From: a virus
Taxonomy: Duplodnaviria; Caudoviricetes
Direction: 5' to 3' (one strand)
Length of the DNA: 64,000 nt
IMG/VR virus record: IMGVR_UViG_3300021387_000199
Location: 70,295-134,294 of that record
Shown: positions 1 to 64,000 of the stretch, one piece after another
How the letters are laid out: the number at the start of each line of letters is the position of its first letter
Position numbering within the stretch: position 1 is the first letter of the stretch
Made by a program: the position numbers and the translations under genes
Notes under the pieces: model-generated
What the model was told of the DNA's origin: nothing
Databases searched by the model: none
What the model saw: the letters and a program-made list of their open reading frames with translations, nothing else

Positions 1-48
1 CCAGTACGGATTTGTAGGCTGGCACAAGAGAGTGAAGGAGGGAATCAT

Positions 49-345
49 ATGACGACGAAAGAGAAACTGATCTACGTAGATATCTACGCCGATTCCACCG
101 GTCAGTACTCAGAGGGCGACGTTAATTATTGCAACTGTGTTTCTGTTCAGGTTCCGGAAGAGATCGTCCGCCAGTGGTTCGAAGAGGAGTGCCGGGACTT
201 CTACGACTACTCCATAACATTCGAGGAATGGCTGCGGGATTATTACACCTGTGACGACACAGACGGTCTGTATCAGTTCTCAGTGGAACACGGTTACTGC
301 CCGGTCTGCGGTCGCAAGTGTGATGGCTGGATTTGGTACGAGTAA
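49..345 (+). CDS. hypothetical acidic phage protein with C-terminal CxxC
   Basis: RBS AAGGAGG, intact ORF ending TAA. Confidence 0.7.
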   Translation: MTTKEKLIYVDIYADSTGQYSEGDVNYCNCVSVQVPEEIVRQWFEEECRDFYDYSITFEEWLRDYYTCDDTDGLYQFSVEHGYCPVCGRKCDGWIWYE

Positions 346-361
346 GGGAGGAGAAATCGTC

Positions 362-550
362 ATGGCGAGATATTACGTAACGATCAAAGTAGACGGTAGG
401 TATGTCGCGGAGGTTAAAGCCGATTCGATTAAGGAAGCAAAGGAACTCGGTATGGATGAGTTTAGGGTTGCGAATCTCAACGAAACAGAAATTGTAGACT
501 GTGAGGCGATCATTGTCGAAGACGAGAAAGATATTGTGTGGGAAGCGTAA
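362..550 (+). CDS. small DpnD/PcfM-like phage protein
   Basis: RBS GGAGG; MARYYVTIKVDGRYVAEVKADSIKEA resembles this family. Confidence 0.5.
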   Translation: MARYYVTIKVDGRYVAEVKADSIKEAKELGMDEFRVANLNETEIVDCEAIIVEDEKDIVWEA

Positions 551-571
551 GAAGAGAAAGGAGAAATCGTC

Positions 572-892
572 ATGACTAACGTACAGTACAAGATTTATCA
601 GCTCAGAAGTATCCGCAATACCGACTACGCATTCTGCGGTTGGAATGAAGCAAAAGACCACGGTTTTGATATCAGCGATTACAGAGAAGTTTATTCCGGC
701 GAGATCCCGCAGAAGAACTGCCTTGACGAACTGTTCAGGATCTTCAATCTGGAACACCCGGCTGACTTCACTGGGCATTCTCTTTCAGTATCAGATGTGG
801 TTGCTATTAAGGAAGAAGGGAACGATTACTGGTACTGGTTTTACTGCGATAGCTTCGGCTGGGAAGAGATCACGGAGAAGGTAAGCGGATAA
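572..892 (+). CDS. YodL-like domain protein
   Basis: YKIYQL...VYSG...LFRIFNLEHPADFTGHSLSVSDVV signature. Confidence 0.85.
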   Translation: MTNVQYKIYQLRSIRNTDYAFCGWNEAKDHGFDISDYREVYSGEIPQKNCLDELFRIFNLEHPADFTGHSLSVSDVVAIKEEGNDYWYWFYCDSFGWEEITEKVSG

Positions 893-904
893 GGAGGGGA
901 TAAC

Positions 905-3900
905 ATGGATAAAAACAAACTGCGTGTAAAAGTAGAGGCAATAGCGGAAGCATTTGAAAACTATTGTGACACACTTGATGCGATAGAATATGAGTTGTTC
1001 TATGACGCACTTAATGATGTACTCGCACTTTGTGATGAAAATGATGTTTCGGCAATTTGCAACGGCAACAAATAAAACGGTTATTTAATGCAGATCTTGT
1101 AGATTAATATAATGATAAGGAAAGGAATTAGTCATGGCAAAGTGGGTAAAAACTTGCAAGGAATTTTCAGATGTAAGGGAACTTATTAAAAAAGTTGACA
1201 GCGTGGGCATTATGAAATCCCTTCTGAATATATGCCGGAAATATTCAAGGGATAAAGAATTTGATTTTGCATATGATTTTGAAACTTTGGGTGACGAAAT
1301 TGAAGATGAGCTGTTAGATGAAGACAATGTAAGGGAAAACGAAGATGTTGCAGATTATTACCTTGGTGAATTCTATGATCTTTGTGATGCTGCAAGGATT
1401 TGGCTGGCAATGTAAATGGATTGGATGCAATAAAAGATAAGTTTGAAGGGAGATGATTGTATGAAAAATAAGATTAGTATTAATGCAGTCGCTTTACTGA
1501 CAGAGCAGATGAAAACTGATAATGCAGACAAAACATTGCAGTGGTTCAAGCGGAATAGAAATGATTTTAACGCAGATGATCTTGCGAATATAGTAGAAGA
1601 GTTTCTGAGAGGGATTCAAGAGGATGGTGTTATACAGCTACTAGAGGATGTTGGTTGTGAACTAGATGAAACATATGATGATTTATACCAGCTTTTATGA
1701 AGGGAGAAAAACTATGACAATTTACTTAGTTTGGTGTGGCAATGATGAAATGGAAGATATGCTTGTTGGAGTTGCGGATACAAGAGAACAGGCAGAAAGA
1801 ATGAAAGAAAAACTGGAAAGTGTATTTGAGGATACATATGAGTATCATATTCAGCCTTGGGTAAAGAACCAGGTAACTATTAACGAAGTACAGTATAGGT
1901 ACTAATAAAACTCGCCTTTAATGAAGGGAAGTGACGACATGATCAAATGGAAACGGATAGAAGCTGGTGAATATGAAAGCGAAGATGGCAGATTTTATAT
2001 CATAAAAACATGGAACAGGATTTATGGTGATCATTGGCGACTGTTTGATAGAAATGATGATGATTATTATAAAGGTTTATATCAAGAAAAAACATTGTTT
2101 GAATGTAAGTTAAAAGCTGAAGCAATAAATTAACTATATGAATGGAAATGATGACATGCCAAAAGAAATTGAATTAAGAACAAACTTAGACTGGGCTGGA
2201 GAGTTCCAGACAATGGCAGAAAGAATGAGACTTTGTAAATCCGAAGAACAGATGTACAGGCAGCTCCAGAGATTCAAAGAAGAATTCAATACCGAGTACG
2301 GAAGACTTAGTAGAACGCAGCGAAGCAGAACTGGGTTTAGATGGAAATGAAAGACACGTTTGATGAAGGGAGGTACACTATGGACGGAATTGAAAAAGTT
2401 AATCAGATCGTCAGATCAATTACGGATATGCTACCGATGATTTATGACAGCTGTGTAACCGATGAATACAAGGCAACTCACTTTCTGACGGATCCTGACA
2501 GAACAGAAATCTTGAGCAGTAACGAAAGTGAAGTTGAAGCGCTGGCCAACCTGTTCGATCAGCTTTATGGCGAAGGTACCTGTAACACTGGGTACTATGA
2601 TCCCGTCGAGGATGAGCGCAACGGAGAGGTTGATGCCTATACGGGATTGTATTACGTGAGTATTGCTTAAGAAAGGAGATAAGGCCATATGAGCTATGTA
2701 CTGAACGTAGGGCAAATCAAGGTAAACAAGCCGATCACTGAAGAGACGAAGGCAATTCTGGATGAGGTATTCGGAAGCGAGATCTGTGAGGTAGGAGGCG
2801 ACTTACTTTTCTTTGATGAGTATTACGACAAGTGGTTCGACGAAACGCTTCAGGCAGCCGTGAACAGAGTGGAGTCTCTCGGATACGTCCTAAACGGAGA
2901 AGTCGCTTTCTACGGTGATTACGGAGACGGCAGGATCGAGATAAGAGACAACAGAATTAGCGTTCTGAGCGTAGAAGAAGCGGCTATAGTCGATGCCTCA
3001 GACGAGACACTGATCGAGGAACTGAAGAAGAGAGGTTACGACGTACTTAAGAAGGGAGATATGAACCTGACAGATCTCTTCTGTAGATTCTTATCCGCTC
3101 AGGAAGATTACCGTGAGCTGTACTACATCTATGAGGATCTGAAAGAGGCCGGCGCTACGAAAGAGGAACTGGAATATGTCGGGTACGAAGATTATATAGA
3201 CGAAGAGGAGGGAAAGGCGTGAACGAGATCAGGAACGATTTCATCTGGGATCTGACGGAAGAAGACTGGAAGAAATATCCTAAAGAAATGCTGAATAACC
3301 TTGAGTCTTACGGCTGTTACAACACAGCCGGCGTCGTAGGAAACTGCTGGATTGGTGAGCTCTGCTTCGACTTCAGGGCTTGGGGTGACGAAACTGGCGC
3401 GGCTCTTGGTTATGAGCTGTACGTTGGTGGGGTAGACAGTGGCTATAACGAAACACCGAACGGATATCCGTACGATCTGATCGAAGAATTCGGCGAGTTC
3501 GATCTGGGGATTCTGGATCTTTCCGTAGACAAGTTCAAAGAGATCGCGGAACCTCTGCTGAAACAGTTTATCCTGAAGGCAAATCACGACTATAAGCCGG
3601 CGGATCTCGTAGAGAAAGCGAACGCTAAGACGATCAAATTCTAAGAGGAGAGAACAATGATTGAATTTAATAACGGCAAGGTAATCTACGGAACCCTGAG
3701 AGAGTGTGTGGATGAGGTGTTTAAGAGAATTGACTTTGAGAAAGCGTTCCCTAAGTTCCCGGACTTCGACTTCGCGGCGATCGTTGAAGAAGGTCTTCAG
3801 CCGGCAGATTTCTCGACTGATCCGACAAATAACGCGGAGTCGTGGTTCGGTTGTAAGGATCTCGGAAGAGTTTATCAGACCGATACGATTTCGCTCTTCA

Positions 3901-5288
3901 TCGGTCATTACACCGGCGGCGGGATCGAGTCTATGGAATTGAGAGGCGAAGACCCTGAAAGGGAAAAGAAAACGTTAATGGTTCGAATGGGCGCTTCAAC
4001 AGACGACATAGGGCTTGGCGTCCTGGATCCGGACGATTACACAATGTTTGAGTTTGTATAAGGAGGTGGTCGTATGAACCTTAGATTAGTGACTTGGGAC
4101 GGGGATCTGACGCAGTTTCTCGTAGAAGCAGACAATAATATAGAAGCGGTAGACAAGGCAATTCAGGCACACTGGGAATACGACAAAGACAACTGGGGTA
4201 AGAGAAACTCCAAGGACGAAGACGACGCGGAGATAATCGCGGCAATCAACGATAGGTCGCTGTACGCGGTCGAAAATGTAGATCTGAGCTTATTAGCCGA
4301 AATCTGTCAGAGGATAGATTGCTGGGGTCGGTTCGGGGAAGCGATCGTGTTCGGTTGAAAGGAGGTAAACATATGTTGCTTGGTGATATGTATGATTTTG
4401 AAGATAGAACAAAAGAAGAGATGATCGAAGACTACGGAATAACGACAGGACTTTCGATCTATTTAGCGATTAAAGCCGTTAATTGTCTTGACGAAGGAAA
4501 TTGGGAGGACGTTGCCGACGCTATTCACGAAGAACTTGTTAACTATATTGACGAGTGAAGGGAGGGATCAATAGTGAAAAAAGACAAATTTGTATACGTC
4601 GACAGCCAGGCGGCGATTTTGCTCGACGGACAGGAAATCGACATTGACCTTGAGTACGATCCTGAAAGGGATCTTTTTTTAGTTGAGGCATCTTGTGAGC
4701 GCTGGATAAGCGACTTCGTAGATTTTAACGATCAGTACTATTCGGACGACCCCTTGAACGAGGAGCTAATCGAGGAAGCGAGAGAGGACTGCGCGAGGAT
4801 TACCGGCTGGTACGAGACTCTGAGAGAAATCAACGAGAAGATCGAACGGATCTGCGAGCAGGGAAGTTACTACGATTTCACTTGGGAATATGAGGATGGA
4901 ACACCGGTGGAATAAGAAAGGAGGTACTGAAACGAAAAACAGATACAGGAAAGCCCGGGCGGACGAAAGGAAATACTTCGCCGTTCAGGCTAAAATCGAG
5001 AAGCTGCTTAATAATAAGGAAGAAACCGCACCGGACGACGTCGATGAGTTCTGCCGACGGAACGGGATTAGACAGAGCAAGGCCGGGGATAGTTTCTACT
5101 TCAGGATCGGCGGGAAGAGCTACCGGATAAGTAACCACACTGAACAGTATAGCAACGTGTGTTCCCGGGATCTGAAGGGAAGAAAGATTAGGAACTGTTA
5201 CCACGGGAAATCAAGCCGGACAACCACTATCCTGGCTCAGAGATCGGAAGTGAAACGGATATATGAGAAGCTGAGGCTAATGGCTTAA
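905..5288 (+). other. array of about 15 short, mostly acidic hypothetical genes (e.g. 905-1075, 1134-1415, 1921-2133, 2689-3222, 3219-3644, 3657-4061, 4074-4358, 4574-4915)
   Basis: closely packed ORFs, mostly with strong RBS and TAA/TGA stops; no recognisable motifs. Confidence 0.7.
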
Positions 5289-5399
5289 CCGGAAGGCAGA
5301 TTAAGAAACAAATAGTAACACTGATCTATGACAGAGGTAAGAATTGTATAAAAACTCCCCGTGACACTAGTAATCACGGGGTTACCAGAGACCTAACGA

Positions 5400-5564
5400 T
5401 TAATCTCGGATATAATTAAGGACGTCACTTAATACAGAGCCGAAATCGTTAAGCATCCGCTTTGACTACGGGATTTTGATGAGGCGTTTTACCCGTTCGG
5501 CTAACTGATGGATCAGCTATCCAATCAAAGCGGAGACGATTGCTTGAAAGAAAAGATCCTTCAT
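5400..5564 (-). CDS. 54-aa amphipathic peptide, type I toxin-like, with 2 in-frame TAG
   Basis: RBS AAGGAGGTGG; MKDLFFQAIVSALIG*LIHQLAERVKRLIKIP*SKRML... ends TAA; own promoter and downstream hairpin. Confidence 0.55.
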
Positions 5565-5650
5565 GACAACCACCTCCTTCCTCTGTGTTAGATGGTGCTA
5601 AGTAAGAGATCACCCATCACTGTCCATCATTGTGGTGGGTGATTACCCGG

Positions 5651-5679
5651 ATTATATACCTGAAAGAAAAGATACACAA
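5651..5679 (-). promoter_or_regulatory. sigma-A-type promoter for the 5564 peptide
   Basis: TTGTGT-N17-TATAAT on the - strand. Confidence 0.65.
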
Positions 5680-5699
5680 GTTATTTCAGGCTGTGCTTC

Positions 5700-5726
5700 A
5701 AAGGGGATCCTTCGGGGTCCCTTTTA
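5700..5726. terminator. intrinsic terminator-like hairpin
   Basis: AAAGGGGATCC-TTCG-GGGTCCCCTTTT. Confidence 0.6.
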
Positions 5727-5820
5727 GATTGGGCCGCAGTATAATGGATAGACGGAGTAAAGTCAAGACTTGTTTGAACGGGGGAATGGAGATAATATTA
5801 TAGAAGGAGGTGTATGTGCT

Positions 5821-6441
5821 ATGAATGATTCCGCAGATAATAAAAACGATAAGAAAGAAGAAAAGAAATATATCGTTACTCGTCCACAAAAAGTGGTTTC
5901 TGAATATGGTTATGATCCGTCGTTGGCAAGGTATCTGCTGTCAAGATTGTTCTTCCCGATTCTTTTATGTCCTTTCTTAATGCTTATTCAAGGCGGGTGG
6001 ATTTTTATTCCGATTATCTTGTTTAGCGTGATCGGAACTGCTGTTTATAAGTATTATGAATTGTATCCGAAATCCCGCCCGGCAACGGAATCAGAGATCA
6101 GAGTTTATAAGCTTATGAAGATGAGGGAAGCGATTAAAGCTAAAGATCGCTACGACGCACATATTAGTACAGTAGACGAATTTGGTTGGTATAAAGATCG
6201 GGGCGATCGGTACAGCGACAAAACAATAAAGACTATTAATCTTTACGAATTTGATGAGAATGAAATACCAGATTGGTTTTGGAAAGATAAAAAAAGAAAA
6301 GAAACAAAGTTTAGGGAAGAAATTAAAAAAGGCTTTTCTGAAATGGAAGAGGAGTATGGGCCAAACTGGTACGAAATATGTAAGAAGGAGGTAGAAAATA
6401 GTGGTCTCTGGAACGTTAATTAGAAAAGCTTCAAGGTTTAA
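5821..6441 (+). CDS. membrane protein (2 TM); ends at 6423 in code 11, at 6441 if TAG is read
   Basis: RBS AAGGAGG; hydrophobic segment LFFPILLCPFLMLIQGGWIFIPIILFSVIG. Confidence 0.7.
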
Positions 6442-7441
6442 ATTGTCAGAAGAAGATATACGAGAAATTCTTAAAGAAGTTCCTGAAGCAACGGAAAAAG
6501 ATTTTGAAGAGTTCCTTGACGAAATGGAAAAGGAATCCCGTGACAATGAAGGACAGGATGTAATTCAGAAACGGGATGTAGTTATTACGGATTTTACAAA
6601 AGGGGATTCCCTTCCGGCAGAGCCCCCTCAAGAAGGCGATGTTCATATTTATGAAGACAGTTACCGGGCTGTATACCATAATGGAAGATGGGTAAGAGAA
6701 ACACTAATCAAAGAGTTGCAAGAAGCAATGAACGGGACGTTTTGGACTCTGTCTACCGATGGCTACCCACTGGTACTGTATTACAATTGCCAATATACTG
6801 TAGAGATTCCTCTTTATTGTGACACTGTTGACACTTGTTTTTATGAGGTGGTTAGTTTTATAAAGAAATTCGATTATAGAACTGAAGCCTGGAAATATGC
6901 TAGTGTGGATGAGACAGGATTCTTAACATCTGAAAGGCCAATCGATGATCCTAAAGTAGATTTGCGTGAAATCTGGATTCAAGCAATTGAACTGGCTCAG
7001 AACATGAGAAAAATTATTAATAAAAAGAAAGGGGAATCATCGGTTGCGAGCTTCGAAGACCTGCAGGAGGTAAGCCGTTGGACCAATGGGTGGTACGTTT
7101 ATTCTGTTAAAGCGTTTACAGATAGAGTGTTTATTATTGGTTACTCAGAAAATGGGAAAACACTTTTAAATGTGCCTGTTTATGGTGGAAGCGTATACGA
7201 TTGTTGTTATGATATATACAGTTACTTCAAAGATTTTGATATGAATAAAGAAGCGAAAGGGTATAGGGATGATCACGAGGATCGGATTAAAAAGTATGAA
7301 GATTTTTTGGTAGATGATGATTATGAAAAATACTGGAATATAACCGAGAAGCTTTACAAAGAGCTAGAAAAGCTGTGCAACGTATTGCCGCTCATAATTA
7401 CAGAAACATTAGACGATGAAATTTTGAACGAACAAGAATAA
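6401..7441 (+). CDS. hypothetical protein
   Basis: 346-aa ORF, RBS AAGGAGG before GTG. Confidence 0.7.
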   Translation: MVSGTLIRKASRFKLSEEDIREILKEVPEATEKDFEEFLDEMEKESRDNEGQDVIQKRDVVITDFTKGDSLPAEPPQEGDVHIYEDSYRAVYHNGRWVRETLIKELQEAMNGTFWTLSTDGYPLVLYYNCQYTVEIPLYCDTVDTCFYEVVSFIKKFDYRTEAWKYASVDETGFLTSERPIDDPKVDLREIWIQAIELAQNMRKIINKKKGESSVASFEDLQEVSRWTNGWYVYSVKAFTDRVFIIGYSENGKTLLNVPVYGGSVYDCCYDIYSYFKDFDMNKEAKGYRDDHEDRIKKYEDFLVDDDYEKYWNITEKLYKELEKLCNVLPLIITETLDDEILNEQE

Positions 7442-7463
7442 CAATCCGGGAGGGGGTCTGAAT

Positions 7464-7865
7464 ATGGCTAGAAGAAGAAAACTGAGTCCTATTGTTTATG
7501 AAGCGGCAAGAATTTGTCGAGAGGATCATGCAAAGCTGCTAAGAACTCTCGCGAAAGAAGGAAAAACGTTTGAAGGATTCATAAATGAGATTAAGGAACA
7601 GTCTGACAAAACAAGAGTAAAACGTGAAGCAGAAATGGAACAGGTACGGATAAGAAGTGCGGCCCAGGCCAAAAAGATCATCGAGGAAGGCAATTATGAA
7701 AAGGCTATTAGGCTTATGGATGAATTAATAGTTGACGATCTGAATAAGAAGATGCCCACCGATCGTACAGATGAAGAATTCTTAGGAAAATATCTGGAAG
7801 AACATTATACGTGGTATCAAAAGGAATTCGATATCAATAGAAAAAGGAGGTATGTATATGGCTGA
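7464..7865 (+). CDS. hypothetical protein
   Basis: ORF with RBS, overlaps the recombinase start. Confidence 0.65.
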   Translation: MARRRKLSPIVYEAARICREDHAKLLRTLAKEGKTFEGFINEIKEQSDKTRVKREAEMEQVRIRSAAQAKKIIEEGNYEKAIRLMDELIVDDLNKKMPTDRTDEEFLGKYLEEHYTWYQKEFDINRKRRYVYG

Positions 7866-8826
7866 AGTTATCACCGGAAGAGGTGAAGCCCGGGAAGCTG
7901 TTGAAGAGAAGATTCAGAAAATGCTTGAAGGGCAGCCGGATTCTGTAGCCGGATTTTATGATTCGATTTATACATCTTCAAGTTTCAATACTCAGTACCG
8001 TTATGTTGAGTACGTGATCAATTTTCTGAAAGAAACCAAGAAACCACCCGAAGAAATAACGATGGATGATGTAAACAGATATCTCAATCGGTTGGCTCGT
8101 GGCGGAAACGGGAAACCAAAGAGATCCGGCTCGTATCTGGTGGCTATCTATTCAGGACTTAAAAAGTATTTTACGTATATGGTAAAATCCGGGCGCATAG
8201 AGAAGTCCCCAATGGAAAATGTGGAACGTCCTAAGCCAAAGCCGGCAGATCAGGTTGAGAGAACTTTTCTGAGCCCTCAGGAAGTAAATGATTGTCTGAA
8301 GAAAATTAAGGAAGAGGGTGGATATTACGAGAAGCGAAATCTAGCTATGATGATTGTCTATTTTGCCACCGGGATCAGGAACTCGGCGTTGGTCAACATA
8401 AACGTAGATAACGTCAACATTGAAAAGGGTTTTATATATGTAGTGGATAAAGGAGACAAAGCCCGTAAGTGTTATTTGAGTAAGGCAAATATGAAAATCG
8501 TTGAGGAATGGATTAAGGAGAGAGAGACCAGGAATCCAAAATCTCAGGCTTTATTCATTAATAAGAGTGGTGAACGGATCACTAATAGAGGGGCTTTGTA
8601 CGTAGTACAGTCAGTTACAGGAAAGATTGGACACATGATTACCCCTCATAAGGCAAGAGCCAGCTTTTGCACCAACACTTATAATGCCGGGGTGCCGTTG
8701 GATGTTGTATCTAAGCTGATGAATCATGCATCGACGACTGTAACTTCAAGGTGTTACGTTCTTGGACAGGAAGAGAAAGAAAAAAATAGTGTATTAAAGG
8801 CCACAGAATACATTAAGATCTTATAA
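7858..8826 (+). CDS. XerC/D-like tyrosine recombinase
   Basis: SAM-like N-terminus; TGIRNSAL (R), HKAR (HxxR), LMNH, C-terminal Y. Confidence 0.9.
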   Translation: MAEVITGRGEAREAVEEKIQKMLEGQPDSVAGFYDSIYTSSSFNTQYRYVEYVINFLKETKKPPEEITMDDVNRYLNRLARGGNGKPKRSGSYLVAIYSGLKKYFTYMVKSGRIEKSPMENVERPKPKPADQVERTFLSPQEVNDCLKKIKEEGGYYEKRNLAMMIVYFATGIRNSALVNINVDNVNIEKGFIYVVDKGDKARKCYLSKANMKIVEEWIKERETRNPKSQALFINKSGERITNRGALYVVQSVTGKIGHMITPHKARASFCTNTYNAGVPLDVVSKLMNHASTTVTSRCYVLGQEEKEKNSVLKATEYIKIL

Positions 8827-8865
8827 AGACCCGGAACGGAGATAATCCGCCGGGTCTCTTTTTTT
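8827..8865 (+). terminator. rho-independent terminator
   Basis: AGACCCGG...CCGGGTCT stem followed by a T-run. Confidence 0.75.
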
Positions 8866-8949
8866 GTCTTCAACTACCATATGTAGTATGAAAAGAAACC
8901 TCTAATACGCAACATATCCACAGCCAGAATTCACTTTTCCCCAAGTTAT

Positions 8950-9022
8950 GAACATATGTTCGATTTTTCTTGACCTCTGATTTCAGGGTGATATAATCGA
9001 AGGCGTAATCGAACAACAGTTC
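8950..9022 (+). promoter_or_regulatory. SOS-regulated promoter: two LexA (Cheo) boxes flanking a sigma-A promoter
   Basis: GAAC-ATAT-GTTC at 8950-8961 and GAAC-AACA-GTTC at 9011-9022; TTGACC at 8970 and extended TGnTATAAT (TATAAT 8992-8997). Confidence 0.8.
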
Positions 9023-9372
9023 CTCTAACACGAAAGGAGACCGCTACTATTAAGATTAATAACAACTCGCCATAATACACCGACCGTCTATAAGGTCGAC
9101 GTCTACGACACAAACCGCCAAGCCTGTTCCGTAGACGCCGGGACTAAGGGACAATAATGAATTGCTGCCCCTCTGGTCACATCATACCGCAAATCGCGGG
9201 ATTTTTCCAGAGGTTACCTGTAACCAATAATTCTGATCGAACAGGTCAGGGTTTATTTACTCTACCCTTTTCGCTCTCAGGAAGGAGGGACCAGAGCGGG
9301 GAAGGCTTCGGGTTTAATTCGAAACCATTTTTAGAATAACAGCCTATCTACAGATATAGGCGGAAGGATGGT

Positions 9373-11550
9373 ATGTGTTTTATGACGTCAGAAGAAAAGA
9401 AAGTTGAACTTGAACGTATTACTAACGAGTATTTCAAGAACGGGGGCGCGAAGATCAGCCGGATGTCTGACTCAGTCCTGAAGAAGATCGGATTTGTGGC
9501 TAATGATCCGGACGAGTTTTACTCATTAGCCGGAGAAGTATTCCTTCAGGCGCTCGACAAGTGGGACGGGGAAAGGAAATTCGACAGCCTTCTCTATGCC
9601 TGTTTGTCGAAGAGATTCAAGAGTTTCCTGACGAAGGAAAACGCCCAGAAGAGAGGAGGAGTCGATAAACCGGTTGTGTCTCTCTATCAGGAGCTCGGCG
9701 AAGATCTGACCCTGGAAGATACAATTGGGGAAGAACAGGTCATCGACCGGCTGAGCCCTGAGATGATCGACTACGTCAAGTCTTTGAATTCAACTCAGAA
9801 GAAAATTCTTCTGTACTTGACCGAAGGATACGAACCTCGCGAGATCCAGAAAAAGCTGGGTATCACATCGAAGGTTTACAACCGTGAACTCCGCGATGCA
9901 AAGGTTTACGAAAAGATCAGGGTGTTAGGACAGTCTGAAAACGCTGCAAAAGTTACGAAGAAACCAGAAGTAATTAATAAGGGAGGAAAAACTGTGGCTA
10001 TGTCTAACGGAAGGAACGAAATGACCGCTGGCACGACAACCGTCGCTACTCTTATGCAGGAAGTGAAGTGTGGGACTTTAAGAGACGACAACCCGCTTCA
10101 GAGGGCGACGGACAACTGGAATACGGAAATGAAAGGTAACCTGATCGTGACGGCTCTGAATGGTTTCGGAATTCCTGGAATCGTAGTATGCCAGCGCAAG
10201 ATCGGGGATACCTACGTGAAAGAGATTATTGACGGGCTCCAGAGATTCTCAACCTTTGCCGGCTATATCAGCAACGGTTACAGGATCTCTAAGAAGGTAG
10301 AGCGCCCGTTTATTACGTATAGCGTCTCTAAGGGAGTCGACGAGAGCGGCCTTCCTGTGTTCGAGACGAAGGAATTCGACGTTCGCGGAAAGAAGTACCA
10401 GGATCTTCCTGAGGAACTTCAGATTCGCCTCACCGGATACAACATCCACTGTGACACCTATCTTCAGTGTTCAAACGAAGATGTAGAGTACCACATCCGC
10501 CGGCTGAACTCCTCCCGGTCTATGAACCATTCTCAGAGAGGCCTGACTTTTGTCGGAACCACTCTGGCCATGGCGATCAAGAGGATCGGAAGAAAAGACT
10601 TCTTCCGCGACACCTATAAGACCACTGACTTCAAGAACGGAAATGTTCAGAGGCTTATATCTGAATCCGTTATGCTTATCAACTTCGAAGACGAGTGGAT
10701 TCCTTCGCCGGAGAAGATCGGTTCTTTCCTCGGAGAGAACGCGAAGCCGGAACAGTTTGAGGACTTCGGCGAGCTGGTCGACCGCGTGGATGAGATTCTT
10801 GACGATAATACCCGCAAACTCTTCAACATGAGAGATTCTTTCCTCTGGTTTCGGATCTTCAACGATTTCACCCGGCTCGGGATTGATGATGAGAAGTTTA
10901 ACGACTTCCTCGTGGCTTTCGATTCCCTGAAGGAAACAGAGATTAACGGTGAAACCTTCTCTTCTCTGAATACGAAGAACACCAAGGCAGCTTCCGCGAT
11001 CTTGAAGAAAATCGACTATATCGAAACTCTGATGTACAAGTTCTTCGGTGAAGAGAAAGAAGAAGAGATCGATCTTAAGTACGACGATGAGGTCGCGAGA
11101 TACGTTGAAGAATTCTATGAGGCTGAGACCGAGATTCCGGTAGCCGAAAAGAACCGCGCCAAGGTTGCCATCAAGACCGCTTTCGCCCTGAAAGGTAAAG
11201 AAGATCTGTCGGATCGCTCTGTTCAGGAGTACCTTGACGACGGAGAACTTACCTTCCCGGATCTGGAAGACGGGTTCGCGTTCACTCAGGACTTCTGCGA
11301 CGACTGGGCGATTAACGTTAATCAGAACTCTTCGATCCTGAAGGAAGACAAGCTGCCGGCCTTGGTTCGTCTGTATAAGTACGCTGTCGAATCGGAGGTA
11401 GATGATTCCCGCGCTCAGAACTGGTTCATCAATTTCGCCGATCAGGAAGCGGTTAATAAGAGGTTAGTTGGGAATTACCAGAAGGATTTTGCCCTTCTGA
11501 GAAAGGAATTCGACAACTTCGCCGCCTATGAGAAGAACGGGATTGCTTAA
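9373..11550 (+). CDS. sigma-70-like N-terminal domain fused to a DUF262 (GmrSD/ParB-like) domain
   Basis: region-2-like EVFLQALDKWDGERKFDSLLY and region-4 HTH YEPREIQKKLG; LQR..W and IIDGLQRFST (DGxQR) motifs. Confidence 0.7.
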   Translation: MCFMTSEEKKVELERITNEYFKNGGAKISRMSDSVLKKIGFVANDPDEFYSLAGEVFLQALDKWDGERKFDSLLYACLSKRFKSFLTKENAQKRGGVDKPVVSLYQELGEDLTLEDTIGEEQVIDRLSPEMIDYVKSLNSTQKKILLYLTEGYEPREIQKKLGITSKVYNRELRDAKVYEKIRVLGQSENAAKVTKKPEVINKGGKTVAMSNGRNEMTAGTTTVATLMQEVKCGTLRDDNPLQRATDNWNTEMKGNLIVTALNGFGIPGIVVCQRKIGDTYVKEIIDGLQRFSTFAGYISNGYRISKKVERPFITYSVSKGVDESGLPVFETKEFDVRGKKYQDLPEELQIRLTGYNIHCDTYLQCSNEDVEYHIRRLNSSRSMNHSQRGLTFVGTTLAMAIKRIGRKDFFRDTYKTTDFKNGNVQRLISESVMLINFEDEWIPSPEKIGSFLGENAKPEQFEDFGELVDRVDEILDDNTRKLFNMRDSFLWFRIFNDFTRLGIDDEKFNDFLVAFDSLKETEINGETFSSLNTKNTKAASAILKKIDYIETLMYKFFGEEKEEEIDLKYDDEVARYVEEFYEAETEIPVAEKNRAKVAIKTAFALKGKEDLSDRSVQEYLDDGELTFPDLEDGFAFTQDFCDDWAINVNQNSSILKEDKLPALVRLYKYAVESEVDDSRAQNWFINFADQEAVNKRLVGNYQKDFALLRKEFDNFAAYEKNGIA

Positions 11551-11631
11551 GAAACGATATACAGGGCTTGCTTCAGCCGGAGTAAGCCCTCCGGAAGAGG
11601 AGAATATTCCCAAGAGTTGAAGGCTGAGACT

Positions 11632-11663
11632 GAGGGCTTAGAAACGGAAACTTCTGAGAAATA
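11632..11663 (+). promoter_or_regulatory. phage-specific bipartite promoter, copy 1
   Basis: GAGGGCTT-N15-TGAGAAATA. Confidence 0.7.
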
Positions 11664-11684
11664 ACAGTAGAGAGGAGGAAATCC

Positions 11685-13329
11685 GTGAAGAGAAGAAAAA
11701 GAGATAAGGTAGCCGCTTGGATAATCGGGGTCGTGGCTCTGGTGGGAACCATTTTAGGTGAGATCGCAATCGTCAGATACGCGGTCATTATGCCGTTTAA
11801 GATGTTGATTCAGGCTCCGACTGTCGGGGTAGAAAGGCTTGCGGATGTTGCGCTGGGATTTCTGGTGATAATAGTCGGGGGCTCATTGTTCATCGGATTG
11901 CTGATGATATTGATTCTTATTCTGACGATCATTTTAGACTACTTATAAGGAGGATTACGTATGGCTAAGCCAAACAAGAATAGAAAGAGACTGTATGACA
12001 CTTACAAGTCTCAGGGAAGAAGAGAGAAGAATAAGGCGAAGAAGGCCGCGAAGCTTGAGAAGAAGCTGGCCAGGTTTGCCGTCCGGAGAGAAGATCCTGA
12101 ATATCAGAAGGCCCGGGCAGAGCGTAAAGCTGCAAAGGATCCGAGAGACGTTCCGAAGCCGACGGTAAAAGCCGAGAAGATCGGCGGTTGGGATTCAATA
12201 ATGGGTAAGATCCGGTACCAACAGGAAAAGGAAGATAGGGAATTCAAGAAGCTCAGCTCAAAGCTGACAGGGAAGAAGAGATCATAAGGAGGATCTGCTA
12301 TGTTTGGAATATTAGATAGAGAAGAGATGAAGATACTGGACGAAGGACTGAAAAGAGGCGGAGAGTTCGAGCTCCACGGACATCGTTTTAAAAACGACGC
12401 AAATGGAGAACTTTTCGTTTGGGAAAATGACGGTTGGGTTACGATCCGGGAAGCTATAAGCAATGTCAAGAGAGAGCTTCTCAAGATGGTTCGCGATGAT
12501 TTCACGAAGATTTTCTCTGATAGCGAAGAGACTGAAAAGAATAAGCGTGATGAATCTGAAGAGAATAAGTGTGAAGAGCGTTCTTTCAGAGAAGAGTGTG
12601 ACGCGGAATCCGGCGAAGAGGAACTCGACGAGGTGATCGAAGAGATGTTTAAGGACATCGTAAGGGTCACAGACGTGTCAGTTGATGACTACAACGTAAC
12701 CTGTACCTTTAAGGGTGGTCAGAAATTTACGGCGTTTTGCCATCCGAAAGATAGAGGAGTTTACTCTCTCGACACCGGTATCATGGTCTGTCTGCTCAAG
12801 AGACTCGCGGGCGGGACAAGGCAGCTGAACGAGGCTCTCAATCAGGCTCTTGGCGTTTACGAAGAGAAGCAGAAGAAGATTGAAGAAGAGAAGAAACGTC
12901 TCGAAGAAGAGAAGAAGAAGACGGAAAGAAAAGGAAAAAAGGTCTGGGATCTGTCGTTTTCTCCGGCTGGATCTATTACTCTTCAGTTCAATGGCTTTGA
13001 AGACGTGAATATTACTGATCTGATGACAAGTATATCAAATTTGATTAAGGAGTTCCGTGAGTAAGCTCGCCAAGGCCGGCGAGATGATGGATAGCGGAGA
13101 CCCATGGGAGAATCTGGCTAATGCCATAATTCTTCAAGCTGCCGATGATTATCTTGCCAGCCCTGAGAAACGGAAAAGAGAGTACGTTCATTTAGATGAA
13201 GTAATTCAGTTCTTTTATAGCGACTGGTTTGGAGTTCTTACCACAGCAAATCCGAACTACATTCTGGAGAAGCTCGATCAAGAGAAAAGGTCGAAGGCTT
13301 CGCGATCCCCTAAATTGAGAAATACATAA
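11685..13329 (+). other. four hypothetical genes (11685-11948 membrane; 11961-12287 basic; 12300-13064; 13057-13329)
   Basis: consecutive ORFs with RBS. Confidence 0.7.
13293..13324 (+). promoter_or_regulatory. phage-specific bipartite promoter, copy 2
   Basis: GAAGGCTT-N15-TGAGAAATA. Confidence 0.65.
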
Positions 13330-13337
13330 TAGACAAC

Positions 13338-13424
13338 AATAGAGAGAACGGTTTCTATTGGTTTGTTTTACAGTTACCTCCCGTTTATTTCGTATTACAG
13401 CTAACTACGTTCTCTCTATTTTTT
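13338..13424 (+). ncRNA. candidate small RNA: 13-bp stem with an anti-Shine-Dalgarno sequence in a large loop
   Basis: AATAGAGAGAACG pairs with CGTTCTCTCTATT; loop contains ACCTCCC; T-run follows. Confidence 0.45.
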
Positions 13425-13500
13425 ATATATATCTTACTCAATAATCGCCGATGGGCGTTCATATAGGAACTGAAGAAATAAGAAGAAAGGAAAGAGATAT

Positions 13501-14427
13501 ATGGCATTTGTAAAAGCTAAAAGAGCTAAGGTCTGGGTAAAGGTTCAGTTTGTAGGAACCTCAGGATCCGGCAAGACAACTTCGGCATTACTTATTGCGG
13601 ACGGTTTGGCAAAGAAAATGAATTCTGGAATCGCGTTTATCTCGACAGAGAAGTCGCGCACTATGTATAACGCTGACAAGTTTGATTACGACGTGGAAGA
13701 GCTGACGGATTATTCCCCGGAGAGTTATATCAAGGCAATCGATGAAGCAATCGACGCCGGGTATAAGGTTATTATCATTGATTCTACCAGCCATGGTTGG
13801 CAGTGGCTCAATGACACCCATTCAAAGATGCCCGGAAATAGCTTTCAGAACTGGGGAAAGTTGAAGCCCCGCTGGGCGGCTTTTATGCGGAAGATACTTG
13901 AATGTCCGGCTCATGTCATTACTTGTGCAAGAGGCAAGACTGAGTGGACAATGGAAGAGAAAAACGGAAAACAGACGCCCGTTAAGGTTGGCCTTGGTAG
14001 CGAAGGCGACAAGCAGTCTGACTTCGAATATACCGTGAGTTTCATGCTTTCTCAGGGAACCCACATTGCTTCAGTGAATGAGGGCGGGAAGGACAACACA
14101 GGATTATTTGAAGGTAAGTATGAAGTGATTACCCGTAAACACGGTGAAATGCTTTATGACTGGGCAAATTCCGGGGACGCTGCTCCTGTTGCTTATAAGG
14201 ATCCCATGGCTCAGGATATTTCTGAGGTTGGAAAGGCAGAACTCGATCTCGCAGACATTAAGAAAGAAATCGTGAGTTTGTGTGTAGCTCTCGGCGGACA
14301 AAAGAATGAGGCTCTCATGACTGAGCTGAAGAAGGTTGTTTCAAACGGAAATCCGAACTCTATCCGCTCCGTCGATAAAGCGAAGGGACTTCTTGAGACC
14401 CTGAAAAAGATGAAGGAGAACGGCTAA
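13501..14427 (+). CDS. AAA ATPase, Sak4-like/AAA_24 recombination protein
   Basis: GTSGSGKT Walker A, VIIIDS Walker B; directly upstream of SSB. Confidence 0.8.
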   Translation: MAFVKAKRAKVWVKVQFVGTSGSGKTTSALLIADGLAKKMNSGIAFISTEKSRTMYNADKFDYDVEELTDYSPESYIKAIDEAIDAGYKVIIIDSTSHGWQWLNDTHSKMPGNSFQNWGKLKPRWAAFMRKILECPAHVITCARGKTEWTMEEKNGKQTPVKVGLGSEGDKQSDFEYTVSFMLSQGTHIASVNEGGKDNTGLFEGKYEVITRKHGEMLYDWANSGDAAPVAYKDPMAQDISEVGKAELDLADIKKEIVSLCVALGGQKNEALMTELKKVVSNGNPNSIRSVDKAKGLLETLKKMKENG

Positions 14428-14481
14428 ATACCAGCCGAAAACATATATTTTTAGCAGTACGGCTAAGGAAAAGGAGAACGT

Positions 14482-14913
14482 ATGAATAAATGGATTGGAA
14501 TGGGTCGCCTGACTCGCGATCCGGAAGTGAGAACTTCGGCGGTGGGTGACAATACAATCTGCCGATTCAGCCTTGCGGTAGACAGGCCGTGGGCTCGTGA
14601 CAGAGAGAATCAGCAGACCGCAGATTTTATCAACTGTATCTGTTTCGGCAAGACTGCCGAGTTTATAGAGAAGTGGTTCCACAAGGGTGACCCGATCATG
14701 ATTGAGGGCAGAATCCAGACTGGATCTTATACGAATAAGGACGGTGTCAAGGTTTATACGACGGACATCGTGGTTGACAGAACGGAATTCGTCCCGAAGA
14801 ACAACGGAACAGGTGAGACTGCTCAGGGGCAGAGAGATGTTTCCGAGCAGCGGCGCAAGGATGACTTCATCGGAATCCCGGACGGGGTAGATGATGAGCT
14901 TCCGTTCAGTTGA
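14482..14913 (+). CDS. ssb: single-stranded DNA-binding protein
   Basis: MNKWIGMGRLTRDPE...ADFINC; acidic DDELPF tail. Confidence 0.95.
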   Translation: MNKWIGMGRLTRDPEVRTSAVGDNTICRFSLAVDRPWARDRENQQTADFINCICFGKTAEFIEKWFHKGDPIMIEGRIQTGSYTNKDGVKVYTTDIVVDRTEFVPKNNGTGETAQGQRDVSEQRRKDDFIGIPDGVDDELPFS

Positions 14914-14992
14914 AAATCGGAATATATAACTGAAGGCAGGAGAGGATGAAACATTCCTCTCTTTTTTAAACCCTAACCAGGAAGGAGAACAC

Positions 14993-15730
14993 ATGAGATA
15001 CGCAAGCGGAAAAACAAGATCGGCCAGGGCGATTGCTCAGGCAATTTGGACCGATATTGACAGACGGGGGGGTGATTTTTCCTCATTTGTCAGTCTATTT
15101 TGCGGCGGGCTATCAGTATAGACGAAGTTGGCTCCGCTGTTTAACAAGGTGATTCTAAATGATAAACAGGAATATTTGATCGAATTATACAAGGCATTGC
15201 AGAACGGCTGGCTGCCGCCGGAATCTTTGTCGGAAGAAGAATACCGACACATCAGAGACCATAAAGATGAGGATAAGCCCCTGACGGCCTTTGCCGGGTT
15301 TGGCTGTTCATTTGGCGGGAAGTGGTTTGGCGGATATGGTCGTCACGGTGTTAAAGATAACCACGCCGTTGAAAGAAGTATGTGTAAAGAATCAGGCCGG
15401 GCTCTTATGAGAGATCTGGAAATTTTGAAGAAAGCAGAATTTATGTGTCTGGACTATAGAGACATAGAAATCCCGAAAGGCAGCGTGATTTACGCCGACC
15501 CGCCATACAGGAATAAGATGGCGGCTTACGGCCTTCAGGATCAGTTTGATACTGATTGCTTCTGGGAATGGTGTCGCAAAAAGAGCCGCGACAATCTGAT
15601 CTACATATCTGAGCTTGAAGCGCCTGAAGATTTTGAAGTTATCTGGGAGAAACCGGTGTTAAGGCAACTTGCCAATTGCAACGCTGAGAATTTTATAGCG
15701 AAAGAGAAACTATTTAAACACAGAGATTAA
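14993..15730 (+). CDS. DNA adenine methyltransferase (D12/Dam class), 1 in-frame TAG at 15119
   Basis: RBS AAGGAG; MRYASGK...FVSLFCGGLSV*TKL (SAM motif I) in frame with IYADPPY. Confidence 0.85.
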
Positions 15731-15746
15731 CGAAAGGGGGATTCAT

Positions 15747-16259
15747 ATGGCTAAGACAGATGAATGTACGTGTAGGTATAAACACTGTTTTCATGAGGAT
15801 AAGAAACTCCTGAAGAGTGAAGCTGTCAAGGTGGGGACTCAGTATTACCACCCGGATTGTTATGAAGCGAAGAACCAGATTGAGGGAATAGTAGATTACT
15901 TTAGCAAGAATCTCAACCCGGACGTCGTGTATCCGGTTCTGATGAGGACGATAGATAACATTGTGTTCCCGAAGGATAAGAAAGGGATTTCGCCGGAACG
16001 TCTACTGTTTCAGGTCAAGTACTACTGTACCCACGGTCACAGAATCCAGTACCCTGGCGGGCTATACTACGCGGTTCAGGATCGTGATTCGTACAACGCT
16101 TATCTGAAATATAAGGCAAACCAGAGAGAGAAAGAGCAGAACAATTACGAGATTGCCGGTGAGGAAGATCTGACGAGAAGTCAGGTGAAGCGGGTAAGGC
16201 CCCAGAAGGGATTTCAGGACATCTTGATACCGGCATAGGAGGTAGATGATCGTGGCTGA
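15747..16259 (+). CDS. hypothetical replication-associated protein with Cys/His cluster (ends 16238 in code 11)
   Basis: CRYKHC...YYHPDC; lies before the helicase. Confidence 0.65.
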
Positions 16260-17607
16260 TTTAAGCATTTTGAACGACGCCGGGGCAGAAGGATCGGCAA
16301 TAGCGACTTTAATATATCATCCAGAGTTTATCCTCCATACCGATTATCTGAAGGCCCGCTATTTCTACAACGTGGAGAACGGCTGTATCTATTGGGCTAT
16401 TCAGGAACTCTACAAAGCTGGCATCGATCGAATCGACGCTATCAACCTGACGAATATGCTCAACTCAAACCGGGCTGTTAAACGGAAGATTGAAGAGTAC
16501 AACATGTCAGATATGCAAGAGTTCATCTCGATGGCTCAGTACGCGGCGAGACATACCTTGGAAGAGTATAAGCTTCTCGCCAATACGATCATCGAGATGT
16601 CCTTCAAAAGGGAGCTGACTAAAGCCTGTATCAAAATTCAGCAGAGCTGCCTTAATTCTGATCAGGGACTCAGGGATCTCAACACTTTAGTCAACAAGGA
16701 AATATCTAACCTTCTGGAAGAGTATTTAACCACCGGCGAGATCGAGATGTTCGGTAATAAGATCGATCAGATAGATGAAGAAATAGATGAGAACGTAAAC
16801 GACGATGGCACGTCCGGTCTGAGATCGAAGATCAGCCTATTCAATCACTATTTCACCTATGAAAAAGGCGAGGTGGTTCTGATCAAAGCGAAGAAGAAGG
16901 ACGGTAAGTCGGCGATGTGTCTGAATGAGGCCGTGGATAAGTTGAAGCTCGGCGTTCCAACTGTCTACTTCGATACTGAGATGGCGGACAAGCTGTTCTA
17001 CATGAGACTGATGGCTAACCTGACAGGTTTTGACTTTCAGGAAATCAAGACCAGAAGTTTTCAGTCATCGCCTGAAAAGGTAGATATCTACAATCGTTGT
17101 AAAGAGTGGCTGAAGAAACAGCCTTTCGTACATCTCTATCTCCCGTCTCCGTCTAAGGAAGAGATTTTCGCCACCTGTAAGATCCTGAAGTACAAGATGA
17201 ACCTTCAGTTTGTTGTCTACGACTATATCAAGATGGATGAGCCGGATACGGGGCGGAACTATAACCTTCTCGGTGATCTCACAAATTTCCTGAAGAACAC
17301 GATCTCAGGTGAACTGGATCTGTCGACTCTTGCAGCGGCTCAGCTGAACAGAAATGGCGATACCGCTGATTCTGACAAGATTGAGCGCTATATCTCCACT
17401 TCGGTTCTCTGGAGACCGAAGACCGCTGAAGAGATTGATCGGGATGGCCCTGAGTGTGGCAACTACGCCGCCTGTATAGATGTCAATAGAAATGGTGAAC
17501 GGATGGATCCTGAAACAGAATACATAGATGTTCAGTTCTCAGGTAACCAGATGAGGATCGCCCAAGCAAGGCAGCAACATGTGGCCAAAGATCCGTTTGA
17601 GGGGTGA
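16246..17607 (+). CDS. DnaB-like replicative helicase
   Basis: DnaB N-domain; AKKKDGKS Walker A, FDTEM, VVYDYIK, AAQLNR. Confidence 0.9.
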   Translation: MIVADLSILNDAGAEGSAIATLIYHPEFILHTDYLKARYFYNVENGCIYWAIQELYKAGIDRIDAINLTNMLNSNRAVKRKIEEYNMSDMQEFISMAQYAARHTLEEYKLLANTIIEMSFKRELTKACIKIQQSCLNSDQGLRDLNTLVNKEISNLLEEYLTTGEIEMFGNKIDQIDEEIDENVNDDGTSGLRSKISLFNHYFTYEKGEVVLIKAKKKDGKSAMCLNEAVDKLKLGVPTVYFDTEMADKLFYMRLMANLTGFDFQEIKTRSFQSSPEKVDIYNRCKEWLKKQPFVHLYLPSPSKEEIFATCKILKYKMNLQFVVYDYIKMDEPDTGRNYNLLGDLTNFLKNTISGELDLSTLAAAQLNRNGDTADSDKIERYISTSVLWRPKTAEEIDRDGPECGNYAACIDVNRNGERMDPETEYIDVQFSGNQMRIAQARQQHVAKDPFEG

Positions 17608-17613
17608 TGAGCA

Positions 17614-18630
17614 GTGTCTGAGATAGATCGGGAGAAACTCCGGGAACTGGAAGACAAGGTCGATCTTCTTGAGTATGCTCAGACCTCGTTCGACTTCCGG
17701 AAAGGCGGGGACGACGCCTACTTCTGTCATTGTCCTCTACACGTAGACAAGACGCCTTCCCTGAAGATCAGTAGGAATAGAAACGTATTTCACTGTTTTT
17801 CGTGTGGGAAAGGCGGCGGGCTTCTTAGCTGGCTGATGACGATTGAAAAATTATCGTTCAACGACGCGGTCGAAAAGGTTTGTAAACTCGCCGGCGGGGA
17901 TATCAAAAATCTCAAAGTCAGTTCTGCCCTGAAATTCTATCAGGATATCAAAAGATCTACAGATGAAACCACAGTAATTTCCAATCAGATAGAAAGAGAA
18001 ATCCTTCCAGTTTCAGCCATAGAAAAATTCTCTACCGATTTGCCCCAGGAATGGATAGACGAAGGGATATCCCCTGAAGCGATGAGGAAATATCAGGTGA
18101 GGATCGATTACGACTCAAACAGAATCGTTTACCCGGTCTGGGACAACCAGGATCGATTGATAGGATTCAAAGGACGTACAAGGTTTGAGAATTATAAGAG
18201 CCTGAAGATTCAGAAATACATGAATTACACGAAACTCGGAGTGGTCGATTACTTCGGCGGGATGAAAGAGAATCGTCAAAATATTGCCGCTAAAGGTGAA
18301 GCGATCATCTTTGAGGGAGTAAAGAGTGGATATAAAGCTTATTCGTGGGGAGTAGATAACTGGCTATCTTCTGAGACCTCAGCTCTGAATAAACAACAGG
18401 TCGTGGTCTTACTTCAGGCCGGAATTAAGAATGTAGTAATAGCGTGGGACAACGACGTGAGCTGGGAAAAGATCGTAGAGAAAACGAAAACTCTCAGGAA
18501 TTTCGCCAATGTCTACGCGATTCGAGATACCAAAGGTTTACTGGGTAAGAAAGAAGACAAGATGAGCCCGGTAGATAAAGGGCGCGAGGTTTGGGAACAA
18601 CTTTACGCCGAGAGGAAGAGGATTAAGTAA
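17614..18630 (+). CDS. DNA primase (CHC2 zinc finger + Toprim)
   Basis: CPLHVDKTPS...FHCFSC; IIFEG; IAWDND. Confidence 0.9.
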   Translation: MSEIDREKLRELEDKVDLLEYAQTSFDFRKGGDDAYFCHCPLHVDKTPSLKISRNRNVFHCFSCGKGGGLLSWLMTIEKLSFNDAVEKVCKLAGGDIKNLKVSSALKFYQDIKRSTDETTVISNQIEREILPVSAIEKFSTDLPQEWIDEGISPEAMRKYQVRIDYDSNRIVYPVWDNQDRLIGFKGRTRFENYKSLKIQKYMNYTKLGVVDYFGGMKENRQNIAAKGEAIIFEGVKSGYKAYSWGVDNWLSSETSALNKQQVVVLLQAGIKNVVIAWDNDVSWEKIVEKTKTLRNFANVYAIRDTKGLLGKKEDKMSPVDKGREVWEQLYAERKRIK

Positions 18631-18639
18631 GGGGGATGT

Positions 18640-19125
18640 ATGAGGTTTATCAACTCGTTACTGGTGGTACTGATTATAGCGGTTTATTCTCTGGCGCTCA
18701 CAATTCATCCGTGGGCGAAAGAGATTTTAGCTCCGGGAGAGCTTGCTGAGACCGAATCGGAAACAGAGCAGCCATATTCGGATGACGACTTCTACGAACT
18801 AAGTCACGTCATTCAGGCTGAGGCCGGATATTGTGAACGTGACATGATGATCGGAGTAGGATCTGTAGTCCTGAACAGGGTAGAACACGAAGACTTCCCG
18901 GACACTGTATACGAAGTTATTCATCAGCCGGGGCAGTATAGTACGGTTTCTCACTTATCTTCTCAGGTTCCAACAGAGCTTGTCGAAGAAGTTACCGATT
19001 ATCTGCTCAGAAACGGAAGTGAATACCCGAGTGACGTCGTATACCAGGCGAATTTTCCTCAGGGATCGGGAACATATTTAACACTCAGTACGAGTTATTC
19101 GACGATGTATTTTTGCTATAGATAA
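18640..19125 (+). CDS. SleB/Hydrolase_2 cell-wall hydrolase with signal peptide
   Basis: IQAEAG...VGSVVLNRV...FPDTVYEVIHQPGQY. Confidence 0.9.
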   Translation: MRFINSLLVVLIIAVYSLALTIHPWAKEILAPGELAETESETEQPYSDDDFYELSHVIQAEAGYCERDMMIGVGSVVLNRVEHEDFPDTVYEVIHQPGQYSTVSHLSSQVPTELVEEVTDYLLRNGSEYPSDVVYQANFPQGSGTYLTLSTSYSTMYFCYR

Positions 19126-19354
19126 TCAGGCTGCCAGATATGTAGACAGCCCTTCCGTAGATAAGGAAATGGAACGGCGAAGGAACTGGGAGAAAGAGAG
19201 GATGGAATTATGAACCCAGTATTTGTTTTTCTGGTGATTCTAACCGCAGTGTTCATATGGGTGCTGTGTGCTGGACTTTATAAATATGTAGGCAAAGTCT
19301 TCGGAGAAATGTTCGAAGACGTAAAAAAGGAAATGAAAGCGGAGGAAAAGAATA

Positions 19355-20341
19355 ATGAAGAGTAAAGGACTTATTGGCGGTATTGTTTTGGGGGTAATTA
19401 TAATTATCTGCCTGATAGTGGGATTTAGCTGTGCGAAGAAGGTTCCGGCAGGATATGTGGGAATTGTGTATTCGATGAACGGAGGAGTTTCAGATGACGT
19501 CCTCACTCAGGGTTGGCATCTTGTATCTCCGACAAAGCAAGTGACTCTATATTCTGTAGGTATTGAACAGTCTTATCTGACATCTGGTGATAACGGAGAT
19601 TCAGAGGGAGATGACAGTTTCGAAGTGCCCAGTAGCGATGGTAAAGGCTTAAAGGTCGATTTGACATTCACCTATCGTTACGATGCTGACAGGGTAACGC
19701 AGCTATTTACAAGATTTAAGGGACAGTCAGGTAAGGAAGTCAGGGATTCGTTCATTAAGCCAAATATTATTTCTTGGACAAAGGAAGTTACTGCGAAATA
19801 TCCAGTCACGGAGATCCTTGGTGACGAGAGAGCGAACCTAAACATAGCAGTCAGTGAGTATATCAAAGAGAAATTTGATAAATACGGAATCATTGTGGAG
19901 AACGTAAGTCTGATCGATATTGATGCTGACGATGAGACAAGGGCATCTGTACAGAGAAAGGTAAATGCTCAACAGGAGCTTGAATTAGCCCAGATAGAGA
20001 AGAAGACAGCCAATGTTCAGGCTCAGAAAGACAAGGAAGTTGCCAATGTTCAGGCTCAGAAAGACAAGGAAGTTGCGATTGTAAAGGCAGAGCAGGATAA
20101 GGAAACGGCTGAAATTAATGCTGAACAGCAGAGAATTAAAGCGCAGGGTGAAGCTGATGCTATTCAGATCGAAGCGGAGGCTCAGGCAGAAGCTAATAAG
20201 AAGATCGCTGAATCGCTTACTCCTGAACTGATTGAGAATAATAAGATCGCAAAATGGAATGGTGAAGTGCCGACAGTTTCCGGAACAGGAGCAACGATTG
20301 TTGATGTTGGAGGAGTTACTTCATCGGGAATTGAGGACTAA
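19355..20341 (+). CDS. SPFH/prohibitin family membrane protein
   Basis: N-terminal TM, VPAGYVGI, coiled-coil AEA repeats, KWNG tail. Confidence 0.9.
   Translation: MKSKGLIGGIVLGVIIIICLIVGFSCAKKVPAGYVGIVYSMNGGVSDDVLTQGWHLVSPTKQVTLYSVGIEQSYLTSGDNGDSEGDDSFEVPSSDGKGLKVDLTFTYRYDADRVTQLFTRFKGQSGKEVRDSFIKPNIISWTKEVTAKYPVTEILGDERANLNIAVSEYIKEKFDKYGIIVENVSLIDIDADDETRASVQRKVNAQQELELAQIEKKTANVQAQKDKEVANVQAQKDKEVAIVKAEQDKETAEINAEQQRIKAQGEADAIQIEAEAQAEANKKIAESLTPELIENNKIAKWNGEVPTVSGTGATIVDVGGVTSSGIED
20009..20074 (+). repeat. exact 33-bp tandem duplication inside the SPFH gene
   Basis: GCCAATGTTCAGGCTCAGAAAGACAAGGAAGTT twice (ANVQAQKDKEV). Confidence 0.9.
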
Positions 20342-21593
20342 ATGGATAAATACAGATACAAAATAATAGGCATTTACCACTCAGGAAGAAAAGGAAAACG
20401 CTGGGATCCGGTAACCGATGAAAAATACGATGGCATGATTGGGCAACTCTGCACGTTTGATCCCAGTAAGGTAGAGCAGTTTAAGGCTGTTACGGTCTAC
20501 CTGAAGAATCATCCGTTCTATAAATACTGGCATACTTCAGAGGTGCTTCAGTTGTCCCGTGGTTTTGACGGAAGTTACGTACTGGAAACTGCGAACTCCA
20601 TCTATGTTTTTGAGGAGGCAACAGATGGGAACTAACTTTTATTTTATGACTAAGAATAAAGATCTGGTCCACAAGCACTTCGCCGTAGAACACTTCTGGG
20701 GTGTGACTGACGAAGAATACGAGATAGTCGAAAGTCCTTATCTTGGTTACGAGATCCATCTGAATAAACTTAGCTACGGTTGGCGACCATTGTTCCAGAA
20801 ACATAAGGAATTCGATTCCTGGGATAAGCTGGAAGCCTTCTATATAGCTCATAAGGATGATCTGGAAATCTACAACGAATATGGTGAGAAGTTTGAATGG
20901 GTTGATTATAAGAAGAGAATTTTCGATCACGCCGCCAGAGAGCCGGAGCCGTTGAAATGGTATTACGGAGTTGATCCTCTTTATGCCAAATGGACGAGGT
21001 CGACCAGAAAGAGATTGTATCACGACCGCTGCAAACCTGAAGAAGCGGAATTCTGGACTCCGATTGACCATGTGAAGTACTCTGAAACGGAAAAAGCAGC
21101 AAGAGAGAAATACGGAGTCTGGGATCATCCGATTTTTGATGACATTAAACACTGGAATGATCCGAACCCAGATTATCTGATTGATTGGACAGAAGGGGAC
21201 TTTAGTTAATAGGACTACCGAAAACGCTGCTTTTCGGAAGTGGAAAAACCGAGGGAAAAAATTATGAATAGGAAAATACTATGTGTTTGGAAAAATGATT
21301 TAGTTCTCGTTCCATTTGATGATGCAATGAGTGGTATGTATCCAAGATATGATGAAGCCGAAGTGATAACCAATAATGTCGGAATAGACTTTTGGGATTA
21401 TGGTTTATTAATTGACTATGACGATAATGAATTTCGATTATTAATAGATTCATGGGATGGATTTCAGCCATCTGAAGAATTGGGACTAGATGCTCTAAAA
21501 ATATTGAAACGACTAATAAAATTATTATGATACGAGCTTCGTTTTGAAATGTTGAAAGCAATTTACATTGGTGATGAGGGAGTAGTTTTTTTG

Positions 21594-21797
21594 ATGGAGC
21601 TTAAAATTTGTCCTTTTTGCGGCGGTAGACCTAAGATTGAGCAAGTTATGTGTCCTGATGGACAATGCCATTATTTTGATTGGCGTATATCCTGCAATTC
21701 CTGTCCGGCAACTATGCAGATCGCTGCCGACAACTATTACGGAAGAGATTATTTTACAGAAGAAGAAGCTATCGAGATTTGGAACAGGAGAAAATAA
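21594..21797 (+). CDS. Lar-family restriction alleviation protein
   Basis: LKICPFCGG...C..C...EEAIEIWNRR. Confidence 0.8.
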   Translation: MELKICPFCGGRPKIEQVMCPDGQCHYFDWRISCNSCPATMQIAADNYYGRDYFTEEEAIEIWNRRK

Positions 21798-24700
21798 TGA
21801 AGATATTTAAAAAACGTGAATTTGAAAGTCTGATGGAAGATTTCCCAGACGGTGGAATTGTTTTTGCAGAATACAAACCTGATATTCTAAAGTCCTCTTT
21901 AATGGTTACAGATGGAGATTTCGGTGCGAGAAAAGTAGTACCGCATGACGGAGAAGTATTCGATTTTGATTGGAATATAAATGAATATCGGGATGATGAT
22001 TCATTTGCTGTTTTTGATAACAATGACATCCTCCAGATGATTCAGACGCTTGTGTCTGGAATAAAAGTTGATTTAAAAGCGTGGTTCGATGATTAATGAA
22101 ACGATTCTTTTATCAGGAGTAGAAAATGAAAAATGTATATTACATTTATAAGTTCGAAGATGGCACTGTTTTAACCCTTGTAAATACTGGGTTTTCAACG
22201 GCTGAATTGTGGAAAATGCAGGATCTACATGGGAAATGTCAAATTGAGACAAATGGACATTTATAATAAAACATTTAGAAGAGGCTTGAGGGCAAAATTA
22301 GCCATAGATAATTTCACAATTACCGACATAAGTAATGAGGAACTAGAAGAAATTCTTAAACCTTTTATGAAAAAAGATATCATTGTTAAATCAAATGATG
22401 AGATCTATTTGACCACAACAAGGAAAGATGAAAATGAAACAAGCATATAGTGATGACCTGCGTTGGACAGAAGACGCTGACAGGTTATCAAAAAAAGTCG
22501 CTTCGATTTTGAGTGATACTATTGAGGATGCACTAAAAGAATTTCCCCCGGAAAGTGTTTATTATATTATTGATGATGCCGTTAAATTACAAATATTGAG
22601 TCATATAGTATTAGGGGAATAAAACAAGTTTTTAATGAGGATAATTATATGAACAAAGACAACTTTGGTAATTATAAAATAGATTACTCTAAAGATAATC
22701 CAGTTCTATATGAGATATATATTAACGAAGAAGATGAAAATCCAACACCTGTTTTTATGAAACCAGTGTCAAAGGAAGAGTTTGAAAAATTCATTTCTGA
22801 ATATCCAAATAAACTTGAAATTGATTACTATATGGATTGGTATTCATATAATGATTTTTCACTTAATGGTGGTTGCGTATGGCCCGAAAGTATGGTTGCT
22901 ATGAAGTCAGATGGATCATATGATCAACCAATCGAATATAAAATTCTTCTCGAAGAATATTGGAAAAATAGAGATATTAAAAACTAAGTTTTATGGGAAG
23001 TAATATGGATATATAAACAGTTGGTAAATGATATTGAAAGATCAAGATGGATTGTTGATAATGAGATTCCTATTTTTGTTAACGAAGGAAGAGAATATAT
23101 AGAGCAAAGATTTTAAGTAAGATTTGTTTGGGGGTTTCGACATGAGTAGAACGAGGTTTTCAGATCGTCAGCTTGCCGACTTGATAATGGAACTGAACGG
23201 AGAAGTAGAACCTGTCGGGGAAACCAATGTTGACAATAAGCGTTTCAATAACTTACTGAAACTACAGAATACAGTAGATATTCTCCTCGACGAGATCGCT
23301 TTTATTATCCCGAATAAAGATCGGTACGAATTCTCAATGCATCGGGCGGGATTAATGGCCTGGGATTGGCTCGATGAGAAAAGAGAATGGTTGGAGGAAT
23401 TGTTGTCGTGAGTGTAGAAGGATTTTTAAGAGGAAGGATTTTTACTGATAAGAGAAGCAATATGCAACTTATGGTTAAACCAGAATGTGAACTATATGTT
23501 GAGGATATAGCGGAATATTTTTCGAAAGCAGTACAGGCTTTTGATGACAGAGTAGTATCTCCATCATATGTATTTACCCCATCTGGGCTGTATTGGAGGA
23601 GAATTCGTGGCGGCAATATGTGGAAACGTGGGCGTTCGCGTCGGAAGTGAATGGTGTTTGAATTGCGTAATTCATAGTTGCTCAGGATATAAGGAAGCGA
23701 AAAAGAATATGGGCCAAGATAGTCGCGCTTTTTTGAAATTAATAGGGAGGGCGAACCCGTTAGAAATATATTCAGCTCAAGAATTAAGAGAGAAAGAAAT
23801 GGGAGTAAGTACACGAACACAGGAGTTTGACAAAGATAGAATGAACGGAAAAGAAAAGAATCCGAAACAGGTGTTAATTGACTGGGTGATAAATGTGGAA
23901 TCATCTGCTGAAGAAGCGAGAGAACATGTTCAAAAATATGTTAAGGGTGATTCATCCTCAGGGCATTTAAATTCAGCTAGAGAAAACCTTAGTTGTATAC
24001 TCGGTCAGTGTGAGGCCATGATGACGGTTTTGAAAAATTCGGATTGAGAGGGATCCCCGGAAGATATACCGTAAATTGTGGTTTTCGGAATAGAGAAAGA
24101 CGCTCAGAACAGAGCGAAGGAAAGAGAACAATGGGAATTTTAATTTTGGGAGGATTCTTTCTCGGTTTTTTAATCATATACGCGATTTTTGCTTTGGATT
24201 ATCGTTCGTCTGCTAAAAAACAGCAACGAATGACCTACAAAGAATATCTTCGAATTTCTTCTGTCGCTCCCGATAAATGGAGACTTTATGATGGTATATA
24301 CTGCTATGCGCTATATGGTGAAAGGTTTCCGTATGAAGAAATATATATGGAAAGTTATTTTGATTCATTGAGATTGGAGAAAAAATGTCTCAGAGAAATG
24401 AAGCGGAAAGAAAACGTAGATTATACCGTGGCTCGGGCGAAACTACTGATATCCTGGCAGGAGGATATCAACCGATATCAGGAGAAATATACGGAAGAAT
24501 TGAAGGAGATGTATTTAAAAAATGGAACTACAACTTAACGGTTTTATTACAAGAGATTACGACGATCATCCGGCGCTGATATACAACAAAACTGTTCAAA
24601 AATACCAGGCGGAGTCCATCCCCAGTTTGATTCAGGATTGGGCGAATTATCAGTATCTCGATGAAGGGTTAGGAAAAAAGATCACCAGTATTCCAGATTG

Positions 24701-26705
24701 CTGCATGAGGATTTGGTATACAGATGATCGCTGCACTTTTGAAGAAGCTCAGGAAGCTTTGTGTAATCATCTTGACGGATGTATGACTGTTCAGGCTTCG
24801 TATCTCGGGTATTCTGAGTGGACTATTACTGGATTGAATTTAGATATTTTTACACTCGGCGGTCATAATCTGGAAAAGGAAATAATGGCTCACGAAGGTG
24901 AATTTTGTTGGATTGAGATTACTTACTAAACGGGAAAGATAAATGGAAAATAAAAAGTATCTGTACGACTTATCGCTGATAGCAGAAGAATGCACTTTTG
25001 GTCAAATGTGGTTAACGAAAGAAGAATACGAAATCGTAAAACGAGTGACAGACCCAAGAAACTGGGAGAACCTAGACGCTGAAACAGGGTGTGGCTCTTT
25101 TTATATTTCGTGCGAGGAGTTGGACGCGAAGCAAACATAAAAAATTGATTTGATTAGGTCAAAAGGAGAAAGCATGAAAGTACACGATAAATATGTAATA
25201 GAGATTGAAGAAATAATTCGTGGATATGGGAATAACCCAGAGGTTGAAGATCCGCTTGGCGTATGCCCACCGCTGGCAAGAATAAAGGGATTCAGAACTC
25301 TTATCTTCGATCAGAACGGTCTGGATAAGCTGACACCCTACGATCAGGACGAAGCTTATCAGCGTGGCCTTAACGATGCGTGGACTTTTGCTGATGATGT
25401 TTCCCATAACAGAGGCAATATTCTTGACATACTTGGTTGCCCTACATTTGGAGTGGCATTTAAACAGCTTACCGCTTCCGAAGCCATCCAGAAGCTGAAG
25501 GAGTATGAAGAGCGGAAGAAGGCCGAAAAGTTTGAGGTCGGGGATGAAGTTATCCAGATTACTAATTCAGGAACTCCAACAGGAACATCATGTATTGTCA
25601 CATATGTTGACAATGAAAAAGGTGCATTATCTGGAATAAATGATAATGGAAAAGTCGTAGTATGTACAACACAGATGCACCGTTGGTGGCGTAAGACAGG
25701 CCGCAGTTTCCCGGAAATTGTCGAAGTGCTGAAGAAGATGCGAGGTGAGGAATGATGAGCGTAGATTTAGAATCTGCAATAAAGCATTGCGTAGAGGCGG
25801 CAGAGGAACAAGATATGAAAGCTGGTTTTGAAACAGATAATCAAACATATATCATGTCTGAAATAGAAAGAAAAGAATGTAGAGAATGCGCCGCCGAACA
25901 CAGACAGCTTGCGGAATGGCTGAAGGAGTTGAAGGAACGGAGGGAGAAGGATGAGCGAAATTAAAGACGCATATCTGCCGATCTACGAAATTTATGCGCT
26001 GAGGCTGGATCATTATATCGAAGATCAAGGTGATCGTCATCCATTAGATGAACCGCTTGTGGTTAAGATGGTGTATGACAGGAGATACGCATCATTACCT
26101 ATATGTATAAATAACATGATCGATAAGATGAGAGACGAAATGCTAAAGAGGGTAGGAGGCGAATGATGACACCGCAAGAGATTGACCGCATCAAAAACGC
26201 TATCCGGCACATCCAGACGGCGGCAGATGTCGATCCGTGGGCGGCTGAGATTGCGGTGGAGGCGATGCGGAAGCAGATACCGATGATAATGCCGGGAAGC
26301 TATACGGATTATAGATGCGCAGTGTGCGGTAGACGCATAAGGAGCGGAAAAGGCAGTAGCAGTTTTGTGCGTGATTATTTCTGTCAGAGATGCGGTCAGG
26401 CTATTGATTGGGAGGAATGATATGACATACGAAGAAGCAAAGATGCAAATACAAGCTATCCCTGGAAAGATATGGGATCAGCTTTCTGAACCAGACAGAG
26501 AGGCTATGGAAATGGCTTTTTCTGCACTGGAGAAGCAGATACCGAAGAAGCCGAAAAGGGTCGGTTATTTTATGTTGTGTCCAATTTGCTACGGAAGAAA
26601 CAGATTATTCGATTATGATTACGTTGTTACGAAGCAAAGAGGACACGACGGGAACATTTCTCATTGCTTGGTTTGCGGTCAGGCGATTTGTTGGAAGGGC
26701 GAAAG

Positions 26706-26909
26706 ATGAATAAGTTGAAACCGTGTCCGTTTTGTGGTGGAGCCGCTCATGTCTACGAGGATATGAGATTTTCTTTTAAACCCTATGCCTTTCCCAAGTG
26801 GTATATAACCTGTTTAGGATGTGGAATACAAACCCCAATCGCAAAAATGGAACAGATTGTGGGGATATGGAACAAGAGGGTGAATGATGACGAACTCGGA
26901 AGCAATTAA
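26706..26909 (+). CDS. Lar-family restriction alleviation protein
   Basis: LKPCPFCGG...C..CG...WNKR. Confidence 0.8.
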   Translation: MNKLKPCPFCGGAAHVYEDMRFSFKPYAFPKWYITCLGCGIQTPIAKMEQIVGIWNKRVNDDELGSN

Positions 26910-27443
26910 CGTAATCAATCAGGTAAGGGATGTTATCACCAAAAATCCGTCATGGACGGAGGAGGCAAGGAGAGCGGTGAATGAAGCTGTGGATATATCT
27001 ATCAAGGCTATGAAAGCGCAGGAGTGGATTCCATGCAATCCGTTAGAGTTGCCGAAAGACAAAAAGCTGTGGGTGACGCATGACAGATGGGGATGTAGAT
27101 ATGTGGACGAAGTTTTCTGGGATATGACGGAGTGGAGTGATAATATTTCAGATGTGGTGGCTTATATGCCATACGTGGAGCCGGAACCGTATAGGGAGGA
27201 AGAAGGATGAACACCAAACTTGCTATTGAATGCTTAAAGACTCAGCGACAATTTGTTGATGATATGACAAAAGAAGCGTTCAACATGGCTATCAAGGCTT
27301 TGGAGGCGCAAGCACATATCATAAACTGTCCTGACTGCAAATACGCAATCCGTAATCAGGGCGAACCGTGGATATGTGGACATCCAGATAACAACGCTTG
27401 GAGGATCACGGATGATTTTTACTGTGGGAGGGGAGAGTAAAGC

Positions 27444-27758
27444 ATGTCGAACACTGAAGCGATCCAGACGCTCAAGCTGATGCTGTCACAGGTTGAGTGG
27501 GATTATCCGATGGAATATTCTGCGGCGATTGATGAGGCTATCAAGGCTCTGGAAGCGCAGAAGTGGGTGCCGTGTAGCGAGAGATTACCCGAAGAAATAG
27601 ATACTTATCTCGTGACTCTTGATTATAAAGAGCATGGAACAGGCATTACGACATTGTGGTTTCATGGTTTACTTGGTTGGGATTTTCCTGTGGCAGATGT
27701 GGTAACTGCATGGATGCCACTACCACAGCCATACAAGGCGGAAAGTGAGGAACTATGA
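27444..27758 (+). CDS. DUF551-like protein
   Basis: WVPCSERLP...VTAWMPLPQPY. Confidence 0.8.
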   Translation: MSNTEAIQTLKLMLSQVEWDYPMEYSAAIDEAIKALEAQKWVPCSERLPEEIDTYLVTLDYKEHGTGITTLWFHGLLGWDFPVADVVTAWMPLPQPYKAESEEL

Positions 27759-30689
27759 GCAAAGAAAAGCAGACACAGAAATACGAAAGCAAACAGTTAA
27801 TAGATGAATTATCAAAGATGCCGCCTATGGTAATAGCAACAGCGTATCTTCATGCGTTGAATTATACATTGTATGGCGAAGATGTGACAGAAAAATGGCT
27901 AACAGCTACTCAAAATGCAAGTGCTTTAGAAAAAGCATATCAGAAAGGTTATCATGATGCTATGGAACGAGTAAAGCCACCCGCACAGCCAGATAACAGG
28001 CTTACCAAAATAGCAGACCTTATGGATGGCACGATTGATCATTTCGATTTAGATGATGCGATGGACTTGCTTTATCAGATAAAGGGAGTATTAAAAGATG
28101 GATGATTTAATCCGCAGAGAAGATGCTTTTAGTTATTTCGTCACATTATGGGAGTGTATCGGAACGATAATGGACAAAAATGAGTGGGAAGATGTCTGCA
28201 TGACAACGGCAAACGAAATACCACCCGCACAGCCTGAAATCAAGACAGACGGGGATACAATCAGCAGACAGGCGGCGAAACTGAAGGTAGCAAGAGTTAT
28301 ATGGGAAGATGGGGACTCTTGTTATGACTTCCATGACAAATGCGTTGACTGTCTCGATGATGTGCCATCCGCACAGCCAGAAATCATACACTGCCGGGGC
28401 TGCAAGCATCGAGGAGAAAAACCTATTAGTGACGGTCGGTACTGGTGCGATATCCATGACACTTTTATGTATTACTGTTCAGATGCGGAAAGGAGAACCG
28501 ATGAGGGCGATTGAGCGGAAGGAGGAAAGGGAATGAATCTACTAAATATGTCAAAAGATCTGATTTCGATCTATCAGGATATTCGACACAGGATAGCCCC
28601 AGGTATTTCACTTACCCTTTACGATTTCGATCAGACGTGGGCGAGTACCGCTCTTGGTTTCGGGGGTGTTGGTGGTAGTGCTATGACCACGGCGAGGACT
28701 TACGTTTTAATACCCTACTCAGCTCAGGATCAGGCATTCGTTTATTTTGCGGGGTGTTTCGCCTACAAAACTCCTATAAATGATCGTTTCCGGGAGGATC
28801 TTAAGAATCATAGGATGGCTTCGGTGGCTGAGTCGGGGAGATATATGGAATGAGAAAAGAATTAAATAATACAGCTGAATTCTCCGGGTCATTTACAGTA
28901 GACCCGGATTTATTTTCGGCTCTTTTAGGGGCGTGGATGAATGACAAGACCCCTTTTACGCTGGAACAAAAAATTTTGGTTCAGAATCGGAAACATAGAA
29001 AGCGCCGAATCAATAAGAAGTGGGCGAAAAGATACGGTTTCCATGAAGAGTTTAAGAGCTTAGGCAAGTATCAAATAGAGAATACTAGAGTAGAGGGTGA
29101 TATAACAACAACCACCCTGAGATCAGTAAATGAATGAAAGGAGAAATATTATGACTGATGTAAGACTTAGAATTCTGCCGCCGTGGTCTATTTATATTAA
29201 GAAGATGGAGGCTCTGTTTGACGGGGATCCGCAGATTGCTTGCAATGTTAACTGGGAGGGAACTAACCCGTCTATCGTTCTGGCAACGAATAACCCAGAA
29301 AAGGCAGCGGCTTTGCTGAAGCTCCTCCCTGAAGAAGTAAGTTTTGGAAATGTGTCTCTTCAGATCGGCGTCGATTGCCCGACAGTTAGTAACCGGGCTT
29401 TCACAAATCCGAAGGAACTGTTTGAGACTGCCTTTAGCGGGAACCCGGCGTTCGCTTATGTAGTAACTACGGAAGGGTACTGGTACATTCCGTTTTCTTA
29501 TGTGGTCTTTAAGAACTGTGTCGTACAGTACTTCGCTGATAATCTTAACGATCCTCACGGAGTGATGAGTACTCTCTATCAGGACATCGCGGCTGAGGTG
29601 TTTGAAGGCGCTGAACTCCCCGGTGGGGTAGCGTATTGTACAGATGTTGAACGAAAGCTGGGTAAGCCGGTAGGCGAGTGGCTCGGTGACGCGATTAAGG
29701 AGGATTAATATATGGGGACAAGAAGCATTATTCGGTTTCAGGAAAAACGTGGCGAGAGGGTAACACCTCTCGTTAACGTGTTCCAGATGTGGGACGGTTA
29801 CGTCGATGGTGTAGGTTATGATCTTGCAGAGTGGCTCCTGAAGAAGAAGATAGTAAACGGAATATCTCTTGACGACGACAGACGTACTGTTGCCAACGGT
29901 GCCGGCTGCCTTGCCGCTCAGTATATCTGTGATCATAAAGATGGAGCTGGGGATCTGTATATCTGGCCAATCGACTCAGAGCCGTATGGGTATGGCTATA
30001 CGGTTACGATCGATGAAGGAAAAGTCGGACAATCAACAGACGATCTCGTGACGATAGAAGTCAGAGTTGAGTGGAGAGATAACCAGCTGATATTCAAAGG
30101 AAAACCGAGTGAGCTACTCGATTTTAAGGAATCATACGATGACGAATTATGAGTACATCAAACAAAACCTGACGGAATTAGATCTGGCTTATTTTCAATT
30201 TCCTCACTCCGTAGTACCGAAGGATAGACCGGATCTTTTTTCGGGTAAGATCTACCCGGCTTTCAACAAGTGGGCAGAATCGGCGTCATCTAATCATGGC
30301 AATATGGCTAGAGGTATTCATCCTGGTGGGACTGAAATCAAGGAGAACCCTTCGATCTGGGCATGGCACCGGTGGAGATATCCAGATGGTAAGTGGAGAA
30401 ATTCTGGTAGGCCAAGTATTGTGGCGTTTCTTGTCTGGCTCAGTAAGCAATATAATTCGGAGGAGTGGAATGACGACTGAGTACGAAAGAATACGGAGTA
30501 TGTCGATTAAAGAGCTGGCTAAATTCTTGATCGTTGAGTCAACTGAAGAAGATGTTGATTACGACTGGGATGAAAATGCTTATATGGTTACCCACTCTTG
30601 CTACGCTACTCCGTTTGATTCTTATCCATATTACTGGAGCTATGAGGACGTTCTTGAGGATACAATAAAACAGTTGAAAGGGGAAACCT

Positions 30690-31349
30690 GTGAGTAAGAG
30701 ATTTAAAATCGTTCCTGATTATTATGATATGAACGAAAAGATCTATGAAAAATCTTCCGTAAACATCAAGCAGGGGCTGACTGTTCTGGTTGGTTGTAAC
30801 GGATCTGGGAAGACGACGTTACTTCGTCAGTTTAAATCAGAATGCAAAAGTAAGAAGATCCCAGTTATCATATATGATAACTACATAAACGGTGGTTCTA
30901 GTGCAACAAGTTTAGCTGGATTTATGGGTGACTTTGATAAGGTCGCACGAGATGTGATGTCGTCAGAAGGAGAGAAGATTAATGACAATATAGCAAACCT
31001 TTCCAGAACGATTGGCTTATTCGTTCGGCAAAATCTTAATTCTGAGTCGGGATGTATTTTTATTCTTCTCGACGCGATTGATTCTGGTTATAGCGCTGAC
31101 AACATCATCGACGTTAAGCGCGACCTCTTCAGCTTAATCATCAAGGATTGCGAGAATAATAATATAGAACCGTATATCATTGTTTCAGCCAATGAGTTTG
31201 AACTTGCCCGAGGAGAGCAGTGTTTAGATGTGAATACTCTGAAGTATATCAATTTCAAAGACTACGAAGATTATCGAAATTTCATAATAGAATCCCGCTG
31301 GAAGAAGAACAAAAGGTATGGTTGGGAAGAATACAAAGGAGGAAATTAA
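30690..31349 (+). CDS. ABC/AAA-type ATPase
   Basis: GCNGSGKT, SEGE signature, ILLDAIDSG. Confidence 0.8.
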   Translation: MSKRFKIVPDYYDMNEKIYEKSSVNIKQGLTVLVGCNGSGKTTLLRQFKSECKSKKIPVIIYDNYINGGSSATSLAGFMGDFDKVARDVMSSEGEKINDNIANLSRTIGLFVRQNLNSESGCIFILLDAIDSGYSADNIIDVKRDLFSLIIKDCENNNIEPYIIVSANEFELARGEQCLDVNTLKYINFKDYEDYRNFIIESRWKKNKRYGWEEYKGGN

Positions 31350-31350
31350 A

Positions 31351-32746
31351 ATGAGAGATCCAAATAGATTAGATAGTTTTTATGATGAGATGAAGAAGAT
31401 CCACAAGGAGAGTTTTCCAGACTGGAGATTCGGGCAGCTGTGTTCCAATTTCTTCGGCTGGCTGGTGTCCGAGAAAGGTATCGATCTATTCTTCCCTGAA
31501 GAAGATAAGATGATTGACTATTTCAGGGAATATGCGGAATAAACTGGATATTTGGAGGTATATTGATGACCGAAAAACAGTTAGAAATAGCTAATAATAT
31601 TCAAAACAAGATTTCTGATATTCAGGACAAAATAAAGAAGATTGAAGATCTAATGAATCGTGTTATTGAAATCACTAAAGACAATCCAGAGTATACTGCC
31701 AGTTTCAAGATAAAAGTAGGCGAACCCTGGTGTTATACGCCAGAAGCTCCGGTTCGTGTCGATTCTTTCCAAAACTATCTGAGGTTCGAGAAAGCGGCAT
31801 TAGAAACTGAGGTCGAAGAGTTAAGGAAGGAGTTTGATAAGCTGTGAACTGGAAGAGTGATCATATTAAGAAGGGTGGTTACACCAGTTATCTGAACGGT
31901 AAATATCATCAGTTTCAGGGCTATGAAAAGGTTCTTGAAGAATTGAAGACCTCTATAGATGAAACTCTTGAGTATGCTGAAAAAGTTGAAGATCAGAACA
32001 AGGCTCTTAAAGACGAACATTGGAAAGATGAGCGGATGGTTGAAATGAAAGAGCGTCTGAAGAAGATGGAAGATGATTACTATAGGGGTTTTCCCATTTC
32101 CGCTCAACAGTCTGAGGATATTGAAAAGTGGATGGACCAACACTGGACAAATAAACACGCCGCCCCGGACTTAAAAACAAGACTCAGAAAGCAAGGGGGC
32201 ATCGGTGGAACGTTTGAGTATAGATTCGTTCCCACTTCAATAGGAACTTCAGGAACTATAATCTGTCCTTCTTGTCAGAGAAAAATGAAAGAAGAATTGG
32301 GAGATAGATCAGATTATAAGTCCTACGGTGAGTACCGTAAACGTGAAAAGGAGCTTATAGAGAAATATGATTGTGAGTTTGAGTTTCAGGAGGTTGAATA
32401 ATGAATAAGAAGGATAATGATATGAAACTCGATATTCTGAATCAGACCAGAGATCGTTCACTAATGCCGAGGCCGGTGATATACCGGGATAAGACCAAGT
32501 ATGACCGGAACGTCGCCAAGGAACAGCTTAGAGCAGAGTTGAACGAGGTTAAGGATGAAATCTGAAATAGATATGTTCGAAGTCGGAGACCGTGTGTTCT
32601 TTATAGGAACATACGGTTTAGGCTATTTTGGTAATGTGGTAGCCACAGATCACGATGGACAGAGACTACAAATTCGAACTGATGGGTATCAGTTTTGTGA
32701 TTGTTGGGCGAAGGATGTAACCAACCTGAGCAGAGGAAAGGAATAA
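31351..32746 (+). other. cluster of small hypothetical genes
   Basis: consecutive ORFs with RBS. Confidence 0.6.
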
Positions 32747-32748
32747 CG

Positions 32749-33786
32749 ATGGATTTCAATAAACTGATCAATTCAAAAGAATACGACTTTCTTCGTGAGA
32801 ATGAACATCTTGGAGACAAGATAATTCTTCTCGGACTCGGCGGATCCTGGGCTTACGGGACAAATGTAGAAACCTCCGACGTGGACATTCGGGGCTGTGC
32901 TCTGAATACAAAAGAAGAGATCCTGACAAACAAGAACTTCGAGCAGTTCGTAAATGAAGCAACGGACACAACGATCTATAGTTTCAACAAGCTTGTTTCG
33001 CTGCTCAGTAACTGTAATCCGAACACTATAGAGATCCTGGGACTCAAACCGGAACATTATCTGTATCTCTCTGATGTTGGACACGAGTTGGTGTATAACG
33101 CAGAGATGTTTCTGTCGAAGAAGGCGGTTCAATCATTCGGAGGATATGCCAACTCTCAGCTTCGTAGGCTAGACAACAAAGCGGCGCGGTTAGTCGGTCA
33201 GGCACAGAATGAAGAACACGTATTACACAGCATCCAGAATGCTTCTTTCGACTTCAGAAGAAAATACTTTGAATACCCTGAGGACGCTATTAAGCTATAT
33301 GTTGATAAGGCCGTGAATCCTGAGATGGAATCAGAGATCTTCATGGATGTGGATCTCCATCATTATCCGCTCAGAGACTACAAGTGCATGTGGTCAGAAA
33401 TGCACAATATCACTAAAGACTACGCAAAGATCGGGAAGAGGAACTCTCACGCGATTGAGCACGACAAGCTGGGGAAGCACATGATGCATCTGGTGAGGCT
33501 TTTCTACATGTGCTTCGACATTCTGGAGTGTCACGAAATCAATACTTATCGGGAGAAAGAACACGATCTTCTGATGGATATCCGAAACGGCAAGTATCTT
33601 GATGAGAACCGGCAGCCTATTCCTGAATTTTTCGAGATGGTGGATGAACTGGAGAAACGCCTGGATTACGACAAGGCGAACACGGATCTTCCGGCGAATC
33701 CTGACTATAAGAGGATCAATGAGTTTGTGATGGATGTTAATGAGAGGGTGGTACATGAACGGAAGTGCATTGAGAGAAATAGCTGA
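32749..33786 (+). CDS. Pol-beta-family nucleotidyltransferase (YcgL/RlaP-like)
   Basis: GGSWAYGTNVETSDVDIRG; NPNTIE; KHMMHLVRL. Confidence 0.85.
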   Translation: MDFNKLINSKEYDFLRENEHLGDKIILLGLGGSWAYGTNVETSDVDIRGCALNTKEEILTNKNFEQFVNEATDTTIYSFNKLVSLLSNCNPNTIEILGLKPEHYLYLSDVGHELVYNAEMFLSKKAVQSFGGYANSQLRRLDNKAARLVGQAQNEEHVLHSIQNASFDFRRKYFEYPEDAIKLYVDKAVNPEMESEIFMDVDLHHYPLRDYKCMWSEMHNITKDYAKIGKRNSHAIEHDKLGKHMMHLVRLFYMCFDILECHEINTYREKEHDLLMDIRNGKYLDENRQPIPEFFEMVDELEKRLDYDKANTDLPANPDYKRINEFVMDVNERVVHERKCIERNS

Positions 33787-34631
33787 ACGGTTAATGAGAC
33801 TTGAGAAATCAACATCAAATAATGGCAAGGAAAACTCGATGGTAAAAGAGGCTCTCAAAGGGTTAAATTATATAGGTGTTTGTTATGGAAAGGATGAAAC
33901 CGTTAGACGGGCATTAATCGGTATTAAAGACTATATATTTTCACTTGAAAGAGAGCTGAAACAAAAACGTCATTCCGATGATTTGATTGATGCAGAATAA
34001 AAGATTAGTGAGGCAGGATGGGCACGAATGAAGAATACAATACTAAAGATAATTGCATAGATTGTATATAGGATAAGAGAGGAGTCGTGGATTATGGCAT
34101 GGGAATCAGAAGGCGCTCTGGACAGGATGAGAGAATATATTTTGAAAGAGTTCGAATCACTCCGGATCGATGTGGATACAGAGTGTCAGTACAGAGATCC
34201 TACTGGAGCGTTGAGAGAAAAATACGAGCGAGCAAATGAAATGCTTGACGATTGTATATCTGTAGTCAATGAAGCGTGGATTAAAATGATATAAAAGAGC
34301 GCTAGTAAGGCAGAAATTATAAATGATAAAAATGTTAAGTAATGAGATTGTGGTTGATTATGTTAAACCAGAGTGGTTTCGCCGGGAATTAGCAGAAGCT
34401 GTGGCTAATGGAGAGAAGGTAACGTTGCAGATATTTCACGGTGATAGGTTTTGTAATGAATATCCTGTCGTGCTAAAGGATCGGAATAATGAAGTAGTGA
34501 ATACAAAAAAACAAGAGCAGAATACTACGTGGGCCAACAATGTAAAAAACTTACTTTCTAATGTTCCGACACCGACAATGAGAAAAATTAAAAATTGGTT
34601 TGTTTAAGGGGAACAACAATAGGAGGTAACA

Positions 34632-35489
34632 GTGGACGAATACTTAATTATTTAGGACGAAAGAAACCCGTTAGAGACCCGGTTCATTATAGATAACATG
34701 ACCTGGAGTTTTTCTCGGTTGAACTATAGCTGTCTACATGAGTGGGTCAGGCACTATGTAGACTGTGAGAAACAGGATAGTAACTTTTACGCGGAGTTTG
34801 GGTCGCTTGTTCATGAGTGTCTCGAATTCCACGCGAAAGGTGTTTTACCTGACGATCAGATCTTAGAATACTATGACAACAACTTCGACGATTACTGTAA
34901 GACTTACTTTGACCCTGAAAAGAGAGAAAATTATTACCTTCAGGGTTATGAATATCTTTCGGATATTCCGAAATATCTCCCTTTAGATAAGTACAACGTA
35001 ATAGGCGTGGAAAAGGAACTCCACTTTAACCTCGTAGAGGATCGCCCAGGGTATGAGCATCGGGAGTACCCGTTTACGGGCTTTATTGATCTGCTTTTAG
35101 AGAATAAGAAGACAGGCGGACTGATCTTCACGGACCATAAATCGTCATCCATGAAGTTCCGTAGAGACGGCGAACCATATAGAAATCAAGAAGAACATTG
35201 GAAAGCGTTTCAGAGACAGCAGCTACTTTACACGATCCCATTTGTAGAGGCCAGTAAGACCGTTGAAGCTCTTCAGTGGAATATGTTCCGATCGAAGTTT
35301 ATAAAGCGGATCCCGTGGACTCGTGAAGCCTATGACGAGGCCTACTACTGGGCGCTGGATCAGATACATACGCTCGAGAATGAGACAGTCTGGCCGGCGA
35401 ATGTGGACTTCTTTTATTGTAAAAATCTTTGCGGATATCGTGATAACTGTGTATTTGGTCAGTCTCAAGGTGACGATTTCTTTGAGTAA
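34632..35489 (+). CDS. PD-(D/E)xK nuclease (Cas4/AddB-like), 1 in-frame TAG at 34653
   Basis: RBS AGGAGG + GTG; WSFSRL, GSLVH, GFID...DHK, Q..LY, terminal Cys cluster. Confidence 0.8.
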
Positions 35490-38400
35490 TGGATAGGAGG
35501 GAGAGATTGATAGATCTGTACGAAGACGCCGAACTTGCTAAGAAAAGGCTCAAATTTGAATTTCCGTACGATGTTCATGATTGGATTGATAATCGGAATA
35601 TGGTCATGGAAAACTATCATAAACACACAGCCTGGAGTAATCTTACTCAGCCAGATTCGGCAACTCTCCCTGAAGATCAGATGAAGTTGTCGGAAGCAAG
35701 AGGCAGAAAACTCTATTTTTCAGGAGAACACGGATATCAAGGAGAGTGGTGGCATATATATGACTTATGCCAGAATTCTCCTCTCAATTTCAGGTATTCG
35801 GTAGAAGCATACTGGGTCAAAGACAAGGATAAAGTGTTTACAGAAGAGTATACCGACAAAAGCGGTGTAACTAAGACCCGCGAAGTCAAAGACCGGACGA
35901 ATTGTCACATGGTGATAGTCGCCCGGAATTATAACGCCGTAAGGAAGATGAACTATGTTCTATCCTGCGCGGCTGAAGATGGGTTTTATTACAAACCACG
36001 AATCGACCTCAAATTGCTCTTCACTCTTGATCCTGAAGATGTATATATTACATCTGCGTGTGTTGCCGGTTGGCTCTATCCTGACGCTGAAGAGGTCTGG
36101 TTGTCTGTTTGGAAACACTTCGGGGATAGCTTCTTCCTTGAATATCAGGCTAATAATACCGACCGGCAGAAGGAGTTAAATAAGAAAATCTGGGATCTGA
36201 GTCACAAATTTGGAATTCAAACGATCATCGGCCTAGACACTCATTACTTGAACGAGGAAGATCGAATCAAGAGAGAAAACATCCTTGCCCGGAAAAAGAT
36301 TTCATACCCTGAAGAGGAGGGTTGGTATATGGATGATCCTGAGGGAACGGAGTTATTTCTTCGTATGAAAAACCAGGGAGCTGTCCCCGTAAATGACATC
36401 CTCTATTCAATGATGAATACTCATGTTTTTGTTCAGGGCTGTGAGGATTTTGAACTGGATACAGACTTCAAGATCCCTATTCATCCAAAGTACAAAGATC
36501 TCGATTACGATGGGAGAGCTAAGATCCTTCAGGGACTCTTGAACGAAGCGTATAAAAAAGAGCCAAATAAATCCAAAGAAAAGATAGATGGCATTCGTTA
36601 TGAGTATGGAGAAATATACGGCAGCGGAACTGTTGATTACTTTATAGATAACGCTTCTATTGTTTCTCTGGCCACTTCAAAAGAATATGGCGGGCAGTTG
36701 ACAACTACTTCAAGAGGTTCTGCTGCTTCATATTATTGCAGCAAACTTCTCGGATTCACTACTATGGATCGCTTTGAAGTTGATGTTCCGATTTATCCAG
36801 AGAGATTCATCACTAAAGACAGAATTCTTGCCTCACATCAGATGCCCGATATCGATCTGAACATATCTGATCAGGCACCGTTTGTAAAAGCTACTAGAGA
36901 TATCTTCGGAGAACACTCCTGTTATCCTTTATTAGCTGTCGGAACTCTCGGTGAAAAATCAGGATTTAAGCTCTACGCTGATATTCAGGGAATTGAAGCT
37001 TCGACGGCTAATGACATTTCAAAAATGATCGATTCCTATAATGAGGCCCTGAAACAAGCTGAGGACGACGATAAAGATTCTATTTTGATCGAGGATTATA
37101 TTACTGATCCGAAGCTCTTAAAAATCTTTAACGAATCCAAGCCGTATCAGGGTATTCCTGAACAGGCTAAAGTTCATGCCTGTGGGTTCTGTTTGTTTAA
37201 CGGCAATCCCCGTCAACCAGACGTAATTGGATACGGTGATGTTCGGTACGAAATCGGATTAATGCGCTGCCATTCCGAATCAACAGGAAAGTCTGTGGTA
37301 GTTGCCTGTGTTGAAGGTGGCCTTCTGGATAAATATGGCATGGTTAAAGATGATTTTCTGATCGTTGATGTCGTAGGTATTATTCATAAGCTTTACGCAA
37401 GTATTGGACGAGATGTTCCCACCACTACCGAGCTTCGCCAGATGGTAACAGGTGACGAATTAACGTGGTCTATGTATGCCAAAGGCGCGACTTGTTGCTT
37501 GAATCAATGTGAAAAGCCTTCCACCACCAAGAAAGCGATAAAGTATAAACCTCAATCAATCAAAGAACTATCTGCTTTCGTAGCAGGAATCCGTCCAGGT
37601 TTTAAGAGTCACATAGATAATTTCCTTGCCAGAAAACCATATTCTAGTGGAGAAGCAGCAATTGACTCGCTTCTCGAAGACTGTTTCCACTATATGATTT
37701 ATCAGGAAGCGGTTATGAAGATCTTTGGATATTTAGGTATCCCAATGAAAGATTCTTATGACACGATCAAAAAGATCAGCAAGAAGAAATTAAAAGGCGC
37801 GGCTCTTAAACATGTGGAAGATACCCTAAAAGAGCACTGGCTCCAGAATATAGGCAACATGGATAATTTTGATCCTGTATATCAGGTCATCAAGGATTCT
37901 GCCCGGTATTCATTTAATGCACCCCATGCCTTTGCAATGGCAAATGATAGTTTATACGAAGCTTGGATGAAAGCTCATCATACAAGTAAGTTCTATGAGG
38001 TGGTTCTTAATCATTACGATCATAAAGGTGATAGCAAAGATAAGATTTCCGAACTGGAAGCTGAAGCGAGAAAGTTCTTTGGCTATGAAATTCTTCCGTT
38101 TAGGTTTGGGAATGATAATACCAGATTTGTAGTAGATGACGAGAAAAAGACTATTTCTCCGAGTCTTGCGTCCGTTAAAGGGTTTGGTATGAAAGTGGTT
38201 GAGGATATCTATAAACTGTCTCAGAATGAATATTCCGATTTTATGGAGTTATACCTTGCGGCAAGCGGAACGAGGGTTACACCCGCGATTTTTGAGAAAT
38301 TAATTAAAATCGGGTACTTCTCAGATTTTGGCCCAGCAAAGAAACTTCTGAAGGAAGTAGCAGTTATCAAAACGTGGAAGGGGCGTAAGACTCTTTCAAA

Positions 38401-38923
38401 ATCTGCTCTTTCAGAATGGGGGTTAGATGGCGTTGATCTGTCTAAATGTACCACTGATGTCCTAAAAAGCGGTAATATTAGTGAAAAACAATACACTGTA
38501 ACAGACTGGTTTACTCTCGCCAAAGAAATCTGTAAAAGAATTCCTGATGACGAATTCTCCCTTTCAGAGCTTGTTAAGTTTCAGAATGAAATACTTGGAT
38601 ATATCGAGTATAAGAATCCTAACCTTTCAGGGACGATCATTGCCGTCACCAAACTCGACACGAAGTATTCTCCTAAATTTCAGGCGTATTGCTTGAAAGA
38701 CGGAAGAACCGTTGAGATGAAAATCCACAAGAGGAAGAACGCCAAAGAAAAAAAGATTAAAACAGCTTTCGCTGATACACCCGTTGAGAATGGGGATGTC
38801 GTTCTGATGAAGTCGTGGAGTGAAGAACCTCGAAAAAGAAAAAATGCCGGGGGGGAATGGGAGAAAATTCCCGGCGTATTTGACTGGTGGCTCAATGAGT
38901 ACTCAATAATTAACACCTTGTAA
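35489..38923 (+). CDS. dnaE: DNA polymerase III alpha subunit
   Basis: PHP NYHKH and DTHY; RGSAA; PDIDL; YSFNAPHA. Confidence 0.9.
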   Translation: MDRRERLIDLYEDAELAKKRLKFEFPYDVHDWIDNRNMVMENYHKHTAWSNLTQPDSATLPEDQMKLSEARGRKLYFSGEHGYQGEWWHIYDLCQNSPLNFRYSVEAYWVKDKDKVFTEEYTDKSGVTKTREVKDRTNCHMVIVARNYNAVRKMNYVLSCAAEDGFYYKPRIDLKLLFTLDPEDVYITSACVAGWLYPDAEEVWLSVWKHFGDSFFLEYQANNTDRQKELNKKIWDLSHKFGIQTIIGLDTHYLNEEDRIKRENILARKKISYPEEEGWYMDDPEGTELFLRMKNQGAVPVNDILYSMMNTHVFVQGCEDFELDTDFKIPIHPKYKDLDYDGRAKILQGLLNEAYKKEPNKSKEKIDGIRYEYGEIYGSGTVDYFIDNASIVSLATSKEYGGQLTTTSRGSAASYYCSKLLGFTTMDRFEVDVPIYPERFITKDRILASHQMPDIDLNISDQAPFVKATRDIFGEHSCYPLLAVGTLGEKSGFKLYADIQGIEASTANDISKMIDSYNEALKQAEDDDKDSILIEDYITDPKLLKIFNESKPYQGIPEQAKVHACGFCLFNGNPRQPDVIGYGDVRYEIGLMRCHSESTGKSVVVACVEGGLLDKYGMVKDDFLIVDVVGIIHKLYASIGRDVPTTTELRQMVTGDELTWSMYAKGATCCLNQCEKPSTTKKAIKYKPQSIKELSAFVAGIRPGFKSHIDNFLARKPYSSGEAAIDSLLEDCFHYMIYQEAVMKIFGYLGIPMKDSYDTIKKISKKKLKGAALKHVEDTLKEHWLQNIGNMDNFDPVYQVIKDSARYSFNAPHAFAMANDSLYEAWMKAHHTSKFYEVVLNHYDHKGDSKDKISELEAEARKFFGYEILPFRFGNDNTRFVVDDEKKTISPSLASVKGFGMKVVEDIYKLSQNEYSDFMELYLAASGTRVTPAIFEKLIKIGYFSDFGPAKKLLKEVAVIKTWKGRKTLSKSALSEWGLDGVDLSKCTTDVLKSGNISEKQYTVTDWFTLAKEICKRIPDDEFSLSELVKFQNEILGYIEYKNPNLSGTIIAVTKLDTKYSPKFQAYCLKDGRTVEMKIHKRKNAKEKKIKTAFADTPVENGDVVLMKSWSEEPRKRKNAGGEWEKIPGVFDWWLNEYSIINTL

Positions 38924-38934
38924 AGGAGATCACA

Positions 38935-39471
38935 ATGTTACTTGAATGTTACAGATATACAGACGGGTAGCTGAAGAAGCTTATCAAGTCGATGACTATA
39001 TTGGTCGACACCCGGGAACAGCAGAATAAACACATCACGGATTATTTCGAAGCAAAGAAAATCCCATTCAAAGAAAAGGCTCTTGAATACGGGGACTATT
39101 CGTTTATGGTACCGAAAAACGAAGAGCTTTCAATTCCCAGAGATCTTAATTTTTCTCACAAGATAATGATAGAGCGCAAAGGGTCACTTGAAGAGATATC
39201 AGGGAACCTTTCAACGGACAGGGCGCGGTTTGAAAAAGAACTGGCCCTGGCCCCTGAGCGTAAGGTTCTTCTGATAGAGGGCGCTTCATATATGGATTTG
39301 GCTAACGGCAATTACCGGACAGATTATAAGGTTCCGTCATTTCTGGCGAGCCTACAGACTTTCTGGCATCGGTACAATTTCCCGGTGTTTTTCATGCCTG
39401 ACCGCCGATATAGTGGGCTCTTTATCAAGCAGTTTTTTGAATACTATCTTAAGGAACAGTTGAAAAAATAA
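38935..39471 (+). CDS. ERCC4-domain nuclease, 1 in-frame TAG at 38968
   Basis: RBS AAGGAG; MLLECYRYTDG*LKKLIKSMTILVDTREQ; GDY; IERK. Confidence 0.85.
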
Positions 39472-39488
39472 TCAGAAGGAGGTTACTG

Positions 39489-40268
39489 ATGAAAGAAGTA
39501 TTTAATCAGGTTCTCGGAACATTTGAGAACGAAGATATCCGCAAGTTTGCGGAGAAATGTATAGATACGGCTCCTCCGTATTTTTATGAGGTGGGAGCAT
39601 CGAGTACCGGGAAATATCATCCTCAATATGCCCTTGGGGTCGGAGGGTTAGCCAGACACACTGTCGCGCTTGTCAGGATCCTTAATCATATGTTCGGGGT
39701 TGAATCTATTGCGAACCAGTTTACGTCAAGAGAGCGGGATCTTCTGAGAGTCGCCGGCATCACCCACGATATGCAGAAGTCTGGTACTCAGGCGGATTAT
39801 GAGAAGAATAAGTATACGAAATTCGATCATCCTCTGAGAGCCGCGAAGTTTGTTGAATCCATCAAAGACGACCATATCACAGACGAAGATAAGCATTTCA
39901 TTATGCATTGTATTGAGAGCCATATGGGAGCATTCAACACCGATAAACGGAATCCCGGCGTCATTCTTCCTACTCCTCAGGATAAATATCAGATCATCTT
40001 ACACCTCGCGGATTATTTAGCGAGCAGAAAAGATTTGGAAGTCCTCTTCGACAATCTCCCTGAAGTAGAAAACAAACTGTCTCGCCCGAAGAAACTTACT
40101 CCCGATGACGTAGACATCAACGAGTTCCAGATCAAGTTCGGCAAGTACGCCGGCCTCACTTGGCCAGAGATAGAAGTGGACAACCCCGGCTATCTGGATT
40201 GGGGAAAGGACAAAGAAGGCTTTGCTTTCGACGTTCTCAGAAGATACCTGAAGGAGAAAACATCATGA
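39489..40268 (+). CDS. HD-domain phosphohydrolase
   Basis: ASSTGKYHP...GGLARHT; HD; H; LHLADY. Confidence 0.85.
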   Translation: MKEVFNQVLGTFENEDIRKFAEKCIDTAPPYFYEVGASSTGKYHPQYALGVGGLARHTVALVRILNHMFGVESIANQFTSRERDLLRVAGITHDMQKSGTQADYEKNKYTKFDHPLRAAKFVESIKDDHITDEDKHFIMHCIESHMGAFNTDKRNPGVILPTPQDKYQIILHLADYLASRKDLEVLFDNLPEVENKLSRPKKLTPDDVDINEFQIKFGKYAGLTWPEIEVDNPGYLDWGKDKEGFAFDVLRRYLKEKTS

Positions 40269-41114
40269 GGAATATGTTCTGGGAATACGAAGACGAAGAG
40301 GATGACGGACTGTACTACGACGATGATGAATTTTCATTCTCAAGTGTGCCAGCTGAAGACTGGAACCTCTGTGAGAATTGCAGTAATTACCTGAAAGGTA
40401 AATGTTTACTGGATATGCATGAGGTTGAGCCAGATGAACCTTGCAGTTACAACCTGAAGAAGGAGAAGAAAGAAAATGAATAATTGGCATTTTGTGAAAG
40501 ATATTTTACCTGTCGATAAAGATGTATATAACGTAACACTGTCTGATGGAAAAGTGACCAGCTTGTTTTATGCGGGGAATGAACGCTGGGAAAATCCGTC
40601 TACATGTTACGATGATTATGACGTTGTCGCTTGGACTCCTATGCCGGAACCGGCTGTTCCCGTTAAAAAATACCGTTACAGATTAAATCCCCCTGGATAC
40701 GGGAACCTAAGGGAGGTTTATCTTACGGCAGCTGGCTTAGCTCTTACTGTAGCTGAATGGGATATCCCCGTTTGTAAAGACAGTTACAAAAATGTATTCA
40801 CTAAAAAAGAGTATAAGTACCTTTCTGATCACTGGAATTTTTACTATGACTTGTTTACAGCTGAAGACATTCCCGGCGAAGAAAGTGAGGGGAAATAATG
40901 ACCTACGACGATGTGAGAAGTACGATTGTAAATCGAATCGAAACAGAACGGAAAGCGGTCATAGATAAGATTAACACCGCTATCAAGGTCGAAGATTGGG
41001 AAGACATCAAAGCCGATATAGAGTTCATCATTCAGGCCCACGGCGCGATTTTAATGATTGATCACGTCAAGGAAGTAGGCGAAAAATTTGATTCAGAAAC
41101 TAAGCCCTCTGCTT

Positions 41115-41146
41115 GAGGGTTTAGATCTGACCGGTTTTGAGAAATA
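41115..41146 (+). promoter_or_regulatory. phage-specific bipartite promoter, copy 3
   Basis: GAGGGTTT-N15-TGAGAAATA. Confidence 0.7.
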
Positions 41147-41477
41147 ACACCTGTACCTATTTTCCTATAATGAGAGGAGATCTATATGAGCAGAAAGAAT
41201 AGTAATGCAAACAAGGGCGGAAATCAGAAGAACAGAAACCAGAATCGCAACAAGAGGGCCGGCGGACAGATTTTTGGTAAGAAGAGACAGCAGACGGATA
41301 GATCCGATCTGAAACCGACACGCTGCTCTGTGTGTAGGTTTAACCAGACTGAAGCGCCGTGTTACCAGAAGGTACACCTCCTCCCTGAGCAGGAATATAT
41401 TGACTGTGTTCCAGCGCTGGTTCATTACTCAGAGAAGAAGCTGGCGCAGATGAACGTAATTTAAGAAAGGAGTGGTT

Positions 41478-41729
41478 ATGAAGTTACGAAACCTTTAGAA
41501 AGAAGACATTGAGCGGTTCTTTACCGTAGTCGACAAGTGCGACGAAGATGTAAAGCTCGTAATCAAGGATCAGGTAGAGCTAAACCTGAAGAGTAAGCTC
41601 AGTCAGTTTATGGCTCTGGTAGGGCTTTTCTCTCAGGCAAAAGTGCCGGAAATTGAGATTTTCTGCAAGTCTGATAACGACGTGAAGAGATTGATCGATT
41701 TTATGGTAGCGGATGGGGGAACATGGTAA
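41478..41729 (+). CDS. HPr-fold-like small protein, 1 in-frame TAG at 41496 (missed by the ORF track)
   Basis: RBS AAAGGAG; MKLRNL*KEDIERFFTVVDKC...LNLKSKLSQF. Confidence 0.7.
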
Positions 41730-41971
41730 GAAGAATGAAGCCTATTCATATAAAGCTTGATCTGGATGATCCAGATATTTTCAAACAGTTTTCTACCGAT
41801 GTTAATTCGTTCCGGTCTGATATAGACGCGAAATCCGGGAGCATCCACGTTGACGCGAAGAGTCTTCTCGCCATCGTGGCTCTCGGCAAACCGGAGTTTG
41901 ATGTAACTATAGTTAGCGCAGATACCGCCGAAATGGTGCGGTTTAAGAAAGTGATGGAGAAGTATACGTGA
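41723..41971 (+). CDS. HPr-like protein
   Basis: VDAKSLLAI, the HPr Ser46-region motif. Confidence 0.7.
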   Translation: MVRRMKPIHIKLDLDDPDIFKQFSTDVNSFRSDIDAKSGSIHVDAKSLLAIVALGKPEFDVTIVSADTAEMVRFKKVMEKYT

Positions 41972-42639
41972 AGTTCGAGAATTGGAAGGCCTTCAATTTT
42001 ATTGGAGCAATACAGGGGGCGAGAAATCCCTTTAACTCGTGGGAACGAATGGACTCATACGAACAAAATGGCAGTGATGTAGCTGATTAGATTGAACCCA
42101 ACAACATAGTAATCGGGCCAAATGACCTGAAACTGTGTCAGAATTTACTGAAGTCGGCAACAAAAGATCATAGAGATTCACATTCAAAATTCTTACGGCA
42201 AATCATGGTAAGCGTGGACGTAACTGCGCCGCTCTACTTTTTCAAAGAATGGGATACCTACAAGGTAGCAACTACGACCAACTCCACGTCAACAATGTGG
42301 AAGCTTGCCTCTACCCCTATCACAAGAGAATGTTTTGAGTTCGGGGATTATTCAGAAAAAGAGGGTCTCGATAACTTCTGGAGTGAATTGATAAATTATC
42401 TGGAACTTATCAGACAAACGTTTAATAAAACAAAAGACAAGGCTGATTGGAAGGAATTGATCCGCCTTTTGCCGGAATCGTGGTTACAGACCAGACACTG
42501 GACTGGAAACTATCAGGTTCTGCGCAACATGTATTTTGACCGCCGCAATCACAAACTCACTGAATGGAGCAAGGATTTTGTTGGCTGGGTGGAGCAGCTT
42601 CCCTATGCCAAAGAACTCATAATGTACGAAGGGAATTAA
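41968..42639 (+). CDS. ThyX-like phage protein, 1 in-frame TAG at 42088
   Basis: GARNPFNSW...IGPNDL...HSKFLRQI in frame with TAPLYFFKEWDTYK...STM...RRNHKLTEW. Confidence 0.75.
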
Positions 42640-42642
42640 TTC

Positions 42643-43002
42643 GTGAAGAAAACAGATATAGAAGAATTAAGAGAATATAGAAACCTTAAAGCTTCAGGCC
42701 GCCTCCTGATTATCCCTGAGGGGATGAAAGATGGAGATACGGTCTGGACTTTTAGCGTTGAAGATGGAAGAGTGTCTTCGCACATGATTATTGAGTGGGT
42801 TGTTGTAACCGGCAGACTATTTGGAAAGATCGCTCTTGACGATGATTACTCTTTGTTCTCTCCGGACGATATAGGGAAAACGGTATTCCCTACGAAAGAG
42901 GCGGCAGAAGAAATGTTGGCCTTTAGGACGAAGCAAGTAGAAGATTTCGCCGACACGATGCCTGAGCCTCAGGAGAAGGAGTACGAAGTATGTTGGTCAT
43001 AA
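42643..43002 (+). CDS. hypothetical phage protein
   Basis: IGKTVFPTKEAAE motif common in phage accessory proteins. Confidence 0.6.
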   Translation: MKKTDIEELREYRNLKASGRLLIIPEGMKDGDTVWTFSVEDGRVSSHMIIEWVVVTGRLFGKIALDDDYSLFSPDDIGKTVFPTKEAAEEMLAFRTKQVEDFADTMPEPQEKEYEVCWS

Positions 43003-43583
43003 TAGGACGTAGCTGCTCAGGGAAGGATACAATTGCCCGGGAACTTCAGCGGCGAGGATACTACCGTTATCTGACGTATACTACTAGACCTCAGCGCGAG
43101 GGGGAACCGGACGACGCGTACAATTTCGTTTCAGAGCCGGTGTTTCTCGACATGATAGGCCATGATGAGTTTATGGAATACAAGAAATACTTGGTTGCCG
43201 ACGGCAGTACCTGGTATTACGGCTCAGAGTGGCCAGGTGTTAACCACAGTGATAACCATAACTTCATGATCCTTACCCCGCAGGGCTATCTTGATATCAA
43301 GGATAAGCTGCCAGATGGTTCTTATTGTATCTATATTGAAGCGAACAATAAGACGATCCTGAAGCGTCTGAAGAAGCGTGGGGATAGCCGGGAAGAAGCT
43401 GATCGCCGGTTTAAGCAGGATATTAAGGATTTTATGAAGGCCTACGATATTGCAGATCATGTTTTTTACAATAATGACGGCGCGGATGTGGAAGAGGTTG
43501 TTGACCGGATAGAGGATTTTCTGAGAACCGGAAGAAAACAGGTGCGCGGCATCTATCCTCATGACGGATATCCTCATGATTAA
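42990..43583 (+). CDS. gmk: guanylate kinase-like
   Basis: GRSCSGKD; TTRPQREGE; YNFVS; WYYG. Confidence 0.85.
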   Translation: MLVIIGRSCSGKDTIARELQRRGYYRYLTYTTRPQREGEPDDAYNFVSEPVFLDMIGHDEFMEYKKYLVADGSTWYYGSEWPGVNHSDNHNFMILTPQGYLDIKDKLPDGSYCIYIEANNKTILKRLKKRGDSREEADRRFKQDIKDFMKAYDIADHVFYNNDGADVEEVVDRIEDFLRTGRKQVRGIYPHDGYPHD

Positions 43584-43593
43584 GGAGGACAGG

Positions 43594-44010
43594 ATGAAGA
43601 AGTACGTTTTTCTTTCAGGCCCCATCTTGAACGCTGAAGACGGAGGTAAAGACTGGCGTCTTCAGGTGTATAGGTATTCATACGACCATGAGTGGGGACT
43701 CAAGATCTTTGATCCCGATGAATTCTTTGATTACGACTGGAATAATCAGTATCAAAAATCAGATCGCCAAATTCGTGAATATTACTTTCAGGGGATTAAA
43801 AAAGCGGAAGTCGTTCTGGTTAATCTGAACGGAACAGATAGTTCCATAGGAACAGGTTGCGAAGTTACTTACGCCAACTGTCACGATGTTCCGGTGGTTG
43901 GATGGGGAGATACGAATGTTTATCCCTGGATCAGAGATATGTGTACTGTAGTGTTTGACACGCTTGAGGAAGCGCTGGGCTACCTGAGCGTGTATTACGA
44001 TTTGGAATAA
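43594..44010 (+). CDS. nucleoside 2-deoxyribosyltransferase-like
   Basis: VFLSGPI...WR...SIGTGCEV. Confidence 0.75.
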   Translation: MKKYVFLSGPILNAEDGGKDWRLQVYRYSYDHEWGLKIFDPDEFFDYDWNNQYQKSDRQIREYYFQGIKKAEVVLVNLNGTDSSIGTGCEVTYANCHDVPVVGWGDTNVYPWIRDMCTVVFDTLEEALGYLSVYYDLE

Positions 44011-44031
44011 TGAAGAGAGGAGGAACTGTGT

Positions 44032-46359
44032 ATGAGGGTGATTAAGAGAGACGGCAGAAAGGTTGAATTCCAAGAGGATAAAGTGAAGATTGCTGTACTG
44101 AAAGCCTTCAAGCAAATAGATGGTGAGATTACAGATTATGCTAGGAATAAAGCGAACGAAATAGCCGGATTCATAAAATCAATAGGGAAAGATCTGAATG
44201 TCGAGGAAATTCAGGATTCAGTAGAACAGAAGCTTATGGCTTGTAATCGAAAGGACGTAGCGAAAGCCTACATTATATATAGAAACGATAGAAGTCGGGA
44301 ACGTGAAAAAAATAGCGCACTCATGAAGAAAGTTGGTTCAAAGATTAAAGCGAATAACGTCCAGAATCAGAATGCCAACGTTGACGAGAAGTCATTTGGG
44401 GGAAGAATTGGTGAGGCTAGTGGGGAACTTCTTCGCCAGTACGCTCTCGATAATCTATTATCAGATCTCTCCCGGAATAATCATCTGAATAATGAGATTT
44501 ATATTCATGACCTTGATCATTACGCAGTTGGAGATCACAACTGCTTATCTATCCCGTTCGACAAGCTTTTAGCAGAGGGGTTTAATACTAGGCAGACAGA
44601 TGTTCGTCCAGCTCAGTCAGTGAATACCGCTTTTCAGTTAGTAGCAGTGATCTTCCAGTTACAGTCGTTACAGCAGTTCGGCGGCGTGAGCGCGACTCAT
44701 ATAGACCATACAATGGTTCCTTATGTCAGGAAGAGTTTCTATAAACATTACGTTACAGAGTATCTGAAACGAACAAAAGAGTTTCTTGATCTGGATCTGA
44801 TGGATCTTCTCTTTGATACATACGAAGATGGGGCTGGAATTGTCAGGAACAGGTTCGACGACTGGGTCGAAGAACATAAAGATGAGTTTGCAGAAAAGAC
44901 AGGACTCAGATTTGAAGATTTTACTCTCTGTAATAAAAACGGTCTTGATCCCGAACTATTCCAAGCGGCTTTGTTTGATACGATTAATGAAACATATCAG
45001 GCTGTTGAAGGAATGTATCACAACCTAAATACACTTCAGAGCAGATCAGGGAATCAGCTCCCATTTACCTCGATTAATTATGGCACATGCACTTCTCTGG
45101 AAGGCCGCTTGGTAACAAAGGCAATCTTGGATGTTTTAATTAAGGGCGTTGGTAGACTGCACAGGACATCAATCTTCCCGTGTGGGATATTCCAATGTAT
45201 GCATGGAGTGAATCGCTATCCCGGTGAGCCGAATTATGATCTGTACAGGTTGGCGTTGAAGTCTACAGCACGACGACTTTATCCGAATTATGCCAATGTT
45301 GACTGGTCTGGGAATGCCGGATATGACCCTGAAGATCCTAAGACCTATTTTAGTACGATGGGTTGCCGTACGAGCAACGGTTTAGACATTAACGCTGAAC
45401 CTGACACAAACCCTCAGACGAAAGATGGACGTGGAAACATTTGTCCTGTGACGATTATTATGCCTACATTGGCCATGGAAGCGTCTGGTGAAGTAGGTCA
45501 AAAAGATATTGATTCTTTTATAGAAATACTTGATCAGAAAATCCATGAAGCAAAAGATATGCTCATCGAGAGATACGAATATATCTGTAGTCAATCCCCG
45601 GATTCGGCTAAATTTATGTATGAGAACGGTACGATGCTTGGGTATAAACCTGAAGAAGGAATTCGCTCAGCTCTGAAACATGGCACAATCGTCATTGGAC
45701 AGCTCGGACTTGCTGAAACACTTCAGATTCTGATCGGTTGTGATCACACGACGGACAAGGGTATGGAACTGGCAAAGAAAATTGAACAGCTTTTCAAGGA
45801 TCGTTGTGCTCAGTTTAAGAAAGAATATCATCTGAACTTCGGTGTGTATTTTACTCCGGCTGAAAATCTGTGTTATACGGCTATGCAAAAGTTCAGAGAT
45901 CGGTATGGAATAATCAAGGACGTTTCAGACAAAGACTTCTTTACCAATTCTATTCATGTGCCGGTTTGGATCAACATGGATCCGTTTCAGAAGATCGACA
46001 TTGAATCTCAGCTTACAGGGTATAGTAATGCTGGCTGTATTACATATACAGAGATCGAAGGATCGGTCAAAAACAATATTGACGCTCTTGAAGAGATTGT
46101 GAACTATGCTATGGATCATGACATTCCGTATTTTGCTGTAAACGTTCCGAACGATACATGTATGGATTGCGGATATTGTGATGAAATCAATGATGAATGC
46201 CCGAAATGCGGGGGAATAGATATTCAGAGGATTCGCCGGGTGACCGGTTATCTTACAGGTAATTATACAACTGCTTTCAACAAAGGTAAACAACAGGAAG
46301 TAAACATGAGGGTGAAACACTGGACTTCAGACATGAAACTCCCTAAGAATTGGGAATGA
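44032..46359 (+). CDS. nrdD: anaerobic ribonucleoside-triphosphate reductase
   Basis: ATP cone VIKRDG; HNC; MGCR; CxxC..CxxC; RRVTGYL glycyl-radical motif. Confidence 0.95.
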   Translation: MRVIKRDGRKVEFQEDKVKIAVLKAFKQIDGEITDYARNKANEIAGFIKSIGKDLNVEEIQDSVEQKLMACNRKDVAKAYIIYRNDRSREREKNSALMKKVGSKIKANNVQNQNANVDEKSFGGRIGEASGELLRQYALDNLLSDLSRNNHLNNEIYIHDLDHYAVGDHNCLSIPFDKLLAEGFNTRQTDVRPAQSVNTAFQLVAVIFQLQSLQQFGGVSATHIDHTMVPYVRKSFYKHYVTEYLKRTKEFLDLDLMDLLFDTYEDGAGIVRNRFDDWVEEHKDEFAEKTGLRFEDFTLCNKNGLDPELFQAALFDTINETYQAVEGMYHNLNTLQSRSGNQLPFTSINYGTCTSLEGRLVTKAILDVLIKGVGRLHRTSIFPCGIFQCMHGVNRYPGEPNYDLYRLALKSTARRLYPNYANVDWSGNAGYDPEDPKTYFSTMGCRTSNGLDINAEPDTNPQTKDGRGNICPVTIIMPTLAMEASGEVGQKDIDSFIEILDQKIHEAKDMLIERYEYICSQSPDSAKFMYENGTMLGYKPEEGIRSALKHGTIVIGQLGLAETLQILIGCDHTTDKGMELAKKIEQLFKDRCAQFKKEYHLNFGVYFTPAENLCYTAMQKFRDRYGIIKDVSDKDFFTNSIHVPVWINMDPFQKIDIESQLTGYSNAGCITYTEIEGSVKNNIDALEEIVNYAMDHDIPYFAVNVPNDTCMDCGYCDEINDECPKCGGIDIQRIRRVTGYLTGNYTTAFNKGKQQEVNMRVKHWTSDMKLPKNWE

Positions 46360-46865
46360 GATACGCAGGAATAAACCCGACGGACATCGTCTGTGGTACA
46401 GGTGTGGGCGTAGCTATTTATGTTCAGGGATGTGATTTTCATTGTCCTGGTTGTTTTAATCCCCAAACTTGGAGTTTCAGTGGGGGCAAAACATGGGATG
46501 AAGCACAACACAAAGAATTCCTGAGCGATTTAGCGAAACCTTATATCAAGAGGCTTTCCATATTAGGCGGTGAGCCTCTTCATCCTAAGAATTTAAAAGG
46601 TGTTGACTTACTCATTAATGAAGCAGATAATGTTAAAACTCTGAGCAAATGGATATTCTCTGGCTACACCTGGGAAGAGATCGTGTCTGATAATTCAGAC
46701 GCTGGTATCCTTAGGAAAAAGATAATTGAAGGAATAGATTATCTGGTTGAAGGTCGTTTCAAAGAAGGACTCAGAGATGTAACCCTGAAATTCAGAGGCT
46801 CTTCAAATCAGCGTATCATCGATGTAAAGAAAACTTTAGAAAAAGGAGAAGTAGTAACAGTATGA
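46356..46865 (+). CDS. nrdG: anaerobic RNR activating protein
   Basis: CDFHCPGC radical-SAM motif; LGGEP; RGSSNQR. Confidence 0.95.
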   Translation: MRYAGINPTDIVCGTGVGVAIYVQGCDFHCPGCFNPQTWSFSGGKTWDEAQHKEFLSDLAKPYIKRLSILGGEPLHPKNLKGVDLLINEADNVKTLSKWIFSGYTWEEIVSDNSDAGILRKKIIEGIDYLVEGRFKEGLRDVTLKFRGSSNQRIIDVKKTLEKGEVVTV

Positions 46866-47455
46866 AAAATGAGACATGGAATAGTTTTATCAGAAACAGT
46901 ATCCTGGCCGGACTTCTGATCGGTCTCGGAGGGTTCGCTAACCTTTCCGTAGACAACAGATACGTAGGGGCTTTCATATTTTCGATCGGACTGATCTCAG
47001 TGATCCTGCTTAACTGTAATCTTTATACTGGGAAAGTAGGGTACGCCCGTAAGATAGTGGATATCCCCAGGCTGATTGTGATGTGTGTTCTGAATGTAAT
47101 CGGAGCCGGCCTTCTGGGATTCGCCACCAACTCGATCGTATCTTCAACGGCTCAGGAAATCATGAATAAGAAGATCGACAGACCGTTGATTCAGACTTTC
47201 ATAATGGCTGCCATCTGCGGCGCCTTGATCTATTTGGCGGTTGAATTATTCAAGAGAGGGCATAATATTCTTCTGATTGTCATTCCGGTCTTTACGTTCG
47301 TCGCCATAGGGGCCGACCACTGTATAGCTAACGCTTACTATTTCGCTGCCGGGTCTATGTATTCGGTTAAGGCTCTGATATATCTTCTGATATGTATTCT
47401 GGGGAACGCCGCCGGATCTCTGGTTGTCTCACTTCTTCAGGGTGAAAAGTCGTGA
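46862..47455 (+). CDS. formate/nitrite transporter family protein
   Basis: LYTGK, HCIAN and LGN motifs; multiple TM segments. Confidence 0.85.
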   Translation: MKNETWNSFIRNSILAGLLIGLGGFANLSVDNRYVGAFIFSIGLISVILLNCNLYTGKVGYARKIVDIPRLIVMCVLNVIGAGLLGFATNSIVSSTAQEIMNKKIDRPLIQTFIMAAICGALIYLAVELFKRGHNILLIVIPVFTFVAIGADHCIANAYYFAAGSMYSVKALIYLLICILGNAAGSLVVSLLQGEKS

Positions 47456-47623
47456 CCATGATAATAGTAGGCACGGACTGCGAAGACTGCCGCCATTGTA
47501 CAGCGATTGACGACGAAAATCCGGCAAGGATTAAGGTCTACTGTAGTTACGATGATAAGTACCGATGGTACGGTCAATGCATTCCTTGTGAGAATAAGGT
47601 CAAAGTGAAAACGAGTGATGATT

Positions 47624-47650
47624 AAGAGAGACTTCGGTCTCTCTTTTTTT
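47624..47650 (+). terminator. rho-independent terminator
   Basis: AAGAGAGAC-TTCG-GTCTCTCTT followed by a T-run. Confidence 0.85.
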
Positions 47651-47661
47651 ATGCCCAGATT

Positions 47662-47693
47662 GAGGGCTTCCCTGAACAAAAAAATGAGAAGTA
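47662..47693 (+). promoter_or_regulatory. phage-specific bipartite promoter, copy 4
   Basis: GAGGGCTT-N15-TGAGAAGTA directly after the terminator. Confidence 0.7.
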
Positions 47694-48401
47694 GTACCTG
47701 AAGGAGGAAAAAAATAATGAGAGTACTGAAGTTACTGATATATACGTGTTTAATTGGCGCGGCGCTGGCTTTTGTCCCCAAGCTGCTCAGGCCGAAGAAG
47801 TATCACACAATACCTTGGAGGACTTATGAGAGAGAAGATTCCTGAGTTCAGGGTAAGGCCGGGAGTTACCAAACATCAACTTTACCAGGCCGGTTTTACA
47901 GACGAAGGAGATCACTGGACTTATCAACAGTTTCTATATGAAAGATTTGTTTTAGTCAAAATCCTAATCTCTAAAGAAGATTTCTTTTGTACGGCAAAGA
48001 TTATAAGAACAGACACCGGTGGTTTTTACTCAGCGTTTTATAACACGATATTTGGGCCAAGGAATCTGGTAGCTGAAAAGGTGACAGAAAGATATTGCCG
48101 ACTGCTCAGGAGACTTAATAGAGCCGACGTGATTGAGTTTGTAGAGGAGAAGAATAAAGTACATGATTGATTGGCATTATTGCAAGGATGAGTTGCCGAA
48201 GAAATCTGGAAAATATTTGGTTAGTAAGTTAGGGGTTTGGTCGAACGTTGATGAGAAATACGTTTTGTATGACGAGGAATTTCGTCAGGTTGAGATAGCT
48301 CTATTTGTCGTCGACATAGGATTATTCGATACCAGACATCCAAAAAGTGTCTATGCCTGGGCAGAACGACCAAACCCGGCGAAATACTAAGTGCCGAGGA
48401 T

Positions 48402-48433
48402 GAGGGCTTAATCAGCTCAGGTTTTGAGAAATA
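48402..48433 (+). promoter_or_regulatory. phage-specific bipartite promoter, copy 5, upstream of the tRNA
   Basis: GAGGGCTT-N15-TGAGAAATA. Confidence 0.7.
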
Positions 48434-48479
48434 GGTATTGAGAGGAGGGCAACATGGTTTCGACAGAAACTATCCTCTC

Positions 48480-48552
48480 CGCCCCGTCTTCTAGTGGTCA
48501 AGGAAAATGGGCCCTAACCCCATGAACGTGGGTTCGAACCCCACCGGGGTGA
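48480..48552 (+). tRNA. amber suppressor tRNA (anticodon CUA) with a tRNA-Glu-type body; CCA not encoded
   Basis: acceptor CGCCCCG/CGGGGTG, D arm TTCT-AGTGGTCAA-GGAA, anticodon stem ATGGG/CCCAT with loop CC-CTA-AC, variable region GAAC, T arm GTGGG-TTCGAAC-CCCAC. Confidence 0.9.
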
Positions 48553-48616
48553 TTGACAGTGTAGATAGGCAGACGTTAGCTCTGCCTCTAACTATTTCTG
48601 AAGAAAGGAGTAAATC

Positions 48617-49174
48617 ATGAGCCGTTTTTCAGGCAAATGCGATCTTTACGATCATTGTGGCGATTATACGGATTCTCAACTTCAGGAAACACGTTTTTAT
48701 ATAGGAAGGAATATAGTTCCTCTGAAGATTGAAACACAGAAAGATCTCTCGCCATACTATCCCCATTTAGTGAGTGTGGCCGGTTGTTCTGATGGAGTCT
48801 CAGTTGTACATTTTACAGAAGATTCATTTATAGATAGAGAAGAAGCTGAACATCTGACGTGGAAACTTGACTCTTTGAAGAAGTATTGCCGGAAGTGTAA
48901 GAGGAGTCATGTCCCTTATGATGAAGAAGAAGCAATCGAGAAAGCGATTTTCTTTCATGAAACGGGCGCTGACGTCGACAGGGAGATGGCTCGTAGAGTC
49001 GGGGAATCCGGGGATAAGGCAACAATTGAAGGGCTTCATGATAGCCTTCACGAATACTACCGAAATAATCTTTTTGAAGAAATGGTTAGACTCGGTTGGC
49101 CTGAAGAACCAGCCGATTATTGGATCTGGAGAGATTTTGAAAGAATTAGGAGGTATAGCAATGGGAAATACTGA
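48617..49174 (+). CDS. hypothetical phage protein
   Basis: RBS AAAGGAG; MSRFSGKCDLYDH start. Confidence 0.7.
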   Translation: MSRFSGKCDLYDHCGDYTDSQLQETRFYIGRNIVPLKIETQKDLSPYYPHLVSVAGCSDGVSVVHFTEDSFIDREEAEHLTWKLDSLKKYCRKCKRSHVPYDEEEAIEKAIFFHETGADVDREMARRVGESGDKATIEGLHDSLHEYYRNNLFEEMVRLGWPEEPADYWIWRDFERIRRYSNGKY

Positions 49175-49934
49175 GTTGTTTATTGACACACTAACTTAGA
49201 TGAACAAGCTGGTTAAAGCAGACATTAAGGCCGGACATCAGTGGAAGTATACCAATAAGACGAGCAAGAAGGCGAAGAACTTCGATGAAGCGAGATCTTC
49301 CGGCAAGTACTACTGCAATTGTGTTGACGGAGTCCAGTGGGGACTTCTTAAGGCAGGATTAGCGAAGAGTGACGGTCTCGCCTGGTATGGACAGGAAAGT
49401 ACCGGGATGAACTGGATCGGTACGAATGCCAAGAAGAACGCCGAAAAGTATATGACCGTAAAGAAATATGGCAGTAAGACAGTCAAGCAGCTGAAAGCAA
49501 GTGGGGAACTTCAGCCCGGTGATATTGTCACTTATGTTTCGACGAGTCATACGAACGTGTATTTAGGAGGCAATAAGTGGTTTGACTCAGGACATGCGTC
49601 TTGTACTACGTCGGGTGAATTGGCTCCATACAAGGCCTCGGGATGGATTCGTACCAAGAACTACGACAATTATAAGGTTGGCTACGTTCTCAGAGTCAAA
49701 GAAACGGTTAAGTATGTTTATCGTGTCAGGCTTGGCATCTATTCTGTCGAAGCAAACGCTATAAATAAGCAGAATTACATGAAGTCGATTAAATATGACA
49801 CCTTCAGAGAGCAGAAGACAGACGGTTGGCATGTTTACTGTGGGAGTTTCTTGAATAAGTCGGTGGCGAAAGATAAGGTTGCCGAGCTTGCCAAGAAGAA
49901 GATCCCGGCAGAGATTGAAAAGGTTCAAGTGTAA
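49161..49934 (+). CDS. endolysin-like: NlpC/CHAP-type catalytic domain + SPOR domain, 1 in-frame TAG at 49197
   Basis: RBS AGGAGG before 49161; CNC...LQPGDIV...HTNVY; YRVRLG...VYCGSF. Confidence 0.7.
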
Positions 49935-49947
49935 GAAAGGATTATAT

Positions 49948-50184
49948 ATGCCTAAATTCAGAATCAATGATGTTGTTCAGTTTACTGAGGATCATAAGTG
50001 GGTTGCTTGCTTTGGGGTTGTTTCTGATGTTAAGGATTGTGGCGGGGACTACCGATATCTAATCGGGGTCCCTGTCCCGATGCAGGGGACAGCTTATATT
50101 TTTTCTATGGAAAGCAACGACGAATTTGAATATGTCGGAAGAACAATTCTAGGTGTACCGGAAGGAGAAGTAAGTGAGAGTTAA
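49948..50184 (+). CDS. hypothetical protein
   Basis: RBS AAAGGA; MPKFRINDVVQF start. Confidence 0.6.
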   Translation: MPKFRINDVVQFTEDHKWVACFGVVSDVKDCGGDYRYLIGVPVPMQGTAYIFSMESNDEFEYVGRTILGVPEGEVSES

Positions 50185-50326
50185 GTTTTACATAAGAGCT
50201 GACGAGAGCTGTGAATATGAGTTTCCGGACGATACACCGGATGACGAACTCGAATAGGCAGCCTACCAGTGGGTAGACGATAACGCTGTAGCTGAATATG
50301 AGATTTTAGAGGAGGAAGATTACTAA
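50174..50326 (+). CDS. small acidic protein, 1 in-frame TAG at 50255 (missed by the ORF track)
   Basis: RBS AAGGAG + GTG; EFPDDTPDDELE*AAYQWV; its TAA overlaps the dut ATG. Confidence 0.65.
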
Positions 50327-50760
50327 TGAAATATAAGAGACTAACGGATAATGCTAAAGTACCAACCAGAGCAGATGACGGGGCGGCGGGGTATGACCTA
50401 TACGGAAATAATACGTACACAATTGAAATCGCGCCTCACCGAATGGTAAAGATCGGGACAGGAATCTGTATGGAAATTCCCAGGGGTACGTTTGGGGGAA
50501 TATTTGCCCGTTCAGGACTTGCAACAAAAAAAGGTCTTAGACCGGCTAACGGAGTTGGCGTGATAGATCCCTCATATCGGGGAGAGCTAATCGTTGCTCT
50601 TTACAACGATTCAAATGAACCACAGTATGTCGAACCCGGCGAACGCATAGCACAGCTTGTATTTCTTTCTTTCGGAACAATCCTGAATTGGGAAGAGGTC
50701 GACGAGCTCTCTGAGACAGAGCGCGGGGATGGCGGTTTTGGATCTTCAGGGACAACGTGA
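50326..50760 (+). CDS. dut: trimeric dUTPase
   Basis: AGYDL; RSGL; GVIDPSYRGE; RIAQL; RGDGGFGSSG. Confidence 0.95.
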   Translation: MKYKRLTDNAKVPTRADDGAAGYDLYGNNTYTIEIAPHRMVKIGTGICMEIPRGTFGGIFARSGLATKKGLRPANGVGVIDPSYRGELIVALYNDSNEPQYVEPGERIAQLVFLSFGTILNWEEVDELSETERGDGGFGSSGTT

Positions 50761-52461
50761 TGAGCATAAAAAGAGGGTTGCGCCGTGAAACTTGCATTAT
50801 GGAGGATGCGCCGATGATCAGTTACGACAATTTCATTATGGCTCTTGGGGCTACTGATGATGAGGAAATAAAAGAGGAAAATAGGAGACTCTGCGAAAGA
50901 TATCCATTCCTGAAGTATCACAGTCAGTGGGGAAATGAAGATCTTCAGGGGTACGATTATGACTTCACCTACCTCGATGACATTCCGCGTGGCTGGAAGA
51001 AAGCTTTCGGCGTTCAGATGTGCGAGGAGTTGAGAGAGATTTTGATCGAAGGAGGCTATCTTGACGAATATCAAGTAGTTCAGGCGAAGGAGAAATATGG
51101 CCGACTCTGTTGGTATGACAACGGAGTCCCGGATTCAATCTGGGATAAATACCGGGACTGGCTGAACAAATACGAAGATCTTTCAGAAAAGACCTGTATC
51201 GGCTGCGGAAAACCCGCCACCATGAGAATCGATGGCTGGGTTAGTCCCTGGTGTGACGAGTGTTATGAGGCCTAACCGCTAACAGAATTAAGAATATGGA
51301 TCTGAAAAGGAGAAATACTTATGGACAGAAAACTGGCAGATGAAATATACAGCTATCTGGTTGAGTGTGGCCAGAATGATCACGGGAAATTTAAGTTCGG
51401 GGAGATGATCAAATATACGCCATCTGAAATACAAGATCTTCTATACCAGATGCCGACTCATGCCGAAAAACCTCCCCTTGGCATCTATCCTTATTGGATA
51501 GCTTACGGGGAAAGGATTAAGGATCTTGCCGGAGCCATCATTCGGTATTCAGATAGATTAACTAATGAAACGGATACTATCAGGCTCTGGGCTAAGGAAA
51601 TCGAAGAGCTATGTGATGTGGCTGACTACCTGAGTAATTAAGAACGGAGGAAAGATATGGCTAAAGATAATGAGAAGTTTACAAGAGATGACTCGGCGCT
51701 TCTTGATTTGGTATATCAGAATCTTGTCGCGATTTCTGATGAGATCAAGACGGAGCCGGACAATCCGAAGTTGATCGACGCTTTCGATTCGCTCCTGTCA
51801 ACATATTTCGATATTCAGGAGGATTTTTAATGAAGTTAATTGACGCGGATGACTTGAAGGTTAACTTAGGCCATTACCCGATGCTAACGGGACTAATGAT
51901 TAGGATGTTCACGAGGATAATCAACGAACAGGAAGAAGTGCCGGTTCCGGGGATTACAAAAGGCCGCTGGATCCCATCCCCGGGTGAAGGGTATGAGTGT
52001 TCCAGATGTTGGGGAATTTCAAAGATGCCCGGACGATTCTGCCCTACATGTGGAAGTCAGAATAGTTTGGAGCGTAATGATGAATAAGGAAGAAGCTATT
52101 GAAGCCCTGAACGAGGGAATAAGCTTCTGGGGTAGAGTTTTAGGAAAATTCAAACAGACAAGTTACTGGTTCAGGGAAGGAAAGAAAAGAATTGAAGTAT
52201 CCCGGCTGGCTATAGAAGCCATACGGGAATCTCTGGAAAGAGAGAAAGGGGAAAACGATGAAAGAGAAGGAGAGAATTGAGTACCGCGAGAAAATCGATC
52301 AGCTTAACGATCTTCATAAAAGACTTGCTGGCGTTGAAGAAGATTACTCTCAGTTCAAAGCAAAGCCGGAAGATCTCGACCTGATCCGTTACGCACTCGT
52401 CCAGACATCGGCGTTGCTGAATTTGCTTCTGGATTCAGAAGAAGAGGAGTCCGGCATATGA
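50757..52461 (+). other. cluster of small hypothetical genes
   Basis: consecutive ORFs. Confidence 0.6.
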
Positions 52462-52559
52462 CGTTCTGGTTCGATACCCATTGGGGAGACGCGTGTTTCA
52501 TAGTTCTGCTCGCCATTGTTGCTTGGTGTATCTATAGATCATCGTAAAGGAGGAACATA

Positions 52560-54806
52560 TTGAGGACATTACTGATTTTCAGGGGATCCCCAGGTTGCGG
52601 AAAATCTACGTTCATCGCGAAGAATTACCTTACGCCGTACACTCTCTGCCCGGACACGATCAGGCAGCAGTTACAGGGATGGGTTCAGCTGCCAGATGGT
52701 AAGCTGGGTATTTCCGGTAAGAACGAGAAGAAGACCTGGGAGATCCTTTTTGATTGCCTTGAGCGCCGTATGCAGAACGGCAGTTTCACGGTAATAGACG
52801 CGACGAGTTCTAAAGCCACTGAAATGAACAAGTATAAGAAGTTGGCCGACGACTATAAGTACCGGATCTTCTGCGTAGACATGACAGATGTACCGATCGA
52901 CGAGTGCAAGCGTAGGAACCGACTGAGGGCTGAGTATAAACAGGTGCCGGATGAGACGATCGACAAGATGTACTCCAGATTTGCCACTCAGAAGATCCCG
53001 TCTGGTATCAAAGTGATAAAGCCTGAAGAACTGGATTCCATCTGGCTTCAGGAATTCGATCTTTCTTCCTATAAGAAGATCTGCGTGATCGGCGATGTTC
53101 ACGGTTGTTATTCAGCGCTGTCTAACTACATCGGGGAAATCTGTGATGATTATTTTTACATCTTTGTCGGCGACTACTTCGACAGAGGAATTGAGAACGC
53201 CGCCGTATTTCGATTCATTCAGGAACATATAGACAAGAAGAACTTCCTTTTCCTTGAAGGTAATCACGAGAGACATCTGAAGGATTACGGGGAGAATAGG
53301 CAGTCCAGATCGTGGGTGTTCAATAGTCTGACAGCGAAAGAGTTTAGCGAAGCCGGCATTTCCCGGGTAGCCGCCAGAAAGATGTACCATCGCTTCGGTC
53401 AGGTGGCTTGGATCAAGTACGGTGATAAACATTTCATAATCTCACACGGCGGATTAGCCCGCTGCCTGACAACAGGAATCGCGTTCACTAAGACCTGTAC
53501 AGATCAGTTCATAGCCGGCGTTGGACAGTATGCCGACATGGATCTGTGCGCTGAGTCTTTCTCTAAGACCTGTCCCGACAATTACTATCAGATCTTCGGA
53601 CATAGGAACATCATAGAGTCTCCTGTTCAGGTTGACAATCACAACTACTGCCTTGAGGGTCAGGTTGAATTTGGCAAGTACCTTCGCTGTGTAGAAATCT
53701 CTGAAGTGGGAACTAAAACCATAGAAACAAAGAACGACGTCTGGAGGCCCCTCCCTGAAGAGAAGAAAGAGGATGTGGTTCCTACTAAAACGGCTACTAC
53801 GGTAGAAGACTTCGTGAACTGGGCGAGGAAGAACCGTCGGTCTGTAATAGAGAAGAAATTTGTTCTTCAGGAAGGATCCGACAGTGAAGGCCACATTTCC
53901 TCGTTCAACTTTAGCCGTACCGCTTTCGAGAAAGGTGTCTGGAATAATATCACGACCAGAGCCCGCGGATTGTTCATCGACACCGACAAAAAGACGGTGT
54001 TTGCCAGATCGTACGACAAGTTCTTTAAGACCAATGAAGTCGACGCCACGAAGGAAGAAGCTCTGAGGCAGAACTTGAAGTTCCCAGTCACAGCGTATAA
54101 GAAGTACAACGGCTATCTGCTTCTGGCTTGCTACAATCCGTATCAGGATCGAATTGAAGTCGCCAGTAAATCCACCTTCGATGGGCCATTCGCGGAAAAC
54201 GGTAGAGCTGAGTTGTTGAGGCTTCTTTGTGAAAACGGCACGTATGATTATTTCAAGCAGTATCTGAAGGAACTGAACGTGACAGCGGTGTTTGAGTACG
54301 TAGATATAGAACGCGACCCCCATGTCGTAGAAGCCGAGAAGAGCCAGTTGATCCTTCTCGATCTTGTTTGCAACAAGCTAGAGTTTGAGAAGATTTTTTA
54401 CGACAGCCTTGTGGGACTTTCTAAGAACGTCGGCATCCCGTGTAAGGAAGTGGCCTGTACGTTCAATTCCTGGCGCGAGTATTACGACTTCTATAGAACT
54501 GAGAGAGACAAGGAGATTCCTTATAGAAATCTTCCGGTTTCAGAGCAGTACGAAGGATACGTTCTCGAAGACGCCACCGGATTCCAGTGGAAGCTGAAAT
54601 CGAATTACTACAACTTCTGGAAGTCGATGAGGTTCGTACTGAAGTCGTGTGTAAAGAAAGGCTACGTAGACAACACCAGCGGGCTCACGACACCTCTGGC
54701 GAATGATTTCTACGCTTTCTGTAGAGGATATTACGGCAAGGAGGATCCGCCGGCAGACATTATTTCCGCAAGAAAAGAGTTTTATGGATTAAGCGACAAG
54801 CGCTGA
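52560..54806 (+). CDS. polynucleotide kinase / metallophosphoesterase / RNA ligase fusion (RNA repair)
   Basis: GSPGCGKS; GDVHG, GDYFDRG, GNHE; ARGLF, DKFF, KYNG (ligase motif I), EGYV. Confidence 0.85.
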   Translation: MRTLLIFRGSPGCGKSTFIAKNYLTPYTLCPDTIRQQLQGWVQLPDGKLGISGKNEKKTWEILFDCLERRMQNGSFTVIDATSSKATEMNKYKKLADDYKYRIFCVDMTDVPIDECKRRNRLRAEYKQVPDETIDKMYSRFATQKIPSGIKVIKPEELDSIWLQEFDLSSYKKICVIGDVHGCYSALSNYIGEICDDYFYIFVGDYFDRGIENAAVFRFIQEHIDKKNFLFLEGNHERHLKDYGENRQSRSWVFNSLTAKEFSEAGISRVAARKMYHRFGQVAWIKYGDKHFIISHGGLARCLTTGIAFTKTCTDQFIAGVGQYADMDLCAESFSKTCPDNYYQIFGHRNIIESPVQVDNHNYCLEGQVEFGKYLRCVEISEVGTKTIETKNDVWRPLPEEKKEDVVPTKTATTVEDFVNWARKNRRSVIEKKFVLQEGSDSEGHISSFNFSRTAFEKGVWNNITTRARGLFIDTDKKTVFARSYDKFFKTNEVDATKEEALRQNLKFPVTAYKKYNGYLLLACYNPYQDRIEVASKSTFDGPFAENGRAELLRLLCENGTYDYFKQYLKELNVTAVFEYVDIERDPHVVEAEKSQLILLDLVCNKLEFEKIFYDSLVGLSKNVGIPCKEVACTFNSWREYYDFYRTERDKEIPYRNLPVSEQYEGYVLEDATGFQWKLKSNYYNFWKSMRFVLKSCVKKGYVDNTSGLTTPLANDFYAFCRGYYGKEDPPADIISARKEFYGLSDKR

Positions 54807-54864
54807 TATATCACATAGGAGAGAGTCGGAGGCCCGGCTCTCTGTATTATTAGAAGGAGGAGCC

Positions 54865-56097
54865 ATGTAGAACTTCAACGAATTCAAGGAATTATTGCAA
54901 CTGGTAACCGGGGATGATAAAATGTCTGTGGCTGATATCGAACGACTGCAACTTGCTCAAGAAAGGAGTTCGATATTGAAACAACATACCCACAAGATTT
55001 GGGAGTCAGGAGGTTATTTTAACACATATATCCCAGACCCTTCTGCTAAAAGAGGGTACCGTCTCAAAAGGAGCCGTACAAGAGAGGGATTAGAAGAAGC
55101 AATAATAAGGCAACACAAAGAAAATGAAGCAAATCCGACGATTGACGAAGTATTCGAAGAGTGGAACAACAAAAAGCTCGAAAACGGAAGTATCGTAGAA
55201 GCAACACATCTCAGGAATAAATATTGTTACGAAAGACACTTCGGTGAATTTGGCAAAAGAAGAATCAGGAACGTTCGTCCCGTAGAATTCCAAGATTTCT
55301 TAGAATCACAGATCAAAATACATCATATGAAAGCCAGGGGTTTTGCTAATCTGAAGGGAATAGTAAGAGGTTTTCTGAAGAGGGCGAAAAAGAATGGCTA
55401 CATTTCCTTCAGCGTAGAAGAAATGCTCAATGATATGGACGTTACTGATCGGCAATTCAATAGGAATCGAAAAAGGGATGACGAAGAAATCTTCTATGAT
55501 GATGAGTTAGACAGAATCATCGAAGCGATTAGGGAAGCCCCTTATCCCAATAACCTGGCTGTAGCGCTGATGTTTGGAACCGGAATGAGGGTTGGGGAAG
55601 TAGTTGCCTTGAAACATTCAGATTTTCATGGAATGTCGGTCACTATCCAGAGATCTGAAACCCGCTATAGGATGCCCGATGGGAAGTACAATTACCTGAT
55701 TCAGGATCATCCTAAGACAGAGGCCGGCTTTCGTACCATTGTCATTCCAGATAGTTTTAAATGGGTTGTGGACAAGCTGAAAACAAGCAACCCGTTTGGG
55801 GAATGGGTATTCGTAAAAAGGGATGGAAAAACCAGAATAACCACGAACACTATCCGTACAAGGATCAGAAGCTTGTGTAAAGAACTGGACATTCCTATTA
55901 GATCATCCCATAAGATCAGAAAAACATATGGTTCAATTCTTCTGGACAGCAATCTTGATTCAAAGTTCATTCAGAGTCAGATGGGCCATGCCAGTATTCA
56001 GATTACAGAAAACTTTTATCACAAAGATAGGCGCAGAATCGACCAGAAATCGCGCATTATCAATTCTGTGGAAGCTTTCAAAAAAAGTGCAATCTGA
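54865..56097 (+). CDS. int: tyrosine integrase; the second codon is TAG
   Basis: RBS AAGGAGG + ATG TAG AAC in frame; TGMRVGE; HKIRKTY; MGH..I..T..FY. Confidence 0.9.
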
Positions 56098-56112
56098 ATA
56101 TGTGCAAAAGTA

Positions 56113-56307
56113 GTGTTCACTTCCGTGTTCACTTGAACAATTGCTCAAATAATAAACCCCCGCAAACCCGCATAAACACTGGGGTTTTTGGAGGTCTATT
56201 CTCTGGAGCATATGGGATTCGAACGACCCCATAAAGCCGATATTTCCGCACAATTCCTAGGATTTTTTTACTTTGCAACGTGTCCACTGTGTTCACTGAG
56301 CAATTGC
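56113..56307. mobile_element. attP: tRNA-Ala 3' fragment (56204-56224, - strand) flanked by arm-type repeats
   Basis: reverse complement GTTCGAATCCCATATGCTCCA; GTGTTCAC repeats at 56113, 56125 and 56289, GTGTCCAC at 56280. Confidence 0.75.
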
Positions 56308-56423
56308 AATATATATGTTTGATATCAGCCGAATTAATTATATCACTTTACACCTATCCCCTCAAATATTAAAATGAATTTACGAATCTCGCAGACTCAT
56401 TTTTCTACTTGAGGAGGTTACAA

Positions 56424-56702
56424 ATGGGGGCTGAATTCGATTTCCCGGCAAGCTTGTTGAAAGAACTAGGCTTCGAAACTTGTTACCTAACCCCTGAACA
56501 GGAAGAGCGGTTCTATGAAGTTGTTGCGGCATCCATGTCGTATGAACACGATGCATTTTCTCGACATTACGCTCTGGGTATTCCTATTGATCAGATTGCC
56601 AGAGACGAGGGCCGGAATGTCAAGCAGATTCTTCGATGGATCATCAAGATAGAGGCGAATATTCAAGGCCATAAGGAATACATCCTGACTGGAAAATACT
56701 GA
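56424..56702 (+). CDS. small HTH protein (sigma region-4-like)
   Basis: RBS GAGGAGG; HYALGIPIDQIARDEGRNVKQI. Confidence 0.55.
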   Translation: MGAEFDFPASLLKELGFETCYLTPEQEERFYEVVAASMSYEHDAFSRHYALGIPIDQIARDEGRNVKQILRWIIKIEANIQGHKEYILTGKY

Positions 56703-56711
56703 GACGAAAAA

Positions 56712-56738
56712 TAGGGTTACCCGAAAGGGCAACCCTTT
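56712..56738. terminator. bidirectional terminator between convergent genes
   Basis: AGGGTTACCC-GAAA-GGGCAACCCT. Confidence 0.75.
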
Positions 56739-56741
56739 AAT

Positions 56742-57860
56742 TTACTCGCGTCTTCGTAGTGTTTCAACTGAACTCTTCAACTTCTCAACCGTATATTCCA
56801 GATCTTCTTTTGTCGTATCTCTACCCATCGTCAGCCGGAGGGATCCATTCGCTTCTTCGTCTGATAGCCCGATTGCTTTCAGGACGTGGCTAGGTTCATC
56901 GGTTCCTGTTTCACAGGCCGATCCTGAAGAGCAGTAGATCCCGTACATCCCCAGAAGCTCTACCAGTTCCTCGCCACGAATTCCGTCGAACACGAAAGAA
57001 GCATTATTCGGCAGCCGGTATACCGGATCCCCGGTGAGCTTACTTCCCGGTATTTCGTTCAGTATCCTCTTCGTAAGATACGATCTTAGCTCAATCAGTC
57101 TTACTGATTCAGGGCCTATCTTGTCACAGGATATCTTAGCGGCTTCAGCCATCGCGACTATACCAAATACGTTCTCTGTGCCGGCGCGGAATCCTCTTTC
57201 CTGAAGTCCGCCCTGAAGAAGAGGATCTAACCTGGTGCCTTTCCTGACGTACAGGAACCCAACCCCCTTCGGCCCACCAAACTTATGAGCGGAGGCGGAG
57301 ATGTAATCCGCCCGGATCTCATTCACGTTCAGGAGCTGGTGACCGTAATACTGTGTCGCGTCTGTGTGGAACTTAGCTCCGTATTCGTGACAGATTCCTG
57401 CGATCTCCTTAATCGGCTCAACTGTCCCGATCTCGTTATTGGCGGCCATAACTGACACGAGAGGCCAGCCGTGGGGCGCTCTGAGCCATTTCTAGACCTC
57501 TTTCGGGTCAACCCTACCAGTTTTACCTACAGAGAGATAGAAGGGCTATATGAAGGCGTTAGCCGGTCTCAGGATAGCGTGGTGTTCAATAGGAGTCGTC
57601 AGTACGGTTCCTGAACCCCAGAGAACAGTGTTGTTCGCTTCTGTAGCCCCTGAAGTGAAGTATATCTCTTCAGGCTAAGCACCGAGGGTATCCGCTATCG
57701 TCTATCGCGCTTGTTCAACAGCCGCCCGGGCTTCCTGGCCGAAAGAGTAGGGGCTGGACGGATTTCCCCAATTGTGGGTTAAATACGGCATACCCGCCTA
57801 TATCGCTTCCAGATACGGGCGGGTAGTGGCCGCGTTGTCTAAATATACTATCTTTTCCAT
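56742..57860 (-). CDS. iscS: cysteine desulfurase (IscS/NifS family), 5 in-frame TAG
   Basis: [47 protein letters not shown] all in one frame. Confidence 0.9.
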
Positions 57861-57914
57861 TTCTTTCCTTTCAAACAAAAAAGAACTCAAATCTGAATCT
57901 GTAGCAGATTTTTG

Positions 57915-59660
57915 TCAATCTCTTCGATTACGAATCGCATATAAGAGAACCAGAAGAACCCCGAATGAGACAAGGACTGAATAGACAAGGCGGGATATAG
58001 GTGTCTAATCGCCGGTCTTAGGCGGTTTCAGCGGGGTGGTAGTAGCGGTCGGCTTCGATATAGATTGAGAAAATCTTGAGGTAGTACCCTTTACATCCTG
58101 ACGTTTTCTGCTGTTCCCACGTACCCCTGAATCGTCGTCATCTTCATCGTTGCCCTAATCCGAATTATCCTCATCTCTATAGTCCTTGCTCCAATCGGCT
58201 ATCTTATACTCCTGTCCTTTCTTAAAATAGATTTCAGATTCTTCCTCTTCTTCAGGCTCTTTTTCGTCCTACCAGTATTCTGACTATTCAATTTCCGATT
58301 CGGGTCTATACATTTCCGATTCGCTTTCAGATTCGATCTCTGACTCAGACTCCGATTCCGATTCTTCTTCAGTTTCAGTCTAAATCTAAGACTCTTCTTC
58401 GATTTCCGTCTCGGATTCTTCCTATGTCTCGGTTTCTTCGGTTTCAACTTCGGTTTCTATATATTCTTCGGTTTCCGTCTCTATCTCGGTTTCCGTTTCT
58501 ATCCATTTTTCCGTTTCTGTCTCGGACTATATTTCAGTTATCAGTTCAGTCTCTTCAGTCTCAACCTATTCCGTTTCTGTCTACTCGGTTTCTATCGACT
58601 AAGTCTCAGTTTCTTCAGTTTCCGGCTCTTCGGGTTCCTGAATAGATCTATAAGGCCACATGTGACCCTATCCATAGGTTGACACGTTCCAGCCAAGCAG
58701 ACAGCCGTTCGTGTTTCCGCCTTTTACTTCAATGTTAGCGTAAGGCGCTATAATACAGCCTATTTCAGGCGTGAGTTCTGTAGGTACGACGACCCCCTCG
58801 GCGTAAGGATACGTAATACAGATCGGTTCAGACCCGGCGTTTTCTTCGCCCTGGGACAGCCCTACAACCTGAGGATTAGGAACGGTTCCTGAATCGAGAA
58901 CATTGATCACTGTAGTTTCCCCGGTATATTCGCCGGTTAGTCGGATTTTACAATAATTACCGCCCAGTATCACGTTGGTGATAGTTCCCCTCTGAATTTC
59001 GACCTACTGCCAAGACCACTGGATCCTGATAGGCTCAGCTCCAGCCGAGAGTTCCTGAACATAATCGATGGTATCAACGGCGGAAGCGTAGACCCACGCC
59101 CAGGATATGTATTCGTCCGATATAAAGATCGGATCACCATGGCTATAGTTGACTATCCCGTTCAGGGTAGTACCGTCTACGGTATTAGAAGAGCCTACAT
59201 ATAGCGGTACCCCGCTATACTTCGACCTTCCGTTAGGGCCGCCGGGTTTACTCACATAGCCGCCGATGTAGCTTGGTTCGTTTATATAAGGGGTGTCAGC
59301 AAAGTTATTAGTATTACCGGACAGATTCCCCCTGACAAGGAGACTGCCCATACAGTGTTGCTCTATATCAGCTGAACCGAAAGCTATTACCCCGAAACTG
59401 TTCAGGAGATAATCAAGATCGTAGTAACCCTGATAATAACCGTCAGTTTCCGCCGGGTATTCTTCGATTAGTCCGCCATAGTTTTCAATAATATTATCCT
59501 AATCTAATTCTGTTTCTGGAGAGTAGTCGACATATTCCCCGTCATAGTCTGGCACGATGATGTCGTCCTATGCGTCCGCAGAGATAAAGTACCTGAAGAG
59601 AGAGAAGAGTAGAAGAGCCGCCACCAAGTAAATGATTGCCGTTATTTTATTCTTCCCCAT
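57915..59660 (-). CDS. cell-wall-anchored protein: signal peptide, choice-of-anchor-A-like domain, E/T/S stalk, PKTGD sorting signal; 15 in-frame TAG
   Basis: 582 codons with no internal TAA/TGA; IIAPYA...G*GHMWPY; PKTGD*TP, then TM, then RNRR. Confidence 0.85.
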
Positions 59661-59684
59661 AGCAACCACCTCCTTTCAATGTTA

Positions 59685-59858
59685 TTAATCTCTAAGATCG
59701 TTCCTTTCCCGTTTGTCTGTAAACTTCTGATTGCCAGGTTTCTTTCCGGCGCGGTTCTTAATTCGAACACCGTACTGAGAAAGAGCGTAGGAATCTTCCT
59801 ACTCAGCGTAATTATCATACGAGTAACTGGTGTTATATACGGCTTCTCTTTTCTTCAT
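59685..59858 (-). CDS. small hypothetical protein, 1 in-frame TAG at 59801
   Basis: RBS AGGAG; ...YAE*EDSY... ends TAA. Confidence 0.5.
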
Positions 59859-59932
59859 ATAAATCTCCTAAAAATAAAAAAGAACAGGAGCTGGGCTCCT
59901 GTTAATATTGATGTATTCCAATACTATCGGCG

Positions 59933-60313
59933 TCAATCTCTTTTCGGCGGTTCAGTTGGCAGTCCAACAATCTTATGTGAGATCTGCTAAATTATACCAT
60001 TTCCATTATCCCGCCTATAAGCCTCATAGAGCGCATGATACACCTACCTCTAATCGACCGAGTAGAAGCCTTTAGAAATACAATTTTGGTAATTATTCAA
60101 TAGCATTGTGCGAGCCATGCCCAATGTCAGCTGATCGTTGGCCTCGTTTCTAATACGTTGCTTCTCAGCCTCCATTGCTTCTTTCTCTTCGCGTTCTTTG
60201 CGATATTTGGTATTGTTTTCGTCCCAGGTTTTCAATTTGTGTGTTATCATCGCCGTCAAAACTGAAACTAAGATCCCCATACATGTTGAGAGGATCGCGC
60301 TAAATATAGACAT
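59933..60313 (-). CDS. holin-associated/lysis-region membrane protein, 3 in-frame TAG
   Basis: RBS AAGGAGG; N-terminal TM; KGFYSVD*R*VYHALYEAYRRDNGNGII*QI...LP matches the phage LYxAY..xGNG family. Confidence 0.7.
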
Positions 60314-60370
60314 ATCAAATACCTCCTTCAAATAAAAAGAAGACCGGGCGTTAACCCGGCCTCTCACCAA

Positions 60371-60805
60371 TTAATCTTCGTCAGGGGCAGCGTCGCCCTC
60401 TTCGGCTTCATCTTCCTTCTCAGGACGATCAACCAGATAATTGTCGATGACTGCGAAGTCACTCACAGACAGGTCGGCATCTGCCAGTTTATCCAGATCT
60501 GACTCCTGCATCTTATACAGGTCGACATCTTCAGTCTGACTAAGAACCTCGGTGAGTTCCTCAACGAACTTGGGATAATTTTCTGAATCACGCTTTACGA
60601 CGATCTGTCCCTCAACTTCGGGATCCTCTTCACCGTACTTCTGAATCAGGTCATTACGTGTCTTTTCGTAATCGTCAGCGATCTTTGCCAGCTTCGACAG
60701 GTTCCTATAAGCCAGATAGGCAACCTTTCCGGTCAGGCCGGCGTTCGCTACCTTAGACATTGTTTCATTAATTGTGACGAGCTCGTTGATAGTAAATTTA
60801 CTCAT
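60371..60805 (-). CDS. hypothetical phage protein (post-tail region type)
   Basis: YEKTRNDLIQKYG motif; RBS. Confidence 0.65.
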   Translation of the reverse strand: MSKFTINELVTINETMSKVANAGLTGKVAYLAYRNLSKLAKIADDYEKTRNDLIQKYGEEDPEVEGQIVVKRDSENYPKFVEELTEVLSQTEDVDLYKMQESDLDKLADADLSVSDFAVIDNYLVDRPEKEDEAEEGDAAPDED

Positions 60806-60883
60806 AACTTTTATTTCCTTTCTTCTTAAAATCCTTAAATCCTAAAGTGTTACCGAAAACCCTTATTTTCGGCAGTTATTCCG

Positions 60884-61126
60884 TCATACTTCCTCCATCG
60901 ACGCCAAAATCGCCGTCCGGTATTCCTGAAGTAGAGAAATCAGGTTATCCCTAATCGCCGCTCCGATCCCGATAGACACATTCCCGCAAGAAGCGCGGGT
61001 ATTCAGTGTGAGACTGTGATACTGTTTGATATTCTTCAGGGCGTCGTCTACCTTGTTCAGTTCCTATTCGTAGCTCTAATACTTCGCCGTTCGTTCTTTT
61101 GCCTGTGTATATTCTTCGTTTGTCAT
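60884..61126 (-). CDS. hypothetical protein, 2 in-frame TAG (missed by the ORF track)
   Basis: RBS AAGGAGG; MTNEEYTQAKERTAKY*SYE*ELNKV... ends TGA. Confidence 0.7.
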
Positions 61127-61162
61127 CGCTAATCCTCCTTCCTTTCGTAGTGGTACAGTACC

Positions 61163-61194
61163 TACTTCTCAATTCCTGAAGAGATTAAGCCCTT
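61163..61194 (-). promoter_or_regulatory. phage-specific bipartite promoter, copy 6
   Basis: AAGGGCTT-N15-TGAGAAGTA on the - strand. Confidence 0.7.
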
Positions 61195-61258
61195 GATCTA
61201 TTGAGGTGAGAAGAGATTAGTGATATGATTAAACGAGTTGAAAAGGAGGTATTGTCAT

Positions 61259-61798
61259 ATGAAACTGAGATTTAAAAGCTTTGTTTTATCTGTATTACTT
61301 CTCCTCTGTATATCTGTTCCGGCGATAGCAGAGGAAGCCTTACCAGTTGTTTTTTCATTCCCTCAGAAAACGTACACAGTCAATCCGGGCAAAACGACCA
61401 CCATTAAGCCGCTTCTTCCTGAAGGGGTGAAAGTCGTTAAGTGGAAGGTAAGCAACAAGAAGATCGTTAAGATCAGCCAGAAGGGCAAAATCAAGGGGAT
61501 CAAAAAGGGTAAGGTAAAAGTTACCGCCATCTCAAACACCGGCGAGAAGATTGTATGTAAAGTCAAAGTCGTACCGAAAAAGAAAACTACGGCAACAACC
61601 GCAAAAAAGAAATCTTCCTCAAAAAAGAAGAGTAGTAGCGGCGGCGGTTCTTCCGGTGGTGGTACGGTCTACTGGACCCCTAGTGGGAGCGTGTATCATT
61701 ACTCCGCCGGCTGTTCTACCCTGAGCAGATCCAGAACTGTATATTCGGGGACAATAGCTGAAAGCGGAAAACCAAGAGGCTGCAAAGTGTGTGGGTAA
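61259..61798 (+). CDS. secreted Ig-like (Big_2) protein with a C-terminal His/Cys metal-binding domain
   Basis: signal peptide; WKVSNKKIVKISQKGKIKGIKKG; VYWTPSGSVYH...C...CKVC. Confidence 0.8.
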   Translation: MKLRFKSFVLSVLLLLCISVPAIAEEALPVVFSFPQKTYTVNPGKTTTIKPLLPEGVKVVKWKVSNKKIVKISQKGKIKGIKKGKVKVTAISNTGEKIVCKVKVVPKKKTTATTAKKKSSSKKKSSSGGGSSGGGTVYWTPSGSVYHYSAGCSTLSRSRTVYSGTIAESGKPRGCKVCG

Positions 61799-61935
61799 TA
61801 TCTTTTTCTCCCAGGAGCGGGCGGGCTTAGGCTCGTCCGTTTCCGCGTATATTCCGCAAAGAGTACTTTTCGGAAGGCTCTGGGGTTACAGGCAAAATAA
61901 AAAAGACCCTCACCAGGAGAGTCTTTCTATCTTTT

Positions 61936-62157
61936 TCAATTTTTCAGAAGTTCTAAAACTTCCTCAACGGTCTTGCCGGAATCCTTGAACGCCGCCATGA
62001 GCGTCTTTATTTTCTCGGCCTCTTTCTCTTTCAGGAGATCTTTGAGTTCAGCTTTCTTTTCTTTGATCGTCTCGCTGAGTTCCTGAATTTCTGCTTCGAC
62101 CTGTTCGATCCTCTGGTCTATAGTAAGGTCGACTTTCTTTTTGCGTCCTCTTGGCAT
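61936..62157 (-). CDS. small coiled-coil protein
   Basis: RBS GAGGAGG; MPRGRKK...SGKTVEEVL. Confidence 0.7.
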   Translation of the reverse strand: MPRGRKKKVDLTIDQRIEQVEAEIQELSETIKEKKAELKDLLKEKEAEKIKTLMAAFKDSGKTVEEVLELLKN

Positions 62158-62159
62158 GG

Positions 62160-64000: not shown

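Follow-up and report, generated by a model that had tools for sequence, protein, structure and literature searches.

A predicted LexA-boxed early promoter upstream of a sigma-DUF262 fusion gene in an apparently TAG-recoded temperate phage

How might a temperate phage whose late genes appear to be written with TAG as a sense codon control the moment at which those genes become readable, and could the host DNA-damage response set that moment? In recoded gut phages, according to the available text of two accounts, in-frame TAG is found in late structural and lysis genes and not in integrase or replication genes (10.1101/2021.08.26.457843; phAss-1, PMC10607447), a tRNA(CUA) is carried, and the code change has been proposed to gate the lytic genes (10.1101/2021.08.26.457843, PMC10607447); that available text names no upstream signal for such suppressor-tRNA gating, and makes no mention of LexA, sigma or SOS. 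The large gut phage considered here, represented by a 134,294-bp record (~83% complete) from which a 64-kb window (the whole 64,000-nucleotide stretch analysed) was drawn, resembles those phages, as far as the available text of their accounts extends, in its late-gene TAG, TAG-free integrase and tRNA(CUA). It departs from the same accounts in the upstream trigger proposed here, LexA acting through sigma, for which the sequence offers a testable chain running from the host DNA-damage repressor to a phage sigma factor and on to the tRNA.

In-frame TAG is concentrated in the minus-strand late genes, with 83 in one 6811-codon ORF and 2–15 each in further genes of that strand, including those for portal and endolysin, and the long plus-strand ORFs between 56.8 and 126.4 kb are almost all without it. 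Read through its TAG codons, which were translated as Q for reading purposes only, the portal gave a profile match over its full length. The code-11 ORF of the tyrosine integrase (7852–8826) has zero in-frame TAG, one TAG occurring only in an upstream extension. Late-gene TAG, a tRNA(CUA), and an integrase and early genes in the standard code together point to a TAG-recoded phage with a suppressor tRNA.

Beyond the integrase gene and its intrinsic terminator, a hairpin that was not among the output of a simple terminator scan, lies a sigma-A type promoter, the only one of the 115 listed promoter-like sites in window positions 1–60000 to match at 11/12 or better (Table 1). It is flanked by two palindromes of the form GAAC-N4-GTTC, the second beginning 14 nt 3′ of the −10 element, and both are sited where a bound repressor would be expected to occlude the promoter. 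The original prediction, namely two perfect boxes straddling a strong sigma-A promoter just 3′ of a terminator and ~370 nt upstream of a sigma-like gene, agrees with these coordinates; the ORF opens at 9373, and the start conserved among relatives is probably Met4 at 9382, ~380 nt past the −10. GAAC-N4-GTTC is the published motif for B. subtilis, Clostridia and Firmicutes (PMC4234289, PMC2248561), and the LexA (Cheo/SOS) box of Bacillota is given, in the available text of these sources, as this palindrome with the extended consensus CGAACRNRYGTTYC (PMC2248561, PMC4234289). Box 1 with its flanks (TGAACATATGTTCG) agrees at 13/14 positions with the palindromic core of the Firmicutes motif (PMC2248561); box 2 (CGAACAACAGTTCC) has perfect half-sites, and its central four bases violate the RNRY rule at 2 positions.

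Table 1. Observed and predicted features of the integrase–sigma region and of the tRNA(CUA) locus (window coordinates).
Feature	Coordinates	Strand	Details
Tyrosine integrase	7852..8826	+	Pfam Phage_integrase 2.7e-29; phrog_1 4.8e-37
Intrinsic terminator of integrase gene	8827..8866	+	hairpin −20 kcal/mol, z −3.8, then U run UCUUUUUUU
LexA (Cheo) box 1, predicted, GAACATATGTTC	8950..8961	.	3′ end 8 nt before −35
Sigma-A type early promoter	8970..8997	+	TTGACC-16-TGaTATAAT; 11/12 with TG extension
LexA box 2, predicted, GAACAACAGTTC	9011..9022	.	~+6 to +18 from inferred start
Leader hairpin	9101..9136	+	−13.4 kcal/mol, z −2.3
Candidate phage-type promoter 5′ of sigma gene	9304..9337	+	E 0.0065, 14.4 bits; PWM score 20.8 bits
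Sigma-DUF262 fusion ORF, 725 aa	9373..11550	+	profile, homolog and fold comparisons
First bipartite promoter, putative	11628..11667	+	starts 78 nt past sigma gene stop
Bipartite promoter, putative	48398..48437	+	motif end 46 nt 5′ of tRNA
tRNA, anticodon CUA (reads TAG)	48480..48552	+	ARAGORN; Rfam tRNA 50.5 bits

Could the two boxes be chance occurrences without function? A single one could: shuffled versions of the 64-kb window contain GAAC-N4-GTTC at a mean of 1.05 (three or more were reached in 14/100 shuffles), and of the three matches in the window itself the third (48524–48535) falls in the T-arm of the tRNA, with another of the four perfect boxes in the whole record lying inside an ORF. 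The remaining two perfect boxes, however, are spaced 61 nt apart, a pattern that these counts and shuffles make unlikely by chance, and the pair surrounds the best promoter. Their half-sites are also kept in a strain variant, a contig of run X3, in which 32/390 positions (~8%) differ across 8823–9212: among the 28 differences listed, five fall in 8950–9022 and none in the half-sites, box 2, the −35 or the −10, the listed changes in box 1 being confined to its central N4. This comparison uses X3 only, the contigs of X5, X6 and X9 covering the promoter region partly or not at all.

The arrangement recurs, moreover, in distant relatives. Single-protein scans for close relatives gave one locus in viral contigs, none in genome contigs and two in metagenome contigs, and a larger set, obtained from alignment-based scans, comprises 139 loci encoding relatives of the fusion ORF, among which the layout is kept at only 26–36% protein identity. 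A dual-box promoter, defined as two boxes with no more than one mismatch each, 15–70 nt apart, plus a −35-like hexamer, lies upstream of the gene in 61/139 loci and at or after the gene start in 0/139; dereplication at 90% nucleotide identity, with 350 kb covered 5′ of the gene start and 614 kb 3′ of it, leaves 42/76 groups versus 0/76. A dual-box promoter is absent from 34 of the 76 groups within the 2.5–3 kb covered per locus, where some flanks end at contig ends. The density of perfect boxes in the 81 viral loci is likewise higher upstream (0.23/kb) than elsewhere (0.04/kb). In relatives the order is box, −35, box, −10, with box 1 positioned as in the present phage, whereas their second box sits in the spacer and box 2 here sits 3′ of the −10. 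A chance origin would require this conservation to reflect recent shared ancestry, against which the 26–36% protein identity speaks, and its probability is judged negligible.

If the boxes are functional, the next question is which protein would bind them. Bacterial genomes, mostly of Lachnospiraceae, hold 58 of the related loci, which include sites inside two complete chromosomes, one in an IMG/VR ‘provirus’ record, and those of Eisenbergiella tayi DSM 26961, Lacrimispora sp. HJ-01, Lachnospiraceae bacterium 28-4 and Eubacterium plexicaudatum ASF492. In five of five genomes with related prophages, the host lexA gene has three boxes, with no more than one mismatch to the GAAC-N4-GTTC core, within ~215 nt upstream. 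The closest bacterial-genome match of the phage protein is 36–39% identical, and this phage’s own host is probably a species of Lachnospiraceae or other Clostridia. The layout kept in distant relatives, the boxes of the host lexA genes and the half-sites kept in the variant make it very probable that the boxes serve as operators for host LexA, and the Firmicutes Cheo/LexA reading of the original prediction holds up on this evidence.

A phage-encoded or other non-LexA repressor that shares GAAC-N4-GTTC, and whose action would render induction independent of host SOS, has some basis in GIL01, which encodes a LexA-like regulator according to the available text of PMC6182141. In relative locus L001 a Cro/C1-type HTH gene lies near the integrase; most small ORFs of the present record are without a known family, and the record, being ~83% complete, leaves room for a repressor gene in the portion that it lacks. 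Against this, five Pfam repressor families (Peptidase_S24, LexA_DNA_bind, HTH_3, HTH_26 and HTH_19) found no match in that ~83%-complete 134-kb record, and the motif is a host motif, equal to the hosts’ lexA operators and kept across phages with 26–36% identical proteins. Phage repressor–operator pairs usually diverge between immunity groups. A non-LexA repressor is accordingly considered quite improbable, and control of the early promoter by LexA is held with considerable confidence from the sequence evidence; DNA damage is the likely trigger that would start the phage programme.

The gene placed under this predicted control encodes a protein of composite architecture. Residues ~5–190 form an ECF-like sigma part (sigma2 plus sigma4), followed by a disordered linker (182–215), a ParB/Srx-like DUF262 domain (217–383) and a C-terminal part that is helical; GTG 9994 and ATG 10000 lie 3′ of an internal, in-frame RBS, AAGGGAGG, and the sigma and DUF262 parts are encoded by separate ORFs in L001 and several genomes. 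Residues 28–167 match phrog_1740 (4e-7), and Sigma70_r2, Sigma70_ECF and r4_2 were each found in 7/18 homologs, the fusion protein itself having no Pfam sigma match above threshold. Predicted-model residues 7–90 align with the N-terminal domain of SigE (Z 8.8, rmsd 2.7, 76 aligned), and residues 5–189 with ECF sigma H, L and E (Z 7.1–7.7), where the rmsd of ~18 arises because the two sigma domains sit differently; the structural Z scores for the sigma part are middling. Fold comparison likens the DUF262 part to BrxU, SspE and ParB N-terminal domains; the usable matches came from single domains, the 725-residue model as a whole having none in Foldseek at E ≤ 0.001. Assignment of the N-terminal part to the sigma-70 family, as a group 4 (ECF-like) domain, is supported by these profile and model comparisons, in line with the ‘sigma-like’ label given earlier, in which the fusion to DUF262 went unnoticed. 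As far as searches show, sigma-DUF262 would be an undescribed domain combination.

What such a sigma factor might read is suggested by a phage-specific bipartite motif, GAGGGCTTA-N15-GAGAAATA, with 12 well-oriented sites in the record, located 5′ of plus-strand middle genes, of minus-strand late and tRNA blocks, and of tRNA(CUA). No sigma-A-like site of at least 9/12 occurs on the plus strand across 46819–48729, the region that holds this tRNA. A thirteenth, weaker copy at 9304–9337, 5′ of the sigma gene, is the only match of model R1 beyond its training set in the 134-kb record, raising the possibility of autoregulation; in a close variant, the stretch 9213–9462, which includes this candidate promoter, is swapped for other sequence. 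The motif was also recovered in the record of the closest relative (protein 50% identical; five matches) and was not found in the records of three relatives at 29–33% identity. The sites used to train the promoter model are the ones it finds, so that only the thirteenth match and the G306 matches are independent. Derivation of tRNA(CUA) from the phage’s own tRNA-Gln(UUG) was considered and is not claimed, as the two align poorly.

The LexA promoter could be real and the sigma-DUF262 protein nevertheless not be the reader of these sites. The fusion might then serve DNA handling, defence or anti-defence by way of DUF262, with some other phage or host factor serving the motif and the tRNA, and SOS and the code switch would consequently not be directly coupled. 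BrxU, SspE and ParB N-terminal domains, the likenesses of the DUF262 part, are not transcription factors; the fusion protein alone lacks a Pfam sigma match, the same module occurs in a relative showing no recoding, and sigma and motif are linked by position and by co-occurrence in one relative. Such a division of labour is nonetheless regarded as unlikely: the record yielded neither a second Sigma70_r2 match nor any further sigma-like protein, the first bipartite promoter follows the stop of the sigma gene within 78 nt, the two blocks at fixed spacing have sigma70-family-like geometry, and the sigma assignment itself draws on Pfam domains in 7/18 homologs and on the fold comparison.

The reading preferred here, with the fusion protein as the sigma factor that serves the bipartite sites, would run as follows. 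Positions 8950–9022 would serve a temperate phage of ~134 kb or more as its early promoter, kept shut in the lysogen by the host SOS repressor, with LexA dimers bound next to the −35 at box 1 and across the start region at box 2 blocking host RNA polymerase. DNA damage would activate RecA, LexA would cleave itself and the promoter would fire, giving a transcript with a ~370-nt leader followed by the ECF-like sigma fused to its DUF262/ParB-like domain. Sigma would redirect RNA polymerase to the GAGGGCTTA-N15-GAGAAATA sites, including that of tRNA(CUA) and possibly that of its own gene, and late genes with in-frame TAG would be translatable only once tRNA(CUA) had been switched on. From sequence we infer LexA binding, SOS induction, the factor reading the bipartite promoter and the timing of the tRNA. 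The order from a LexA-held promoter through sigma and bipartite promoters to the tRNA and late genes is favoured, with reserve, as the best explanation; the steps after sigma are plausible in that bipartite sites by the sigma gene and the tRNA, and TAG in late genes, would fit them, and the chances that the full cascade reaches the tRNA appear evenly balanced. Were it to operate, an SOS signal would alter the genetic code of the cell, leaving late genes unreadable in the host code until DNA damage occurs.

The LexA-sigma module is also present in one relative that sits in a complete Lachnospiraceae chromosome, where 180 kb contain no tRNA gene and coding density under code 11 is high. The presence of the module in this standard-code relative indicates that it predates, and is not tied to, recoding, and, as the relative shows no sign of recoding, that the module did not evolve for the code switch. 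The LexA promoter is followed directly by ordinary tRNAs (Gln-UUG, Met) in 18/61 dual-box loci, wiring unlike that of the window. A broader proposal, offered tentatively and with more doubt than conviction, is that host LexA is the sole lock on lysogeny in these large Lachnospiraceae phages, that its cleavage frees a sigma factor carrying a fused, ParB-like domain that binds NTP, and that in recoded members this sigma also turns on the suppressor tRNA. Such control would explain the response of large gut prophages without a CI-type repressor to DNA-damaging drugs, and its first two steps are amenable to laboratory testing, since named strains that appear to be in culture carry prophages in which the operator-sigma module is conserved.

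Phage sigma factors that time transcription are familiar from the SPO1 cascade of gp28 and gp33-34, where a phage sigma takes the place of the host’s and so sets when middle and late genes are transcribed. The present proposal shares such timing and differs in LexA control and in the DUF262 fusion; lytic phages of the SPO1 type are not known to place their first sigma under host LexA, nor to fuse any sigma to DUF262. The closest tested precedent is SigN (ZpdN) of the B. subtilis plasmid pBS32, followed by phage GIL01. SigN, according to the available text of PMC6751061, is derepressed by DNA damage, has a second, self-read promoter providing positive feedback, and drives a regulon on its own element. 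Within the limits of that text, the locus described here is alike in its predicted LexA-boxed sigma-A promoter, its candidate self-promoter at 9304–9337 and its 12 bipartite promoters, which together resemble a regulon. Unlike SigN, the phage sigma is fused to a DUF262/ParB-like domain and two boxes lie around its promoter; unlike pBS32, the element appears to be a temperate phage of Clostridia-type hosts, with a regulon apparently including a suppressor tRNA and TAG-recoded late genes. A tblastn search with the sigma domain (E ≤ 0.01) drew no match from 72,556 plasmid records, a collection that may not include pBS32, or from the phage collection.

GIL01 of Bacillus thuringiensis, as described in the available text of its reports, is temperate and without a classical CI repressor, and its early promoter carries host LexA boxes (PMC4551915, PMC6182141), so that the host SOS repressor maintains lysogeny. 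Predicted host LexA boxes on an early promoter, and a CI-type repressor not found in the ~83%-complete record, bring the present phage close to it. In the same sources GIL01, a small tectivirus, depends on the co-factor gp7 and activates its late genes via the LexA homologue gp6, whereas the step after LexA is here proposed to be a sigma factor.

The leader between promoter and sigma gene, 372 nt long, folds as a whole only slightly better than shuffles, and as the z score is only −2.1 no riboswitch or attenuator is claimed; an Rfam search of 8800–9450 gave no match, and a search of eight relatives’ loci returned one tRNA and nothing else. An ORF within it (9157–9339, 60 aa) has no family match and is treated as non-coding. 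Compared through single-sequence folds, the hairpin at 9101–9136 is possibly the counterpart of one conserved in relatives’ leaders, a tentative homology; from the leader hairpins, aligned with MAFFT, RNAalifold derived no consensus structure because their outer stems are unalignable by sequence. A terminator-like hairpin is also present inside the leader, at 9229–9253.

Two perfect GAAC-N4-GTTC boxes, candidate host LexA operators, flank a strong sigma-A type promoter just after a terminator and upstream of the sigma-like ORF; every part of this arrangement, described in the original prediction, is confirmed, the terminator being that of the integrase gene. Of the 115 listed promoter-like sites of window 1-60000, this promoter alone reaches at least 11/12, and such sites are nowhere more numerous than in shuffled sequence. 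Shuffles give an expectation of 1.05 GAAC-N4-GTTC matches per window; the third match in the window lies within the T-arm of tRNA(CUA), the tRNA reading TAG, and the fourth and last in the whole record lies within an ORF. Given an inferred transcription start near 9004, box 2 would extend from about +6 to +18. The sigma-DUF262 ORF begins at 9373, with the start kept in the family probably being Met4 at 9382.

Positions of the promoter elements, genes and related features (window coordinates unless marked; L001 and similar handles are loci encoding relatives of P0001, the 725-residue product of the sigma-DUF262 ORF)
Feature	Position	Strand	Remark
Integrase-gene terminator	upstream of boxes		hairpin -20 kcal/mol, z -3.8, then U run
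Box 1, GAAC-N4-GTTC	8950-8961		ends 8 nt 5' of -35
Sigma-A type promoter, TTGACC-16 nt-TGaTATAAT	8970-8997		between boxes; 11/12 with TG extension
Box 2, GAAC-N4-GTTC	9011-9022		starts 14 nt 3' of -10
Differences in strain variant X3	8956, 8957, 8967, 9002, 9003		first two in N4 of box 1
Bipartite site (extra)	9304-9337		~40 nt 5' of sigma start codon
Bipartite site	11628		begins 78 nt past stop of sigma-DUF262 gene
Bipartite site	48398		motif ends 46 nt 5' of tRNA(CUA)
Bipartite sites	record 53802, 55167; window 61198		before minus-strand tRNA cluster and late blocks
tRNA, anticodon CUA	48480-48552		
RNA ligase/polynucleotide kinase-phosphatase, 748 aa	52560-54806		tRNA-repair-like; adjoins second integrase
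Second tyrosine integrase, 400 aa	54895-56097		at end of plus-strand arm
Plus-strand arm	record ~56.8-126.4 kb	+	integrase, sigma-DUF262 gene, replication and nucleotide genes (AAA_24 ATPase, methyltransferase, DnaB-like helicase, primase, DNA polymerase; NrdD/G, dUTPase, RNA ligase/kinase, second integrase)
Minus-strand blocks	record 2-52 kb, 126.7-133.6 kb	-	portal, protease, endolysin, structural genes
6811-codon ORF, 83 in-frame TAG	record 2248-22683, outside window (L002/L003)	-	one frame once TAG is read through
tRNA behind LexA promoter	L001:2646-2718, L013, L044, L063-L066, L077, L079-L083, L102, L140, others		
Leader hairpin, examples	L087:2623-2676, L013:2150-2217, L063:1075-1138, L006:2200-2250		

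Conservation of the boxes in related phages, proposed as a check with the original prediction, was assessed across loci encoding relatives of P0001, for which 45 homologs, most of ~720 residues, were found at E <= 1e-5. With an alignment of 18 homologs as query, 80 viral loci were kept from 102 relative-encoding stretches in large viral contigs and, together with 58 bacterial-genome loci and the locus L001, gave 139 loci at 26-50% protein identity. The dual-box arrangement, defined as a pair of boxes 15-70 nt apart, neither with more than one mismatch, plus a -35-like hexamer, is found 5' of the gene in 61 of the 139 and at or after the gene start in none. After dereplication at 90% nucleotide identity it is present upstream in 42/76 groups versus 0/76 at or past the gene start (sequence scanned: 350 kb upstream, 614 kb otherwise), and the 34 groups in which no pair was detected include loci whose upstream flank ends at a contig border. 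A stereotyped family layout emerges, comprising box 1, 7-10 nt, TTGACA, 0-4 nt, box 2 within the spacer and a TATAAT-like hexamer, with the boxes mostly 28-34 nt apart. Box 1 of the window occupies the exact family position and box 2 instead lies 3' of the -10, at a spacing of 61 nt; judged by these positions, the window promoter represents a variant of that layout.

Variation between close strains, represented by contigs of sequencing runs X3 and X5, bears on the same elements. The X3 contig shows 32 differences and one gap against window 8823-9212; among the 28 differences listed, five fall within 8950-9022, and the half-sites, box 2, -35 and -10 are untouched, which constitutes good but not complete evidence that the half-sites are kept. 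The leader is mosaic, with unrelated sequence at 9213-9462 in X3 and at 9031-9163 in X5, and the promoter and boxes stay while variants swap pieces of the 370-nt leader (window 9031-9462).

The genome loci are overwhelmingly from Lachnospiraceae (Eisenbergiella tayi, E. porci, Lacrimispora, Lactonifactor, Lachnospiraceae bacterium CE91-St56, Lachnospiraceae bacterium 28-4, Eubacterium plexicaudatum ASF492, and Blautia and Roseburia MAGs), with a few MAGs carrying other labels, and a homolog occurs in 18 of 301 sampled Lachnospiraceae species genomes. Two loci sit deep within complete chromosomes, and one viral record carries a provirus classification, indicating a temperate phage family. In five of five host genomes in which lexA was located, the gene is preceded within ~215 nt by three boxes, each no more than one mismatch away from GAAC-N4-GTTC, for example CGAACATATGTTTG and CGAACACACGTTCT. 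The operators of a phage repressor, the competing explanation for the boxes, are expected to diverge between phages; retention of the host motif by phages at ~30% protein identity favours a host factor over such a repressor. The record, classed as linear and 83% complete by CheckV estimate, has no Peptidase_S24, LexA_DNA_bind, HTH_3, HTH_26 or HTH_19 domain in six-frame searches whose controls worked, a lack of repressor match that fits dependence on host LexA like that of GIL01, a Bacillus thuringiensis temperate phage which, in the available text of PMC4551915 and PMC6182141, provides a precedent for using host LexA in place of CI. The incomplete record may nonetheless encode a small repressor of an unknown family. 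Identification of the boxes as Firmicutes LexA operators, put forward from the window alone, is now well supported by the layout in relatives and the host lexA genes, the comparison being the decisive evidence. The excerpted text of PMC4234289 gives a motif of the GAAC-N4-GTTC type for B. subtilis and Clostridia, and that of PMC2248561 gives the Firmicutes LexA motif as CGAACRNRYGTTYC, with the palindromic core CGAACATATGTTCG.

Most ORFs upstream of the integrase carry no assigned function; DUF932, DUF5688, PC4-like and AcrIC5-like products are among them, the last being a 133-aa ORF directly 5' of the integrase (window 7464-7865) that matches the Pfam anti-CRISPR family AcrIC5 (28.2 bits against a cut-off of 27, E 2.2e-6). 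In L001 (1352-2381), the interval from the integrase to the LexA-boxed promoter contains a MazF/PemK-like toxin gene as well as a Cro/C1-type HTH gene, the latter on the opposite strand; the window has no counterpart there.

The gene behind the promoter encodes a fusion of sigma and DUF262 parts. P0001 residues 28-167 match a sigma-factor PHROG (4e-7); Sigma70_r2, Sigma70_ECF and Sigma70_r4_2 matches occur in 7/18 homologs, and GmrSD_N (= DUF262) in 17/18. The AlphaFold2 model (mean pLDDT 80) is helical at its N-terminus and continues through a disordered linker (182-215) into an alpha/beta domain and then helices. Model residues 7-90 resemble the N-terminal domain of SigE (76 aligned, rmsd 2.7, Z 8.8). 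Whole ECF sigmas are matched by residues 5-189 (Z 7.1-7.7), the high rmsd reflecting a different placement of the two domains. Residues 217-383 resemble ParB/Noc N-terminal domains (Z about 7, rmsd about 3), and the longer C-terminal region BrxU (Z 8.2) and SspE (Z 7.8). These Z values are middling, and the modelled folds agree with the sequence evidence, upholding the original description of the gene as sigma-like. L001 and several genomes encode the sigma and DUF262/ParB-like parts as two adjacent ORFs, and many ~720-residue homologs have them fused, as in the window. Within the linker (near 9920-10020), the RBS-like AAGGGAGG lies 5' of in-frame GTG 9994 and ATG 10000, which might allow separate production of the DUF262 part and hence two products from one gene. 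To our knowledge, no sigma-DUF262 fusion has been described, and tblastn searches of plasmid and cultured-phage collections gave no match to the sigma domain on its own.

The candidate phage-type promoter is a repeated bipartite motif of constant spacing, GAGGGCTTA-N15-GAGAAATA, its sites preceding genes in the proper orientation when read against the ORF map. A PWM scan gave 14 matches of at least 14 bits versus 0-1 in five shuffles, a circular count given that the matrix was trained on the same sites; a calibrated sequence model, for which 12 sites were used, recovered these across the whole record plus one extra, before the sigma gene (E 0.0065). On the tRNA(CUA) strand, no sigma-A-like site of at least 9/12 occurs between 46819 and 48729. 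A search of the record for further Sigma70_r2 matches found none, and no other sigma was found among the scanned window ORFs. The closest viral relative, at 50% protein identity, has five model matches in its record (best E 5.6e-5), and three relatives' records at 29-33% identity have none, the pattern expected, from few genomes, if the motif follows the sigma. Downstream of the tRNA(CUA) bipartite site, RBS-like GAGAGGAGGG and an ATG begin a 23-codon frame (window 48454-48525) entering the 5' half of the tRNA, probably a gene-start remnant or a chance frame.

The window covers bases 70,295-134,294 of an IMG/VR virus record of 134,294 bp, in which the phage genome is organised as two arms of opposite strand. 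In-frame TAG is enriched in the minus-strand blocks, where late genes other than the 6811-codon ORF carry 1-15 each, and almost entirely absent from long plus-strand ORFs; with TAG read through, the portal matches its PHROG profile over positions 5-500 of 501. Late-gene TAG, tRNA(CUA) and standard-code early genes together indicate a TAG-recoded phage of the kind presented in the available portion of the Borges et al. preprint (10.1101/2021.08.26.457843). Animal gut metagenome contigs, mostly bovine, contain DNA near-identical to the phage, and no RNA run with phage DNA is among the matches listed.

The observed anatomy is best read as a proposed three-tier circuit, coherent but unproven in each functional step, in which host LexA would keep the single strong sigma-A promoter shut; SOS would release the sigma-DUF262 protein, possibly with positive feedback via the site at 9304; and the sigma would open the bipartite promoters, that of tRNA(CUA) included, rendering TAG-bearing late genes translatable. 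The closest tested case in the text available from PMC6751061 is SigN, the LexA-controlled sigma of B. subtilis plasmid pBS32, and the window module is predicted to work likewise; the two have, however, no detectable sequence relationship, and the DUF262 fusion is the window's addition. A LexA-gated sigma of a mobile element is of a known kind, and its link to stop-codon recoding is interesting and so far undescribed: the words LexA, sigma and SOS are absent from the available text of the Borges et al. preprint and the phAss-1 paper (PMC10607447), and the combined arrangement is not described among the literature matches listed, though it may be in print elsewhere.

Two results from relatives narrow the originally proposed route from SOS through sigma to suppressor tRNA. 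At L089, a locus within the complete Lachnospiraceae bacterium CE91-St56 chromosome, both the dual-box promoter and the sigma-DUF262 gene are present, yet the surrounding 180 kb lack any tRNA gene and show dense coding in code 11; the LexA-sigma module is thus general in the phage group, with recoding added to it in certain members. Of the 61 dual-box loci, 18 have ordinary same-strand tRNA genes, mostly for Gln(UUG) and Met(CAU), in the interval from the LexA promoter to the sigma gene; expression of these tRNAs would be wired straight to the SOS promoter, bypassing sigma.

A hairpin also lies a few tens of nt 3' of the LexA-boxed promoter in many relatives, the window counterpart (9101-9136) being weak. 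After an A run come an outer stem (8-20 bp, differing in sequence from phage to phage), an internal loop and a conserved inner stem of 4-5 bp closed by a short loop; on the opposite strand it would read as a hairpin plus T run. Its 14-nt core motif (at most three mismatches) is present in 59/151 loci, and 16/16 chosen examples adopt this fold (z -1.9 to -8.1), with no Rfam match in relatives. In L055, ~1.5 kb downstream of the sigma-DUF262 gene, a tRNA with anticodon UUA (6231-6303), which would read TAA, aligns end to end with the tRNA-Gln(UUG) that sister phages carry at the equivalent position (L054:6220-6292, L051:6220-6292) and looks like a Gln tRNA become an ochre suppressor.

Follow-up and report, generated by a model that had tools for sequence, protein, structure and literature searches.

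A tRNA gene with the anticodon CUA at positions 48480–48552 (plus strand) raises the question of which amino acid a phage inserts at UAG and whether this gene is responsible for the insertion. The window analysed here is a stretch of 64,000 nucleotides that forms the final 64 kb of one phage contig of 134,294 bp, estimated to be 83% complete, and it is present in cattle, goat and sheep gut metagenomes of several studies. The gene is probably a functional amber-suppressor tRNA by which the phage reads UAG as glutamate, in a genome whose packaging, head, lysis and other minus-strand genes contain in-frame TAGs, about 187 in all, with the behaviour of Glu codons.

The 73-nt gene is the sole tRNA found by ARAGORN in the window and the sole Rfam family match on either strand of the 64 kb (RF00005, E = 7e-8, 50.5 bits where the gathering score is 29), and its minimum-energy fold is an exact cloverleaf; conservation in four metagenome runs and covariation, described below, reinforce the assignment. 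The 5′ acceptor strand CGCCCCG, which together with U8 and C9 occupies 48480–48488, pairs with 48545–48551 to form C1-G72, G2·U71, C3-G70, C4-G69, C5-G68, C6-G67 and G7-C66. The D arm (48489–48505) displays the stem UUCU/GGAA, formed by U10-A25, U11-A24, C12-G23 and U13·G22, and a 9-nt loop (AGUGGUCAA) that holds GG, and it is followed by A26. The anticodon stem extends from A27-U43 to G31-C39 and presents the loop C32 C33 C34 U35 A36 A37 C38 (48512–48518), with C33 at 48513 and CUA at 48514–48516. The variable region GAAC (G44 A45 A46 C48; 48524–48527) comprises 4 nt and is devoid of position 47, the T loop reads UUCGAAC, and the discriminator is A73 (48552), 3′ of which no CCA is encoded. 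The features listed in the initial annotation (the cloverleaf, CTA at 48514–48516, U11-A24, U13-G22, A46, GAAC without 47, A37-C38 and C1-G72) are all present in the sequence, and C33, G2·U71, C9, U10-A25, the 9-nt D loop and A73 lay outside that list. ARAGORN labels the gene 'Pyl', a label based on the anticodon alone. In genuine tRNA-Pyl, the partner of PylRS, the fold is atypical and the G18-G19 and T-psi-C motifs are missing; this reading was rejected since the window tRNA carries both the D-loop GG and the T loop UUCGAAC. Directly upstream stands a small conserved plus-strand ORF of about 75 aa (48163–48390), recognized by tblastn and in the ORF listing. No sigma-70-like promoter was seen upstream of the tRNA, and a promoter and terminator scan around the gene gave nothing useful.

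The tRNA is embedded in an early-type plus-strand block that encodes guanylate kinase, NrdD/NrdG (anaerobic ribonucleotide reductase), dUTPase, polynucleotide kinase/RNA ligase and integrase and is almost without TAG. The late-type block lies on the minus strand, extends over 56.4–64 kb of the window and from position 1 to about 60 kb of the genome, and displays many in-frame TAGs in genes for the portal, terminase, endolysin, a PhoH-like protein and an exonuclease, as well as in a 6,811-aa frame with 83 TAGs (genome 2248–22683, minus strand, outside the window). The share of TAG in the sum of TAG, GAA and GAG is 11.7–15.6% in minus-strand genes (187 TAGs) versus 1.3% in the plus-strand block. 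The client genes within the window, all on the minus strand, are a cysteine desulfurase (Aminotran_5, P0003; 56742–57890) with 5 in-frame TAGs, an adhesin-like protein with an acidic E/T repeat (57915–59669) with 15, and genes at 59933–60370, 62048–62500 and 62947–63264 with 3, 7 and 3, respectively. The plus-strand block closes with a 748-aa polynucleotide kinase/phosphatase-RNA ligase fusion (52560–54806, +), an enzyme of the type that repairs tRNA, and the neighbouring integrase (54895–56097, +), and the latter suggests a temperate lifestyle for the phage.

The meaning of TAG was read from the residues found at the same alignment columns in homologues. The phage relatives comprised 80 loci fetched with the terminase, nearly all of which use the standard code. 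Phage proteins from the protein database were left out of the TAG columns because some had been called with code 15, as the public record of the cysteine desulfurase must have been since it shows Q at all five TAG sites. At the TAG sites of the window phage the codons of its relatives are dominated by GAA (34%), followed by GAT (14%), GAG (9%) and AAA (7%). This is the profile observed at the phage's own GAG and GAA codons and is unlike that at its CAG and CAA codons, where the relatives carry CAA and CAG at 15–23% each. A calibrated test, in which each of 36 TAG columns was counted once and the residue profiles were derived from the same alignments, returned Glu as the best meaning, with Asp at −14.9, Gln at −23.8 and Lys at −26.5 ln units; such columns give the dominant meaning of TAG and are compatible with a minor share of another residue. 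Asp and Lys were rejected as TAG meanings on this likelihood, and the alignment of TAG with Gln in standard-code relatives that identifies code 15 is not what these columns display. Control sets of the same size, drawn from true E, Q, K, D, N, S and T columns, were each assigned correctly in 300 of 300 cases. The mean frequency of E is 0.413 in TAG columns and 0.405 in true E columns (p = 0.87), and TAG columns differ from Q columns (p = 6e-10). At the five positions where the cysteine desulfurase has TAG, E, D and K predominate in about 100 cellular homologues, with E commonest or second commonest and Q rare. The TAG of the endolysin aligns with the catalytic Glu of GH73, as located in FlgJ structures. 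The suppressor fits the TAG=Glu code derived from the proteins, as had been proposed for it, and the Glu reading passes three independent tests: the column test, the acceptor-end search with a free anticodon and the match between tRNA type and code among recoded relatives, the latter two described below. In the adhesin-like protein (57915–59669, minus strand) the TAGs fall within the acidic E/T repeat at positions where E is expected (ETE-X patterns), and these would lend database-free support to TAG=Glu.

Two of the 80 relatives are themselves recoded. By the same column test TAG is Glu in G048 (41 columns; Asp −17.5, Gln −21.6) and Gln in G001 (IMGVR_UViG_3300021255_002052; 38 columns; Met −23.2, Glu −23.5). 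Both meanings of TAG thus occur in one phage family, and the column test separates them.

To trace the ancestry of the tRNA body, about 120 Clostridia genomes were drawn on for comparison; they supplied 24 distinct genes for tRNA-Glu and 14 for tRNA-Gln. Clostridia were taken as the reference group because kin of the phage were found in Clostridia assemblies. Sequence profiles with the anticodon masked give Glu a slight lead (Glu 13.7, His 11.8, Gln 9.3 bits), and since such sequence-only profiles were too weak to decide the isotype, a position-by-position comparison and a search for the acceptor class were used. BLAST with the 73-nt tRNA returned the generic T arm or nothing from 49 related phage records, GenBank phages searched in near and distant modes and four Clostridia assemblies. 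Position by position, the window tRNA shares with Clostridia tRNA-Glu the G2·U71 pair (G2-C71 in tRNA-Gln), C3, C4 and C5 (G3 and G4 in tRNA-Gln), U11-A24 (C11-G24), A73 (G73) and the 4-nt variable loop (5 nt), the last of which is found in 23 of the 24 tRNA-Glu and in none of the 14 tRNA-Gln references. U35, A37 and A46 without position 47 are likewise common to the window tRNA and tRNA-Glu, as is a D loop of at least 8 nt (9 nt here, 8 nt in tRNA-Glu, 7 nt in tRNA-Gln). In bits for Glu against Gln, the acceptor stem with position 73 contributes 32 and the D stem 9, and the variable loop and the size of the D loop are likewise Glu-type. Negative scores, in contrast, come from the anticodon arm (−24 bits), the T arm (−9 bits) and positions 8, 9 and 26 (−6 bits). 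By the standard of Clostridia, C9 and the stems of the anticodon and T arms do not resemble tRNA-Glu, the C1-G72 pair is of neither type (G1-C72 in tRNA-Glu, U1-A72 in tRNA-Gln), and the window tRNA further departs from Clostridia tRNA-Glu in having C9 rather than G9, U10-A25 rather than G10-C25, C33 and A36, and in lacking A13·A22 and the CCGCC/GGCGG-type anticodon stem. Against the Clostridia references the suppressor is thus a mosaic.

A pattern that ignores the anticodon, with C1, G2, C3–C6, U8, C9, the T loop and GGGGUGA at 67–73 fixed, retrieved 12 phage tRNAs from IMG/VR, of which 11 are tRNA-Glu genes (ten UUC and one CUC; eight distinct sequences) and one is a CUA suppressor, that of G048; a search of 401 Bacillota genomes did not recover the pattern. 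The four nearest of 462 collected tRNAs, compared with the anticodon masked, are similarly all tRNA-Glu, the best at 72% identity. The 12-member class, when aligned, has 97.6% of its cells in pairs and double changes at 12 pairs; its observed score was not attained by any of 500 shuffles. The result of the anticodon-free search identifies C1-G72 and C9 as marks of a phage tRNA-Glu class. C1-G72 is present in all 12 members, and its interpretation as a special adaptation of suppressors was rejected on that ground. The window tRNA displays the C1-G72, G2·U71, C3–C6/G67–G70, U8, C9 and A73 of the class with CUA in place of the Glu anticodon (UUC or CUC), and is best regarded as a CUA suppressor derivative of the phage tRNA-Glu class rather than a reader of Glu codons. 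With the 11 phage tRNA-Glu genes it shares the acceptor end and the short variable region (4 nt in most members), U13·G22 in most members and, with one CUC member, also C33, whereas its anticodon and its anticodon and T stems differ and overall identity is only 55–72%. The proposed origin of the suppressor from a tRNA-Glu body is borne out by this class, whose acceptor end is otherwise carried by phage tRNA-Glu genes and one further CUA suppressor. Its postulated derivation from tRNA-Glu(CUC) by a single change was not upheld: the search for a precursor one step away found none, identity to the nearest tRNA-Glu is about 72%, and the anticodon stem, the T stem and C9 are unlike those of Clostridia tRNA-Glu. 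The C33-bearing CUC member of the class (L211) is the sole hint towards a CUC ancestor, and the suppressor lineage has since diverged in both lower stems, those of the anticodon and T arms.

The type of the tRNA matches the meaning of TAG in the three testable recoded phages (three of three). The suppressor of G048, in which TAG is Glu, belongs to the same class as the window tRNA, and the 91–92-nt CUA tRNA of G001 (L102:730–821), in which TAG is Gln, displays G73, C11-G24, a 7-nt D loop and an extra arm of about 22 nt. A scan of metagenomes for CUA members of the class recovered two more suppressors, L213, which is 74% identical to the window tRNA and shares with it the D arm and, letter for letter, the variable loop, and L212, which is 85% identical to that of G048. 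The suppressors differ mainly in the anticodon and T stems, and do so through compensating double changes. The small ORF located upstream of the window tRNA also stands upstream of the L213 suppressor (43% identity over 69 aa at 48166–48372, tblastn). One L212 protein with 11 TAGs has two homologues only, and no other gene of L212 or L213 matched the material compared. The hairpin of the extra arm of the G001 tRNA contains UUUGA, resembling a Gln anticodon loop.

The combination of C1-G72 and A73 raised Pro as a possible meaning of TAG; this was rejected, as the protein columns do not show Pro and ProRS relies on G35 and G36. The determinants of E. coli GluRS comprise a major set (U11-A24, U13-G22:A46 and the absence of position 47), a strong set (U34, U35, C36 and A37) and a weak set (G1-C72 and U2-A71) (PMC9976931). 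The window tRNA carries all of the major set. In the strong set U35 and A37 are kept while C34 and A36 differ, U34 and C36 being the two strongest determinants that a suppressor must give up. At the positions of the weak set it displays C1-G72 and G2·U71, the latter being the state of Clostridia tRNA-Glu. The initial annotation had taken U11-A24, U13-G22:A46 and the missing position 47 as the bacterial tRNA-Glu identity set; these match the E. coli set (PMC9976931), but the 24 Clostridia tRNA-Glu references have A13·A22 in place of U13-G22, so that the claim holds in part. The GlnRS/tRNA-Gln set is G73, U1-A72, G2-C71, G3-C70, G10, G36 and U38 (PMC9976931), and at these positions the window tRNA displays A73, C1-G72, G2·U71, C3-G70, U10, A36 and C38, so that only U35 and A37 are shared with tRNA-Gln. 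The amidotransferase GatCAB relies on the U1-A72 pair (PMC9976931), for which the window tRNA has C1-G72. The earlier argument that GatCAB would leave the charged tRNA as Glu stands as far as the absence of U1-A72 is concerned, but it is relevant only in hosts without GlnRS, and of the four Clostridia assemblies with phage kin three encode GlnRS and all four GatB. Discrimination between GluRS and GlnRS is for that reason the more likely relevant step, and rejection by GlnRS is probably the one that matters for the window tRNA. From these elements we infer that host GluRS charges the window tRNA with Glu. Neither a class-I GluRS/GlnRS catalytic domain nor a release-factor domain is encoded on the contig, of which the missing part, at 83% completeness, could hold either; the earlier remark that no synthetase or release factor is visible in the window thus extends contig-wide to GluRS/GlnRS-type synthetases and release-factor domains.

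The following sequence of events would account for the data. The tRNA would be transcribed with the plus-strand nucleotide-metabolism block around it and would receive its CCA from the host. Host GluRS would then charge it with Glu through the Glu-type acceptor helix, the augmented D helix and the missing position 47, with U35 and A37 kept and A36 tolerated. GlnRS would reject it for want of U1-A72, G2-C71, G3-C70, G10 and G73, and in a host without GlnRS the lack of U1-A72 would lead GatCAB to reject it as well. The charged tRNA would compete with host RF1 at UAG, and from this competition it is proposed that full-length products of the TAG-rich late genes would have to await the tRNA. The location of the tRNA in a standard-code block, with TAG-rich packaging, head and lysis genes as its clients, would fit the published idea of late-expression gating. 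At the level of the family, we lean, with little more than even confidence, towards a scheme in which the meaning of UAG was set at least twice (Glu and Gln) within one large Clostridia-type phage family, each suppressor being derived from a different phage tRNA lineage and the residue being decided by the acceptor end alone (C1-G72/G2·U71/A73 for Glu, G73 for Gln).

Mixed decoding, in which mainly Glu is inserted while noticeable mischarging, with Gln by GlnRS through U35 or with Lys by LysRS through U35 and A73, renders TAG ambiguous, is quite improbable. CUA anticodons attract GlnRS and LysRS in E. coli, a synthetic E. coli tRNA-Glu amber suppressor is said to insert some Gln besides Glu, and C33 and A36 may lower the efficiency of GluRS. 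Among the TAG columns themselves K is the consensus in 5 of 36, compared with 8% of true E columns. Taken together, however, the TAG columns are indistinguishable from E columns, Q and K trailing by 24 and 27 ln units, a catalytic Glu (GH73) is encoded by TAG, and all GlnRS determinants of the acceptor and D stems are absent from the window tRNA.

C33 takes the place of the U that forms the U-turn of the anticodon, and decoding may be weaker as a result. All 147 Clostridia tRNAs examined carry U33, as do 300 of 317 distinct phage tRNAs. The remaining 17 of the 317 distinct ARAGORN-called phage tRNAs (about 5%) mostly carry C33, some perhaps as mis-framed calls. The three suppressors other than the window tRNA have U33, and C33 recurs in the loop CCCUCAA of L211, the sole tRNA-Glu(CUC) of the class. 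A gene that is weak or dead through C33 or another defect, with TAG being read by a tRNA from the host, from a co-infecting phage or from an unassembled part of the genome, is thinkable given that C33 occurs in none of the 147 Clostridia tRNAs, that published surveys find recoded phages without any suppressor gene and that the contig is 83% complete. Conservation argues against such a defect. Across four runs from four studies a single difference falls within the 73 nt, 48495 T>C at D-loop position 16, present in two of the four runs, whereas the upstream flank of about 130 nt (48327–48456) displays about ten variable sites in the same runs; C33 and CTA are invariant in all four. The tRNA is thus a real, constrained gene, beyond chance, and C33 is a real, conserved peculiarity of its lineage. 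In addition, the gene is the sole CUA tRNA on the contig, its cloverleaf is intact, a homologous suppressor occupies a syntenic place in another phage, and the phage tRNAs without U33 include the tRNA-Glu(CUC) of the same class. U33 is not essential for amber suppression in yeast, according to published work. An inactive decoder is, on these grounds, very improbable.

Ordinary code 15, with Gln inserted and TAG being Glu-like only because the TAGs arose from GAG at tolerant sites, agrees with all published phage TAG reassignments and with the Q that the public protein record of the phage shows at TAG but is scarcely credible, since columns that show the ancestral residue at tolerant sites should display weak Glu conservation and instead match true E columns (E at 80% or more in 32% of TAG columns and 26% of true E columns, with Q-consensus columns equally rare at both), the same test returns Q for G001 and so can detect Gln, TAG encodes the GH73 catalytic Glu, and G73, U1-A72, G2-C71, G3-C70 and G10 are missing from the window tRNA.

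Recoding of a stop codon by a phage suppressor tRNA is already known. The survey of recoded phages observed only TAG to Gln and TGA to Trp in phages with a code unlike that of their host, and the papers on Lak, phAss-1 and the 2026 jumbo phages all use TAG=Gln. A full-text literature search found no claim of an amber-to-Glu code in phages, and TAG=Glu seems to be absent from the literature searched. The window phage resembles the code-15 phages (the crAss-like, Lak and phAss-1 group; 10.1101/2021.08.26.457843, PMC9523058, PMC8346664, PMC10607447) in its phage-borne CUA tRNA, the lack of a dedicated synthetase and a host that presumably uses the standard code, and also in keeping the standard code for replication and nucleotide metabolism and concentrating TAG in genes for structure, packaging and lysis. 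It differs in the residue, Glu rather than Gln, and in the origin of the suppressor, from tRNA-Glu where theirs derive from tRNA-Gln. Two precedents for the pairing of amber with Glu exist outside phages. The synthetic E. coli tRNA-Glu amber suppressor of Kleina, Normanly, Abelson and Miller (1990) reportedly inserted mainly Glu, which would mean that GluRS can tolerate the anticodon change; it combines, like the window gene, a tRNA-Glu body with CUA, but is a laboratory construct and not a natural gene that supports a recoded gene set. The nuclear code of peritrich ciliates (NCBI table 30) reads TAA and TAG as Glu; TAG is glutamate in both systems, but the ciliate code is eukaryotic, nuclear and genome-wide, includes TAA and is not set against a host with the standard code.

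If the reading is correct, TAG=Glu would be a natural, phage-private genetic code new to the literature, with the C1-G72 tRNA-Glu class as its phage-specific scaffold, accepted by host GluRS and ignored by GlnRS and GatCAB. A Glu-reading amber code would add to the natural codes of phages and would indicate that phages can co-opt more than one host synthetase. The assumption TAG=Gln is built into gene callers and databases, so that phage proteins would be unreliable at TAG positions wherever TAG is Glu; translation as Q would misread the TAG-encoded GH73 catalytic Glu of the endolysin. Related phages with TAG=Glu and TAG=Gln would provide a matched natural pair for studying how the acceptor end of a tRNA sets the code, and the tRNA class may serve as a Glu-inserting amber suppressor.

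Further tRNA-like genes are located on the minus strand of the genome outside the window. A cluster at genome positions 52428–53607 comprises tRNA-like genes, several of which have a common CGGAACG acceptor, with anticodon loops that are 6-nt or otherwise irregular and Rfam scores of 43–55 bits. At 42743–42815 a tRNA with the Gln anticodon UUG displays U11-A24, U13·G22, a 4-nt variable loop, A1-U72 and G73, and would thus appear to combine a Glu-like body with a Gln anticodon.

Follow-up and report, generated by a model that had tools for sequence, protein, structure and literature searches.

The tyrosine integrase gene of a TAG-recoded phage most likely starts at an ATG that is followed directly by a TAG, and sequence comparisons suggest that the full-length enzyme is probably made only when the TAG-reading tRNA of the phage is active. 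The gene (54865–56097, plus strand) lies in the 64,000-nucleotide stretch of DNA analysed here (the window), which is the second half of a 134,294-bp single virus contig from ruminant gut. Recoding is thought to silence late and lysis genes while those for lysogeny, the integrase foremost among them, can still be read by the host, and an integrase start followed by a reassigned stop codon is a counter-example to host-readable lysogeny genes. The difference in code has been proposed as a lysis–lysogeny switch, and integrases of recoded prophages were reported to avoid TAG, the few N-terminal cases being ascribed to wrong start calls (Borges et al., bioRxiv 10.1101/2021.08.26.457843). The initial annotation of this DNA had called a gated integrase unexpected, and a TAG in the integrase does run contrary to this published pattern; the case described here resists the start-miscall explanation better than most, though a miscall may still be at work.

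Recoded genome and suppressor tRNA

The genome is organised as two blocks of opposite strand. The minus-strand late block spans genome positions 3–55101 and window positions 56742–64000, holds 185 in-frame TAGs in 48 genes (~1.0 per 100 codons) and includes a portal, a virion protein, an endolysin and a tail protein. The plus-strand block of ~125 genes contains almost no TAG, either as a sense codon or as a stop, and the integrase is its second-last gene. A tRNA with the anticodon CUA, which reads UAG, is encoded 6.3 kb upstream of the integrase (48480–48552, plus strand; detected by ARAGORN and matching the Rfam tRNA family with 50.5 bits). The density of in-frame TAGs in the late block and the presence of this tRNA bear out the earlier view of the phage as TAG-recoded.

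The core of the CUA tRNA is presumably of the Glu type (U11–A24, U13–G22 and a 4-nt variable loop), according to general tRNA identity rules. Its anticodon loop reads CCCUAAC, and position 33 is a C in the Rfam alignment, not the near-universal U. When the tRNA was compared by BLAST with 301 Bacillota genomes, the matches were confined to the T-arm and are uninformative on its ancestry. The gene directly upstream of the integrase (52560–54806) encodes a polynucleotide kinase/phosphatase–RNA ligase. This 748-aa protein joins kinase (AAA_33), metallophosphatase and T4-type RNA ligase parts and resembles Pnkp/Rnl RNA repair proteins. A Pfam search with the genes of the divergent junction and with the ORF at 56424–56702 detected no repressor or excisionase, and a late protein of 6811 aa had no relative in the PDB.

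Assignment of TAG to glutamate

We determined the meaning of TAG from alignments of two proteins and from codon usage. In the late-block cysteine desulfurase, which carries five TAGs, Glu outnumbers every other residue in each TAG column (32–50 of ~139 representatives) and Gln is found in 3–11 of ~139 (2–8%). In a control on the same protein, Glu ranked first at 22 of its 32 own Glu columns and at one of its six own Gln columns. The two TAG columns of PhoH hold E in 81/104 and D in 90/104 relatives sharing 47–53% identity, and the alignment of TAG with Gln in homologues that identifies genetic code 15 (TAG = Gln) was not observed. Codon usage points the same way: GAG occurs 2.62 times per 100 codons in the late block versus 3.72 in the plus-strand block, a deficit similar to the late-block TAG frequency (1.01), which suggests that TAG replaces GAG. 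As judged from these columns, TAG is Glu and not Gln in this phage, and the reading of the integrase N-terminus as MENFNEFKELL put forward in the initial annotation stands.

This assignment bears on public database entries from this phage group (P0003, P0008, P0128–P0130 and P0294), in which TAG is rendered as Q using code 15 or genes are truncated. The entries beginning MQN are code-15 renderings of the integrase TAG, and both pipeline versions of the protein, truncated or MQN..., are probably wrong here.

The integrase start region

The start region reads ...ttagAAGGAGGagccATGTAGAACTTCAAC... and comprises, on the plus strand, a Shine-Dalgarno (SD) sequence AAGGAGG (54854–54860), the most likely start codon ATG (54865–54867) and a codon 2 TAG (54868–54870) that the phage tRNA(CUA) most likely decodes as Glu. 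After the TAG, which is the only one in the 410-codon gene, the frame stays open until the TGA at 56095–56097. Both the letters and the ORF to 56097 agree with the order of elements given in the initial annotation, which had also taken the SD–ATG to be the start of the integrase frame. Several observations uphold the latter claim. The spacing of AAGGAG plus 5 nt is the norm of genes in the plus-strand block, where a 5-mer SD precedes 66/101 called starts versus 19/516 internal start-like codons, making a chance SD at ATG 54865 unlikely. In the family alignment, moreover, M1 coincides with the initiating Met of relatives that use the standard code (P0020, P0023 and P0030; ~45% identity). N-termini such as MNNLQ... 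and MNSLQ... occur among relatives at this identity, with D, N, S or R at residue 2.

The aligned N-terminus extends beyond the first residue. A conserved E-[LI]-L motif corresponds to residues 9–11 of the integrase, and E9 and L10 are encoded upstream of TTG 54895, the earliest codon beyond the TAG that could serve as a start. Comparison of the N-terminus with homologs, the check that had been proposed for this start, hence places M1 on the relatives' start Met and conserved residues ahead of the next start.

At 54865 the sequence shows the hallmark of a start-stop minigene, a start codon with its own SD and a stop as the very next codon. In bacteria, start-stop minigenes and short, translationally coupled leader ORFs place a strong SD and a start with a stop right behind it ahead of a longer frame, and ribosomes may re-initiate at a start close by. 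Unlike in such minigenes, the stop here is the one codon reassigned by the phage, shares the frame of the main ORF and is aligned to the coding sequence of relatives.

A 10-bp hairpin (54820–54843, plus strand) lies between the RNA-repair gene and the integrase SD. It is a terminator-like match, is the sole stable fold in the region and is kept in a related contig, L003, despite unrelated upstream sequence; possible roles are those of a terminator or of a stem-loop at the 5′ end of the int mRNA. Folding of 54810–54950 revealed no structure other than this upstream hairpin (z = 0). The base after the integrase TAG, an A, is typical of sense TAGs in this phage and equally of GAG, and does not discriminate between readings.

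Downstream starts and the integrase fold

The integrase is a member of the tyrosine recombinase family: residues 210–388 match PF00589 (E 3.6e-22), the protein matches the phrog_1 integrase profile (E 3e-46), and R242, K284, H349, R352, H375 and Y385 are invariant in an alignment with 30 relatives. We take these residues to fill the catalytic roles R-K-H-R-H/W-Y. The AlphaFold model has a mean pLDDT of 82 and shows a helix at residues 22–39 followed by an arm-binding fold (residues 46–88) made of a three-stranded sheet and a helix. Residues 1–20 have a pLDDT of ~50 and are the least conserved part of the family alignment, and a search with residues 1–60 alone yielded nothing further.

This architecture supports an alternative that we hold to be possible though somewhat unlikely, namely that the working integrase starts at TTG 54895 or ATG 54922 and is made independently of the tRNA, the SD–ATG–TAG being a minigene that is either inert or feeds or throttles ribosomes. 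Because the folded parts begin after residue 21, forms initiated at TTG 54895 (codon 11) or at the in-frame ATG 54922–54924 (codon 20) keep every folded domain and, on the model, could be functional. A shorter integrase is thus perhaps fully active, in which case the TAG perhaps gates nothing. Gene callers using table 11 produce integrases of 400, 391 and 373 aa: the longest ORF is the 400-aa one from TTG 54895, where P0002 begins, the 391-aa form is found in the database, and relatives with at least 62% identity are mostly called short there. TTG 54895 also has an SD-like AAGGAA 3–4 nt ahead of it (54886–54897 for motif, 3-nt spacer and codon, plus strand). Published experience leans the same way, recoded-prophage integrases avoiding TAG and N-terminal cases being attributed to miscalled starts (Borges et al., 10.1101/2021.08.26.457843).

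Several features of the region argue against a downstream start. The AAGGAA is a weaker motif with a shorter spacing than the block norm, and the position of ATG 54922 is an Ile in P0003 and hence not conserved. The stretch from ATG to TTG is open, indel-free and encodes the conserved E9 and L10, and a minigene would need neither the frame of the main ORF nor alignment to the relatives' start Met.

Early TAGs in other plus-strand genes

The integrase is one of five plus-strand block genes in which a strong SD and start are followed by a TAG within 13 codons. The others, all on the plus strand, encode an 83-aa protein (start at 41478, TAG at codon 7, no alternative start until codon 45), a PD-(D/E)XK exonuclease (34632, codon 8), an ERCC4-type nuclease (38935, codon 12) and a SPOR-domain lysin-like protein (49161, codon 13, with an ATG directly after the TAG). 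Three of the five are DNA-cutting or recombination enzymes. In the ERCC4-type nuclease, the PHROG profile begins at the TAG, eight codons ahead of the next ATG, while the 49161 leader ends in TAG-ATG, which resembles ordinary stop-start coupling and so favours the downstream-start alternative.

Sense TAGs fall within the first 12 codons in 4/8 cases in the plus-strand block versus 2/185 in the late block, a post hoc comparison in which the eight rest on our own start calls and the 49161 start is left out. Deliberate gating would account for this pattern, as would tolerance of TAGs at sites where re-initiation can rescue the protein. Away from gene starts, TAG is codon 43 of a D12-class adenine methyltransferase (14993–15730) and codon 41 of a phrog_6721 protein (41968–42639), and it falls within the Pfam match of the former and the profile match of the latter, so that a few sense TAGs of the plus-strand block are unambiguous.

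Conservation of the ATG–TAG start

The start was compared with that of L003, an independent rumen metagenome contig that shares ~80% nucleotide and 90% protein identity with the phage over 54809–57032. The L003 start region reads AAGGAGagactATGTAGAAC: the 12 nt ATGTAGAACTTC are identical to those of the phage and the SD is kept as AAGGAG, whereas the spacer and the upstream gene are different. Retention of this one codon in L003 is not significant taken alone, as ~0.5 would be expected by chance at 80% identity. Contigs of four further runs (cattle, sheep and goat gut plus one other source) also cover 54865–54870. In three of these runs, for which all differences are listed, none falls at these positions; for the fourth run, X4, the differences are listed in part.

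A 90% protein cluster contains 410-aa MQN... and 391-aa forms of identical sequence, a pair that code-15 and code-11 callers would produce on meeting a TAG, and another MQN... relative, P0008, stands at 68% identity. The two lineages contribute ~14 distinct close sequences, none of which has MEN, GAG or another sense variant at codon 2. The P0004 lineage, which is 80% identical and represented by a protein call only, begins MKVAELL, lacks a Q near the N-terminus and shows no break, so the TAG is perhaps not universal in the clade. A scan of JGI metagenomes identified L003, L004 (the same phage lacking the N-terminus) and L005 (42% identity). IMG/VR scans for integrase relatives gave none above 33% identity, GenBank phages gave no match to the integrase, and GTDB species genomes contained relatives at 32% identity or less and no close copy.

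These sequences bear on whether the TAG has arisen by neutral tolerance, that is, by drift from GAG to TAG at a weakly constrained N-terminus where lytic suppression or re-initiation suffices and the codon has no regulatory role. TAG seems to stand in for GAG across the genome, residue 2 varies among relatives, and surviving TAGs are expected to collect at the least harmful sites of a block whose function cannot rely on the suppressor, which agrees with the 4/8 versus 2/185 distribution. We nonetheless consider this account improbable, as the uniformity of codon 2 in both lineages speaks against drift and the early-TAG genes are a non-random set made up of the integrase, two nucleases and the lysin-like protein. 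A decaying gene, or a sequencing or assembly error, has nothing in its favour except the stop codon itself and is extremely unlikely given an otherwise intact ORF with all catalytic residues and an attP-like region better conserved than the genes that flank it. Retention of ATG–TAG in the second lineage and its coverage by contigs from other runs, three of them without change, indicate that it is not an error.

A proposed code-dependent control of the integrase

On balance, we lean towards the reading in which ATG 54865 is the genuine start and the UAG is decoded as Glu, making full-length integrase dependent on the suppressor. Codon 2 would be read as glutamate by the phage tRNA(CUA), giving a protein that begins Met-Glu-Asn. 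If the tRNA were lacking or in short supply, ribosomes recruited by the strong SD would stop after fMet, tying the full-length enzyme to the suppressor state of the cell, and integrase output would fall to the level of re-initiation at TTG 54895 or ATG 54922. We infer that the tRNA decodes codon 2 of the integrase itself and that termination wins otherwise. That the TAG is a selected gate timing integration or excision seems doubtful at present, and the suggestion of the initial annotation that excision happens only after the code switch is conjecture.

We also put forward, tentatively, that the early-TAG genes form an amber-leader set through which the tRNA-Glu(CUA) times DNA-cutting and recombination enzymes. 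Although encoded in an early-type block, such enzymes would reach efficient synthesis only once the code has switched, which in the case of the integrase would couple attP recombination to the suppressor state. If the TAG truly gates the integrase, the switch of genetic code would govern both lysis and recombination, and a few early N-terminal ambers would amount to a compact timer for dangerous DNA enzymes.

A precedent for such coupling is offered by prfB, the gene for release factor 2, in which an early in-frame UGA and a +1 frameshift sense RF2. In both prfB and the integrase described here, an early in-frame stop ties protein yield to the state of the decoding machinery. Unlike in prfB, there is no frameshift, and the factor sensed would be the phage suppressor tRNA.

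Among recoded phages, the Garnet and Topaz prophages (Borges et al.) resemble this genome in having a recoded late module, an early/lysogeny module compatible with the standard code and a tyrosine integrase beside an att site in a tRNA gene. Their integrases are, however, among the few genes without an in-frame TAG, whereas the integrase here has one at codon 2. In further contrast to these prophages, the TAG stands behind a strong SD at the family's own start and denotes Glu, not Gln.

The attP-like site downstream of the integrase

The 320 bp 3′ of the integrase gene (56098–56420) are better conserved between the phage and L003 than the integrase or the next ORF. They contain arm-type repeats on the plus strand (56113–56144), in which GTGTTCACTT occurs twice and is followed by TGAACAATTGC; these are nearly identical in L003. 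The probable attP core (56204–56226, minus strand) is conserved in L003 and duplicates the 3′-terminal part of a tRNA-Ala gene. A hairpin with the loop GCATAAACACT (56160–56190, minus strand) lies 3′ of this tRNA end, and a second set of arm-type repeats consists of GTGTCCACT, GTGTTCACTG and TGAGCAATTGC (56280–56307, plus strand). The GTGTYCACT repeats form two pairs, each followed by TGARCAATTGC, and 4/5 copies in the genome are near the attP core.

Repeat pairs flanking a reverse-complement tRNA 3′ end are the layout of an attP aimed at a tRNA gene. When the pattern TTCGAATCCCRTATGCTCCA was searched in 401 Bacillota genomes, two of the three matches lay at the 3′ termini of tRNA-Ala genes. 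Such a gene is the probable integration target of the phage, and we take the integrase and the attP-like site to be a functional integration module. The arrangement is that of lambda-type modules, including those of phages that insert into tRNA genes and bring the tRNA 3′ end with them, in which int is likewise followed by a ~200-bp attP-like region with paired arm repeats around a core, here a tRNA 3′ end, although the lambda scheme has no stop-codon control at codon 2. The contigs of the four runs displayed no joints or prophage junction, GTDB species genomes held no close copy, and neither an attB nor an excisionase was identified. Loose-ended short matches at 56147–56190 were considered as attB and rejected, being copies of the hairpin motif from other organisms.

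The hairpin motif itself is widespread. The 11-nt loop GCATAAACACT is conserved on variable stems and recurs in unrelated Bacillota genomes as well as in other contigs of the same metagenomes; L015, L016, L017, L020 and L022 carry it. In L017 it lies beside an apparent tRNA 3′ end, as in the phage, although ARAGORN called no tRNA there. The hairpin may be a common type of terminator that the phage copied along with the tRNA end.

Past the attP-like site lies a 92-aa ORF (56424–56702), for which no family match was found. It is preceded by a promoter-like site (56347–56375) and a highly conserved leader, while its coding part diverges quickly between the phage and its relative; its product could be a recombination directionality factor or a small regulatory protein.
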